Below are positions 1 through 53,516 of a stretch of 53,516 nt of DNA, piece after piece. The notes beneath the pieces are model-generated. The model had not been told where the DNA came from. It ran no database searches and saw nothing but the letters and a program-made list of their open reading frames with translations. Source of the stretch: a virus (lineage: Duplodnaviria; Caudoviricetes); IMG/VR virus record IMGVR_UViG_3300027743_000007, positions 1-53,516 of that record; one strand, given 5' to 3'. The position numbers were made by a program, and so were the translations under genes. How positions within the stretch are numbered: the stretch's first letter is position 1; each line of letters starts with the position of its first letter.

Positions 1-123
1 AGCCGCTCACTGGTGGCCCCTCTTGTCACCCACCTACCCCGGGGGTCACCGACTCGTCACGCTGGTCGAACCGGGCGGCGGAGTGCGTCCGGGCTGTCTC
101 TCTCCCCGCCGCGAGCTAGCACG
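1..123. repeat. Terminal direct repeat (identical to 53394-53516); probable circular-assembly overlap
   Basis: The first 123 nt match the last 123 nt exactly. Confidence 0.95.
25..109 (+). repeat. 85-bp inverted repeat, left arm
   Basis: Exact reverse complement of 1632-1716. Confidence 0.95.
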
Positions 124-284
124 CCCGTGGACACTGACCGCGCTACGGTTGCCGCAGACACGGGCAGCACTGGGCGCAAGCCTTAGAACCGTGAACCGTC
201 ACGAGGACTGCTACAGGGACGGAGCCGCCGATCGGGGGTCTGGCCCACCTGGTGTGCCGGTCGGAGCAGCGCTAGCGAACGGGC

Positions 285-527
285 CTATACCTCGGCAGCC
301 TCTATAGCGACGGCGGTCATCGCGGGCAGGTGGTCGATCTCCATGCCCACGACCATCGTGCGCAGCCGCACCGACACCGTGGCGACCCAGACGCGGCGGC
401 CGTCCTCGTCGCCGCTGTAGCGCACCTCGACGGGCAGCTTGGTCCCGTCACCGAACACGATGCGCACGCCCTGCGGCGCCGGCAGGGCAAGCTCGACGGC
501 GGTCAGCTCGTCCCACTCGTCGCTCAC
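285..527 (-). CDS. Hypothetical protein
   Basis: 80-aa ORF with normal composition; TAGCGT -10-like hexamer 6 nt before the GTG. Confidence 0.6.
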   Translation of the reverse strand: MSDEWDELTAVELALPAPQGVRIVFGDGTKLPVEVRYSGDEDGRRVWVATVSVRLRTMVVGMEIDHLPAMTAVAIEAAEV

Positions 528-550
528 GCCGTCACGCTACGGTGCGCGCC

Positions 551-736
551 ATGACACACGAGCGACTGTCACCCGAGCGGGCGGCGCGCCTGCTGCGCGC
601 CAAGGCTGGCGAGCTGGAGGGCTACGTCCTCAGCAGTGAGGCGCCGGTGCCCGACGTGGTTGACCGCGCCCTGGCCGCCGACGTGGCGCTGATCGCCGCG
701 CTGCTGGCCGACCACATCGAGGCAACGAGTGAGTGA
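551..736 (+). CDS. Hypothetical protein
   Basis: ATGACACAC start preceded by a TACGGT -10-like hexamer; overlaps the next gene. Confidence 0.55.
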   Translation: MTHERLSPERAARLLRAKAGELEGYVLSSEAPVPDVVDRALAADVALIAALLADHIEATSE

Positions 737-1187
737 CGACGCGCTGCGCACCGAGCTGGCCGCCGAGCGCGACTTCGCTGACCGTCTGGCCGCCGAGCTT
801 GCTCGCCACGGGTGGGGCGACATGCACTACGGCGACCAGCCGCAAGACCGCAACGTCGTCAGGCTGCTGGCCGAGCACAAGACGCGCCGGCGGATCGGCG
901 GCGGGTATCGGTTCGTGGACGACCGCCACGCGCTGTACGTCGGGTGGGTGCTCGGGCTCGCCATGCGCAACGGCGTGTCGGCTCGGCCCATCGTTGACGA
1001 CGCCGGCAACTACACCGACCGCCTCGTCGTAGACCTCGAGCCCGGCGTGACGATCACGCTCGTCGTGCCGCCGTCGCCCGACGACTGGACGTTCACCGAT
1101 GACTCGGCGTTCACCGACGGCCGACACGACGACTGCACCGCCGCGCACAACTGTGGCGAGCATGCCGAGTGGCCGACGGGCGGGTGA
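729..1187 (+). CDS. Hypothetical protein
   Basis: 152-aa ORF with GC-rich third codon positions. Confidence 0.6.
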   Translation: MSDDALRTELAAERDFADRLAAELARHGWGDMHYGDQPQDRNVVRLLAEHKTRRRIGGGYRFVDDRHALYVGWVLGLAMRNGVSARPIVDDAGNYTDRLVVDLEPGVTITLVVPPSPDDWTFTDDSAFTDGRHDDCTAAHNCGEHAEWPTGG

Positions 1188-1199
1188 TGACTAAGCGCC

Positions 1200-1478
1200 T
1201 CACCACTGGCGCGACGGCACCGGCGGCCGGCGAGCTTCGTAGCGACGCCGGCGGATGAGCAAGCCCTGGCGGCGCTGACACGGCGCGCACGCTAGGCGCA
1301 ACACGCAGCAGCCCGAGCCCTCGACGTGATGGTGCATCGCCAGCGGCGGGTCGTGGTCAGGCGACGTGCCCGGCGCGCCGTCGCACACCAGCCGCAGCCA
1401 GCACGCCCCACCACGGGCCAACATCGCTCGGCGCTCTCGCTCGTACCGGGGCCCGTATGGCGAGCCATGGCGGGGCAC
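1200..1478 (-). CDS. HNH-like endonuclease (terminase-associated position)
   Basis: C..C, DHDPP and LRLACAPCQRRQG resemble a degenerate HNH motif; TACGCT -10 element 7 nt before GTG 1478. Confidence 0.6.
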   Translation of the reverse strand: MPRHGSPYGPRYERERRAMLARGGACWLRLVCDGAPGTSPDHDPPLAMHHHVEGSGCCVLRLACAPCQRRQGLLIRRRRYEARRPPVPSRQW

Positions 1479-1631
1479 GCCGTCAAGCGTAGGGCGGTGA
1501 CGGTCGGTCCATCCGGCTTCACCGGGCCCTTGATCGTCAGTCAGCAGCGCTACCTCGTGGCGACGCCAGGTCGAGGACCGACCGCTGGTCAGCGTAGGGC
1601 GCCGCCGTGATCGCCAAGCGTCAACGGCCAA

Positions 1632-1716
1632 GCGGGGAGAGAGACAGCCCGGACGCACTCCGCCGCCCGGTTCGACCAGCGTGACGAGTCGGTGACCCCC
1701 GGGGTAGGTGGGTGAC
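1632..1716 (-). repeat. 85-bp inverted repeat, right arm
   Basis: Exact reverse complement of 25-109. Confidence 0.95.
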
Positions 1717-2103
1717 GATGTTTGAGCGCTACTGGAAACGGTGCATCTGTTAGCGCGTGACACGCAGCGGGCGATCCCCAACTCGACAGCGGCGCGCCGG
1801 TAGCCTCGGCGCCCGGGTGGCCCGGCGAGCGGGCTGTTGTGTGTCATCAACCGCTCGTCGTGGCTGCCCAGCGGCGTCGCCGGCCAGGTCCCCTGCCACA
1901 GCCTTCCGGCGGCGTCGCATGGCTACGCAAACGATTCTTGCAGCGTTTGCAGCCGCACTGTAAACGCGCTAACAGATCAGGGTATTACTGTTACAGCTTC
2001 CGGTCGGACGTGGGCTCGGCCCGCTATGACCGGTTGCGTGGGGGCGCCCAGGTACTTCCGCTAGGGTGCTTCGGGCGCCCCCACGCTCGCCAGTGATCGG
2101 ATG

Positions 2104-2379
2104 CTACACGGCGGAAACGGCGGCGGCGCCCGGGCCCAGCTGGCGGAATAGCGCCGGGCACCAGCGGTCCAACAGTGTGGTGACGAAGCCCTCGGTGAGC
2201 GCCCACGTCGGCACGGCGCGGTAGCACCCGACGCACCACCACACCTCGGCGGGCGGCGGCCCGAGCGCAACGAAGCAGTGCCCGCCGTCGAGCAGCGGCG
2301 GGCGCATCTCTAGGTAGCGCAGGGCCCGGCCCGGCGCCGGACGGTCGAGCGGCAGCCCGCAGCGCACGCAGCCGGTCAC
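2104..2379 (-). CDS. Cys-rich hypothetical protein
   Basis: CVRC...CVGC motifs; coupled to the upstream gene. Confidence 0.5.
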   Translation of the reverse strand: MTGCVRCGLPLDRPAPGRALRYLEMRPPLLDGGHCFVALGPPPAEVWWCVGCYRAVPTWALTEGFVTTLLDRWCPALFRQLGPGAAAVSAV

Positions 2380-2801
2380 TCGGTGTACCCGACCGGCAGC
2401 CAGCGGGCGACGGCGGCCAACAGGGCCGCAGCTTCGGGGGTGCCCCGTACGTCGCGCACGATCAGCCCGGCGCCGGCTTGCTCAGCGATGGTGAGCCGGC
2501 GCCGTAGGTGAGCCACCCGAGCCCCGAACTGAGTCCACTCGTAGGCCGGGTCACCAACGCTTCGCAGGGCGCGACGGGCGCGGTCGAGGTGTTCGGGCCC
2601 GGGCGGGCGCGGCCGCTGACCGTGGTGGGCGACTGATGCGTGCCACACGGGCCCGCCGTAGCCGGCCTCGATTCATTCGTAGCCGGTGTTCACGGTGAGC
2701 ACGAGCGACCAGGCGCCCTTCTGCGAGCGGAACCGAGGGTGAATTGTCTCGCCGCCGAGGTGGCACGCGTGGCTGAGCGCGAGGCGCTGGTTGTCGTTCA
2801 T
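2376..2801 (-). pseudogene. Hypothetical gene interrupted by one in-frame TGA (2673-2675)
   Basis: ATG 2801 coupled to the upstream stop; reads ...TVNTGYE*IEAGYGGPVWHASV... in one frame. Confidence 0.5.
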
Positions 2802-3229
2802 CGGTCGCCGGCGCCGATGGCGAGCTGCTGGTCGAGGTACAACTCCCAGACCGTACGGCCGTCGTCGCTCTGCATGTACGGCAGCATCACCTGGTCGAGC
2901 GTGACCATCTCGGTCTCGGTGATCGCCAGCTGCGCCTCCAGCCAGTCCTTGATGATCCGCCACGCCACCCGCTCGGCCTGCTCGGGTGACTTGTAGCGCG
3001 GCGGCACCTGCCGGTCGTTGCGTAGCACCTTGGCGACGCGCTCGACGTTGACCGGCAGCGTGAAGCGGCGTAGCCCGTGGGCGGTCGGCATGGCGAAGGC
3101 GAGCCCGGTCGGGCGGCCGGCGTCGTACGTCATCATGATCTGGCTGGCGCCCTTGACCGCCAGCACATGCGTCATCTCGGCGGCGGTGCGGGTCGCCGCC
3201 ACGCTCGTGGTGTAGTTGAGCAACGGCAT
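2798..3229 (-). CDS. Phage hypothetical protein
   Basis: 143-aa ORF (MPLLNYTT...VAWRIIKDW) with coupled overlaps. Confidence 0.7.
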   Translation of the reverse strand: MPLLNYTTSVAATRTAAEMTHVLAVKGASQIMMTYDAGRPTGLAFAMPTAHGLRRFTLPVNVERVAKVLRNDRQVPPRYKSPEQAERVAWRIIKDWLEAQLAITETEMVTLDQVMLPYMQSDDGRTVWELYLDQQLAIGAGDR

Positions 3230-3396
3230 CAGTCGTCAACCTCTAGGCCGTCACCGAACACTTGGCGAGCAGCCGCCACCATCGCCTCACGGTTGGCGGG
3301 CGTGTCGGCGTAGCCGTTGGCGGCTAGCAGCTCGGGAAGCACGAGATGCATCCCGCCGTCGCCGTCGTCGTACACGCCGGGCGCGAGCCGCCTCAC
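3229..3396 (-). CDS. Hypothetical protein
   Basis: GTGA-coupled small ORF in the operon. Confidence 0.5.
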   Translation of the reverse strand: MRRLAPGVYDDGDGGMHLVLPELLAANGYADTPANREAMVAAARQVFGDGLEVDD

Positions 3397-3794
3397 TGAT
3401 CGCCCTCGCAGCCGCGCCGGAACGTCGCCAGCTCGGGGTCCCACGCGTACACGCAGCCCATTCGGTCGAGCAGCGTGGTGTCGGAGTCATCAACGAAGAT
3501 CGTCGGCAGCCCGCAGTGCGTGCACTCGCCGCCGTCGATCACCTGCTCGCACAGCCGCAGCACCGCCCGCAGCCCGTTCATGCCGGCGGCGGCCTCGTGC
3601 ATCAGCCGGCCGCCCTTGGCCATCGGCTTGCCGGTCGAGGGGTTCATGCCCCACGTGGCGGTCGCCCACCACACGACGGGCTCGCCCTGATCGGGGTCGC
3701 TGTAGCCGATGCGGAACTGCCGGGCGCCGGTGCGCTCCAACAGCTGTACTGCCGCGGCGAAGCGCGGGTCCATGGTCGGGTTGGTGTGTGTCAT
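3393..3794 (-). CDS. Hypothetical protein with CxxC
   Basis: ATGACACAC start; CTHC motif. Confidence 0.6.
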   Translation of the reverse strand: MTHTNPTMDPRFAAAVQLLERTGARQFRIGYSDPDQGEPVVWWATATWGMNPSTGKPMAKGGRLMHEAAAGMNGLRAVLRLCEQVIDGGECTHCGLPTIFVDDSDTTLLDRMGCVYAWDPELATFRRGCEGDQ

Positions 3795-3813
3795 CGTGCG
3801 CCAGCCTGCCGCA

Positions 3814-4272
3814 TCACAGCAGCTCGCCCTGGCGCCCGGCCTCGGCGGCCCGGGCCGCCTTGACCTCGGCCGGCGACGGCCAGCGGTTGGCCCGGCCGAT
3901 AGCCCGGTAGGTGTCTTCGTACTGCGCACCGGCCGGGCACGAGCACGGCAGCACCGCCGTGCACGCGCACGCGGTGGCGCCCTTGCGGCGCGGGCAGCCC
4001 GGCCCGTGCTCGGTCCTCTCGAACCAGCCCGAGCCGTCGCAGCGCGAGCACTCGACTCGCACCGGGGCGCGGGTGGTGTGCAGCGAGCGGTAGGCCTCGA
4101 GGAATCGTCTGACCGACGGTGCCCGCTCAAGCTCCCGGCGCAGCCGCACGAACGCCGTGCCCGCTGGCCCCTCGTCCAGTAGCACGAGTTCCTCAATCCA
4201 CACCTCGGCGGTGGGCCCGCCGGCCCACGTCGAAACGATCCGAGCCGCTAGCTCTCGGGCCTGTTCCAACAT
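3814..4272 (-). CDS. Possible replication accessory (helicase-loader/inhibitor-like) protein with Zn-binding C-terminus
   Basis: W..EL..LD...A...L.R...RAPS pattern plus CSRC/CxC motifs; function inferred weakly. Confidence 0.4.
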   Translation of the reverse strand: MLEQARELAARIVSTWAGGPTAEVWIEELVLLDEGPAGTAFVRLRRELERAPSVRRFLEAYRSLHTTRAPVRVECSRCDGSGWFERTEHGPGCPRRKGATACACTAVLPCSCPAGAQYEDTYRAIGRANRWPSPAEVKAARAAEAGRQGELL

Positions 4273-4469
4273 CACGGTTCCTCCTGTTCGCTAGCGCGCT
4301 CGCAGCCGAGCACGTGCATGAGCGTTGTGACCGGGTGGCCGCACGCCGGGCACAGGTCGCCTCGGCGCGTGGTGGTGTCGCAGTGACAGCGGTGGTCGCC
4401 GTCGTGGGCGGCGTCGAGGTGGCAGGCGTGGTCGCCCCAGCCGTCGCTCCATTCGTAGCCGCACGTCAC
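4272..4469 (-). CDS. Small Cys/His-rich protein
   Basis: C...HACH...HDGDHRCHC...CPAC motifs. Confidence 0.45.
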   Translation of the reverse strand: MTCGYEWSDGWGDHACHLDAAHDGDHRCHCDTTTRRGDLCPACGHPVTTLMHVLGCERASEQEEP

Positions 4470-5343
4470 GGCGTCACCTCGCCGGCGGGCCGACCTCGGC
4501 GGATCATGGCCCTGAACCCGTCGGGGATCAGCGAGCGCAGGTAGCCGTCGTCGTCGCTGCGGGCCCAGATGATGCCGACGGTCTCGCCGGCGTCGTCGGT
4601 TATGCGCAGGCGCGTGAAGCCAGCGTCGATTGCGTGGTCGTGCGCCAGGTTGTTCGTGTACTCGGTTCGCGCCGGTCGAGGTCGTTCTGTCGGGTGAGCC
4701 GCGTTCTGGGTAGTTGTCTGAGCACGCTCCAAGGTTCCTCCGAAGCGCCGATCCGCCGAGGCCGGCCCGAAGGGTCGGCATCGGCGGTGAGAGCGCAACG
4801 CAGCCGGGGTGTCGCGTCCCTCAGGCCGCCTGGGACCTCCCTGGGGGCGCGAGCATCCATCCGCCCAACCGATTGCACGAGCTTCGTTCCACGGCCGACT
4901 CCCTACCACTGACGCGCCACCCGGCCTCATAGGCCGCTCCCTCGGGGCGCGATTCGTATACACGGCGTTACCGTCACGAGCCAGCCGGATCTTTCGGCCT
5001 CCCCCGGGGTGGGTCCGGGGGTCCAGAGTTCTGGTCAGCGGTCCCAATGCCGCGTCCTGGTGTGGGGCGTTTGGGCTTGCCCGGGCGCCCCACACCTCGC
5101 CGGCGGTGGTCGCGCCACCGAGTGAAATCGTCCGACTCGGCACGTTGAAGCTCGGTCGTGCCGTCGGCCCGTGTGATCTTGACCGAGCTGGCGCTCGGTC
5201 CCCAATAGCCGCCGCGGGTGCGGATGCCCTTAGGCCGCCCGGGCATCTACCGTCGCCCTCGGTGGGACGGCGCCCTTACGACCCCGATGAGGTCGTGGCG
5301 CTGCTGCTGCTCGGGCTCGCCCTGGCGGTCGTGCTCGTCGTGC

Positions 5344-5913
5344 TCAGTAGGTGACCCACGCCGACCAGCCCTGCACGGCCTTGACGTGAAGCGCGCAGTG
5401 CAGATTGAACCACGGGTCGTAGAGGTCGCTCGGTGAGCCGCCACAGTCCTCGGCCCAGAACGGCATGATCTGCATGAGCCCGGTGACGCCGCTGGCGCCG
5501 TTGTAGGCGCCGGCCTGGCAGCGGCTCTCGGCGTACATGATGCGGTCAACGGTCGGCCAGTCGGCGTCGGACCAGCCGGCCGAGATGGCGGTGCCGTACC
5601 ACTCGCCGCACGTACCGCCGGCGCTGCCGTTGTCGGGCTCGTCGGGTGTGACATCGGCGGGAATAACTTCACTGCCGTCGTCACCCTCGGATACATACGT
5701 TTCCGCGACGTTTGCGGCGGCCTCGGGTTCGGGCTCGACCACGCCGTCGTGGTCCCAGTCGAGGGTGCACAGCTCGGCGCACTCGTGGCGGGCCCACGCA
5801 ACGGCGGCGCGGGGTTCCTCCCGCCACCACCGAAGCCAGGCGCGGGTCTGGGCCGGCGAGCAGCCGGTGAGCGCGCCGGCGACGAGCGCGAGCGCGATGA
5901 GCCTCTTGGGCAT
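5344..5913 (-). CDS. Lipoprotein with lytic transglycosylase (SLT-like) domain
   Basis: Signal peptide with LTGC lipobox; catalytic AES and GLMQI motifs. Confidence 0.75.
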   Translation of the reverse strand: MPKRLIALALVAGALTGCSPAQTRAWLRWWREEPRAAVAWARHECAELCTLDWDHDGVVEPEPEAAANVAETYVSEGDDGSEVIPADVTPDEPDNGSAGGTCGEWYGTAISAGWSDADWPTVDRIMYAESRCQAGAYNGASGVTGLMQIMPFWAEDCGGSPSDLYDPWFNLHCALHVKAVQGWSAWVTY

Positions 5914-5955
5914 TGGGGTCCTCCTGCGGTTGGGAGGGCGCCGGCGCCGGCGGCG

Positions 5956-6297
5956 TTACTCGTCGCCGTCATCGTCACCCTCGAATGGGAGTTGTCCCCT
6001 GCCACGGGCTTCGTCCACCGCCTTGCGGTGGGCGTCCAGAACCTTGCTGACCACCTTCTCGGGCACCGGCGTGCCGGTGCGGGTCTTGAGCGTGTGGACG
6101 CGCTTGAGCACGTCGGTGTCCCTGACCTCGGCGTAGCTCACGGCGGTGCACACGGTCTCCAGCACCAGGTGCACCACGTCACCGAGTTCGTATTCGACGT
6201 CCTCCAGGGCCAGCGCGTCGCTCAGGCCGTCGCCGGCGTTGATCACCTTGGCGGCCGCCTGAACCACGTCGCGATCCTCGAATGGCTTCAACGTCAT
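5956..6297 (-). CDS. Hypothetical protein
   Basis: 113-aa ORF in the operon. Confidence 0.65.
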   Translation of the reverse strand: MTLKPFEDRDVVQAAAKVINAGDGLSDALALEDVEYELGDVVHLVLETVCTAVSYAEVRDTDVLKRVHTLKTRTGTPVPEKVVSKVLDAHRKAVDEARGRGQLPFEGDDDGDE

Positions 6298-6563
6298 CAG
6301 ACCCTCACTCGTGCTCGTAGTCGGGGCCGCGCCGGCTCACGGCACGGTTGGAGCTCGGCCGGGCGGAACCACGCTTGCGGCCGTAGCTGGCGGCCAGCTC
6401 GAGCGCCGAAGTCCACGCCGATCTCGACGTACACGGCGCCGCTCGGTAGCGGCTCGCGGTGCACGGCGGCCACGCGCCCGATCCGCCCGGCGTAGCCGGC
6501 GAACGTGCCGTGCGACGGCTCGGCGCGGTCACAGCGCACCCACTGGCCGACCCGCACGGTCAT
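6297..6563 (-). CDS. Hypothetical protein
   Basis: ATGA-coupled ORF. Confidence 0.5.
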   Translation of the reverse strand: MTVRVGQWVRCDRAEPSHGTFAGYAGRIGRVAAVHREPLPSGAVYVEIGVDFGARAGRQLRPQAWFRPAELQPCREPARPRLRARVRV

Positions 6564-6778
6564 GGCTTGCGGCCCTTGCGCCAGTCGCCGGCCTGCGGGC
6601 ACGTGACGAAGTGCGACCGGCGCGCCGGGCGGTCGTTGGTGACGTAGGCAACGCCGTCGGACTCCACGACGAGGTTGCCGTCGGTCTGTAGCCCGAGGTC
6701 CAGCGGCATCCGCTTGCCGTAGGGCGAGCGCACCCACTCGATGGCCGCCTGACAGCTGGCGCACACGCCGATTGTCAC
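6560..6778 (-). CDS. Small Zn-binding phage protein
   Basis: CASC..IEW...GKRMPLD...SHFVTCP pattern. Confidence 0.65.
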   Translation of the reverse strand: MTIGVCASCQAAIEWVRSPYGKRMPLDLGLQTDGNLVVESDGVAYVTNDRPARRSHFVTCPQAGDWRKGRKP

Positions 6779-7059
6779 GAGCGCCGCCGGCGTACGTCGT
6801 TCACGGCGGCCAGGGCCAGGGCGACGTTCTCTTCGGCGCGGTACTCGGCGGCCTCGTCGCCGGTCGGTAGGCGCACGCCGCCCTCGACGGCCGAGTCGAA
6901 GATGCCGAGGCAGCCACAGTCCCAGCAGATGAACGCCGCGCCGTTCTGAGGCTGCTCGGCGGGCCCGTCGAATTGCGTGGCCGCGTCGTGCAGCGCGCCG
7001 CAGCCCGGGCAGCGGTGCCACGGCGTCAGCGCCGTGCCGAGCTGAACGATCCGCCTCAC
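6775..7059 (-). CDS. Zn-finger hypothetical protein
   Basis: CPGC...CWDC motifs. Confidence 0.55.
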   Translation of the reverse strand: MRRIVQLGTALTPWHRCPGCGALHDAATQFDGPAEQPQNGAAFICWDCGCLGIFDSAVEGGVRLPTGDEAAEYRAEENVALALAAVNDVRRRRS

Positions 7060-8030
7060 GACTCGCCCTCGGGCGACAGGTCGAGCTGCTCACCGCCACC
7101 GTCGTCGCCAGGGCCGGACTGTGACTCATCTGGCGACGACTCGGGGCCTTGCGCTGCTACAGCAGACGGCGCAGGTCCCGTGGCGGTGTCCGTCTGAGCC
7201 CGGCCACGGCGGCGCGCTCGCGGTGGTTCGGGCTCGGCGGTCTTGGGCGGTTCAATGGCGAGCGCTTCATCGGGCTCGCCGGCCTCGATGTCCTCAACGG
7301 TGATCGCCTGCTCGTCGCTGGCGATGGCGGTGGCAAGCTGCACCGAGGCGGGTAACCATCGCTTCATATCAAGTACCACCGACTTGAGCGCGGCGGCGTC
7401 GTAGCTCTTGGTCCACATCTGGCCGTCGGGCTGCTTGGAGAACGAGCGGTGGTACTCGACACCGGCCCGGTCCAGGGCGTGGATGAGCACGTCACCATCG
7501 GGGTAGCGGGCCCGCACGTACCACACGAACGCCTCGCCGCCGCGGTCGCGCCCGAGCGCGTAGTGGGGCCGGTGTCTCAGCTGTTGCTCGCTGCCGAAGT
7601 CCACGTCGAACTCGTCGTTCGGGTACACGGGCCGGCCGTCGAACTTGAGCCCGGGCACGGCGCGGGTGGCAAGCTCGGTGACGCCGCCGTAGCCCAGCTG
7701 AAAGCTCGCCTCCAGTTGGCGGCTGTCCCGGTTGCGGTAGGGGATGATCCACGCCAGGTTGCGAGGGTCGTTCGGCGCCAGGCCGAGCTGAGCGCAGCGC
7801 AGCGCGGCGCCGAGCACCGACGTCGGCGTGCACTGCCACAGCTGCGGGTTAGCCCGGCAGGCGTTGGCGATCTGGGCGACGAAGGTGTGCTCGTTGATGC
7901 CGGTGCCGTCCAGCAGCTTGACGATGACCGGCGTGTAGCGGCCCATGATCTGCTGGATGGCCTGCGCCGGTGTGACCTCGGCGCCCTGGCCCTCGGTGGC
8001 CGCGACGGCCTGCGATATCTGTCCGGCCAT
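7056..8030 (-). CDS. recT: RecT-family single-strand annealing protein
   Basis: L..CTP.S.LGA.L..AQLGL.P, AWIIPY and FQLGY.G motifs. Confidence 0.9.
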   Translation of the reverse strand: MAGQISQAVAATEGQGAEVTPAQAIQQIMGRYTPVIVKLLDGTGINEHTFVAQIANACRANPQLWQCTPTSVLGAALRCAQLGLAPNDPRNLAWIIPYRNRDSRQLEASFQLGYGGVTELATRAVPGLKFDGRPVYPNDEFDVDFGSEQQLRHRPHYALGRDRGGEAFVWYVRARYPDGDVLIHALDRAGVEYHRSFSKQPDGQMWTKSYDAAALKSVVLDMKRWLPASVQLATAIASDEQAITVEDIEAGEPDEALAIEPPKTAEPEPPRARRRGRAQTDTATGPAPSAVAAQGPESSPDESQSGPGDDGGGEQLDLSPEGES

Positions 8031-8956
8031 CAGCTTGCCTCCCTGTCGGCCTTGCTCGCCGGCTTGAGCACTCGGTAGCTCGTGGGCTCGACGGGCTTGG
8101 GCTTGTAGCCCTTGCGGTGGATGGTGCGGTAGCTCACGAACGCCTCGCCGTCGAGGGTGCCGACCTCGGCGGTGCCGAGGCGGGCGACGACAACCTGATC
8201 GAGCCGCCGGCGCTTGCGTTGGAGCCAGGCGTCCTGCACGGCCAGCTCGTCGCGCTGCTGCAGCACGTCGAACAGGTCGTCCAGCTCGACCGCCGTGTCG
8301 GGTTCGTGGTCTGGGTAGGCCGCCTTCAACGCTCGGAAGGTCGCCTCGGAGCCATCGACCTCGGGCGCCACGCCGGCCAGCACGTTGTCGTGCCAGAACC
8401 GATCAGCGGCGGCCACCAGCAGGGCGATGTCGTCGTCGTCGCGCTCGACCTCGTACACCGTGAAGCGGGGCCGGCCGAAGGGCAGGTGCATCACGCCCAG
8501 CCAGGCCTCAGCCAGCCCGGTGGTGTACATGCCCCATTGACATTGAGCGACGTAGTGCACGGGCGGCTCATCCCACGGTGCGTCGGCGGTGTACTTGGCC
8601 TCGAACACGCCAATGGCGTCGTCGGTGTGTTCGTGGTGCATCACGAGCCCGTCCACGGTGGCGAACGCCCACGGCGCCTCGTTGCTCCAAACCATCTTCT
8701 GTTGCTCGCGCACGGCCAGCCCGGTCCGGGCGGTGAACCACTTGGCGATCAGCGGCTCCAGGTCGCGGCCGAACTCAAGGTGTGCCGCCGGGTCGTCGTC
8801 GGGCGGGACGAGGCCTACCTTCTCGCCCCACACCTTCCACGGGCTCGACCAGCTGGGGCACGTGGCGGGTAACAGCGCGGCCACATCACTGCCGCCGATG
8901 CCGCCGCGCCGGCGCTCCAACCATTCAGCGCGGCGGAAGGGTGCGGTGGCGGTCAT
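8030..8956 (-). CDS. YqaJ-like viral recombination exonuclease
   Basis: WL..RR.GIGGSD, ATVDG, EAK and Y..QCQW motifs; adjacent to recT. Confidence 0.9.
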   Translation of the reverse strand: MTATAPFRRAEWLERRRGGIGGSDVAALLPATCPSWSSPWKVWGEKVGLVPPDDDPAAHLEFGRDLEPLIAKWFTARTGLAVREQQKMVWSNEAPWAFATVDGLVMHHEHTDDAIGVFEAKYTADAPWDEPPVHYVAQCQWGMYTTGLAEAWLGVMHLPFGRPRFTVYEVERDDDDIALLVAAADRFWHDNVLAGVAPEVDGSEATFRALKAAYPDHEPDTAVELDDLFDVLQQRDELAVQDAWLQRKRRRLDQVVVARLGTAEVGTLDGEAFVSYRTIHRKGYKPKPVEPTSYRVLKPASKADREAS

Positions 8957-8965
8957 CAGGTCCCC

Positions 8966-9040
8966 GCCCTGCCATGCCGTGTCACGCCAAGCGATGCCGC
9001 GCACAGCATGGCCGTGCATGGCGGCGCCGCGCCTAGCGCG
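8966..9040 (-). repeat. Phased pentanucleotide array A (15 units, NN-GGC type)
   Basis: Intergenic; minus strand cgcgc taggc gcggc gccgc catgc acggc catgc tgtgc gcggc atcgc ttggc gtgac acggc atggc agggc. Confidence 0.85.
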
Positions 9041-9059
9041 GGAGCTTTGTGGTCGGCTA

Positions 9060-16580: not shown

Positions 16581-17206
16581 ACGCCGCCGAGCTGTGCAAG
16601 ACGGCGATGGAGGTGGCCGTCGGCCAGTACGAATCCGAGGGCGAGATCACCATGAAGGTCATGCTCCACGCGCCGACCTTCGTGCTGTTCGCCTGGCCGT
16701 CCACTCCCGACGCCGTGCCCGATGGTGACTTCCCCGAGTGGGCCCACCGGCTGATCGGCGTGCTCGGCGGCATCGGCGGCGTCGAGGCGGCGGCCATCGT
16801 TGCCGAGGCCTGGTACACGGTGATGCCCCACACCGGCGAAGAGCCGCACCTCGAGCCCGGCGAGCTAGGCCAGCGGGCCGGGGCCGGCGACGCCTCGGTG
16901 GCGACCGCGCTCGTGGTGTCGGCCGCCGACGGCGCCAAGACCGTCACCGAGGTGAGCGTGCCGCACCTGGCCGACGACGGCACGGTCACGTGGACGACGA
17001 GCGCCGGCGCCGAGATGACCGGCCGCATCCCCCGGCTGGTGACCGAGGCCTTCGCCTATGCCCGACAGGTCACGCCGGCCGAAGGCCGCAAGCCCATCGC
17101 GCCCCACGACCTCGGTGAGTACGCCAAGGCGCTGCACAAGATGGCGCCGGCGCTCGGCGCCGACGTGTCGCTCGTCGGGCTCGCCGGCGCGCCGGTGCCG
17201 CAGTGA
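16577..17206 (+). CDS. Hypothetical protein
   Basis: ATGA-coupled ORF containing AEAW. Confidence 0.65.
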   Translation: MNAAELCKTAMEVAVGQYESEGEITMKVMLHAPTFVLFAWPSTPDAVPDGDFPEWAHRLIGVLGGIGGVEAAAIVAEAWYTVMPHTGEEPHLEPGELGQRAGAGDASVATALVVSAADGAKTVTEVSVPHLADDGTVTWTTSAGAEMTGRIPRLVTEAFAYARQVTPAEGRKPIAPHDLGEYAKALHKMAPALGADVSLVGLAGAPVPQ

Positions 17207-17661
17207 GGACGCTTCGCTTCGAGCCGCTGGCGCTCACCGGCGCTAGGTTCGCCGACGCCCTTGGCAGCTGGCCGTGGTCCGTCATCGGGGTGTTCCCGAA
17301 CCAGGACTCGGAGGTCGGCCAGTGGTCGTGGTTCTGCTACACCGTCGGGCTCGACGTCGAGCTGTGGTGCCCGGTGCAGTCCATCGAGGGCCGAGCGGCG
17401 GGGAACGACCTGATCGGCACCATCCTCAACCCGCTGGCGCTGGCGACCCGCGACCACGCGCTGGCCCCGGGCGACTCGGTGCTGGTGCCCCTCGGCGTGC
17501 CCGGGCCGAACTACCCCGAAGACCCCGATGACTTCTGGGACGAGGACGCCGTGTTCTGGTTGGGTGAGATCGAGCCGAACGACGGGCGGCGCGCCACCTA
17601 TCAGACGCCGGCGCCGGCGGTGTTGCCGGTGCTCTGGTCGAGCCCGCTCGGCTGGCCGTGA
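17203..17661 (+). CDS. Hypothetical protein
   Basis: 152-aa coupled ORF (F.YTVGL). Confidence 0.6.
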   Translation: MRTLRFEPLALTGARFADALGSWPWSVIGVFPNQDSEVGQWSWFCYTVGLDVELWCPVQSIEGRAAGNDLIGTILNPLALATRDHALAPGDSVLVPLGVPGPNYPEDPDDFWDEDAVFWLGEIEPNDGRRATYQTPAPAVLPVLWSSPLGWP

Positions 17662-17861
17662 CCGACGGCGAGCGCCAGGCCGTGCGGGCGGCGATCCTCG
17701 ATTGCCGCCAGGACGTACTCGACCGCCTCGTGTTCGCGCTGACACTCACCGGCGAGGGCGATGAGGTCGAGAGCGAGATGCGCGCCACGCTGGCCACGGC
17801 GCCGCATGACGTACAGCTGTGGTGGGACGGCGAGTGCAACTGCGATGGGCACCTGAACTAA
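17658..17861 (+). CDS. Hypothetical protein
   Basis: Coupled ORF ending the operon. Confidence 0.5.
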   Translation: MTDGERQAVRAAILDCRQDVLDRLVFALTLTGEGDEVESEMRATLATAPHDVQLWWDGECNCDGHLN

Positions 17862-17866
17862 CGTAA

Positions 17867-17914
17867 ATATTCCCCGGCGAATATGTTGCCATCGGGTGCC
17901 CGCTGGTGGACACT
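17867..17914 (+). promoter_or_regulatory. Palindromic operator plus promoter (TTGCCA-N17-GACACT)
   Basis: ATATTCcCCGGcGAATAT directly upstream of the -35 element. Confidence 0.7.
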
Positions 17915-17920
17915 GATTAC

Positions 17921-18496
17921 TAGTTACGACATAGGTGTTCCGGAGGCGCAGTTGCTGAGCACGGCCGACGAGGGAACACCGAAAGACGACGAACGAGCGG
18001 CCCGGTGAATCACCTGGCTATGCGGATCAGCCGGCCTAAGTTTCCCCTCGGGGGTATGGCGACGGGGAGCCCCGCACCGGAGGACGACCGGCCGCTCGTG
18101 AGCAGGGCCAGGGTGGTAGCAAATCGGTACAAGCCCCGGGAACCTGAGACCCGGCCCTGCTCACCGTGAGACCGGCGAAGAGCCATCCACGGGCCCGTTG
18201 ACCACACCGCTGACGGCTAACGACCACCAGCCACCTGAGAATGGTGGAGGACCCCTGAACGAACGGCGTGCGAGGTGACCCGGTACGGGTGAGCGAAGCG
18301 GAAGAACGGCCAGAACGCCAAACGAGAGCATCCCCTGAGTGGCCACGACGGGGGGAGGGTAGGGCGGCAAGTAGGGCCGGCTCACGGGGTCGTCGGCACC
18401 ATTTCGGGAGCCGCAGGGCTCGCCGCCCGCAGCGATGCGAGGTGTGGCCCGAAATCTTGAAGCCCGCAGCCTCACCGGCTGCGGGCTTCGTTATTT
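17921..18496 (+). ncRNA. Putative large structured ncRNA (~570 nt)
   Basis: No credible ORF; lies between a promoter and a terminator; several long perfect stems. Confidence 0.55.
18459..18496 (+). terminator. Intrinsic terminator
   Basis: 13-bp stem gaagcccgcagcc/ggctgcgggcttc followed by gttattt. Confidence 0.75.
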
Positions 18497-18541
18497 CCAC
18501 CGGCGAATTATGTTGCCATCCGGGCGCTGACCGTGGACACT
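18492..18541 (+). promoter_or_regulatory. Operator plus promoter (TTGCCA-N17-GACACT)
   Basis: Copy of the repeated promoter family. Confidence 0.7.
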
Positions 18542-18547
18542 CAAGGT

Positions 18548-18712
18548 ATGACCAAGCGCCAGCCGAACGTTGACAACATCCTCGGGTGGAGCGCACCGCA
18601 CATCCACTTCTCGGCCGCGGCACTCAAGGCGCAGGACACGACCAACGCGCCACCGGCGACGATCCGGATGCGCCGCAACGAGCTGGGCGGCTGGGAGCGG
18701 GCTGAGGCCTGA
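18548..18712 (+). CDS. 54-aa leaderless hypothetical protein
   Basis: Not in the ORF track; ATG 6 nt after the -10 element; MTKRQPNVDNILGW... Confidence 0.5.
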   Translation: MTKRQPNVDNILGWSAPHIHFSAAALKAQDTTNAPPATIRMRRNELGGWERAEA

Positions 18713-18755
18713 CCTCCACGCCCTGGACCGCGCCGGCGTCTAACGTCCGGCAGCG

Positions 18756-19544
18756 ATGGCCACGACCCTCGCCCAGACGTACGTGGCAGCGCAGCCGATT
18801 GACGAGTTGACGCTGCACCCTCGCAACCCTCGCCGGGGCGACATCGCCCGCATCGCGGCGTCGATCAACGCCAACGGGTTCTACGGCACGGTGATGGTTC
18901 AGCGCTCGACGGGCTTCGTGATCTACGGCAACCACCGCCTTGAAGCGGCTCGCCAGGTCGGGCTCACGACGGTGCCGGCACTGTGGGTCGAGGTGGACGA
19001 CGACGCTGCCGCCCGCATGCTGCTGGCCGACAACGCCACCAGCGACGCCGCCACCTACGACGAGGCCGAGCTGGCCGCGCTGCTCGAAGCGCTCGCCGCC
19101 ACCGACCTCGGGCTCGCCGGCACGGGCTGGGATCAGGCCGAGGTTGACGAGCTACTCGCCGCGCTGGCCGAGCCGCCGGCGCCGGTGAGCGACGGCAGCC
19201 TGCTCGACCTCAGCTCGCTCGCCACCGAGCCGTCGCGCTCGGCGCTGCGGGGCGAGGTCTGGCGCATCGGGCCGACGAGCCACGACTACGGCGACGAGCC
19301 CGGGTGGACCGCCGGGCCGCATCACCTTGCCGTCGTGCCCGTCGCCTCGGGCTGGCCGACCTTCGGGCCGCTACTGACCGAGGGCGCGTACCTGCTGCCC
19401 TACCCGGGCCCGTACGTGGCCGTCACCCGACTCGCCCTGCGCAGCGCGGCGGTGTTCGTTCAGCCCGACGGCTACATCGCCGGCCACCTGCTCGACCAGT
19501 GGGTCAAGCTGTTCGGCGCCGAGCACGTTCATCAGCTGTCGTGA
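18756..19544 (+). CDS. ParB-like N-terminal domain protein linked to the DNA-modification cluster
   Basis: HPRNPR, SI..NGF, GNHR..AA and LADN motifs. Confidence 0.85.
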   Translation: MATTLAQTYVAAQPIDELTLHPRNPRRGDIARIAASINANGFYGTVMVQRSTGFVIYGNHRLEAARQVGLTTVPALWVEVDDDAAARMLLADNATSDAATYDEAELAALLEALAATDLGLAGTGWDQAEVDELLAALAEPPAPVSDGSLLDLSSLATEPSRSALRGEVWRIGPTSHDYGDEPGWTAGPHHLAVVPVASGWPTFGPLLTEGAYLLPYPGPYVAVTRLALRSAAVFVQPDGYIAGHLLDQWVKLFGAEHVHQLS

Positions 19545-20452
19545 AGGCCACCGGCGGCGCCTGGGATTGCGACGACTGGCCGGTGTGCTTCTGCGCCTCG
19601 GTGCTCGGGGCCTTGGAGGTCACCGTCAAGCACCACCCGTTCATCCTCGTGGCCGTCAACGAGATGCTGGCGCCGGGCACCTACCGCGCCGGGCGGGCGG
19701 CGCTCGACCGCTGGATCGCCGGCGGCGCCAAGGTCTTCCTCGACTCGGGCGTCTTCTGGCTGACGAACGAGCACAAGCGGGCCCACGGCATGACGATGGA
19801 CCAGGCGCTCGCCCTGGCGCCCAACGAGATCGACGGGTTCGATGAGCTGTTCGCCCGCTACGTCGAGCTGTGCCGGGCCTACGGCGACTCGCTGTGGGGC
19901 TACGTGGAACTGGACCAGGGCGGCAAGGACCGCAAGCGGGTCACCCGGGCCCGGCTGCAGGACGAGTACGGGCTGTCACCGATCCCGGTGTACCACCCGC
20001 TCAACGACGGGCGGGACTACTTCGATGAGCTGGTCGAGGGCTACGACCGCATGTGCTTCGGCAACGTCGTCCAGGCCAGCCCGGGCACCCGCCGGCGCCT
20101 ACTTCACATGATGTGGGAGGTGCGGGCCCGGCACCCTGACTGTTGGATTCACCTGCTCGGCGTACGCCCGACCGAGATGCTGCTGGCCTACCCGGCGCAG
20201 TCGGTTGACACCTCGTCGTACCTCGCCGCGCTGCGCTGGGCCCACGACACCGTGCGCACCTCGACCATGCTCAAGGCGGTGTCGAACTTCCCGCCGAACT
20301 TCGCCTACCGGCGCGGCGAACAAGACAGCTACGAAGAGGCCAACCGCCAGTGCTCGCACGCCGTGGCCGAGGCGCAAGCGACGTGGCGCGCCGTGCTGGC
20401 CGACCGGGCGGCGCTCGGGTGGTCGCCCTACGAACTCGGGCCGCTGGCGTGA
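19541..20452 (+). CDS. dpdA: DpdA-like DNA deazaguanine transglycosylase
   Basis: TGT-fold motifs FLDSG.F, ELD, IPVYH, IHLLG and SVDTSS; adjacent to que genes. Confidence 0.75.
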   Translation: MKATGGAWDCDDWPVCFCASVLGALEVTVKHHPFILVAVNEMLAPGTYRAGRAALDRWIAGGAKVFLDSGVFWLTNEHKRAHGMTMDQALALAPNEIDGFDELFARYVELCRAYGDSLWGYVELDQGGKDRKRVTRARLQDEYGLSPIPVYHPLNDGRDYFDELVEGYDRMCFGNVVQASPGTRRRLLHMMWEVRARHPDCWIHLLGVRPTEMLLAYPAQSVDTSSYLAALRWAHDTVRTSTMLKAVSNFPPNFAYRRGEQDSYEEANRQCSHAVAEAQATWRAVLADRAALGWSPYELGPLA

Positions 20453-20772
20453 CCGTCGTCAAGGTGCGCCACCGGGCGGTCGGCTTCCACCGCTGGCCGA
20501 ACCCTCGGCCCGGGCGCGAGTACCTCGGCCAGCGCCACCGCCACGAGTTCTGGCTAGAGGCCGCCGCCACCGTCACCGACGACGACCGCCAGATCGAATT
20601 CCATGACTTCAAGGCCGAGCTGGTCGCCGCCTTCCCCGGCGGGGAGATGGGAGATGCCTCGTGCGAAGCCATGGCCCGCGACGTACTGGCTCGCCTGCGG
20701 GCCCGTTTCGGCCCGGCCGTGGCGTGGTGCGAGGTCTGGGAGGATGGCGAGTGCGGGGCGCTGGTGTCGTGA
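20449..20772 (+). CDS. QueD-paralog T-fold protein, DpdL-like (putative CDG decarboxylase)
   Basis: GFH.WP, LGQRHRHEF, DRQIEF, SCE and EDGE.GA motifs. Confidence 0.6.
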   Translation: MTVVKVRHRAVGFHRWPNPRPGREYLGQRHRHEFWLEAAATVTDDDRQIEFHDFKAELVAAFPGGEMGDASCEAMARDVLARLRARFGPAVAWCEVWEDGECGALVS

Positions 20773-21188
20773 CGACGACGATCACCCGCACCTTCGAGAT
20801 TGACATGGCCCACTGCCTCGCTCAGCACGGCGGCCGGTGCCACGGGCTGCACGGCCACCGCTACAAGGTGGCGCTGACGACGACCGGCGACCTCCACGCC
20901 GAGGGCGTCGAGCAGGGCATGGTGCGTGACTTCGCCCACCTCCGCACGGCGCTCGAGGCGGCCGTCGGCCAGTACGACCACCGCTGCATGATGGCCGTCA
21001 CCGACCCGCGCACGCCGGCGACCGTCGAGGCCTTCGGCGCCAGCGTGGCCGTGGTTGACTTCGCTCCGACCGCCGAGAACCTCGCCGCCTTCTGGGGCGC
21101 GATGCTGGCGAGCCTGCTGCGGCCATTGGAGCTCGTCGGGCTCACGGTGTACGAGACCCCGAACTGCCGAGCGACGTGGGTGCCCTAG
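20769..21188 (+). CDS. queD: 6-carboxy-5,6,7,8-tetrahydropterin synthase
   Basis: AH...C..LHGH.Y, GMV.DF, DH, PTAEN and ET motifs. Confidence 0.92.
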   Translation: MTTTITRTFEIDMAHCLAQHGGRCHGLHGHRYKVALTTTGDLHAEGVEQGMVRDFAHLRTALEAAVGQYDHRCMMAVTDPRTPATVEAFGASVAVVDFAPTAENLAAFWGAMLASLLRPLELVGLTVYETPNCRATWVP

Positions 21189-21892
21189 TCGTCAACCGCG
21201 TCTACGACCGGGTGACCGTGCAAGGCGAGGGCCCCTTCGCCGGGCGCCGGTGCACCTTCGTGCGGCTGTGGGGGTGCAACCTGCACTGCGCCTGGTGCGA
21301 CACGCCCGAGACCTGGGACACGACCGGGCGCATCGGGCCGGCCTACGAGCGGGCCGCCAACGCCGCGCCGCTGCCGGTGGCCGAGGTAGCCGAGGCCGTC
21401 GCCGGGCTCGGGGTCGGGCTGTGCATCGTGACCGGCGGCGAGCCGCTGGTCCAGGCCGACCGCGTGGCCGAGCTGGCCCGGGCGCTGCGCCTCGCCGGCG
21501 TCGCCACGCACGTCGAGACCAACGGCACCATCGCACCGGGCGAGCTGATCGGCGCCGTCGAGCACTTCGTGGTGTCACCGAAGCTCGCCTCAGCCGACGC
21601 CGGCGCCCGGGCGCTACGACCGCCGGCGCTGTCGTCGTTCGGGTTCCTGGCCCGTCAGGACCGGGCGAGCTTCAAGTTCGTGGTCTGCTCGCCGGCCGAC
21701 CTCACCGAAGCGGCTCAGCTGTGCGACCGCTACGGCGTGCCCCACTCGGCGCGCTGGGCGATGCCCGAGGGCACCGACGCCGGCGCCGTTGGGCGCGGGC
21801 TCGGTGAGTGGGCCGAGGCGGCCATCGCTGCGGGCTTCAACGTTTCCACCCGGCTCCACGTTCTACTGTGGGGCGCTGAGAAGGGCCGATGA
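21176..21892 (+). CDS. queE: 7-carboxy-7-deazaguanine synthase (radical SAM)
   Basis: QGEG, CNLHCAWCDT, TGGEP, ETNG and SPK motifs. Confidence 0.93.
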   Translation: MGALVVNRVYDRVTVQGEGPFAGRRCTFVRLWGCNLHCAWCDTPETWDTTGRIGPAYERAANAAPLPVAEVAEAVAGLGVGLCIVTGGEPLVQADRVAELARALRLAGVATHVETNGTIAPGELIGAVEHFVVSPKLASADAGARALRPPALSSFGFLARQDRASFKFVVCSPADLTEAAQLCDRYGVPHSARWAMPEGTDAGAVGRGLGEWAEAAIAAGFNVSTRLHVLLWGAEKGR

Positions 21893-22836
21893 CCACCACC
21901 GTAGAGACCGGCATAGACCTCCCGATGCGGAGCAACGGCTCGGTGGGCCAGACACTGTCGTGGGCCGACGTGTCCGAGGCCGCCTACGACCTGGCTGCCC
22001 GCTGGCGCAACCGCCGGCCGGCGGCGGTGTACGGCATCCCGACCGGCGGCGCGCCGGTGGCGGTGATGGTGGCCGGCGCGCTGAGCGTGCCCCTTGCCGA
22101 CGAGCCCGGGCCCGGCGTGCTCGTCGTGGACGACCTGATCGACACCGGCCGCACGCTGACGCCCTACGTCGAGGCCGGCCACCTGACCGACGTGCTCTAC
22201 CGCAAGCCATGGTCGCCGGCGGCGCTGTGCCCCGAGGCCGAGGAACGGGACACGTGGCTGCGCTTCCCGTGGGAGCGCGCCGACGGCGCGCCGGTGGACG
22301 CCGTGCTGCGGCTCATCCAATTCATCGGGGACGACCCGACCCGCGACGGGCTGCTCGACACGCCGTCGAGGGTCGTGCGAGCGCTGGTCGAGATGACCTC
22401 GGGCTACGCCACCGACCCGATTGCCGTGCTCGGCACGACCTTCGACGTGGCGAACTACGACGAGCTGGTCGTCGTGCGGGCCATCCCGTTCTCGTCGCTA
22501 TGCGAGCACCACATGCTGCCCTTCGTCGGGCACGCCACTATCGGCTACCTACCCGACCGGCGGGTCGTCGGGCTGAGCAAGCTCGCCCGCCTCGTGCTGG
22601 CGCTCGCCCGCCGGCTGCAGGTTCAGGAGCGGCTGACGGCCGAGATCGCTGACTGCGTGATGAACGGCCTTCGCCCGCTCGGCGTCGGCGTGCTGGTCGA
22701 GGCCGACCACAGCTGCATGGCGATGCGAGGTGTCGAGCGCCGGGCGTCGGCCATCACCTCGGCGGTGCGGGGCGCGCTGGCGACTGACCGCTCGGTGCGG
22801 GCCGAGTTCATGGCCCTGGCCGACGGCCACCTGTAG
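21889..22836 (+). CDS. folE: Phosphoribosyltransferase-GTP cyclohydrolase I fusion
   Basis: N-terminal YGIPTGG and VLVVDDLIDTGRT; C-terminal CEHH, GLSKLAR, QVQERLT and H.CM.MRG. Confidence 0.9.
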   Translation: MTTTVETGIDLPMRSNGSVGQTLSWADVSEAAYDLAARWRNRRPAAVYGIPTGGAPVAVMVAGALSVPLADEPGPGVLVVDDLIDTGRTLTPYVEAGHLTDVLYRKPWSPAALCPEAEERDTWLRFPWERADGAPVDAVLRLIQFIGDDPTRDGLLDTPSRVVRALVEMTSGYATDPIAVLGTTFDVANYDELVVVRAIPFSSLCEHHMLPFVGHATIGYLPDRRVVGLSKLARLVLALARRLQVQERLTAEIADCVMNGLRPLGVGVLVEADHSCMAMRGVERRASAITSAVRGALATDRSVRAEFMALADGHL

Positions 22837-22920
22837 CGACCACGAACGCAGATCGGGTCGATCACAGACCTGTATCGACTAGGTGTTGTCCGTACAGGCG
22901 TTCGTGGTGACGATGTAGGC

Positions 22921-23103
22921 ATGACACACAACCGCACTCCCGCCCAGCAGGCCACCGACCTCGTTGAGCAGCTCTGGGTCCAGGCCCAGCTGCGGATCAA
23001 CGATCTGACGGCGGCCGAACTCGCCACGCTCATCGCTGCCGTCGAGGCCGAGGGCGCCGCGCAGGCCGTCGAGGCGTTCCTCGAGGGCGACCTGGCCGTC
23101 TGA
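22921..23103 (+). CDS. Leaderless hypothetical protein
   Basis: TTGTCC-N17-GACGAT-N6-ATGACACAC. Confidence 0.6.
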   Translation: MTHNRTPAQQATDLVEQLWVQAQLRINDLTAAELATLIAAVEAEGAAQAVEAFLEGDLAV

Positions 23104-23156
23104 GCCGGGCCCTTCTCATTCCCAACAACCCAACCACCACCAGGAGACACACAACC

Positions 23157-23759
23157 ATGACCACCACCATTGACACCGGCCTGCTGGCCGAGATCGCCGC
23201 CGGCAAGGTCGCCACCGGCGACAAGCGGCTCACCGTCGCCCGTGAAGCGGGCCTCGTGACCAAGCGCGGCGCCAAGCTCACGAAGGTCGGCGCCGAGGCG
23301 CTCGAAGCGGCTCTGAACGGCGACGTGCCGACGGTCAGCGTGACCGTCGAGGCGATGGAGCCGACCGCGTTCGCGGCGCTCGGTCGCCTGGAGCGCATCG
23401 AGCGGATGAAGGCTGAGCACGCCGCCACGAAGGCGTGGATCGACGCCGGCAGCAAGGGCACGGCGCCGGCGAGCCCGGTGACGACCGCCTTCGCTCTGGC
23501 CGCCATCGACGGCGGCAAGGGCATCAAGGCCAACGGCGGCGCCGGCGGCGGCACCGGCCGGTCCAACTTCACCCCCGAGGCGCTGGCCGACGTGCTCGTG
23601 CGCATCAAGGCGCTGCGGGCCGAGGGCAAGGGCTGGCCAACCATCGCCAAGACCTTCAACGAGACCGGCGTGCCGACCGCTAAGGGCGGCAAGTGGGCCT
23701 CGTCAACCGTGCTCGGCATCGCCAAGCGCAACGGCATCCCGACCCGTCGGGACGCGTAG
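23157..23759 (+). CDS. Protein with C-terminal recombinase-type DNA-binding domain
   Basis: G.GW.TIA..FN..GVPT.KGGKW..STV motif; AGGAG RBS. Confidence 0.7.
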   Translation: MTTTIDTGLLAEIAAGKVATGDKRLTVAREAGLVTKRGAKLTKVGAEALEAALNGDVPTVSVTVEAMEPTAFAALGRLERIERMKAEHAATKAWIDAGSKGTAPASPVTTAFALAAIDGGKGIKANGGAGGGTGRSNFTPEALADVLVRIKALRAEGKGWPTIAKTFNETGVPTAKGGKWASSTVLGIAKRNGIPTRRDA

Positions 23760-23776
23760 TTCACCCCACCAGCTAC

Positions 23777-23807
23777 AGAGGCGGCCCGCTCACGGCGGGC
23801 CGCCTCT
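23777..23807 (+). terminator. GC-rich hairpin, probable terminator
   Basis: agaggcggcccgc/gcgggccgcctct stem. Confidence 0.55.
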
Positions 23808-23830
23808 GGCTGTTCACGAGGAAGCAAACG

Positions 23831-24214
23831 ATGACACACACCGGACTAACCATCGCCGTCGAGGACGACGGCACCTACACGGTCAGCGAGTTCACCGGCG
23901 CGCTGGCCGAGCTACAGGCCGCCGTTGGCGGCAACGTCGAGCCGGCGCCGAGCGACGAGCTAGTGACCATCTGGGTCAACGAGGACGGCAAGTTCACCGG
24001 CCTGCCGATCAACCGACTCGCCATGGACGTATGGCTGCGCTGGGACGCCTTCGGCTGCATGCTGCTGGGCAACGACTGGCTCGCCGGCAACGTCGTGGTG
24101 ACCGGCGGCGTTGACGGGCGCGGCGAGACCCTTGACCTACCCGACGAGGCGCGGCGCTGGGTGCTGCGCGTCGCTCGTGACGCCGGCGCGAACGTGGTAG
24201 GCCAAGCGCCATGA
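23831..24214 (+). CDS. DUF3846-like protein
   Basis: L..LQ.AVGG.VE, VNEDGK..GLP.N..A and G.VVVTG motifs. Confidence 0.75.
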   Translation: MTHTGLTIAVEDDGTYTVSEFTGALAELQAAVGGNVEPAPSDELVTIWVNEDGKFTGLPINRLAMDVWLRWDAFGCMLLGNDWLAGNVVVTGGVDGRGETLDLPDEARRWVLRVARDAGANVVGQAP

Positions 24215-24597
24215 CACACACCCGAACCCTGCTCGCCGCCGTAGCGGTGCTGGCCCTGGCCGGCGCCGGCTGCGGTGACGACGACGACTCCACGGCCAGC
24301 GCGCCCGCCAGCTCACCGGCTGGCGCGCCGGCCACCCCAACCGCCGGCGGCACCGACGCCGGCGGGCCGCCGTGCCCGGGCCCGAACGACACGGTGACCG
24401 AGGACGTCGTGACCGGCTGCGTGCTCGACGGCCAGCTGGTCGCCGGCGGCCTACAGAACTACGACAACGGCTGCACCATCGCCATCTGGGCGCCCGACGC
24501 CGAGGGCGGTTGGGGCGTCGTCGGTCAGAAGCCCGGCCAGGGCGCGTGGAGCGCCAACACCGATGACCCGTCGTTCGTCAATCCCTGCTCGGGCTGA
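24211..24597 (+). CDS. Lipoprotein
   Basis: Signal peptide with AGAGC lipobox, low-complexity linker and Cys pairs. Confidence 0.7.
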   Translation: MTHTRTLLAAVAVLALAGAGCGDDDDSTASAPASSPAGAPATPTAGGTDAGGPPCPGPNDTVTEDVVTGCVLDGQLVAGGLQNYDNGCTIAIWAPDAEGGWGVVGQKPGQGAWSANTDDPSFVNPCSG

Positions 24598-24696
24598 GAT
24601 TGCGCCGGCGCTGCTCGTGGTCGGGCTGGCACTCGCCGGCCCGGCGCTAGAGCCCGAGGTCGGCCCGGCCGACCCGTGCGAGTTGAGCGACGGGCC

Positions 24697-24897
24697 TCAA
24701 TTCGCCTGCTGGCTCGACAGCCAGCCCGCTAGCTCCACGGTCCAGGCTCGCCAGCCTTGACCGTGCCCGTAGTCGCCCGAGGCGATGTGGGCCAATTCAT
24801 GAATTGGCACCCACGCCGGCGCCTCGGGCGCGTAGCGCACCGTGTGCCGCCACGCCCGGCCCCACAGCCGCCGGTCGCGCAGCGGTAGCACCGTCAC
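24697..24897 (-). CDS. Small zincin-like (HExxH) protein, possibly truncated
   Basis: IHELAH...HG..W motif; start uncertain. Confidence 0.4.
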   Translation of the reverse strand: MTVLPLRDRRLWGRAWRHTVRYAPEAPAWVPIHELAHIASGDYGHGQGWRAWTVELAGWLSSQQAN

Positions 24898-24972
24898 CGC
24901 CGGCCCGGGCCACCGAGGGTCGGCGGTCAGGGCGCGGGTCAGCGCGGCGAGCTGCTCGTAGGTCAGCAGCGC

Positions 24973-25683
24973 TCAGTCCTGCACGCACACGAGCACGGTC
25001 ACCGTGATGTCGTCGGGCTCACGCTCATGGAGCCCGAGCGTGGTCGCCGTGAAGCCCGGCGGGCAGGTCGGCCCGGGCGGCCCCTGCGGCCCTTGCGGCC
25101 CCTGCGGCCCGGCGTCGCCGGCTGGCCCTTGCGGCCCGGGCGGGCCAGGATCACCTTCGGGGCCGGCCGGTCCTCGTCCGCCCGCTGGGCCGGCTGGCCC
25201 TACGTCGCCCGGTGCACCCGGGCGGCCAGGTGCGCCGGCAGGCCCTCGGGGCCCCTGGTCGCCCGCCGGGCCCGGCTCGCCAGGTGCGCCGGCAGGTCCT
25301 CGAGGCCCAACGGCACCGTCGGCGCCGGGCTCGCCGGGTGGGCCGGTCGCGCCCGGTGGCCCGGGTGGGCCCGCCGGGCCAGGGTCGCCCGGCGGGCCCA
25401 ATCCTCCACGCACGCCACGAGCACCAGCAGGCCCGCGAGCGCCAGCGGCGCCAGTAGGACCAGCTGGGCCACGGGCCCCGGTCGTGCCTTGCTCGCCTTG
25501 GTCACCTTGTGCCCCCTGTTCCCCCGGCGACCCCGGTGGCCCCGGTGGCCCGGGCGCGCCCGTGATCGTCGTCGTCGTCGTTGAGCCCTCACCGACCGTC
25601 GCGGTCAGCAGGCCGCTGACGATCCCGACGCCGAGCACGGCGCAGATTGCGCCGACCGTCCACGCGCCCTGCGCCGGGTTCAC
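24973..25683 (-). CDS. Membrane-anchored collagen-like protein in the lysis region
   Basis: N-terminal TM helix and a long G-X-Y tract. Confidence 0.8.
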
Positions 25684-26000
25684 TCGGTCACCTTGGCCGC
25701 CCGGGCGCGGGGTGCGGGCTTAGCAGCCGCGGCCACCCGCTGGTCCTCAGCCGCCTGCTCGTCGTGCACCTCGCTGCGCCCCTGCCCCTTGCCGGCGATG
25801 AAGCCGATCAGCGCGCCGATGATGGTGGTCATGATGTCAACCAGTGAACCCACCAGCGTGGAGCGGTCCACGTCGGGCTGAACGATGGCCAGGACGAGCA
25901 AGCCGATCACGGTCGTGGACAGGATTATCACGACGATGCTCACGAAGGCGAACACCACGAAGTCGGTCATCGTGTTGATGGGCGGCTTCGGCAGCGCCAT
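25680..26000 (-). CDS. Membrane protein (holin-like)
   Basis: Two TM helices downstream of the endolysin. Confidence 0.6.
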
Positions 26001-26004
26001 GGGC

Positions 26005-26271
26005 CTACCCCGGTGGGGCGGCGGCTTCGGCGTCGGCTAGGTCCTCCAGCGGCTTGAGCGGCACGACCTCGGCGCGGGTGAACACCTCGTTCACGAAGGC
26101 GGCCAGGGCGGCGATGATGCCGGTGATCGCGCCGGCGACGGCGCCCTCGTACAGCCCGGCCCCGAGCAGCACGGCGTTCAGCGCGGCGATCAGGGTGAAC
26201 ACCGAGTTCATGGCCCGCACCGGCTCCCGTTGCCACAACGAGCGCATCGGGTGCAGGGTCGGCGCGGTCAT
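26005..26271 (-). CDS. Putative holin
   Basis: REPV start, two TM helices and R..V.P end; follows the endolysin. Confidence 0.65.
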   Translation of the reverse strand: MTAPTLHPMRSLWQREPVRAMNSVFTLIAALNAVLLGAGLYEGAVAGAITGIIAALAAFVNEVFTRAEVVPLKPLEDLADAEAAAPPG

Positions 26272-27251
26272 CAGAAGCGCTTGGTCGCGCCGACGTACTT
26301 CTTGAGGTTGTTGTCCCTCATCGTCGTCTTGATCCCCGCCCACCCGGTGACCATCGCCTTGCCAGCATTGGCGTCCGTCGCCTTATCCCACGTCGTGCGC
26401 ACGACGTTGATCGCCCCGGGCGCCATCCGTAAGAGCGACTCGGCGGTGTCGATATCGCCGCCGCTGTCGCTGACCCACAGGGCGGTCTTGCCGTCCCCGA
26501 TGAAGTAGGCGCCGTTCTCGCGCTTGGCCACTCGCCATGCCATGTCGATGTCCTCCTGCTCGGGTGTTGGGGTGGGCGGTGGCATCGGTCGGGCGCCACC
26601 GCCCTCGGCGCTACCGCCGCCGGTGTCGCCGCTCCATCGGCGCTTGCACTCGGCACGAAGGTCGTCAACGTTCCATGAGCCCGAGCTGTTGATGCTGCCG
26701 GGTTGCCACTTGCCCTGGCACGACGTGTTGCGTGACGGGTCGATCTTTCGCCCGGGCGCGTACTTCGTGTGGGTGCACACGTCGGTGGGCTGGTTACCGC
26801 ATCGGCGGTTGATCTCGTTACTGAGGGCGAAGAGGAAGTCGAGCTGCTTCTCCGGGTACGGCGCGCCGACGCCGTTGTTACAGATCTCGATGCCCACGGC
26901 CCGCCGGTTCATATCGCTGGCCGCGACCGTTCCTCGGCTGAACTTCTGCGAGTCGCCTGAGCCGTTGGTGTTGGTGGCGCCGCCGGCGAGCAGCAGGGCC
27001 ACCTTGGAGTCGATCGTGATGTTGGAGATGGGCCGGGCGCTGGCCGAGTAGCACTGATACCGGGCGTCGTTCCAAGCGTTGTCGCTGCCGGCGGTGTGGT
27101 GCCACATCACGCACAGCGGCGGTGAGTCGAACCCTCCACTGGAGCGTGAGCGGTACAGCCAGTCGTTGTCGAAGGGCTGCCACGAGTAGCCGGTCGCCTT
27201 GGCGGCGGTATCGAGCGCTGCGGGCAGCCAGTCGAGGTAGAGGCTGCCCAT
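26271..27251 (-). CDS. Endolysin, N-acetylmuramoyl-L-alanine amidase
   Basis: HHTAG, GIE, H and RKIDP amidase_2 motifs. Confidence 0.88.
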   Translation of the reverse strand: MGSLYLDWLPAALDTAAKATGYSWQPFDNDWLYRSRSSGGFDSPPLCVMWHHTAGSDNAWNDARYQCYSASARPISNITIDSKVALLLAGGATNTNGSGDSQKFSRGTVAASDMNRRAVGIEICNNGVGAPYPEKQLDFLFALSNEINRRCGNQPTDVCTHTKYAPGRKIDPSRNTSCQGKWQPGSINSSGSWNVDDLRAECKRRWSGDTGGGSAEGGGARPMPPPTPTPEQEDIDMAWRVAKRENGAYFIGDGKTALWVSDSGGDIDTAESLLRMAPGAINVVRTTWDKATDANAGKAMVTGWAGIKTTMRDNNLKKYVGATKRF

Positions 27252-27631
27252 CAGGCGGTGGTCCCCTCGAGCTCCAACCACGCGACAACGAGGCCCATCA
27301 GGTCGAGCGCCACGGCCTGGTCGCCGGCGTCGAGCTGGCCCCACTCGGCTAGCTCGGTCAGCTCGCGCTGAGCGTTGTGCAAGGTGAGCGCGCCACGCTC
27401 GGCGGTCGGCTCGTCGTGGAGCCCGGCCAGGGCGCGGGTGGCGAGGTCGATGGCGACAGCGCGCTCGTCGTCGGTCAGTTCGGGCCAGCGGGGCAGCTCG
27501 TGGCCGGCGAGCATCTCGACCGCGCCACGGTCCTCGTGGATGCGCCGGGCAACCTGCAGCGGGTCGGCCGGGCACGGTGCGGCGATGCTGTCAGCGGGCT
27601 CCCAATCACCGAAGCTCGGCTCGTCCGACAC
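27251..27631 (-). CDS. Hypothetical protein
   Basis: 126-aa ORF with GGAGG RBS. Confidence 0.6.
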   Translation of the reverse strand: MSDEPSFGDWEPADSIAAPCPADPLQVARRIHEDRGAVEMLAGHELPRWPELTDDERAVAIDLATRALAGLHDEPTAERGALTLHNAQRELTELAEWGQLDAGDQAVALDLMGLVVAWLELEGTTA

Positions 27632-27768
27632 CGAGGACCTCCTGTTGCGGCGTTGACCGAGCCACGCGCAGCCTAGGCCGGCGGTGCCGCCGGCGCTGTG
27701 GATGGCGTCGCTAGCGTCGGGCCCCGGGTGGTCGCCGCACGACCGAGCTGGCGGCCACCCTTGTTCGC

Positions 27769-28800
27769 TTAGATACGAATGAGGTAGTTGACGACGGCGA
27801 AGGGCGGCATGTTGGCGTTGGTGCCGGCCACGCCGCCGGCGGCGGCGCCGGAGTTGCCGGTGAAGGGCGCCACGTTGGCGGTGTGCTGGTGGTTGCCGGC
27901 GTCACCGGTGCGCACGGTCTCCAGCGACGTGCCGGCGTTCTGCGAGCCGGCGCCCTTGGTGGCCGACTCCACCATCCGCTGATACGCGTGGTCGTGGGTG
28001 CCGGCGAAGCTGGTGCTGATCGGTGGGTGGTCGTGGGTGATCGGGTGCGTGTGGGCGACCACGACGGCGTTCTTCGAGCCGCCGAGGCGGCCAACGGTCG
28101 AGAAGAGGGTGTCGGCGGTGTCAAGGCACACGGCGCTGCGCCCTCGGAAGTTCGGGATGTTGAACGTGGTCGAGCCGTTGCCCACTCCCCAGCTCGTGCC
28201 GATCACCGAGAACAGGTCGGCGTAGTCGGTGCGGCTCACGGCGCGCCCGTCGCACGGCAGCGCCCACGTCGGGACGACCGGCCCGGCGAATTCCTCCAGG
28301 ATGCCGACGCCCCGGGCGAAGGGCCGCACGAGCCCCGACAGCTCGGCGGCGGTGATCGCCGTCGTAGACGGCACGAGGCTCACTTGCATCAGCGGGATCG
28401 CCGTCGGCGGCAGCGTCGGCGCGGCGGGCGTGCCGGCGGTCGCGGTGCCCTGAATGACCTCGACGGTCGTGTTGTCGCCGGCGGCGCCGCCCGCTTGCGA
28501 GTCGTTGACCCGCAGCACCACGAGGTCGATGCGGTTCATGCCGCCGGGCGCGGCAACGGTCACGCTCGCCGGCTCGGGCAACAGAGCGAGGTAGGCGCCC
28601 TGGTCGTCCTCGTCGTCCCCGTGCACGCACGCCATCCCGTCAGCGACCTGCACGGTGTAGTTGGGCGCCGGCGTGTTGGGCGACACGGCGAGCCCTCGCA
28701 CGATGCCCTCGGGCAGCACGGCGGCGATCAGCTGGCGGTCGAGGCGGGCGGGGTACTGCTCGTTCTGTAGGTACAGCGGCGGGTCGGGTGCGATGGTCAC
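27769..28800 (-). CDS. Minor tail protein with tail-collar domain
   Basis: RIDLVV and CDG.AVSRT.YA.LF.VIGT.WG.G.GSTTFN.P motifs. Confidence 0.85.
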   Translation of the reverse strand: MTIAPDPPLYLQNEQYPARLDRQLIAAVLPEGIVRGLAVSPNTPAPNYTVQVADGMACVHGDDEDDQGAYLALLPEPASVTVAAPGGMNRIDLVVLRVNDSQAGGAAGDNTTVEVIQGTATAGTPAAPTLPPTAIPLMQVSLVPSTTAITAAELSGLVRPFARGVGILEEFAGPVVPTWALPCDGRAVSRTDYADLFSVIGTSWGVGNGSTTFNIPNFRGRSAVCLDTADTLFSTVGRLGGSKNAVVVAHTHPITHDHPPISTSFAGTHDHAYQRMVESATKGAGSQNAGTSLETVRTGDAGNHQHTANVAPFTGNSGAAAGGVAGTNANMPPFAVVNYLIRI

Positions 28801-28804
28801 GCCG

Positions 28805-29119
28805 TCACGCTCCCGGCGCCGCCGGCCTCGGGGCCGGCGGGTAGTCGGCAAGTAGGCCCTGAACGGCCGAGAGAATGTCACCGTCGGTGATGACCGAGGA
28901 CTCCCAGCCCGGGCGTCCGATGCCGCCGGCGATAGCCGACTCGTATTTGGCGTCGAAGCCCGGCGAGGCGGCTAGGAACCACGCGTTCTGGTACACCCAC
29001 GCCTGCGGTTGCGTAGGCGAGCCGGGCACAAGGGTGTGGATCTCGGTCGCCGCGGACGACGTACAGCGGTTCAGGAAGTCCGCGTCCACGGCCATCTGCG
29101 ACTGAGTTGCGAAGCTCAT
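28805..29119 (-). CDS. Tail-region hypothetical protein
   Basis: ATGA-coupled; ITD.DILSAVQ. Confidence 0.65.
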   Translation of the reverse strand: MSFATQSQMAVDADFLNRCTSSAATEIHTLVPGSPTQPQAWVYQNAWFLAASPGFDAKYESAIAGGIGRPGWESSVITDGDILSAVQGLLADYPPAPRPAAPGA

Positions 29120-30234
29120 GCTGCTCCCTTCAAGGTGGCAAGTTCGGCCTCGACGGTCTCCAGCCTGGCGGCCAGCTCCTTGACCGCTGCGGTCAGTAGC
29201 GGCACCAGTCGGGTTGCGTCGAGCTGTTGGGGAATGATGGCGCCGGCGGTCAGCCCACGGGCTTCGTCGGTCTCGGTGGCGATGGCGTCCTTGTCGCCGG
29301 TCACCGCGTCGGGTACTACCTCGGCGACCTCGTGGGCGAAGAAGCCATCGACCTCGGTGGCGGCCGGGTCGTCGCGCCACACGACGCGTCGCGGGGTGAG
29401 CACCTTGATGCGCTCGATGCCATCGGTGATCGGTCCCCGGTCGTCCTTGAGCCGGTAGTCCGAGGTGGTGTTGTAGAGCACCGCCGCCGTCTGGGCGTTG
29501 CGGGTGATCGAGCCGATCGTGGTGTTGTTGTTGCGGAAGTGCATGTAGTCGTGACCCGCGCCGAGCACGATCTTGTTGAGGACGATCATCGGCGTGTTGG
29601 GGGCGTCGTTGGTGAACCCCGACAGTCCGCCCGAGACCGCGGTGAGCTGGAGCCCCGTATTGGCGATCGTGTTCACGGTCTTGCCGATGAGGAGCGCCTG
29701 GGACACGACGCGGGCGGTCTCGCTGCCTCCGGCCGTAAGCGAGATGTCGTTGGCCGACTGGAGGGCCAGGTTGCGGGCCTGAGTGGCGTGGGTCTGAATC
29801 ACGAGGTCCATCGGGATGGCCGCGCCGAAGGGGAACATCCGGCCTACTTCGAGGCCGTTGGCCAGGAAGACCAAGGGCGTGCCCGTCGGCGTGGTCCCGC
29901 GCAACATCACCGTGGTGGTAGCGACCGCATCGCCGCCCAGGTCGATGGCTCCGCCCAGCGTGTTCAGCCCGAGCGTGAAACTGACCGCGCCGGTGCGGGC
30001 CTGAATCCGGTTGGAATCCAGGATCATGTGTACCGCGCCGCGGGGTGATCCCGGTTGACCGCCGATGCGCAGCGGGGCGTCGTTGTCGGCGGCCGGCGGC
30101 CAGGCCCCCACCTGGTCGATCCACAGACCCTGCGGGCCGGTCATGTGGTCGCCGGTGATGTTGACCCACTCGTCGCCAACGCCGCCGAGTACCGGCTCCC
30201 AGACCCCGTTGACCTTGGCGTAGAGCACTCCCAT
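29116..30234 (-). CDS. Tail fibre/spike with C-terminal intramolecular chaperone (S74-like)
   Basis: TSDYRLK...GF.AHEV.EV.P.AV...L..AVKEL motif. Confidence 0.85.
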   Translation of the reverse strand: MGVLYAKVNGVWEPVLGGVGDEWVNITGDHMTGPQGLWIDQVGAWPPAADNDAPLRIGGQPGSPRGAVHMILDSNRIQARTGAVSFTLGLNTLGGAIDLGGDAVATTTVMLRGTTPTGTPLVFLANGLEVGRMFPFGAAIPMDLVIQTHATQARNLALQSANDISLTAGGSETARVVSQALLIGKTVNTIANTGLQLTAVSGGLSGFTNDAPNTPMIVLNKIVLGAGHDYMHFRNNNTTIGSITRNAQTAAVLYNTTSDYRLKDDRGPITDGIERIKVLTPRRVVWRDDPAATEVDGFFAHEVAEVVPDAVTGDKDAIATETDEARGLTAGAIIPQQLDATRLVPLLTAAVKELAARLETVEAELATLKGAA

Positions 30235-30244
30235 CAGCTCCCCC

Positions 30245-31114
30245 TCACGCCGCGACCGGGTTGTACCACAGCAGCACCGTCGGGTCGGTCGGCTCGGTCT
30301 CGCCTACGAACACCTCAGCCGGCCCGACCTCACCCTGCGGCCCGGCCGCTCCGGTGTCACCCGTGTCACCCTTCGGGCCCTGAGCGCCGGCCGCGCCGGC
30401 GGGCCCGACCTCGCCCTGCGGGCCCTGAGCGCCGGCGGGCCCGGCAACGCCCTGCGGGCCGGCGTCACCTTCGGGCCCGGCTGGCCCCTCGGGGCCGACC
30501 GCGCCCTGCGCGCCCATCGAGCCCTGCGGCCCGGGCGGGCCCTGGATCGAGCCGCCCGACACCCACGCCGTGCCATCCCAGATGTGTAGCGAGTCGTCGG
30601 CCTGGACGAGGAAGGCGTCACCCTGAGTGTTGCCGCTCGGCGGCAGCGCGCCCACGGTGGCAACCGAGCCCCGCATCGTGATCCCCGTGCCGGTGGCGCC
30701 CTGCGGGCCGGCGGGTCCCTGTGAGCCCGTTGGCCCGGGCGGCCCTTGTGAGCCGGTCGCTCCGGTGTCACCCTTGACGCCGGCCGGTCCCGTCGAGCCC
30801 GTCGCCCCTTGTGGGCCGGTGGGCCCGGCGGGCCCGGTGGCGCCTTGCGGCCCGGCGGGCCCCTCGGGGCCCTGCGGCCCGGGGAGCAGCTCAGCCTCGG
30901 CGTCGGGGTCGTACCACAGCTCTAGCGTCGGGTCGAGCCCGGTCGGGTCGTTCGGCGGCCCGGCGCCGACGTACACCTCGTCCACGGCGTCGCCGCCGCC
31001 GCCGTCGCCGCCGCCGTCGGTGTGGCGGTGGGCCACTTGCTCGAGGCTGTGCAGCCGCTTGTCTTGGCGGGCGAGGAAGGTCGCCTCGTCACGGGTGCGG
31101 CTGGCGGTCCTCAC
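30245..31114 (-). CDS. Collagen-like minor tail protein
   Basis: Two G-X-Y tracts. Confidence 0.8.
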
Positions 31115-32223
31115 GCAACGTCCTCCATGATTTCCACCGCGGCGATGCCCTCGGTGGCGGTGACCGAGATGGCGAGCGCGCCGTGGCCGTCGAAGCTGGC
31201 CGCCACCTCGGTGACCTGCGCGGTAACCGAGCCCGCCGGCGCGCCGATCACGTCGGCGGTGTCGGGCGGGATGATGACCTGAACTTGGTCGCCCGGGCGG
31301 TAGGGCGAGTCGGTGCGCCAGCGGTAGGGCTCGATGTCGGCGGTCCAGACTGACGGCGGGCGCAGGCTGCGGTTCAGCAGTCCTCGGGCCTGCTCGGTGA
31401 GGGTGGCCTGAACGATGGTCTCTGGGCTAGAGGTCACGACCTCCCAGCGGCCCCGTGGGTCGGTGGCGACCGTGCTCGATTGCACCCACACGGGCACGGT
31501 CTGCTCGTCGGACCCCGAGGCCATCGTTGCGTTGGCGAAGCTCGGCGTCGGCACCCGGGCCAGGCTGAGCGCGTTCGCGCCGAGCACGAGCGGCGTCGGG
31601 TGGATTCGGAAGGCCCCGAACGGCTGGGCGGTGAACACCCCGTCCTCGTCAACGTCCCACCAGCAGCCGTTCTCGACGGCGCTGATGTTGAGCCCGAGGT
31701 CGAGCACGTTGTCGCCCACCTTGTAGTCGGTGCGGTCGCGCTTGACGCCGGTGGCGGTAGCGCCCTTGGTGAGCCCGAGCGAGCCGCCGGCCTGCGCCTG
31801 GGCGTGGGCGATCAGCGCCCACACGATGTCACCCTGCTCGATCTGGGTGAAGGTCGGCGCCGGCGCGTGGAGGTAGCGCCAGGCGAGTAGCCGCTTGTAG
31901 CTCACGGCGGTCACCGCCACGAAGTCCTCGCCGGCGGGCCCCCAACTCTGGGCGAGGGGCAGCATGCGAAAACGGCCGGCGAGCTGGTCGTCCACGTACA
32001 GCCACACGTCGGTGGTCAGCCCGTCGGACAGCCGGGCCGCCGGCGAGCGACCGGGCATGTTGAAAGTCAGCTGGTGGCCGTCGTTGAGGGTCAGCGAGAT
32101 TGAGCCCTGGTCGAACTCGCCCACCTCTTGCACGGGCCCGGTGCGCCACGGGCCGATCGCGATGGACAGTGGGGCGCGTGGCACCGCCGCCATCGGGGCG
32201 ATGGGTGACACGGCGAGGCTCAT
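31111..32223 (-). CDS. Minor tail (baseplate hub-like) protein
   Basis: Synteny after the Dit-like gene; Y.PGD.V C-terminus. Confidence 0.7.
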
Positions 32224-32226
32224 CGG

Positions 32227-33123
32227 TCAGCGCCAGGTGTCGTGCCAGCAGAACGCCGCCGAGGTCTCGGCGGTGATCGCGGTGCCGGAGTAGCGAATGT
32301 TGTTCTCACCAGGCCGCAGCCGCAGCTGGTCCCACGACCACGCTTGGTAGTTGCTCAGCCCGTAGAGGCTCTGGGTCGGGTCGCCGTTGCGCAGGATGGT
32401 GCGCTCGCGGGTGTCGATGACTGCCGACTCCCCGAGCGCCAGCGTGGTGGTGACGGTCACCACGATGCCGTTCACGGTCATCGTCGGGTTCGTGATCGGG
32501 CCGAAGATGGCGGCGGTCCACTCGGCCACCTCGTTGCCGGCGTTGACGATGTTGCGCCCGCCACGAGGCTTGGCCGGCGGGTAGATGCGGTCGTAGCACC
32601 GGCCCGTCGTGGTCGTCGCCTCCACCCGGTCAGGGCTCGGCACCAGCGCGCACTCGTCGTAGGTGCGCCCGGGCACGTCATCGCTCGACGGCTGAATCCA
32701 CTCGCACGTCGCCTCGACCGACGTGATGAGCCCTTCGGGCGCGACCCATTGGCACACGACCGGCGGGAACTTTGGGCGCTCCAGCACGAAGGGCGCATCG
32801 ACGCCGCGCACGACGAGCGCCCGACGCTCGGTCTCGGAGCCCGGCAGGGTCCAGATGAACGTCGGCCGCCGGCGCGGCGACACGTACGGCACGAGCCGGT
32901 CGAGCAAGGTCTGCAACGGCGCCACGCGCTGGTCAAGGGTCATGGCGACGGTGACGGCTCGGGCGCCGACGTACAGCGTGTCATCGACGGTCCCGTCGGC
33001 CAGGGCCCGCTCGTGCACGACCTCCCGCACCGCCGGCGTGCCGAGTTGGAAGCTCGTCACCACGTAGCCGTTCTCGCAAGTCAGCGCCAGGTCCCCGAGG
33101 GAGTCGTCGTGCAAGGTGATCAC
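32227..33123 (-). CDS. Distal tail (Dit-like) protein
   Basis: Follows the tape measure gene; GP..NP and L.PG.N motifs. Confidence 0.75.
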   Translation of the reverse strand: MITLHDDSLGDLALTCENGYVVTSFQLGTPAVREVVHERALADGTVDDTLYVGARAVTVAMTLDQRVAPLQTLLDRLVPYVSPRRRPTFIWTLPGSETERRALVVRGVDAPFVLERPKFPPVVCQWVAPEGLITSVEATCEWIQPSSDDVPGRTYDECALVPSPDRVEATTTTGRCYDRIYPPAKPRGGRNIVNAGNEVAEWTAAIFGPITNPTMTVNGIVVTVTTTLALGESAVIDTRERTILRNGDPTQSLYGLSNYQAWSWDQLRLRPGENNIRYSGTAITAETSAAFCWHDTWR

Positions 33124-36100
33124 GCCGCCACGCCCCGCATGTTGAGCGCGGCGAGCGTGCGCTGCGCCACGAGGTCGGCGTCGGTGGCGTCCTGAATCAC
33201 GGCGCCCGGCATCGACACCAGCGGGCCGCTGTAGCCGCCGGCGCGGGCCTGGTCCCACATCGCGCCGAGGCCAGAGGCCTGCATTAGCTCCATGGCCCGC
33301 TGCGGGCGGGTGATCGGGATGACCGCCTCGGCCCGGTTGCGCTCACCGACGGCGGCCAGGGTGCCGAACGGTGTGCCGGGCACGATGTCGCCCATCGCCA
33401 GCTTGAGGAAGTCGAGGCTGAGGGAGAAGCCGGGGATGTTCGGTCCCGGCCCGGGGATGTCGAACCCCGCGAACCTGAGCGCTGGCAGGGCGCTGACCGC
33501 GGCGTTCCATCCCGACCTGAGCGCGCCGCCCATGGCCGAGGCGAACGATGAGCCGAGCGAACCGAGAGCGTCGGTGATCCGGCCGGGGATGCCGGTGACG
33601 AAGTTCTTGATGTTCGTCCACAGCCCGTCGAGCTTGGTTGACACCGAACTCCAGATGTCCCCGAAGCGGCTGGCGACCTGGCCGGCGAGGCCGCTGAGCG
33701 CGTTGTAGGCCTTCTCGGGCACCCCGGCAATGAAGTCGCGCACGTTACCGATCCACGTCTGCAGCCGGTCGATGGCCGAGGTCGCCATCTCGCTCACTCG
33801 GCTCGTGACCTGCCCGGCGAGGGCCCGCAGCGCGTTGTAGGCCTTCGCCGGTAGGCCGGCGATGAACTCCACCACGTTGCTCGCCCATGTGCGCAGCCGT
33901 TCCAGGGCCCTGCTCGCCATCTCCCCGATGCGACTCGCTACTTGGCCGGCCAGCTGGCGCAGCGCGTTGTAGGCCTTGCCCGGTAGCCCGGCGAGGAACT
34001 CGATCACGTTGCCGACCCACGACCGCAGCCGCTCCATCGCCTTGCTCGCCATGTCAGCGATGCGGGCGCCGACCTGGCCGGCGAGCTTGCCGAGGGCGCG
34101 GAACGCCTTGCCCGGCAGCCCGCCGAGGAACTCCACGGCGTTGCCGACGAACTCCCGCACCCGCTCCATGGCCCCGGTCACCATCGTCTTGATCCGGTCC
34201 CAGACCTCGCGCCCGAGGTCGGCCAGGGCACGCCCGACGCGCCCGGGCAGCTTGGCGAACCACTCGATGACGCCCTTGACGAAGCGCACCACGGCGTCCC
34301 ACGCCTTGGTGAACGCCTCGGGCACCTTGTCGAGGTTCGTCACCAGCCCGGTCAGCGCCTTGAGCACGGTCGATTCCACGATGATGACGACCCGCTGGAA
34401 CGCCGCCGCCACCTTGACGATTGGCGGCAGCACGAGGTTGAGCAGCTTGACCAGCGGCGGCAACACGAGCGTGATGAGGTCAAGTAGCGGCGGCAGCAGC
34501 GGTAGCACCGCCTCGCTCATCATCTTGAAGTTGTCGGTGATCGTGGGCAGGATCGGCTTCAAGGCATTGACCAGCAGCTTGGCGACGTCACCGAGGATCG
34601 GTGCCAGCTGCACCAGCACGTCGGCCACGATGTCGAGCACCGGCGCCAGCGCCTCGGCGGCCGACACCAGCACGTCACCGATCAGCCCGGCCAGCTCGTC
34701 AATGACCGGGCTCAGCGCCTCGAACACCTTGCCGAGCGCAGCGCCCACCTTCTGCAGCGGCGGCCCGAGGACCTTGATGATCTCGCCGGCCGCCTCCATC
34801 AAGGTCTCGAACGCCGGCGCCACGGCGTCGATCGCGCCCACCAGCACGTCGCCCAGCAGGTCGCCCAACAGGGACAGGGCGTCGGACAGCGGCGCGATGA
34901 CCGGCGCCAGGCCCTCGATGAGCGAGCCGATGACCTCCAAGGCGTCCGACAGCACGCCCATCAGCGGCTCGACCGCGGGCAGGATGGCGTCGAGCGCAGT
35001 GCCGAGCGCGCCGCCGAGCTGGTCCCCGACCTTGGTCAGCATCGGTTCCAGCTTCGAGAAGGTCTCCACGAGCGGACCCGAGATGCCCTCAACGGCGCCG
35101 GCCAGCCCGCCGCCGATGGCCTCCTTGACCTCGCCCCACGCGGTAGCGATCTTCTCGGCGCCGGTGGCCGAAGCCTCGGCCGCGCCGCCGCTTGACTTCT
35201 CCAGCTTGTCCAGGATGAGCGCCTGCGCGCCGGCGATGTCGCCGGCCTCCTGCATAGCCGTGATCTTCTTCTGCTCGCCCTCGGTGAACTTGACGCCCAC
35301 CTTGGAGAGCGCGGTCATGCCCTTGATCGGGTTGTTGAGCGCCTTGCCGAGCTGGGTGGCCGTCGCCCCGAGGTCCTTGTCCCACACCGCGCTGAGGTCG
35401 GCCGCCGAGGCCATGGCCCGGTCGAAGGTGTCGCCGGAAACGTCGCGGAAGCTCAGCAGCCGGTTGGACGCGGCGATGATGTCGTCGTCGTCCACGCCGA
35501 TCTTGAGTGACAGCTTGGACGCCATGTCGGCCACGTCATCGGCGGTCTTGCCGGCGGCGCCGCCGGTTGACTCGATGAGCTGCTGGGTCTGGGCGAAGAC
35601 CTCGTTGGCGCCCTGCGCCTCGCCGGCGGCGTCCCTGAGAAACTGCGTCAGCCCAACGCCGGCCAGCGCGCCACCGAGTAGCCCGATGGTCTTGCCGAGG
35701 CCGCCCTTGAGCGCGCCGCCGACCCCTGCGCCCGTCGAGCTGATGGTGTCGAGCTTGGAGTTCGACTGGCGGGCCGCCTCGGTGAAGGCGTCCTCGACCT
35801 GCTCGCCGGCGCGCTCGGCCTGGGCGCCGATCTCGCTGAACACGTCCGCGCCGCCGATCTTCTCCAGCTGGGCGTCGGACTGGCGGGCCGCTTCGGTGAA
35901 CGCCCCTTCAACGTCCTCACCGGCGCGCTCGGCCTGGCCGCCCACCTCACCGAACACATCGGCGCCGCCGATGCGCTCCAGCGCCCGGTCGCTCTGACGG
36001 GCCGCCTCGGTGAAGGCGCCGTCAACGTCATCGCCGGCGCGCCGGGCGTCGCCGGCCAGCCCCGAGAACGGGTCGCCGGCGGCGATACGGTCGAGCGCCT

Positions 36101-36230
36101 CGCCGGCCTCGGTCGCCGCCTCCCTGAATGCCGACTCGACGCGCTCGCCCGCCTTGTCAACCTCGCTGCCCACCTTGTCGGTGCGGGCGATGACATCGAC
36201 GTACGCCTCAGCGATCGTCGTACCGGCCAA
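33120..36230 (-). CDS. Tape measure protein
   Basis: 1036-aa Ala/Gly/Leu-rich repetitive helical protein; LGKAL.NP..G..AL motif. Confidence 0.92.
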   Translation of the reverse strand: MAGTTIAEAYVDVIARTDKVGSEVDKAGERVESAFREAATEAGEALDRIAAGDPFSGLAGDARRAGDDVDGAFTEAARQSDRALERIGGADVFGEVGGQAERAGEDVEGAFTEAARQSDAQLEKIGGADVFSEIGAQAERAGEQVEDAFTEAARQSNSKLDTISSTGAGVGGALKGGLGKTIGLLGGALAGVGLTQFLRDAAGEAQGANEVFAQTQQLIESTGGAAGKTADDVADMASKLSLKIGVDDDDIIAASNRLLSFRDVSGDTFDRAMASAADLSAVWDKDLGATATQLGKALNNPIKGMTALSKVGVKFTEGEQKKITAMQEAGDIAGAQALILDKLEKSSGGAAEASATGAEKIATAWGEVKEAIGGGLAGAVEGISGPLVETFSKLEPMLTKVGDQLGGALGTALDAILPAVEPLMGVLSDALEVIGSLIEGLAPVIAPLSDALSLLGDLLGDVLVGAIDAVAPAFETLMEAAGEIIKVLGPPLQKVGAALGKVFEALSPVIDELAGLIGDVLVSAAEALAPVLDIVADVLVQLAPILGDVAKLLVNALKPILPTITDNFKMMSEAVLPLLPPLLDLITLVLPPLVKLLNLVLPPIVKVAAAFQRVVIIVESTVLKALTGLVTNLDKVPEAFTKAWDAVVRFVKGVIEWFAKLPGRVGRALADLGREVWDRIKTMVTGAMERVREFVGNAVEFLGGLPGKAFRALGKLAGQVGARIADMASKAMERLRSWVGNVIEFLAGLPGKAYNALRQLAGQVASRIGEMASRALERLRTWASNVVEFIAGLPAKAYNALRALAGQVTSRVSEMATSAIDRLQTWIGNVRDFIAGVPEKAYNALSGLAGQVASRFGDIWSSVSTKLDGLWTNIKNFVTGIPGRITDALGSLGSSFASAMGGALRSGWNAAVSALPALRFAGFDIPGPGPNIPGFSLSLDFLKLAMGDIVPGTPFGTLAAVGERNRAEAVIPITRPQRAMELMQASGLGAMWDQARAGGYSGPLVSMPGAVIQDATDADLVAQRTLAALNMRGVAA

Positions 36231-36276
36231 TGGTCCTCCGGCCTGACCGAGCCGGCCGTAAGGCTAGATCGCTAGC

Positions 36277-36558
36277 TCACGGTGTACGGGCTTCACGCTC
36301 GAACTCGGCCCACGCGTCCTCGTCCGAGCCGTACCACATCGGCGCGCCGGTGTCGGGGTCGATGCGGTTGGGCGGCTCCAGCGCCGCCTCGATGCGGTCG
36401 AGAGTCTGCTCGTTCGCCCACTCCCGCACGGCGAACAGGTACAGGTTCAGGACACGTCGGAGGGGGAGGTCAAGGGGATCGACGGCGTGGGCGCCGCACC
36501 AGCCGTCAAAGTGGCTCCAGTTGGCAACGACCCATTCGAGGACGACATTGGCTGCGTA
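36277..36558 (-). CDS. Tail assembly chaperone, -1 frameshift extension
   Basis: Open -1 frame (…NWSHFDGW…DPLDLP.RR.LN…) overlapping the chaperone ORF. Confidence 0.65.
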   Translation of the reverse strand, partial: YAANVVLEWVVANWSHFDGWCGAHAVDPLDLPLRRVLNLYLFAVREWANEQTLDRIEAALEPPNRIDPDTGAPMWYGSDEDAWAEFEREARTP

Positions 36559-36869
36559 GGGTCCAGGTCGCTCATCCCCCGCATCACGGCCGTGGCGACC
36601 TGGGCCAGCAGCGCCGTGTCAACCGAGTCCTCGACGTGCTCGCGCAGGCGGTCCCGCTCGTCGGGTACGACCGCGGCCACCACGAGGTCGATCAGCGCGT
36701 CAACCTGCTCGGGCGTGCCGCCGCCTCGCTCGGCCGCCTCGATCATCTGGCGCTTGCCGAGCATTGCCCGCATGGCCCGCATCCCGATCGGCTGCATGTG
36801 GTACTCCACGCCTTGAAGCTCCAGCACGTCGCCCTCGTCCATGGCCTTGCCGAACACGTATCGCGCCAT
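36447..36869 (-). CDS. Tail assembly chaperone
   Basis: Position upstream of the tape measure gene; DPT followed by a Ser/Thr tail. Confidence 0.75.
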   Translation of the reverse strand: MARYVFGKAMDEGDVLELQGVEYHMQPIGMRAMRAMLGKRQMIEAAERGGGTPEQVDALIDLVVAAVVPDERDRLREHVEDSVDTALLAQVATAVMRGMSDLDPTQPMSSSNGSLPTGATLTAGAAPTPSIPLTSPSDVS

Positions 36870-36880
36870 GAGCGCGGACG

Positions 36881-37279
36881 TTAGCGGGCGGCGGTGATCG
36901 CGTTGCGGAGGTAGGGCACGGCCTTGGTGCGCCCGGCCCGGCGGGCGAAGACGTACCCGGTGCGGGTGCTGCGGCCGGCGCCGGCGGGCCAGCGAAGGTA
37001 GCGGCCCCGGTGCGGGGTGACCTCGCGGCGGCCCTGGTGCACGAACAGCGCGTACGGCACGTTGGTGCCGATCCGCACGGCCTGCTCGCCGGCGACGGTG
37101 AAGTGCTGCTCGCGCAGGCTGGCCTTGAGCGCGCCGGTGCGCTGGGGCGCCAGCCGGCGGGCCGCTTGCTCTACCCGGGCGCCGCGCCGGTCAAGGTCCC
37201 GACCAACCGGGCCGCTCGGGGCCCGCAGCAGGTTGTCGAGCGCGCTGCGGTTCCACGTCACGGTGACTTGATCGGCCAC
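36881..37279 (-). CDS. HK97 gp10-like neck/tail completion protein
   Basis: AP..TG.L..S, YA.FVH.G and PYL..A motifs. Confidence 0.75.
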   Translation of the reverse strand: MADQVTVTWNRSALDNLLRAPSGPVGRDLDRRGARVEQAARRLAPQRTGALKASLREQHFTVAGEQAVRIGTNVPYALFVHQGRREVTPHRGRYLRWPAGAGRSTRTGYVFARRAGRTKAVPYLRNAITAAR

Positions 37280-37372
37280 CTACGGGCGCCGGCGAGGAAT
37301 CAGGCCGGCGAGGTAGGCCAGCGCGATGACGCCCACCTCTACGACGAGGATCCACGCCTGGGTCTCGGTCAT
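37280..37372 (-). CDS. 30-aa membrane peptide
   Basis: Not in the ORF track; MTETQAWILVVEVGVIALAYLAGLIPRRRP fills the intergenic gap. Confidence 0.45.
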   Translation of the reverse strand: MTETQAWILVVEVGVIALAYLAGLIPRRRP

Positions 37373-37382
37373 CGCTACCACC

Positions 37383-37907
37383 TTACGGCGCGCACTCGGC
37401 GCACCACAGCTCGCCGTCCACGCCCACGGTCAGTCGGGTCTCGACGCCGATGCAGCCGCCCTCGGCGCCCACGAAGGTCTGGGACTCGTTGGCCCGCTCC
37501 CACCAGTCGGGCAGCTCGGCGGTCGCCAGCACGTCCCAGATGACGGCGGCGTCGTTCAGGATTGCCGAGTAGGCCGCGCCCAGCTCGAGGTCGTCGGGCA
37601 CCGAGCCGTCGTCTTCGATCACCGGCACGCACCGCAGCAGCAGCGCCACGACGTCGAGCGCGATCAGCCCGTCGTAGCAGCCGTTCTCGTCGGGCCCCTC
37701 GGTCGGGAAGCGCGCCGTGCGGTACACGCGCTCGGGCGCGACGACGAGCTGGCCGCAGCAGTTGTCCCACGCCACGGAGCCGGCGGCCACATAGGCGGTC
37801 TGCACGTCACGGTCGCACACGACGAGCGCGTCACGTACCCGGCCGAGCAGTAGGGCGCACACGTCGGCCGGCGTCACCGTCGTGGTCGCCGGCGCGGTGA
37901 GGGTCAC
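37383..37907 (-). CDS. Putative tail terminator/head-tail protein
   Basis: WD.C.GQL, LRC.P and GGC.G motifs; synteny. Confidence 0.6.
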   Translation of the reverse strand: MTLTAPATTTVTPADVCALLLGRVRDALVVCDRDVQTAYVAAGSVAWDNCCGQLVVAPERVYRTARFPTEGPDENGCYDGLIALDVVALLLRCVPVIEDDGSVPDDLELGAAYSAILNDAAVIWDVLATAELPDWWERANESQTFVGAEGGCIGVETRLTVGVDGELWCAECAP

Positions 37908-37908
37908 G

Positions 37909-38601
37909 TCAGGCCCGCGTGGCCAGGTCGGGCGAGTAGACGCGGCTCGGGCGGCTCAGGCCCGTGGGGTTGACCACGCTGAGCCAGGCGTCAGCGATGG
38001 GGAGCCCGAGCCGGCCCGAGCGCACGAACGTAGCCGGGTCGGCCAGCTGCACGGTGACGCCCTGGCGGGCGATGGACACGGCGCGGCTCGGTAGCTTGCA
38101 CACCTTGTTCGTGAAGCCAGCGATGAACTCGCACGCCACCTCGCCCATGGCGGCGGCGGTGCCGTCGGGCAGGCTGTTGCCGGCCTTGTAGGTCACCTCG
38201 ACCGGCGGGTCGTCGCACTCGCCGGCGCACGGCCAGCACGTCCCGCGCCGGCGCAGCCACGCCGCTGCCTCCACGTCGTAGCTGGCGGGGTCGAGCGCCG
38301 CGCCGTCGAGTGTGACCGCCGTGATCTCGCGCACCGGGCGGTGGGCCAGCAGGATGCGGCAGCACATCGCCGGCAAGCCGGCCCGGTTGTGCCAGCCGGC
38401 GGCGTCGTGGAACGGTACGACGCAGCAGCCCGGGCACGAGCACGACGGGCGGTAGCGCTCGGTCCACGTGCAGATGCCGAGGCGCCGGCCGCCCATCGCC
38501 CACAGCAAGCTCTGGGCGGCGTCGAGCGCCAAGGTCACCAGCAACGGGTCCACGTCGGCGGTGTCGCACGGCCAGGAGACCGGCCAGGGCTCGCAAGTCA
38601 T
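37909..38601 (-). CDS. Head-to-tail adaptor
   Basis: C.LP.R..S..RQGV and G....D.W...VNP motifs. Confidence 0.7.
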   Translation of the reverse strand: MTCEPWPVSWPCDTADVDPLLVTLALDAAQSLLWAMGGRRLGICTWTERYRPSCSCPGCCVVPFHDAAGWHNRAGLPAMCCRILLAHRPVREITAVTLDGAALDPASYDVEAAAWLRRRGTCWPCAGECDDPPVEVTYKAGNSLPDGTAAAMGEVACEFIAGFTNKVCKLPSRAVSIARQGVTVQLADPATFVRSGRLGLPIADAWLSVVNPTGLSRPSRVYSPDLATRA

Positions 38602-38608
38602 CGGGGCC

Positions 38609-39037
38609 CTACGGGGTGAAGGCGGTCAGCCAGTCGATGAGCGTGACCCGAGCTTGCCCCGCCTGTTCCTCGGCCAGGATGCGGTCGCGCTCGTCGGGAT
38701 GGGCGGTCACGTAGTCCTTGACCTGTTGCACGGTGGCCGCGTTCGGGTCGGCCCCGACCTCGAGCGTGGCGAGCCCCGAGACCCACGCCGCGCCGTCCCA
38801 GTGGGCCTGCCCGGCCGCGCCGGCGGTGGCGGTCTGCACGTACTCGCCCGTGGTCCACGCGGTGGCCGGCGAGGCGGCCACGCTGCCCGCGGCCAGCGCG
38901 GCGACCGACGCGGGCGGCGTCGAGCCCGGCGGCGTCCACGTCCCCGGCGCGCCGGCGGTCGCGCCGGTGGCGGGCACGACCGGCGCCGTCGGCGCGCCGC
39001 CTTGCAAGATGTTGCTCATGTCGCCGGCGATGCCCAT
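38609..39037 (-). CDS. Virion decoration-like protein
   Basis: Shares a ~65-aa module with the tail tube C-terminus. Confidence 0.6.
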   Translation of the reverse strand: MGIAGDMSNILQGGAPTAPVVPATGATAGAPGTWTPPGSTPPASVAALAAGSVAASPATAWTTGEYVQTATAGAAGQAHWDGAAWVSGLATLEVGADPNAATVQQVKDYVTAHPDERDRILAEEQAGQARVTLIDWLTAFTP

Positions 39038-39097
39038 GCGGCGCCCCTTTCGTCGTGGCGGTCCTGCGAAGCTGCGGCTCGCTGGCACGAGCGCAGC

Positions 39098-39994
39098 CTA
39101 GGTAGCCCGACCGGCCGTCCAGGCGGACCCGTTCCAGTACATCTCGCCGGCCACGCCCGACGTGGAGCCCTGCACGTACTGGTCCGTCGTCCATGCCGTT
39201 GCCGGGCTGGCGGTGACGCCGGCAGAGGTAGCGCCGGCCGAGTCAGCCGGCGGCGTCGAGCCGCTCGGCGTCCAGGTGCCAGGTGAGCCGGCGGTGGCGC
39301 CGGTGGCGGCGGTGGGCGCGGCGCCGAGCGCTTCGCAGCCGTCGGTCACGTCGGGCGGCGCCGTGGTCGTGATGAAGATGCCGTACAGGTCGTCGGGCGG
39401 GAAGGTCGCGCCGGCGGGGAACGGCGAAGGGTCGTAGGGCCCGTCGAGCCAGCCCTCGCTGGCGCCCTGGCCCTCGCCCTTGAGCCCCATGGTCAGCGGC
39501 CCGTTCTCGATGGTGATGTCGCCGTCGATTGACCCGTTGGTCACGTTCGGTACGGCGAAGTAGCCCCACTCGGCCGCGCCTGAGCCGGGGTCGCAAGCGG
39601 ACGAGCCGGCCTTCTTCGTCCACACCTCGATGGCGAAGCTGTTCGGGTTCGGGTCACGCCCGAAGGTGGCGCCGATGGTGTTGCCCTGGCCGTCCACGAC
39701 CGGCGTGGCGCCGCCAACGAGGTCGAGCACCTCGGGGTCCACCTCGCACATCTGGATGGCGACGTTCACCCACTTGCGCCGGTCGGCGTCCTTCTCGGCA
39801 ATGCAGAAGTCGCCCCACGCGTTCTTCTGGGTGTATTCCTCGCCGGCCTCCACCTCGTCGCTGAGCGTCACCGAGATGAACCCGTCGGTCACGATGGTGC
39901 CGCACTCGTCGCCGTAGGCGGGGTTGCCGCATTCGTCCAGGCGGGTGAGCCGCATGACCCGGCCCTTGACTGACTTGATCTTGCGAGTTGCCAT
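39098..39994 (-). CDS. Major tail (tube) protein
   Basis: R.TRLD.CG, NA.G..C and FA.E.W motifs; synteny. Confidence 0.8.
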   Translation of the reverse strand: MATRKIKSVKGRVMRLTRLDECGNPAYGDECGTIVTDGFISVTLSDEVEAGEEYTQKNAWGDFCIAEKDADRRKWVNVAIQMCEVDPEVLDLVGGATPVVDGQGNTIGATFGRDPNPNSFAIEVWTKKAGSSACDPGSGAAEWGYFAVPNVTNGSIDGDITIENGPLTMGLKGEGQGASEGWLDGPYDPSPFPAGATFPPDDLYGIFITTTAPPDVTDGCEALGAAPTAATGATAGSPGTWTPSGSTPPADSAGATSAGVTASPATAWTTDQYVQGSTSGVAGEMYWNGSAWTAGRAT

Positions 39995-40770
39995 TACGGC
40001 CCTCCCAGCGTGGCGGTGGTTCTGACGGCGGCGCAGTCCCAGCCGGCGACGTAGGTGCGCTCGGCAATGAACAGGGCGTCGTTGACCTGGCGGTCGAAGC
40101 CCTCGAGGACCTCCCGGGCGCCCCGCCGTACGACCAGCGCGCCGGTGGCGACGTACTCGACCTCGGTGTTGGCCGGCGCCGCGCCCACGTACCCGGCGCC
40201 GACGACAACCGGCGTGCCGAGCATGGTGACGAGGTGGTTGCCCTCGACCCGCAGCCGGTCGGCCACCAGGGTCGCCCCGAGGCTGTCGGTGTGGATGGCC
40301 CCGATGCCGTTGTAGCGGTTGCGCAGCTCGCGTTCGGCGACGCCGAGCGCGATCAGCGGATCGGTGAAGGTGCCGGCGTCGGTGGCGAGGGCGTCGAATT
40401 CGCTGTTCCACACGAACGACTCGACGCCTCGTTCCTCGGCGGCGTTGAAGGCGGCCTCAACCTCGGCCAGAACCACGTCGAGCGGGATGCCCGAGCGGTT
40501 GAGGTACACGTACACGGTGAAGGGCTTGAACGCCTTGAGGTCTGGGCAGCCGAGGTCCACCTTCGGCGAGACCGCCGTGCCCGAGATGCACGGGTCGAGG
40601 GTGTACGCGGCCGTGACGCAGCCGGGCGAGCGCCGCCACTGGATACCGAGCTGCCAGTCGGTCGTGTCGGGCTCGCTCGGCGGCGCGACTGAGAAGAGCC
40701 CGAAAGGCCGGTCAACGACCGGCGGCGGCTCAACGTTGACCCACACGTCGGCGGTGGTCACGTCGCTCAT
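39994..40770 (-). CDS. Second capsid protein (pentamer-type)
   Basis: GLFSVA, PFTVY, T.LGTPVV.GAGY and AERTY motifs; directly after the major capsid gene. Confidence 0.6.
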   Translation of the reverse strand: MSDVTTADVWVNVEPPPVVDRPFGLFSVAPPSEPDTTDWQLGIQWRRSPGCVTAAYTLDPCISGTAVSPKVDLGCPDLKAFKPFTVYVYLNRSGIPLDVVLAEVEAAFNAAEERGVESFVWNSEFDALATDAGTFTDPLIALGVAERELRNRYNGIGAIHTDSLGATLVADRLRVEGNHLVTMLGTPVVVGAGYVGAAPANTEVEYVATGALVVRRGAREVLEGFDRQVNDALFIAERTYVAGWDCAAVRTTATLGGP

Positions 40771-40802
40771 CTGGCTACCTCGGTGCCCTTAGCTCCCGTT
40801 GC

Positions 40803-42431
40803 TCACGGCGCCGCGGCGGCGCAGCAGGCCGTCACGCCGTCCACGTCGAGGTCCACGGTCACCTCACGGGCGAGCGGGCCCCGGCGGATGACGCAGAACC
40901 ATTCCTCGCTCCACGCCAGCGTGAAGTCGTTGGCGGCGTTGAGCACCGAGTCCCGCACGACGCCGAGGTCGATCTCACCGGCCGAGGTCACGGCGTAGGC
41001 GCCCGAGAAGAACATCGCGAACTTCAACGTGGCCGGCCAGTCGGTCGCCGGCGCCGAGCCGTAGAGCGGCTGGTAGCCGCTGAGGAACTGCGGGCGGATG
41101 CCCCGGGTGGTCAGCCAGCTGGTGATCTCGGCGTCGGTGACCGACAGCAGGTCCACGCCGGCGCGCTTGGCAACGTTGGCCCGCAGCATCTCGATGGTCC
41201 AGTCGGGCAGCGCCACGTCCACTGAACGGGTGCGCCCGGCGCGGTACTGGCTGCGCAAGTCGGCCGCCTGCAGGCCGATGGCCGACAGCAGGTCGCCGGC
41301 GGCGTCGGAGTTCTCGCTGCCGTAGGCCACCGCCGTCGCGCCGGTCGTGACCGCGGCGATCTTGACCTGGCTGACCCGGTGCTCGTGGGCCGCCATCACG
41401 AGGTCCACGAAGGTGCGCGACAGCTGCGGGAACGCCCGGTCCTGCATGTTGCCCGAGATCACGCACAGGCCGTAGGCCGTCGGGCGACACTCGGTCCACG
41501 TCGGGCAGGGCACCCGGTAGCACGGCTTGGTGGGGTCGCCGTCAACCGCCGAGATGTCGTCGGCCTCGGTCCACGTCCACAGCGCGTTGTCGGCGTCGGC
41601 CTGGCTGAAATAGCTGGGCACGAGCACGCCACCGCCCTGCGGCGCGCCCACGGTCGGCAGGTCGAACAGGCCCTCGGTGTCGTTGATCGAGAACAGGTCG
41701 AACAGCGGCACCGACGGCGCACACCAGCCGCCCGAGGCGACGAGGGACACGGCGGTCGGCTCACCGACGACCCGCTCCATCAGCGCGGCGTTGTGAGCGC
41801 TTGACTCGTTGAGCCACTGGTCGGCGGGGATCGGCCGCTGCACCCGGGCGACGGGCACCATGGCCGAGTGATCGTTCAGACCCCGGGCCTTGTCGTGGAA
41901 CGCCTGGCCGATGCGGTCGGCCCCGATGGGCGCGCCCACCGGGATGCCGGGAATGTCGGCGGCGGCGGTGATGACGACGGGCAGCGTCGGCGGCGCAACC
42001 GTCGGTCGGGTCGCTCGGCCGGCCACGGCCCGGGCGGTCGGGCGCCGGCGCGCCGAGGCGGCGACGGCGGCCACGGGCTCGGCCTCGGCGGCGACGGGCT
42101 CACGCTCCTGCGCCTCGGGCTCGGCCTCGGGCTCGTCGGGCTCAGCCTCGGGCTCGTCGGGCTCGTCGGGCTCTTCGCCGGGCTCGGGCTCTTCGGTTGA
42201 GCCGTGCACCCGCTCGGTGAGGGCCTGAACCTGCTCCTGCTCGCGCTCGGCGGCCTCGACGCGCCCGGCCTGCTCGGCCCGCACGGCGTCGATCCCGTCG
42301 GCCAGCCGAGTCAGCTCGGCAAGGTCCCGGCTGCCGTCCTCGTTCAGCTGGTCGAAGGCGGCGACCAGCTGTTCCTCCAAGCTGTTCAGCTCGTCATCGC
42401 TGAGCTGGCTCAGGTCCTCGGGAATGTCCAT
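40803..42431 (-). CDS. Major capsid protein with N-terminal scaffold-like region
   Basis: Acidic coiled N-terminus; ASGGWCAPS, KPC..VPCP and DS.L...ND motifs. Confidence 0.8.
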   Translation of the reverse strand: MDIPEDLSQLSDDELNSLEEQLVAAFDQLNEDGSRDLAELTRLADGIDAVRAEQAGRVEAAEREQEQVQALTERVHGSTEEPEPGEEPDEPDEPEAEPDEPEAEPEAQEREPVAAEAEPVAAVAASARRRPTARAVAGRATRPTVAPPTLPVVITAAADIPGIPVGAPIGADRIGQAFHDKARGLNDHSAMVPVARVQRPIPADQWLNESSAHNAALMERVVGEPTAVSLVASGGWCAPSVPLFDLFSINDTEGLFDLPTVGAPQGGGVLVPSYFSQADADNALWTWTEADDISAVDGDPTKPCYRVPCPTWTECRPTAYGLCVISGNMQDRAFPQLSRTFVDLVMAAHEHRVSQVKIAAVTTGATAVAYGSENSDAAGDLLSAIGLQAADLRSQYRAGRTRSVDVALPDWTIEMLRANVAKRAGVDLLSVTDAEITSWLTTRGIRPQFLSGYQPLYGSAPATDWPATLKFAMFFSGAYAVTSAGEIDLGVVRDSVLNAANDFTLAWSEEWFCVIRRGPLAREVTVDLDVDGVTACCAAAAP

Positions 42432-42682
42432 CGGTGCTCCCTAGATGTCGGAACTACTAGGTGCGACCGAGACATCAGCCCGGAACGCCCGACCTCAGTC
42501 ATCAGCAGTCGGTCGGTTCGGGCGGGAACAGTACCACGGGGGTGTCAGCGCGGTGTGCATACCGAGCGCTCACGGGCCCTGTGCCGTTTGCCCGCCGTCA
42601 CCGTGGGCCCGAGCGCCGTGCGGCGCCGCTGGGCCTCAAATTTCGGCTGTGTGCAAGCTCTGGCTAGACCGCCGGCGCGGCG

Positions 42683-42895
42683 TCAGAGCGAGCGCACCGC
42701 GCCGCCGGTGCGCCGGGCGTAGTCCTGGGCGGCGATCAGCGTTGAGAACCTCTTGGGCCGCCGGCCCTGGCGCTCGACGGCGTAGGCCGGCCGGGCGGCG
42801 GCCAGTAGCGCTCGGCGCTCGGCGGCATCGGGTTGCGCCGGCGCCCGGCGTACGTCGCCGCTGCGCGACTGGCCGCAATGGCCGCAGCGAGCCAT
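42683..42895 (-). CDS. Small head-region protein
   Basis: N-terminal CGHCG; ends GG.VR. Confidence 0.5.
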   Translation of the reverse strand: MARCGHCGQSRSGDVRRAPAQPDAAERRALLAAARPAYAVERQGRRPKRFSTLIAAQDYARRTGGAVRSL

Positions 42896-44673
42896 CACCC
42901 GGCGTGCACTCGGGCCGCCAGCTCGGCCCTGCGCTGGTCAAGTGACCGCCCGATGGAGGCGGCGAGGCGGTCACGAACGAGGTCGATCACCGACGCCGCG
43001 ACGGGGAACGGCTGGTCGATGGGCGTCGAGATGATGGCCGAGGCGACGAGCGCGCCGTCCATGCGGAAGCTGTAGCGCGGCGTCACGTAGCCGGGCACGT
43101 TGACAAGGTGGACGTTGATGAGGTCGAGGTCGCGCCCGAAGCCCCGGCAGTCGATTGACGGCGGCGTGCCCATGACGACGCGCAGCTGCTCAGGGCTCAC
43201 GCCCGGGCGCAGCGCGCCGGCAACCCAGATGCCGTGCGCGTCCTCGCCGGCGGCCACGTCGGCCACCGCCAGCGCACAGTCCTCGTAGTGGGCGACGGCC
43301 TCGGCGGCCCGCATGCTGCGGGCGGCGTGAAGCCCGCCGACGGTGATGCGGCCCGTGGCCACCCGCGAGCCGTCGGCGCAGCGAACCTCGCCGGTGCGAT
43401 AGCGGGCATAGTTGCTCGGGCTGTGCGGCGGCATGAGGCAGGCGCCGTCGTAGCCGATGTGGCAGGTGCCCCACGTGGCGACGTGGCCCGACACGTGGCC
43501 GCTGTCGCTCACGGTCAGAGGCATCGCTTGGGAGAACCTCGGGTCATCGAACCAGCTCGCCGGCGGCTCGACGGGTACCTCGACGGCGGCCGAGGCGAGC
43601 ACGGCGAAGTTCGGCTCGGGCGGCTCCATGTCGGCGTCGCGGTAGTGGGCGGCGAGGTGGTCGTACACGCCTTGGCGGTCGTCGGTCGGGATGCCGAGGT
43701 CCACGCCCGGCCCGGCGCCGCGCCCGCCGTTGAGCGCGGCCATGGCGGCGGCGACCCCGCGCATGTTGGCGACCCCGGGCGCGCCGGCGTCGCTCACCAT
43801 GTGGTGCGGCAGCTTGCAATTGGCCTTGGCGATCTCGCCGTTCTCCACCGAGTCGTCATCGAACCAGGCGTACATGGCCCGGGCCCGGTCGAGCGGCATG
43901 GGCGAGGCGAGCTTGGCCTGCTCGGCCGCGCCGTCCCACGCCTCGTCGGTGGTCGTGCCGGTGTGGTGCACCGCCACCGCGCCGAAGGGCTCGCGGGCGG
44001 CGACGGCCAGAACCTCGATCAGCGTGCCGTCAAGTGCCGGGAACGGCACCGCCGTCGCGCCGAGGACCTCGCCCTCGGTGACCCGCTGAACGATGCGCCC
44101 GACGCCGATGGTGACGACGCCCTCGCCCTCGGTGATCTCGTCGTCGTACAGGTCAACCTCGAACTCGGTGGCGGCGGCGTCCACCGACACGGTGGGTAGC
44201 TCGCCGGCGCGGATGAGCGTGATCAGGTAGGCGGCGTCCTCGTCGGGCGCCTCGATGAAGTCGCCCCACCCGTGTATCTCTGCGCCTCGGCGCTCCACCC
44301 GCTCGATGTTGCCCACGAGCTTGGCGCCCTTGGCGACGGTGCCGTCGCCGTGTGGCGACTCATCGGTCGCCATGAACGGCAGCGGCGGCTCACGCCAGGT
44401 GAGTGAGTTCTCGGTGAACAGGCGGTCGTCGCACGTGTACACGCCCTCAGTGACGATCAGCGTGTGGAAGCTGTTGCCGCTCGCCTCGACCGCCGGCTCG
44501 GCGGCGGGCTCGTCGCCGGCGTCGTCCTCGGCGGCGTTCAGCTCGTCCAGCTGCGCGTTGGCCTCGTCCTCGGTGGCGTGACAGCCCTCGACCTCGCCGG
44601 TGTCGTCGTTGACCACCGCCCACGGGCGGTCATCGGGGCAACCCTCGTGCCCTTCTTCGGTATGCCAGGGCAT
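42895..44673 (-). CDS. Putative capsid maturation protease
   Basis: Between portal and capsid genes; GH.A.WG.CH and ED..GIW.AG motifs. Confidence 0.7.
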   Translation of the reverse strand: MPWHTEEGHEGCPDDRPWAVVNDDTGEVEGCHATEDEANAQLDELNAAEDDAGDEPAAEPAVEASGNSFHTLIVTEGVYTCDDRLFTENSLTWREPPLPFMATDESPHGDGTVAKGAKLVGNIERVERRGAEIHGWGDFIEAPDEDAAYLITLIRAGELPTVSVDAAATEFEVDLYDDEITEGEGVVTIGVGRIVQRVTEGEVLGATAVPFPALDGTLIEVLAVAAREPFGAVAVHHTGTTTDEAWDGAAEQAKLASPMPLDRARAMYAWFDDDSVENGEIAKANCKLPHHMVSDAGAPGVANMRGVAAAMAALNGGRGAGPGVDLGIPTDDRQGVYDHLAAHYRDADMEPPEPNFAVLASAAVEVPVEPPASWFDDPRFSQAMPLTVSDSGHVSGHVATWGTCHIGYDGACLMPPHSPSNYARYRTGEVRCADGSRVATGRITVGGLHAARSMRAAEAVAHYEDCALAVADVAAGEDAHGIWVAGALRPGVSPEQLRVVMGTPPSIDCRGFGRDLDLINVHLVNVPGYVTPRYSFRMDGALVASAIISTPIDQPFPVAASVIDLVRDRLAASIGRSLDQRRAELAARVHAG

Positions 44674-44717
44674 CGGGCGGCAACGCTAGCCCGTGCCCGC
44701 CGGCGCGCCGTTCATGC

Positions 44718-46679
44718 TCACGCGTGAACCGACAGCCCGAGAGCGTCGGCCAGGCGGTCGGTGTCATGAGCGTGCCCGGTCGCCAGCAGGGCCCGGGTGT
44801 ACGTGTCGAGCGTGACGGTCAGCGCATCGGGGTCCAGACCGAGGCGCACGGCCACGTCGGGCACGCGGGTCCACGCGTTGGCGAGCAGGTGGTCGATGGA
44901 GGCGAAGCCAGTCACGCCTTGGAGCTCCACGTGCAAGCGCGCCGGATCGTCGCACTCGATGGCCGACGTGCCGCCGGCGAGCTTGCGGGCGGCCGAGCTG
45001 CGTAGCCGGGTGCCGGCCCGCTCGAGCGCCCGGTGCACCAGGGCGTCGCACGCCTCCAACATGACCGCGCTGGCCTCGCCGTTGGCCGGCTGGTCGGGCG
45101 GCCCGTCGGCGGGCTGGTCGGGCGCGCCCGGCGGCGGGATCGGCCAGGCGCCCTCGCCGGCGTCGCCCGGCGGCGTCACGACGTCGATGCCGACCGCCCG
45201 AAGCAGCTGGGTCGTCAGCAACGGTTGCGCCTTGGCAATCTCGACCAGGATGCGCCGGCGCACCTCGGCATCGTCGGGCGCGTCGGCCTCGCTCAGCCCG
45301 GCCTCGCGCCGTAGCGCGGCGCCGCTGGCCTCGATGCGGTCGTAGGCGGCGATGGTGTCGTCGGAGCGGTCGGGCCGCGTGGTGAGGTCGGTGGTGTCGT
45401 ACCACACGAGCAGCCGGTCGGCCTCGGCCCCGAAGCCCATCGCCCGCAGCGCCGGCCGTAGGTAGCCCATGGTGCTGGCGTGCACGATGGTCTCGGCCAT
45501 CGGCTCGATGTGAAGCGTGACCGCCGACTCCTGAACCTGCCAGGCCGTCCAGTGGTTCACGTCGGCCACGCCGGTCAGCGCCTCGGGCGGCATGTCGAGC
45601 CCGAGCGCCAGCCGCTCGACGGCGGCCTCCCGCAGCGGTAGCAGCGCTTCGGAGAAGTCGCTCCAGAACGTGATGTGCTTGACCTTGTCGGCGTACTCGC
45701 CGGGGATGCGCACGGTCAGCGGCACGACCGCGGCGGCCGAGGCTCGGTCACCGATGGGCACGGTCATGGCGGTCACGAGCACGTCCACGAAGTCGTCCTC
45801 GGTCGGCTCGCTCTCGTCGTCGTCGGCCGGCGCCGTGCTCGGCAGCGGCACGAACTCGGCCTCGGCCGGCAGCACCAGCAGCCCGGCGCCGGCGAGGCGG
45901 CTCTGCGCGGTCGCTGACACGTGGGCGTCAAGCAGGCTGATCTGGGTGAGCACCGTGGTGACCGCCCGGCACGGGCTGTCGGGCTGCCACGAGTAGCGCG
46001 GGTGAGGGTTCCAGACCTTGACGAGCACGAAGTCCTCGTGAAGCTCACGCCAGTCGCCAATGCCGCACTGAACCTCGTACACGCCGCGCTCGGCGCGCAG
46101 CTCGTCGGCCGACAGCACTTGCCAGACCCACGTTTCGTCGGGCTCGGGCTCCCGCGCCGCCTCGTCGTCGCCGTTGGGCAGCGGCGGCGGCGTGATGTCG
46201 ATGACCGCGCCGGTCGCCACCATCGCCGGCTCCATCAAGATGTAGCCGATGCCGGGCACGCTGAGCAGCGTGGCGAGGTGGGCGAGCATCTGGCCCTGGC
46301 CCGAGGGCCCGCCGGCCATGGCGGCCACGAGGTCGAGCGCGGCGGCCTCGGCCGGCGCCAGCGCCTCGCCGTCGGCCGGCGGCAGTATCTCGTCGGGCTC
46401 GTCGCCAAGGTGCTCGGGCACCCGGGCGGCGATCAGGTTGACCCGGCTCATGCCGTTGGCCTTCCACTGCACGCCGAAGCGAAGCTCGCCCACCGAGTCG
46501 AAGAACTCCCACGCCCGGGCTTGCCAGTCCTCGGTCGGCGCCTGGCGGCGCAGCCCCTCGGGGCGATGGGTCATCACGGATGCCGACGCCACCATCGAGG
46601 CTCGGAACGGGGTCGTCGGGCGCCGGCGAAGGGCCACGAGCGGCAGCGTAGACCTCGGGCTCGCTAGGGTCGCGGCCAT
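44718..46679 (-). CDS. Portal protein
   Basis: WQ..AW..FD.VGEL, SRLAGAG and RLA.GLD.PPE.L.G..NHW motifs. Confidence 0.85.
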   Translation of the reverse strand: MAATLASPRSTLPLVALRRRPTTPFRASMVASASVMTHRPEGLRRQAPTEDWQARAWEFFDSVGELRFGVQWKANGMSRVNLIAARVPEHLGDEPDEILPPADGEALAPAEAAALDLVAAMAGGPSGQGQMLAHLATLLSVPGIGYILMEPAMVATGAVIDITPPPLPNGDDEAAREPEPDETWVWQVLSADELRAERGVYEVQCGIGDWRELHEDFVLVKVWNPHPRYSWQPDSPCRAVTTVLTQISLLDAHVSATAQSRLAGAGLLVLPAEAEFVPLPSTAPADDDESEPTEDDFVDVLVTAMTVPIGDRASAAAVVPLTVRIPGEYADKVKHITFWSDFSEALLPLREAAVERLALGLDMPPEALTGVADVNHWTAWQVQESAVTLHIEPMAETIVHASTMGYLRPALRAMGFGAEADRLLVWYDTTDLTTRPDRSDDTIAAYDRIEASGAALRREAGLSEADAPDDAEVRRRILVEIAKAQPLLTTQLLRAVGIDVVTPPGDAGEGAWPIPPPGAPDQPADGPPDQPANGEASAVMLEACDALVHRALERAGTRLRSSAARKLAGGTSAIECDDPARLHVELQGVTGFASIDHLLANAWTRVPDVAVRLGLDPDALTVTLDTYTRALLATGHAHDTDRLADALGLSVHA

Positions 46680-46700
46680 GACGCGAGCTAGCGGCGCGTC

Positions 46701-46904
46701 GTGAGCGGCCTGGTCAATCTGCCGGCCCTCAACGACGAGGAACTTGACGAGCTGCGCATCGCCATCGAGCTGCGCATGAACGGGCTGGCTGAGGTGCGGG
46801 CCCTAGCGACGGCGCCCGAGATCGTGGCCGAGTGCGACCGGCGCGGGCTCATCTGCCAGTCGCTCTCCACCGCCGTGGCCGAGGCCCGGCTCAACCTGCG
46901 GTGA
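46701..46904 (+). CDS. Hypothetical protein
   Basis: Divergent from the portal gene; coupled to the next ORF. Confidence 0.5.
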   Translation: MSGLVNLPALNDEELDELRIAIELRMNGLAEVRALATAPEIVAECDRRGLICQSLSTAVAEARLNLR

Positions 46905-47530
46905 TCCGCTACGGGCCCGCCCGGGTGCGCCGCGCCGGCGTCTGCTACGACACCGACGACCGCGGCATCGGCTGGCTGGTGGTGGCCGGCGTCAGCGGTA
47001 GGCGCGCCCGGTGGCCGGTGCGCCAGTGGGACTACACCGATGTGTCCATCAGGACCCGCGCCGCGACGGTGCCCTTCGAGAACCGCTGGCAGCTGTCGGT
47101 GATCTGGGGCGGCGGCACCTACAGCAGCAACCACGACTACCACGGCGTCATCCCCGGCTGGCGCGAGACCGAGAACCAGCCGTTCATCGAGGCGCCGGCG
47201 ACGGTCGAGGTCGGCGTGCTGTGCCCCGAGCCGATCAAGCTGCCGCCGCTGATGACGCCCGACAGCGCCGAGATGATGGCCGAGCACTCGCCGGCGTTTC
47301 GTGCCGCCCTTGACAGCGCCGAGGGCCGCTCGTGGCTCTTCGATGAACGCGACACCACGCTGTGGGGCGACCCGCTCGGCTATCTGAGCGCCGACGACCT
47401 GCTGGCCGTGGCCGACGTAGTGGGCCGGCTGCCGTCGCACCCGGGCGACAAGCTCGCCGGCGCCGAGTTCTACGACCTCGACGGGTTCATGGCGACCGCG
47501 GCCGAGCGCTTCGGCGTCAGTCGACCTTGA
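46901..47530 (+). CDS. Hypothetical protein
   Basis: FEN.W.LSV.WG..TYS pattern. Confidence 0.6.
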   Translation: MIRYGPARVRRAGVCYDTDDRGIGWLVVAGVSGRRARWPVRQWDYTDVSIRTRAATVPFENRWQLSVIWGGGTYSSNHDYHGVIPGWRETENQPFIEAPATVEVGVLCPEPIKLPPLMTPDSAEMMAEHSPAFRAALDSAEGRSWLFDERDTTLWGDPLGYLSADDLLAVADVVGRLPSHPGDKLAGAEFYDLDGFMATAAERFGVSRP

Positions 47531-47711
47531 GCACGTCGGCCGGCGAGCCGATCAGCAGGTTGAGGGCGATGCCGTCTTTCACGTCGTCGCGGCGCTCGCC
47601 GCGGATGCGCCCGGCCTCCAGCCGAACCATGCCGGTGAAGGTGCGGCGCTTGCCGTCGGGGTCGCGGTAGGTGATCCGCAGCCAGCGCGGGGTCTCGGTG
47701 ATGCCGGTCAT
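47517..47711 (-). CDS. Hypothetical protein
   Basis: Coupled ORF in a promoter cassette. Confidence 0.5.
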   Translation of the reverse strand: MTGITETPRWLRITYRDPDGKRRTFTGMVRLEAGRIRGERRDDVKDGIALNLLIGSPADVLKVD

Positions 47712-47935
47712 CGGGCGACCGCCGTCACGTGCAGGTCGGGCACCGTCGCGGCCGTGATCCGGAAGTCACGAACGAAGCCCGAGCCGAGGTTGACGTGCTG
47801 GTCGGCGTGGAGGGCGATGATCCACTTGCGGTTGAGGAACTTGACCTCTTCGACCCAGGCGTCGAAGGCCTGGCCCTTGATGGTGCCGGCGACCCGCTGG
47901 CCGGGCCTCACTGCGGGCTTCACTGCTGCGTTCAT
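47708..47935 (-). CDS. Leaderless hypothetical protein
   Basis: ATG 6 nt after GATACT. Confidence 0.6.
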   Translation of the reverse strand: MNAAVKPAVRPGQRVAGTIKGQAFDAWVEEVKFLNRKWIIALHADQHVNLGSGFVRDFRITAATVPDLHVTAVAR

Positions 47936-47941
47936 GAGTTC

Positions 47942-47991
47942 AGTATCCACCGGCGCTTATGCGAATGGCAACATATCCGCCGGTGGTATTT
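47942..47991 (-). promoter_or_regulatory. Operator plus promoter (TTGCCA-N18-GATACT)
   Basis: Repeat family copy. Confidence 0.75.
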
Positions 47992-48185
47992 CAGAACCCT
48001 GCCAGCTTGCGGGGCGAGTGCTCGAGCCCGATGCCGACGAGGGCGCGGATGACCTCGGCGCGGGGCAGCTTGTGCTTGGCGGCCAGCTTGTCGATCTTGG
48101 TCAGCGCCTCGGGCGCCAGCCGTAGCTCGACTACCTGGCCGATGGCCGGCCGGCCTCGACCTCGCTTGGTTTGGGCGGCGGTCAT
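47991..48185 (-). CDS. Ribbon-helix-helix (CopG-like) DNA-binding protein
   Basis: GRP.IG..V.LRL......ID.LA......RAEVIR pattern. Confidence 0.75.
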   Translation of the reverse strand: MTAAQTKRGRGRPAIGQVVELRLAPEALTKIDKLAAKHKLPRAEVIRALVGIGLEHSPRKLAGF

Positions 48186-48367
48186 TGCTCGCCCCTCAGA
48201 ATCAGCTCAGCATCAGCGCTGGCAACAAGCAGGGCATTACTGCCGGCCTCGCAGACGAAGATCGGGCGGGCGGCAATAGCGCGCAGGTTGTCGGTAGGCA
48301 GCTCCCGCATCCACGCGGCGCAGCCCTCGGCGGTGTTCATGTCGATCACCTTGCGCATGGCGGTCAC
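48182..48367 (-). CDS. Hypothetical protein
   Basis: Coupled ORF. Confidence 0.5.
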   Translation of the reverse strand: MTAMRKVIDMNTAEGCAAWMRELPTDNLRAIAARPIFVCEAGSNALLVASADAELILRGEQ

Positions 48368-48642
48368 GCAGCCCTCTCGGCCACGCCCGGCCGGTAGAGG
48401 TGCAGCCGGTCAGCTGCGATCTCGACCTCGAAGGCCTTGCGAACGACCTCGCCACGCCGGCCCGAGCCGTGCTCGGCCGCGTAGGCGACCTGAGCTTCGG
48501 CAGCCTCGCGGCTGTCCCACGTGGAGCGATAGCCCTCGTCGTCGGTCCAGACGACCTCGAAGGTCTCGTATGTGCGGATGACGGCCACTTGGGCCTCCCT
48601 TCCCCGCCGGTCGGCGGTCTCGATGGTGGTGGTTGCGCTCAC
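48364..48642 (-). CDS. Leaderless hypothetical protein
   Basis: GTG 7 nt after GATACT. Confidence 0.55.
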   Translation of the reverse strand: MSATTTIETADRRGREAQVAVIRTYETFEVVWTDDEGYRSTWDSREAAEAQVAYAAEHGSGRRGEVVRKAFEVEIAADRLHLYRPGVAERAA

Positions 48643-48649
48643 GAGGACC

Positions 48650-48699
48650 AGTATCCACGGGCGGGTATTAGATGGCAACATACTCGCCGGCGAATATTT
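48650..48699 (-). promoter_or_regulatory. Operator plus promoter (TTGCCA-N17-GATACT)
   Basis: ATATTCGCCGGCGAGTAT palindrome upstream of the -35 element. Confidence 0.75.
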
Positions 48700-48926
48700 C
48701 AGCCAACGAGGCGCAGCGCCGTCGGCATCGGCTCGCCGCTCGAGGGCACCCACACGGCGACCTCGGGCCCGAACAGGGCCTCGGCCTCGGCGCGGGCCTC
48801 GTCGGCGGTGCCGTTGGCGAGAGCGTGGTGCACGATCATCGAGCCGGCGCGGTAGGCGACTCGCCAGCGGTTGTTGGCGCCGCGCAGGACGCTGACGTAG
48901 GTGGCGGTCGTCGTGAGCTTGCTCAT
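48699..48926 (-). CDS. Hypothetical protein
   Basis: Coupled ORF. Confidence 0.5.
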   Translation of the reverse strand: MSKLTTTATYVSVLRGANNRWRVAYRAGSMIVHHALANGTADEARAEAEALFGPEVAVWVPSSGEPMPTALRLVG

Positions 48927-49249
48927 CGCACGACCGCCACGATCTCGGCGCCGAGCCGGCGGGCCCGACGGGTCGTCGCGACGCCCTTGGAATCGGCGTA
49001 GCCCACGATCTTGCCCGTTGCCACCGACACGAGCACGTAGGCCCGGGTGGTGCGGGTCGGCGGGTGCGCCGGCGACTCGACGGCGGGCTCAGTGGCCGGC
49101 ACGTAGGCGTGCTCGGCGCACTCGTAGTAGGTCACACCCGAGCGGCCCACGAACAGGGTGGCGGCGGGCTTGCCGCACCAGTAGGCGTCGCCGCCTACCA
49201 CGACGGTGCAGGTCTTGCCCGCCAGGTCGGTGTTGTGGATTGCGTTCAT
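48923..49249 (-). CDS. Leaderless Cys-containing hypothetical protein
   Basis: ATG 6 nt after GATACT; C...CGKPA...CAEH. Confidence 0.6.
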   Translation of the reverse strand: MNAIHNTDLAGKTCTVVVGGDAYWCGKPAATLFVGRSGVTYYECAEHAYVPATEPAVESPAHPPTRTTRAYVLVSVATGKIVGYADSKGVATTRRARRLGAEIVAVVR

Positions 49250-49255
49250 GAGTTC

Positions 49256-49304
49256 AGTATCCACGGGCGCTTATTGAATGGCAACATATCCGCCGGTGGA
49301 ATTT
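49256..49304 (-). promoter_or_regulatory. Operator plus promoter (TTGCCA-N17-GATACT)
   Basis: Repeat family copy. Confidence 0.75.
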
Positions 49305-49540
49305 CACCTGAGCGCCGCGCAGCTGACGCACACGGCAACGACCGAGCCGTCGTCGTCGTCAGCCACGTCGATGTAGTCAGCGCGGTCAGTGAGCGCACGA
49401 GCGCACGTCGCGCACCGCAGCTGATGGACGGGCTGGTGCTCGTCACACCAGTAAGCCACGAGGGTGCCGGTGTTGGGCCGGTCGTGCCGGGTGATGACCG
49501 TGGCCGGCCGCTCGCACCAGTCGCACGTCGGGTCGGTCAT
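49304..49540 (-). CDS. Zn-finger hypothetical protein
   Basis: CDWC, CDEH, CATC and CVSC motifs. Confidence 0.55.
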   Translation of the reverse strand: MTDPTCDWCERPATVITRHDRPNTGTLVAYWCDEHQPVHQLRCATCARALTDRADYIDVADDDDGSVVAVCVSCAALR

Positions 49541-49800
49541 GGCCGCAGCGCCTCGGTGATCGTGAAGTCTGCGAGGCGGCCCCGGCAGGCCAGAGCGACC
49601 TCGGTGTAGCCCTCGGCCCGCATCTTGCGCAGCCAGCTGGCGCTGACGCGCTTGCGGATCGGGTAGCGGGTCCAGCCGCGCCCGGGCTTGAAGGCCTGAG
49701 CGATGACCGGGTGGTCGTCGCGGTCGAAGGGCCCGCCGAAGTAGGCGGCGACCCGAGCGGGCACGGTGGCCTGGTGGGTCATCGTGGTGCTCACGGTCAC
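49537..49800 (-). CDS. Hypothetical protein
   Basis: Coupled ORF. Confidence 0.55.
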   Translation of the reverse strand: MTVSTTMTHQATVPARVAAYFGGPFDRDDHPVIAQAFKPGRGWTRYPIRKRVSASWLRKMRAEGYTEVALACRGRLADFTITEALRP

Positions 49801-50018
49801 ACCATCTCGATCAGGAAGGCGACGAACGCCTCGACGGCGGGCTCGGCGCTCCACGGGTCGTAGCTGACGTGCTCGCCGGCCGGCGTGATCACGGTGTCCT
49901 CGCCCCACGAGGTCGAGACCATCGTCCAGAGGCGGCCCTGGCTGTCGCGGGCGGTCTCGATGGTGGTCTCGCTCAGCTCGGTCTTGGTGTGGTCGGTGAA
50001 GGTTGCGGTCTTGTTCAT
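49797..50018 (-). CDS. Leaderless hypothetical protein
   Basis: ATG 6 nt after GATACT. Confidence 0.6.
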   Translation of the reverse strand: MNKTATFTDHTKTELSETTIETARDSQGRLWTMVSTSWGEDTVITPAGEHVSYDPWSAEPAVEAFVAFLIEMV

Positions 50019-50024
50019 GAGTTC

Positions 50025-50073
50025 AGTATCCACCGGCGGGTATTCAATGGCAACATTCTCACCGGCGATTATT
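50025..50073 (-). promoter_or_regulatory. Operator plus promoter (TTGCCA-N17-GATACT)
   Basis: Repeat family copy. Confidence 0.75.
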
Positions 50074-50077
50074 CCGG

Positions 50078-50341
50078 TCATCGGGCCACGACCTTGAAGG
50101 GCTTGTTGGCGTGGAAGTCGTGGCGGTGCCAGCCGCCGTGCACGAGGTCGTGAACGAGGAAGGCGACGCAGCCCGAGTTGCGCAGGCCCTTGACCCGGTG
50201 GTCGAGGCCGGCGACCGGCGTGTCGAGGTCGTCAACGAGCACCATGCCGGCCCGAAGGTTGCGGCCCTTGACCTCGACGGTCGGCGCGCTGGCGAGCACG
50301 TCGATGCCGTTCCAGTCGGTGAAGACCTTGGCCACGCTCAT
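50078..50341 (-). CDS. Hypothetical protein
   Basis: ATGA-coupled ORF. Confidence 0.55.
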   Translation of the reverse strand: MSVAKVFTDWNGIDVLASAPTVEVKGRNLRAGMVLVDDLDTPVAGLDHRVKGLRNSGCVAFLVHDLVHGGWHRHDFHANKPFKVVAR

Positions 50342-50544
50342 CGCACGACCTCGACGCTCTGGGCGGCGCCGAAGATGGCCTCGCCGCCGTTCCACGTGTG
50401 GATGGTGACGAAGGTGTGGGTGATCTCCACCCGTGAGATGTGGGGGCCGGCCCACGGCTCGACGCCGGGCCCGGTCACCCACAGGCGGTCGCCGGGCCGG
50501 ACTTCCGGCGCGGCCACCTTGATGGGCTGCTCGCTGTGTGTCAT
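50338..50544 (-). CDS. Leaderless hypothetical protein
   Basis: ATGACACAC start 6 nt after GATACT. Confidence 0.6.
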   Translation of the reverse strand: MTHSEQPIKVAAPEVRPGDRLWVTGPGVEPWAGPHISRVEITHTFVTIHTWNGGEAIFGAAQSVEVVR

Positions 50545-50550
50545 GCCCGT

Positions 50551-50600
50551 AGTATCCACCGGCGCATAACTGAATGGCAACATACTCACCGGGGATTATT
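50551..50600 (-). promoter_or_regulatory. Operator plus promoter (TTGCCA-N18-GATACT)
   Basis: Repeat family copy. Confidence 0.75.
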
Positions 50601-50892
50601 CAACGACGCTGGCGAGCAGGCCGGCGACCGCCGAGGCGGTCAGGGCCAGCAGGCCGGCGAGCACCGCCCGATTGTCGCCCCACCACACGACCACGGGCGC
50701 GACGAGAGCTCCAACCCAGAACGACACGCACCAGTCGCACGTCACGAAGTAGCTCAGGCGGTTCTCGCCGTAGCGCTCGTTCACCCACGTCCGCATCGGC
50801 CGGGTCACGTAGTCGCCGGTCACCAACCGGCTGAGGCGGTACACGGCCACGACGGCGAGCACGGCCACGAGCCACGCCGGCGCCGGGCTCAC
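50596..50892 (-). CDS. DUF1360-like membrane protein
   Basis: YRL.RLVT.D..T.P.R and C.WC.S.WV motifs. Confidence 0.7.
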   Translation of the reverse strand: MSPAPAWLVAVLAVVAVYRLSRLVTGDYVTRPMRTWVNERYGENRLSYFVTCDWCVSFWVGALVAPVVVWWGDNRAVLAGLLALTASAVAGLLASVVE

Positions 50893-51065
50893 TCGTCGCC
50901 CTCGGCGTGCCCGCAGCACACCAGCTCGACCACGCTGGCGAGCCCGTCAGGGTCGATGCTGTGCGCGACCGTGGTTGCCCCGACCGGCCGCCGGTGGCTG
51001 GCGGGCCGGTGGCAGCCGGGCTCGACGCAGTAGCTCTCGTGGTCCCAATCGCACGGCGCGCTCAC
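50889..51065 (-). CDS. Small Cys/His protein
   Basis: Coupled ORF. Confidence 0.45.
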   Translation of the reverse strand: MSAPCDWDHESYCVEPGCHRPASHRRPVGATTVAHSIDPDGLASVVELVCCGHAEGDE

Positions 51066-51256
51066 TCGGGGTCCTCGTGGAACGCCTCGACCTCGCCGCG
51101 CCACGACCGCACCGTGTCGTCGTGGTCGATGACCTCGGCGTGCGCGGTGATGTCGAGGTTCCACCGCTTGCCCTCGCTGAACGAGTCGAGGATGCGGTGG
51201 GCCTCGGTTAGTAGCTCGGCCTCGTTGCCGCCGTGGACGTCGAAGCAGACCCTCAC
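51062..51256 (-). CDS. Hypothetical protein
   Basis: Coupled ORF. Confidence 0.5.
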   Translation of the reverse strand: MRVCFDVHGGNEAELLTEAHRILDSFSEGKRWNLDITAHAEVIDHDDTVRSWRGEVEAFHEDPE

Positions 51257-51372
51257 CGCCGGCGCTCGCCCGTCCAGTCGTGACAGGCCCCGCAGTAGCC
51301 CTCGCGTACGTCGTCGGGATGGTGCGAGGTGCGCCCGCAGCGCGGGCAGGTGAACGACTCGGGCTCGGTCAT
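51253..51372 (-). CDS. 39-aa Zn-ribbon peptide
   Basis: Not in the ORF track; FTCPRCG...GYCGACH; coupled to the terL stop. Confidence 0.55.
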   Translation of the reverse strand: MTEPESFTCPRCGRTSHHPDDVREGYCGACHDWTGERRR

Positions 51373-52889
51373 CGGGGCGATGATGGCACGCGCCGGGTGG
51401 CCGGGCTATGGACGGTGGCCCGGGCCGGCGGCGGCGGCTCGGGCGAGGTGATCACGCCCCAGCGCGCCAGCGTCGCGGCCACCAGCAGGCTGAGGTCGGC
51501 CTTGCCCCGCCGGCGCCACATCCACGCGTCACCGACCCGCCGCTTGGCCGCGCCGGCCACGGCGTCGTTCAGGCGGTAGTCGTCGCGGTGGGTCAGGCGC
51601 CGGTGCACGGCGGCGTCGTGGAACTCGCCGCAGGCCCGAACTTCGTCGGGCAGGTTGATCACCCGCACCCGGTGCTGGCGCTCGCCGCCGGTGATGCGCC
51701 CGAGGCGGTTGTGCACCGGCGTCGGCGGCCCGTAGGCGGTGGCCCGCTCGAGGGCCGGCACCGCCGAGGCGGCCGGGTCACCTCGGCCGATCAGGATGGT
51801 GGCGCCCCAGCTGTTGGCGAGTTCGCCGGTGCGCTTGATCAGCGCGGCCAGGTCGGCGCCGTGCTCGATGACCTCCAGCGGCGTCACGCCGTCGAGGTTG
51901 CCGGCGGCCACGATGCCGCCTCGGTCGCGCTCGGGCGTGAAGCTCAGCCCGAGGGCGACGGTCTCGCCGGGCACGGCCTCGTCGTCGGCGCACTGCGCCC
52001 ACGTCACGGCGTCGATGCCGGTGACCTGGCTCAGATCGACCCACACGTTGAGGTGCTCGCGCCGGAAGGTGTCGGCGTCCATCGTCGTGGCGGCGTCGGC
52101 CAGGCCGGCCTCGGTCACGCCGCCCGGCAGGCCCATGCTCGGGTTGGCCTCGCGCCACGCCTGGCGGTCCCACACCTCGGCCTCGGGCGCGCCGGCGTAC
52201 TCGATCCAGCAGACCGTTGAGTTGGGGTTGTCCACCTCGACCCGGCCGATGTCGGTGTAGTGGCGCCACAGCACCGAGTCCATGTCGCCGGCGTTGCTCA
52301 GCACCCACAGCTGCGCGTGCGGCCGGGCCACCATCGTCGGCTGCAGCGCGCCGACCACGCCCATCGTCGGGTGGGCGTGCGCCTCGTCAATGACGGCCAG
52401 GTCCACGCTCATGGAGCGGGCCGCCTTCTTGGTCGAAGGCGTCACCGGCATATAGCGCGAGCCGTTGTGCATCACGAGCATCTCGCGGTGGTTGGTGCGG
52501 TCCACCCGAGCGACGTGCTCGGCGAAGGGCGTGGCCATCAGGATCTCGACGTGCTCGGCCCACTTCGTCGTCGCGATGCTGCGGTCCTGCGCGGTGTAGG
52601 CGACGGTCTGGCGGCGGACGATCAGCTGGCGGGCGATCCGCACGCACACGAGGGTCGTCTTGCCGTTCTGGCGGGCAACGCCGATCCCGACCGTGCGGTA
52701 GTACGGCAGCCGGGTCACGACGTGGTACTCGCCGGCCACGTCGGCGGCGTCGGTCTGCCACCCGAAGTAGGACCAGCCGAGCATCTCGGCCACCCGGGCG
52801 TCAACGCCGCCACGGGTCGGGCGCTCGGGCCGGCGTGGTGTTCCCCAGCGCGGGGTCGCTAGCTCAGCCGGCGTCAGGGTCAAGCTCAC
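51369..52889 (-). CDS. terL: Terminase large subunit
   Basis: Walker A RQNGKT, Walker B VIDEAH, SNAG, ANPS.G and F.REHLN motifs. Confidence 0.93.
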   Translation of the reverse strand: MSLTLTPAELATPRWGTPRRPERPTRGGVDARVAEMLGWSYFGWQTDAADVAGEYHVVTRLPYYRTVGIGVARQNGKTTLVCVRIARQLIVRRQTVAYTAQDRSIATTKWAEHVEILMATPFAEHVARVDRTNHREMLVMHNGSRYMPVTPSTKKAARSMSVDLAVIDEAHAHPTMGVVGALQPTMVARPHAQLWVLSNAGDMDSVLWRHYTDIGRVEVDNPNSTVCWIEYAGAPEAEVWDRQAWREANPSMGLPGGVTEAGLADAATTMDADTFRREHLNVWVDLSQVTGIDAVTWAQCADDEAVPGETVALGLSFTPERDRGGIVAAGNLDGVTPLEVIEHGADLAALIKRTGELANSWGATILIGRGDPAASAVPALERATAYGPPTPVHNRLGRITGGERQHRVRVINLPDEVRACGEFHDAAVHRRLTHRDDYRLNDAVAGAAKRRVGDAWMWRRRGKADLSLLVAATLARWGVITSPEPPPPARATVHSPATRRVPSSPR

Positions 52890-53373
52890 GAGCGATCCGC
52901 TCCCACGGGTCCTCGGCTTCACCGTCGCCGTCCACGCCTTGTAGCTCTTCGACCGACACCAGCAGGGTGTTGCGCTCCAGCCGGGCGCCGAGCTCCAGCA
53001 GCCGGGCGACGGCGCTGGCGGGCATCGCGCCGGGCTCCAACACGTTGAGCGCTTGGAGCGCCTTGAGCATCGCGGCCCGTCCGGCGCGCCGGTGGTTGGC
53101 GTGCATCGACCTGATGGCGTCGAGCCGCTCTTGGTCCTCGACCCGGTGGCACTCGTCGTCCCACGCCTCGGCCCGGGTCCGCCAGTCCCAGCGCGCCGCC
53201 CACGCGTACAGCTGGCGCACCGACATCTGGGTCTGCTCGGCTAGGGCCTCGACACGCCGCTCGGCCGGCGGCAGGTCACGGAAGATCCGGAACGCAGCGT
53301 GCGCCCTCGCCCACTCGCCGGGCTGGCGCTCCCATGGAGCCGGCTCGTCGGTCGTCGCGGCGCTCGTGCTCAC
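52864..53373 (-). CDS. terS: Putative terminase small subunit
   Basis: Directly upstream of terL; PWERQPGE...AF..FRD and W.W..RA.AWD helical motifs. Confidence 0.7.
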   Translation of the reverse strand: MSTSAATTDEPAPWERQPGEWARAHAAFRIFRDLPPAERRVEALAEQTQMSVRQLYAWAARWDWRTRAEAWDDECHRVEDQERLDAIRSMHANHRRAGRAAMLKALQALNVLEPGAMPASAVARLLELGARLERNTLLVSVEELQGVDGDGEAEDPWERIARELDPDAG

Positions 53374-53393
53374 TCGCGCTCACAGTAGAACGC

Positions 53394-53516
53394 AGCCGCT
53401 CACTGGTGGCCCCTCTTGTCACCCACCTACCCCGGGGGTCACCGACTCGTCACGCTGGTCGAACCGGGCGGCGGAGTGCGTCCGGGCTGTCTCTCTCCCC
53501 GCCGCGAGCTAGCACG
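53394..53516. repeat. Terminal direct repeat (identical to 1-123)
   Basis: Exact match. Confidence 0.95.

What the first reader, a model, noticed from the sequence alone, without database searches (positions are those of the whole stretch)
17921..18496. Candidate ~570-nt ornate non-coding RNA with its own promoter and terminator
Seen: a long stretch with no credible ORF in a dense genome. It starts after TTGCCA-N17-GACACT, which, unlike sister promoters, has no ATG at the expected +1, and it ends at a 13-bp terminator. Perfect stems include 17934-17941/17973-17980, 17993-18002/18090-18099, 18098-18109/18153-18164 and 18401-18408/18448-18455. Linkers are purine-rich, with recurring CCTGAG/TGAGA (T-loop-like) words. 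Established: phages carry large structured RNAs such as GOLLD and ROOL. I cannot assign a family, so it may be new.
Basis: partly seen in the sequence, partly recalled or inferred. Interest (0 to 1): 0.7.

Follow-up and report, generated by a model that had tools for sequence, protein, structure and literature searches.

The report
Modular non-coding RNA unit in phage
A soil phage carries a 576-base stretch with its own promoter and terminator that codes for no protein, looks like a folded RNA built from modules, and has an 86-base core kept almost unchanged in related phages; it fits no known RNA family and its job is unknown.

Summary
Window 17862-18547 is the longest stretch of this 53.5-kb, 71% GC phage without codon periodicity. 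It starts at one of seven copies of a conserved promoter and is the only copy without a start codon at +1. It ends in a 13-14-bp terminator hairpin.

Two related metagenome contigs (L017, L018) and one metatranscriptome contig (run X8) show a modular unit:
- promoter P1;
- a 5' hairpin, replaced by an unrelated hairpin in the relatives;
- core B, 17993-18099, with inner 86 nt matching 84/86 in both relatives although L018's genes are only about 83% identical;
- a hairpin found only in the window (18098-18164);
- domain D, 18164-18457, 282/294 identical, present in L017 only;
- a terminator, replaced by an unrelated terminator in L017.

B's closing stem has one compensatory pair (C-G to U-A) and is rebuilt with other letters in X8. 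L018 lacks everything after B, so there B is the 5' leader of a ParB-like/DpdA-like/QueD/QueE/FolE operon.

There is no Rfam match, no protein homologue and no conserved reading frame. The best reading is a new structured phage RNA. Function is open: a stand-alone early RNA like the L5/D29 Pleft RNA, or a cis-acting leader. Only three distinct homologues exist, so covariation support is thin.

The parts
17865..17885 (+). Conserved upstream box of promoter P1 (AAATATTCCCCGGCGAATATG). It is an imperfect palindrome centred on CCGG and looks like an operator shared by all 7 family promoters.
   Evidence: Alignment of 5 promoters; 6 matches against 0.13 expected; direct repeat D3 with 18493-18508. 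A role as operator is inference.
17886..17914 (+). Promoter P1: -35 TTGCCA, 17-nt spacer, -10 GACACT. The inferred transcription start is at 17921/17922.
   Evidence: 2 matches against 0.01 expected. In sister promoters the leaderless start codon lies 6-7 nt after the -10. P1 is 46/50 identical in L017 and 42/49 in L018 over 17865-17914. The start site is inferred, not measured.
17934..17980 (+). Module A: 5'-proximal hairpin with 8-bp perfect outer stem GGTGTTCC/GGAACACC. Proposed to stabilise the 5' end.
   Evidence: In L017 and L018 the same place holds an unrelated hairpin. Identity is 28/70 and 27/70, and the L018 hairpin folds with z -5.6, 0 of 200 shuffles as good. The stabiliser role is inference.
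17993..18099 (+). Module B: conserved core domain. The closing stem is 17993-18002/18090-18099 and the inner core is 18004-18089.
   Evidence: Identity 101/107 (L017) and 104/107 (L018); inner core 84/86 in both. Against L018 there are 2 substitutions in 105 nt where 23.8 are expected at the third-codon-position rate, P=9e-10. Pair 17994/18098 is C-G, U-A, C-G. An extra G in L017 fills the bulge at C18003. The X8 RNA-library contig holds 18004-18089 with 2 differences and a rebuilt closing stem. The same fold is predicted alone and in all three contexts.
18098..18164 (+). Module C: hairpin present only in the window. It has a 12-bp perfect stem GTGAGCAGGGCC/GGCCCTGCTCAC and an inner hairpin with loop AACCUGAGA.
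   Evidence: It is absent from L017 (alignment). A contig in run X4 joins 18091 to 18163 with 9 letters between.
18164..18457 (+). Module D: 3' domain of about 294 nt with several local hairpins. These include CCACC-UGAGAAU-GGUGG (about 18230-18248), a 6-bp stem with a 14-nt loop holding the palindrome GUGGCCAC (18331-18356), and the three-way element closed by 18401-08/18448-55.
   Evidence: 282/294 identical to L017. Twelve substitutions against 31.1 expected at the third-position rate, P=4e-5, but not below the all-coding rate, P=0.19. Substitutions show no 3-nt periodicity. The palindrome changes GUGGCCAC to GUGCGCAC in L017. G18410-C18419 becomes G-U and loop GCAG becomes GCAA. D is absent from L018.
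18458..18497 (+). Intrinsic terminator: 13-14-bp GC-rich hairpin, 5-nt loop and tail GTTATTT.
   Evidence: L017 has a different 13-pair hairpin with tail TTGTCTTTCT at the equivalent place, L017 778-807. No terminator-like site lies between the 5 sister promoters on the minus strand.
18493..18550 (+). Promoter P2 of the same family (box 18493-18512, -35 at 18513-18518, -10 at 18536-18541) and the leaderless ATG at 18548 of a 54-aa gene. This marks the end of the non-coding unit.

Best explanation
Window 17921-18496 is a discrete non-coding transcription unit that gives a modular structured RNA of a family not yet described.

Proposed working. A host sigma-70-type promoter (P1), one of seven that share an operator-like box, starts transcription at about 17921. 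The first element made is a stable hairpin (A) that probably protects the 5' end. Next comes the 105-nt core domain B, whose inner 86 nt are the selected, functional part. I take B to be a binding module for a protein or for RNA polymerase. In this phage a variable hairpin (C) and a 294-nt accessory domain (D) follow. D has UGAGA-type loops and a self-complementary loop. A strong intrinsic terminator then ends most transcripts, and P2 restarts transcription for the ParB-like/DpdA-like/QueD/QueE/FolE genes.

The unit therefore works like the ~500-nt Pleft RNA of mycobacteriophages L5 and D29. That RNA is a stable non-coding RNA fired from a co-regulated early promoter, and a minority of its transcripts read through into the downstream genes.

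Shown: absence of coding signal, promoter family membership, terminator, modular conservation, and stem-preserving changes in B.
Inferred: the start site, that the RNA accumulates, what B binds, and the timing of expression.

Odds: about 0.75 that a functional RNA is made here, and about 0.35 for the stand-alone, trans-acting version specifically.
For: 1. Non-coding. GC by codon position is flat. This is the longest such run in the genome. ORFs in the region have no Pfam, PHROG or protein homologues. The one + strand ORF kept in both the window and L017 takes 8 nucleotide changes that give 6 amino-acid changes and none synonymous. Indels of 62-65 nt are not multiples of 3.

2. Promoter. Seven family copies; P1 is the only one without a start codon at +1, and this holds in L017 and L018 too.

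3. Terminator. The window and L017 carry unrelated hairpin-plus-T-run terminators at the same place. None lies between the five sister promoters.

4. Selection. B has 2 substitutions in 105 nt against L018 where 23.8 are expected at the third-position rate (P=9e-10). That is also below the second-position rate (P=1.7e-4). D has 12/294 against 31.1 expected (P=4e-5).

5. Island of identity. B is bounded on the left by unalignable sequence (A 28/70) and on the right by different sequence in each genome.

6. Structure-preserving change.
- Pair 17994/18098 is C-G in two sequences and U-A in one.
- An extra G in L017 pairs the bulged C.
- In the X8 contig the inner core is kept (2 differences in 86) while both strands of the closing stem are different letters that still pair. 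This is my reading of the loose ends: 10 pairs, one of them G-U.
- A complete hairpin (C) is present or absent as a unit.
- The A hairpin is replaced by another hairpin.

7. Perfect stems exceed shuffles. The region is A- and purine-rich with enriched CCUGAG words.

8. X8 is an RNA-seq (metatranscriptome) library.

9. Precedent. L5/D29/StarStuff Pleft gives a ~500-nt non-coding RNA and about 90% of transcripts terminate at its end (PMC5712189, abstract passages and section 11 read).
Against: - Only three distinct genomic versions exist (window, L017, L018), plus one partial contig whose full sequence I could not see.
- B's internal helices are invariant, so they say nothing for or against a fold (34 of 35 predicted pairs show no two-sided change: 31 invariant, 3 broken or gapped in one sequence).
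- D has 0 two-sided compensatory pairs in the RNAalifold consensus.
- On single-sequence minimum-energy folds, the 12 substitutions give 5 unpaired, 5 kept and 2 broken with the window fold (permutation P=0.02). With the L017 fold they give 5 unpaired, 2 kept and 5 broken (P=0.46). The two folds of D disagree with each other.
- Whole-region folding z-scores are modest and similar on both strands: -2.39 and -2.09. For B alone they are -1.74 and -1.66.
- D is not more conserved than coding DNA overall (P=0.19).
- These phages are mosaic, so B's identity could partly reflect recent exchange.
- L018 has no terminator and no D, so B there is a leader of an mRNA, not a stand-alone RNA.
- The X8 contig comes from another genome and, as the tool states, DNA can be present in an RNA library. 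No transcript ends were measured.
- One mismatch in L017's 5' hairpin (A opposite C) would be a G-U pair on the other strand.
Confidence: 0.55

Rival explanations
1. Module B is a cis-acting leader element of the DNA-modification operon (ParB-like, DpdA-like, QueD, QueE, FolE). Either it is an RNA polymerase-modifying anti-termination element like HK022 put, letting P1 transcripts pass the terminator at 18458-18490, or it is a riboswitch or attenuator sensing a pathway metabolite. D, the terminator, P2 and the small gene would then be a later insertion.
For: - In all three genomes B lies just downstream of P1 and upstream of the same operon, on the same strand.
- In L018 it is the direct 5' leader, 42 nt before the ParB-like start codon, with no other promoter in between.
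- The order promoter, structured RNA, terminator, genes is the put arrangement. put RNAs are ~70 nt, two stem-loops, downstream of early promoters PL and PR (PMC9378689, introduction passages).
- A conserved core closed by a variable stem is typical of aptamer domains (my knowledge, not tested).
- L5 Pleft transcripts also read through in part.
Against: - The window has a full family promoter (P2) right after the terminator, so read-through is not needed there.
- D is under constraint, which this model does not explain.
- No riboswitch or other Rfam family matches B, even when B is scanned alone at E up to 10.
- Model R1 of B finds nothing in 5 other DpdA-bearing viral records, one of them complete, nor in the other related loci searched, i.e. 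all those held except L022, which duplicates L007's contig. B is therefore not a general leader of such operons.
- No alternative terminator/antiterminator pairing is evident in the L018 leader fold.
Confidence: 0.25
2. The conserved core is a DNA-level element, not an RNA. It could be a binding site for the neighbouring ParB-like protein or another DNA-binding protein, or a hairpin used in single-stranded DNA (a replication or priming signal).
For: - B lies next to a ParB_N-domain gene.
- L017 and L018 contain GTGAAACA, which I recall as one half of the canonical parS palindrome (recalled, not tested).
- Compensatory stem changes also preserve DNA hairpins.
- Folding energies of the two strands are alike.
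- The central swap in the palindrome GTGGCCAC to GTGCGCAC would also preserve a DNA palindrome.
Against: - Only a half-site is present, and an 8-mer is expected about 1.6 times by chance in a genome of this size (my arithmetic).
- Promoter and terminator frame the region as a transcription unit.
- G-U pairs occur on the + strand: U-G pairs in B, G-U in the X8 closing stem and G18410-U18419 in L017. These would be A-C mismatches on the other strand, though they remain ordinary base pairs in duplex DNA.
- The core was found in an RNA library.
- The 24-mer of B is absent from 185,579 species' genomes, so it is not a host attachment-site copy. The integrase is a serine recombinase about 4 kb away.
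Confidence: 0.07
3. The stretch is the decaying remnant of early genes or mere spacer. The hairpins reflect GC-rich sequence, and conservation reflects recent recombination among mosaic phages.
For: - The sister promoters all drive small genes, so P1 may once have done the same.
- Folding z-scores are modest.
- Relatives differ by large indels here.
- L017 and L018 share a nearly identical left part, which shows recombination.
Against: - B is an island of near-identity between unalignable flanks. It recurs in a fourth, different context with a re-paired stem.
- The missing start codon at +1 is conserved in all three genomes.
- Two unrelated terminators are kept at the same place.
- Perfect stems exceed shuffles.
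- No protein similarity is left in any frame.
Confidence: 0.08
4. The region encodes one or more small proteins.
For: Mechanical ORFs exist: 104 aa (-), 76 aa (+) and 54 aa (+). Two of them persist in L017 in altered form.
Against: - GC3 is 0.5-0.7 against at least 0.85 in real genes of this phage.
- All 6 amino-acid-level changes in the shared + ORF are non-synonymous.
- The ORF over B changes its C-terminus in each genome.
- No family or homologue was found.
Confidence: 0.03

Closest known systems
Pleft non-coding RNA of cluster A mycobacteriophages (L5, D29, StarStuff)
   Same: - A temperate actinophage-type genome.
- A transcript of about 500 nt with no ORF longer than about 30 codons, made from a regulated early promoter.
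- Most transcripts end at a defined 3' region, and the rest continue into early genes.
- Function unknown.
Source: PMC5712189, abstract passages and section 11.
   Different: - No sequence similarity: blastn of 17862-18540 against 50,697 phage records found nothing.
- Here the unit lies mid-genome ahead of a 7-deazaguanine gene cluster, not at the genome end.
- Expression, abundance and toxicity are untested here.
- The supplementary alignment of that paper could not be seen.
GOLLD and ROOL (large ornate phage and prophage RNAs)
   Same: - Phage-borne, 500-800 nt, non-coding, many hairpins.
- A-rich linkers.
- A hairpin loop with a self-complementary word whose central GC becomes CG in a relative. 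The same kind of change (GC to CG in GOLLD L21a; GGCC to GAUC or AGCU in OLE L9.3) was used as evidence for symmetric kissing loops (PMC12286853, section 8 passage).
   Different: - No match to any Rfam model at gathering score or at E up to 10.
- No tRNA gene anywhere in the genome, whereas those RNAs often lie near tRNA islands.
- Oligomer formation is untested.
- Only one palindrome swap has been seen, in two sequences.
HK022 put RNA (cis-acting anti-termination RNA)
   Same: A structured RNA element placed between an early promoter and a terminator, ahead of early genes (PMC9378689 passages).
   Different: put is about 70 nt with two stem-loops and acts on E. coli RNA polymerase. B is about 105 nt with a different predicted fold. 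No functional or sequence link was tested.
Riboswitches of the queuosine pathway (preQ1 classes)
   Same: In L018, B sits in the 5' leader of an operon with QueD, QueE and FolE homologues.
   Different: No Rfam riboswitch model matches. B is larger than I recall preQ1 aptamers to be. In the window, a terminator and a second promoter separate B from the genes.

Membership tests
Any Rfam 15 family (4227 models, including GOLLD, ROOL, OLE, HEARO, riboswitches, ribozymes, 6S, SRP, tmRNA) | Score at or above the family's gathering threshold against its covariance model | tested here: not met
   0 matches for the whole window. For 17700-18700 at E up to 10, only 8 chance-level hits, 7 to microRNA models and 1 to the Thr operon leader (E 0.6-9.8), each on a single hairpin. 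For B alone, 1 chance hit at E 9.5. Also 0 matches in 11 related loci.
GOLLD / ROOL | Frequent location beside tRNA genes in phages and prophages (typical, not strictly defining) | tested here: not met
   ARAGORN finds 0 tRNA or tmRNA genes in the 53.5-kb genome.
GOLLD / ROOL / OLE | RNA-only homo-oligomer held by kissing loops and A-minor contacts | not testable with these tools
   Only a lead: the 14-nt loop at 18337-18350 holds GUGGCCAC, which becomes GUGCGCAC in L017.
L5/D29 Pleft non-coding RNA | About 500 nt without an ORF, downstream of a regulated early promoter, with a 3' end where most transcripts stop | tested here: inconclusive
   The sequence features are present: promoter family with operator-like box, 576 nt without coding signal, and a terminator. 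Transcription itself was not measured.
L5/D29 Pleft non-coding RNA | Sequence homology to the L5/D29 right-end region | tested here: not met
   No blastn match in the phage collection at E 1e-5. For B alone at E up to 10, only 19-29-nt chance hits.
HK022 put-type anti-termination RNA | Two stem-loops of about 70 nt just downstream of an early promoter that make RNA polymerase terminator-resistant | tested here: inconclusive
   Position relative to promoter and terminator fits. The predicted fold of B is one long irregular hairpin or several small ones. The activity cannot be tested with these tools.
Intrinsic (factor-independent) terminator | GC-rich hairpin followed by a T run on the transcribed strand | tested here: met
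   18458-18490 has 14 pairs (10 G-C) and tail TTATTTCCAC. The 2.5-kb region scanned had 2 sites against 0.7 in shuffles. The analogous site is at L017 778-807.
Sigma-70-type promoter family of this phage | Box CCGGCGaaTATG, TTGCCA, 17-18 nt, GAYACT, and a start 6-7 nt downstream | tested here: met
   P1 has all sequence elements. Only the start codon is missing.

The most novel reading that the evidence does not exclude
The P1-to-terminator transcript is the first member of a new class of large, modular phage RNAs. It would have an 86-nt ultraconserved core shared across otherwise unrelated contexts, T-loop-like UGAGA hairpins, and a symmetric kissing loop (GUGGCCAC to GUGCGCAC) that lets it self-associate as GOLLD, ROOL and OLE do. 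Alternatively, the core is a new RNA polymerase- or ligand-binding leader that governs phage 7-deazaguanine DNA-modification genes.
Probability: 0.18. Interest if true: 0.8.

Novelty: new variant of a known kind. Interest (0 to 1): 0.55.

Why it matters
Phage-encoded long non-coding RNAs are few, and almost none has a known function. Examples are GOLLD, ROOL and the L5/D29 Pleft RNA.

This unit offers a compact, testable case. It has a defined promoter and terminator. Natural 'deletion variants' (L018 has A plus B only; L017 lacks hairpin C) already mark out the modules. Its 86-nt core is conserved far beyond the neighbouring genes.

If the core binds RNA polymerase, a host protein or a metabolite, it would be a new regulatory RNA placed ahead of genes that hyper-modify phage DNA. 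If the palindromic loop mediates self-association, it would extend RNA-only assemblies to high-GC soil phages.

If none of this holds, it is still a clean example of how early transcription units in these phages are built and exchanged as modules.

Tried and rejected
Searches for further homologues that found nothing:
- blastn of 17862-18540 against 50,697 phage records.
- B alone against the phage records, chance hits only.
- The whole RNA against 72,556 plasmids.
- Exact-word scans of IMG/VR with three B words covering 18004-18073 and one D word: 0 hits each.
- One B word in 185,579 species' genomes: 0 hits.
- The promoter pattern in the same genomes: only 2 low-GC chance hits, a Clostridium and a Flavipsychrobacter MAG.
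- The promoter pattern in IMG/VR gave one true relative (L015, about 92% identical). That 12.5-kb contig does not reach this region.
- The neighbouring 209-aa protein found no viral relative.

Distant DpdA or ParB loci (L006-L013, L019-L022):
- No similarity to the region by nhmmer or blastn. nhmmer was run only on L006-L013; L019-L022 were compared by blastn of the whole window.
- No hit with covariance model R1 in the loci searched, L022 not among them.
- No hit in the 5 full viral records searched; the tool notes that an empty answer there proves little.

Ideas considered and dropped:
- attP: rejected. The integrase is a large serine recombinase at 12112-13707 and B is absent from host genomes.
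- Antisense regulator of the phage's own genes: the longest complementarity elsewhere in the genome is 14 nt, E about 0.1.
- Loop 18341-18344 pairing with 18388-18392, both of which change in L017: complementarity is kept only with a one-base register shift, so I do not count it.
- The TCG to CGC change at 18390-18392 breaks 2 pairs of the window's best fold and remains unexplained.
- The palindrome GGGCCC at 18191-18196 is not preserved in L017.

Sequencing runs and tools not available:
- Parts of the laid stretch without cover in runs X2, X3 and X8 say nothing.
Full report
WHAT THE WINDOW IS

The window is a complete IMG/VR virus record of 53,516 bp with a terminal repeat and 71% GC. Pfam, NCBIfam and PHROG scans show a temperate siphovirus-type genome:
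- large serine recombinase at 12112-13707(-);
- RecT and a YqaJ-type exonuclease;
- tape measure, tail collar and amidase.

On the + strand, right after the finding, lies a gene cluster:
- a ParB_N-domain protein (18756-19544);
- a protein matching phrog_887 'queuine tRNA-ribosyltransferase', E 2e-19 (19541-20452), i.e. DpdA-like;
- QueD (20769-21188);
- QueE (21176-21892);
- FolE with an N-terminal phosphoribosyltransferase-like part (21889-22836).

From my own knowledge this gene set is the one phages use to put 7-deazaguanines into their DNA. That function is not tested here.

The host is unknown. The high GC, the leaderless promoters and the ParB hits mostly to Arthrobacter and Mycobacterium phages (66 and 5 of 76 records) suggest an actinobacterium. 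This is inference.

CHECK OF THE OBSERVATION

Coding signal. Codon-position GC is flat across 17862-18547, while flanking genes have GC3 of 0.87-1.0. This is the longest such run in the genome.

Promoter. TTGCCA-N17-GACACT at 17886-17914 belongs to a family of seven promoters: 17886(+), 18513(+), and five on the minus strand at 47.9-50.6 kb. All share an upstream box CCGGCGaaTATG. In six of them ATG or GTG follows the -10 by 6-7 nt, which fits leaderless mRNAs. P1 has TAG there. The relatives L017 and L018 likewise have no usable start: ATC or ATT followed two codons later by TGA.

Terminator. The hairpin is a perfect 13-bp stem, 14 pairs by the scan, with a T-rich tail.

Stems. The four other stems are perfect. 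Perfect inverted repeats are more frequent than in 1000 dinucleotide shuffles:
- at least 8 bp: 6 against 1.63, P=0.006;
- at least 10 bp: 3 against 0.12;
- at least 12 bp: 2 against 0.01.

Composition. The region is A-rich (21% against 13.7%) and purine-rich (top 0.4% of windows). CCTGAG occurs 3 times against 0.23 expected.

Weak point. Global folding energy gives z -2.39 on the + strand and -2.09 on the - strand.

NOT A GENE, NOT A KNOWN RNA
- No Rfam 15 family matches at gathering score. At E up to 10, scanning the region or module B alone gives only chance hits, to microRNA models and one Thr-leader model, on single hairpins.
- There are no tRNA genes.
- The mechanical ORFs have no Pfam or PHROG family.
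- Three ORFs (54 aa +, 194 aa -, 103 aa -) have no homologue among 5.8 billion protein clusters.
- The only + strand ORF kept in both the window and L017 takes 8 nucleotide changes that make 6 amino-acid changes and no synonymous one.

RELATIVES AND WHAT THEY SHOW

Cultured phages and plasmids hold nothing similar. IMG/VR gave one close relative that does not cover the region (L015). It also gave distant DpdA or ParB loci without any similarity.

The single metagenome scan, made with the ParB-like protein, gave two informative contigs:
- L017: coding DNA 94% identical overall, 89.4% at third codon positions.
- L018: coding DNA about 81-83% identical, 77.3% at third positions.

Aligned with the window, they divide the unit into modules:
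- Promoter region 17865-17914: 46/50 and 42/49 identical.
- Module A (17921-17992): 28/70 and 27/70, i.e. unrelated. Each version is a stable hairpin at the same distance from the start. The L018 version folds with z -5.6, 0 of 200 shuffles as good.
- Module B (17993-18099): 101/107 and 104/107. Inner core 18004-18089: 84/86 in both.
- Module C (18098-18164): a complete 12-bp-stem hairpin present only in the window.
- Module D (18164-18457): 282/294 in L017, absent from L018.
- Terminator: the window and L017 have unrelated hairpins with T-rich tails at the same place.
- L018 goes from the end of B straight to the 42-nt leader of the ParB-like gene. It thus lacks window 18100-18714, which holds C, D, the terminator, P2 and the 54-aa gene.

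Logan contigs of soil run X4 contain both junctions independently. One contig joins 18091 to 18163 with 9 letters between. Another joins 18091 to 18753 with 47 letters between. A 98-nt shared node covers 17995-18091. So the two forms co-occur and are not artefacts of one assembly. Run X3, a different study, holds a 211-nt contig identical to 17904-18114.

SELECTION
- Against L018, B has 2 substitutions in 105 aligned positions. The third-position rate predicts 23.8 (P=9e-10) and the second-position rate predicts 12.6 (P=1.7e-4).
- Against L017, D has 12 substitutions in 294 where the third-position rate predicts 31.1 (P=4e-5). D is not below the all-coding average (P=0.19).
- Recombination among these mosaic phages could inflate identity. 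However, B is an island between unalignable left flanks and different right flanks, which fits constraint on B itself.

STRUCTURE-SPECIFIC EVIDENCE

All of it concerns B's closing stem and the module boundaries.
1. Pair 17994/18098 is C-G in the window and L018 and U-A in L017.
2. An extra G in L017 pairs with the bulged C18003.
3. In run X8, a metatranscriptome library from another study, a 206-nt contig carries 18004-18089 with 2 differences. Its flanks differ from the window. Reading the printed loose ends, the ten bases before and after the core are different letters from the window's stem, yet they are mutually complementary: 10 pairs, one of them G-U. This is my reading. I could not see the whole contig.
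4. C is gained or lost as a whole hairpin, and A is swapped for another hairpin.

The helices predicted inside B never vary: of the 35 predicted pairs one shows the two-sided change, three in the closing stem are broken or gapped in one sequence, and 31 are invariant. They therefore give no evidence either way.

For D, RNAalifold finds 0 two-sided changes and 5 one-sided changes that keep pairs as G-U. Among these is the local hairpin 18408-18421 (stem GAGCC/GGCUC), where G18410-C18419 becomes G-U and the loop GCAG becomes GCAA.

Tests on single-sequence folds are equivocal:
- window fold: 5 unpaired, 5 kept, 2 broken, P=0.02;
- L017 fold: 5 unpaired, 2 kept, 5 broken, P=0.46.

One change stands out. 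The 14-nt loop closed by UCCCCU/GGGGGA (18331-18356) holds the 8-nt palindrome GUGGCCAC, and L017 has GUGCGCAC. A central GC-to-CG swap keeps self-complementarity. The same type of change (GC to CG in GOLLD L21a, GGCC to GAUC or AGCU in OLE L9.3) was taken as evidence for symmetric intermolecular kissing loops (PMC12286853, section 8 passage). Here it is a single event in two sequences and was noticed after the fact.

WHAT IT MOST LIKELY IS AND HOW IT WORKS

I read it as a discrete non-coding transcription unit.
- P1, co-regulated with six other promoters through a shared palindrome-like box, starts at about 17921.
- Hairpin A protects the 5' end.
- B is the selected functional domain.
- C and D are accessory.
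- The terminator ends most transcripts.
- P2 restarts transcription for the DNA-modification genes.

The nearest functional parallel is the ~500-nt Pleft RNA of L5, D29 and StarStuff. It is non-coding, abundant and stable. About 90% of transcripts end at its 3' region, and the remainder run into early genes (PMC5712189, abstract passages and section 11). Rhodococcus phage WC1 is also reported to have three highly expressed non-coding regions (PMC10986025, discussion passage).

Odds:
- About 0.75 that a functional RNA is made.
- About 0.35 that it is a stand-alone, trans-acting RNA.
- About 0.25 that it is a cis-acting leader, put-like anti-termination or a riboswitch. This reading is favoured by L018, where B is the operon's leader, and by the promoter-RNA-terminator-genes order (PMC9378689 passages). 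It is weakened by P2, by constraint on D, by the lack of any riboswitch match, and by the absence of B from 5 other DpdA-bearing viral records.
- A DNA-level site, a decayed remnant and small proteins are less likely, for the reasons given under the rivals.

NOVELTY

The unit belongs to a known kind, phage-encoded long non-coding RNA fired from an early-type promoter. It has no family, and its modular make-up around an ultraconserved 86-nt core has not been described as far as my searches went:
- 'actinobacteriophage' + 'non-coding RNA' + 'intergenic': 3 papers;
- 'dpdA' + 'phage' + 'riboswitch': 0 papers.
These searches cover only the held open-access library.

LIMITS
- Three genomic versions and one partial contig are too few for statistical covariation.
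- No transcript ends were measured.
- The host is unknown.
- Supplementary files of the cited papers could not be read. The alignment of the L5/D29 right-end region (Additional file 2 of PMC5712189) might bear on the comparison.

Noticed in passing
window 17865-17914(+), 18493-18541(+), and minus strand at 47942-47990, 48650-48697, 49256-49303, 50025-50072, 50551-50599: Seven copies of one promoter. Each has the box AATAttCnCCGGCGaaTATG (an imperfect palindrome centred on CCGG), then TTGCCA, 17-18 nt, and GAYACT. In six copies a leaderless ATG or GTG follows 6-7 nt later. Each minus-strand copy follows directly on the stop codon of the previous small gene, with no terminator between. The box looks like a shared operator, reminiscent of the repeated repressor sites of phiC31 (recalled).
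   Followed up: partly
window 4660-5260, minus strand: A second stretch of about 600 nt without codon periodicity, between a small minus-strand gene (4272-4469) and the SLT-domain gene (5344-5913). The minus-strand fold of 4640-5300 has z -3.06, with 0 of 20 shuffles as good. It holds GGCCUAAG, GGCCUAUG and GGCCUGAG, which are 3 of the genome's 6 minus-strand GGCCTRWG words; the core B has GGCCUAAG too. No Rfam match at E up to 1. No family promoter and no relatives available. It may be a second structured RNA or a decayed gene.
   Followed up: partly
window 18756-22836(+): Gene cluster of ParB_N-domain protein, DpdA-like transglycosylase (phrog_887), a 107-aa protein of unknown function (phrog_17812), QueD, QueE, and FolE fused to a phosphoribosyltransferase-like N-terminus. 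No QueC homologue was seen among the proteins scanned. This suggests 7-deazaguanine modification of the phage DNA.
   Followed up: partly
window 18100-18714 against L018 481-482; window 18098-18162 against L017 about 478-480: Presence/absence polymorphism of whole modules among close relatives. Both junction forms occur in the same soil run X4. The small gene after P2 also differs: 54 aa in the window and an unrelated longer ORF in L017. L017's P2 is degenerate (TTGTCT ... GACGAT).
   Followed up: partly
window 25-109 and 1632-1716; terminal repeat 1-123 = 53394-53516: An 85-nt perfect inverted repeat flanks a 1522-nt segment at the left end, with one arm inside the 123-nt terminal repeat. It is also present in the relative L015. 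It could mark an invertible or mobile segment. Not examined further.
   Followed up: no
window 12112-13707(-) and 23157-23759(+): A large serine recombinase (Resolvase, Recombinase and zinc-ribbon domains) and a second, 200-aa protein with only a partial Recombinase domain.
   Followed up: no
window 1400-1760 and 1880-2100: Further short stretches with weak codon periodicity near the left end. Not examined.
   Followed up: no
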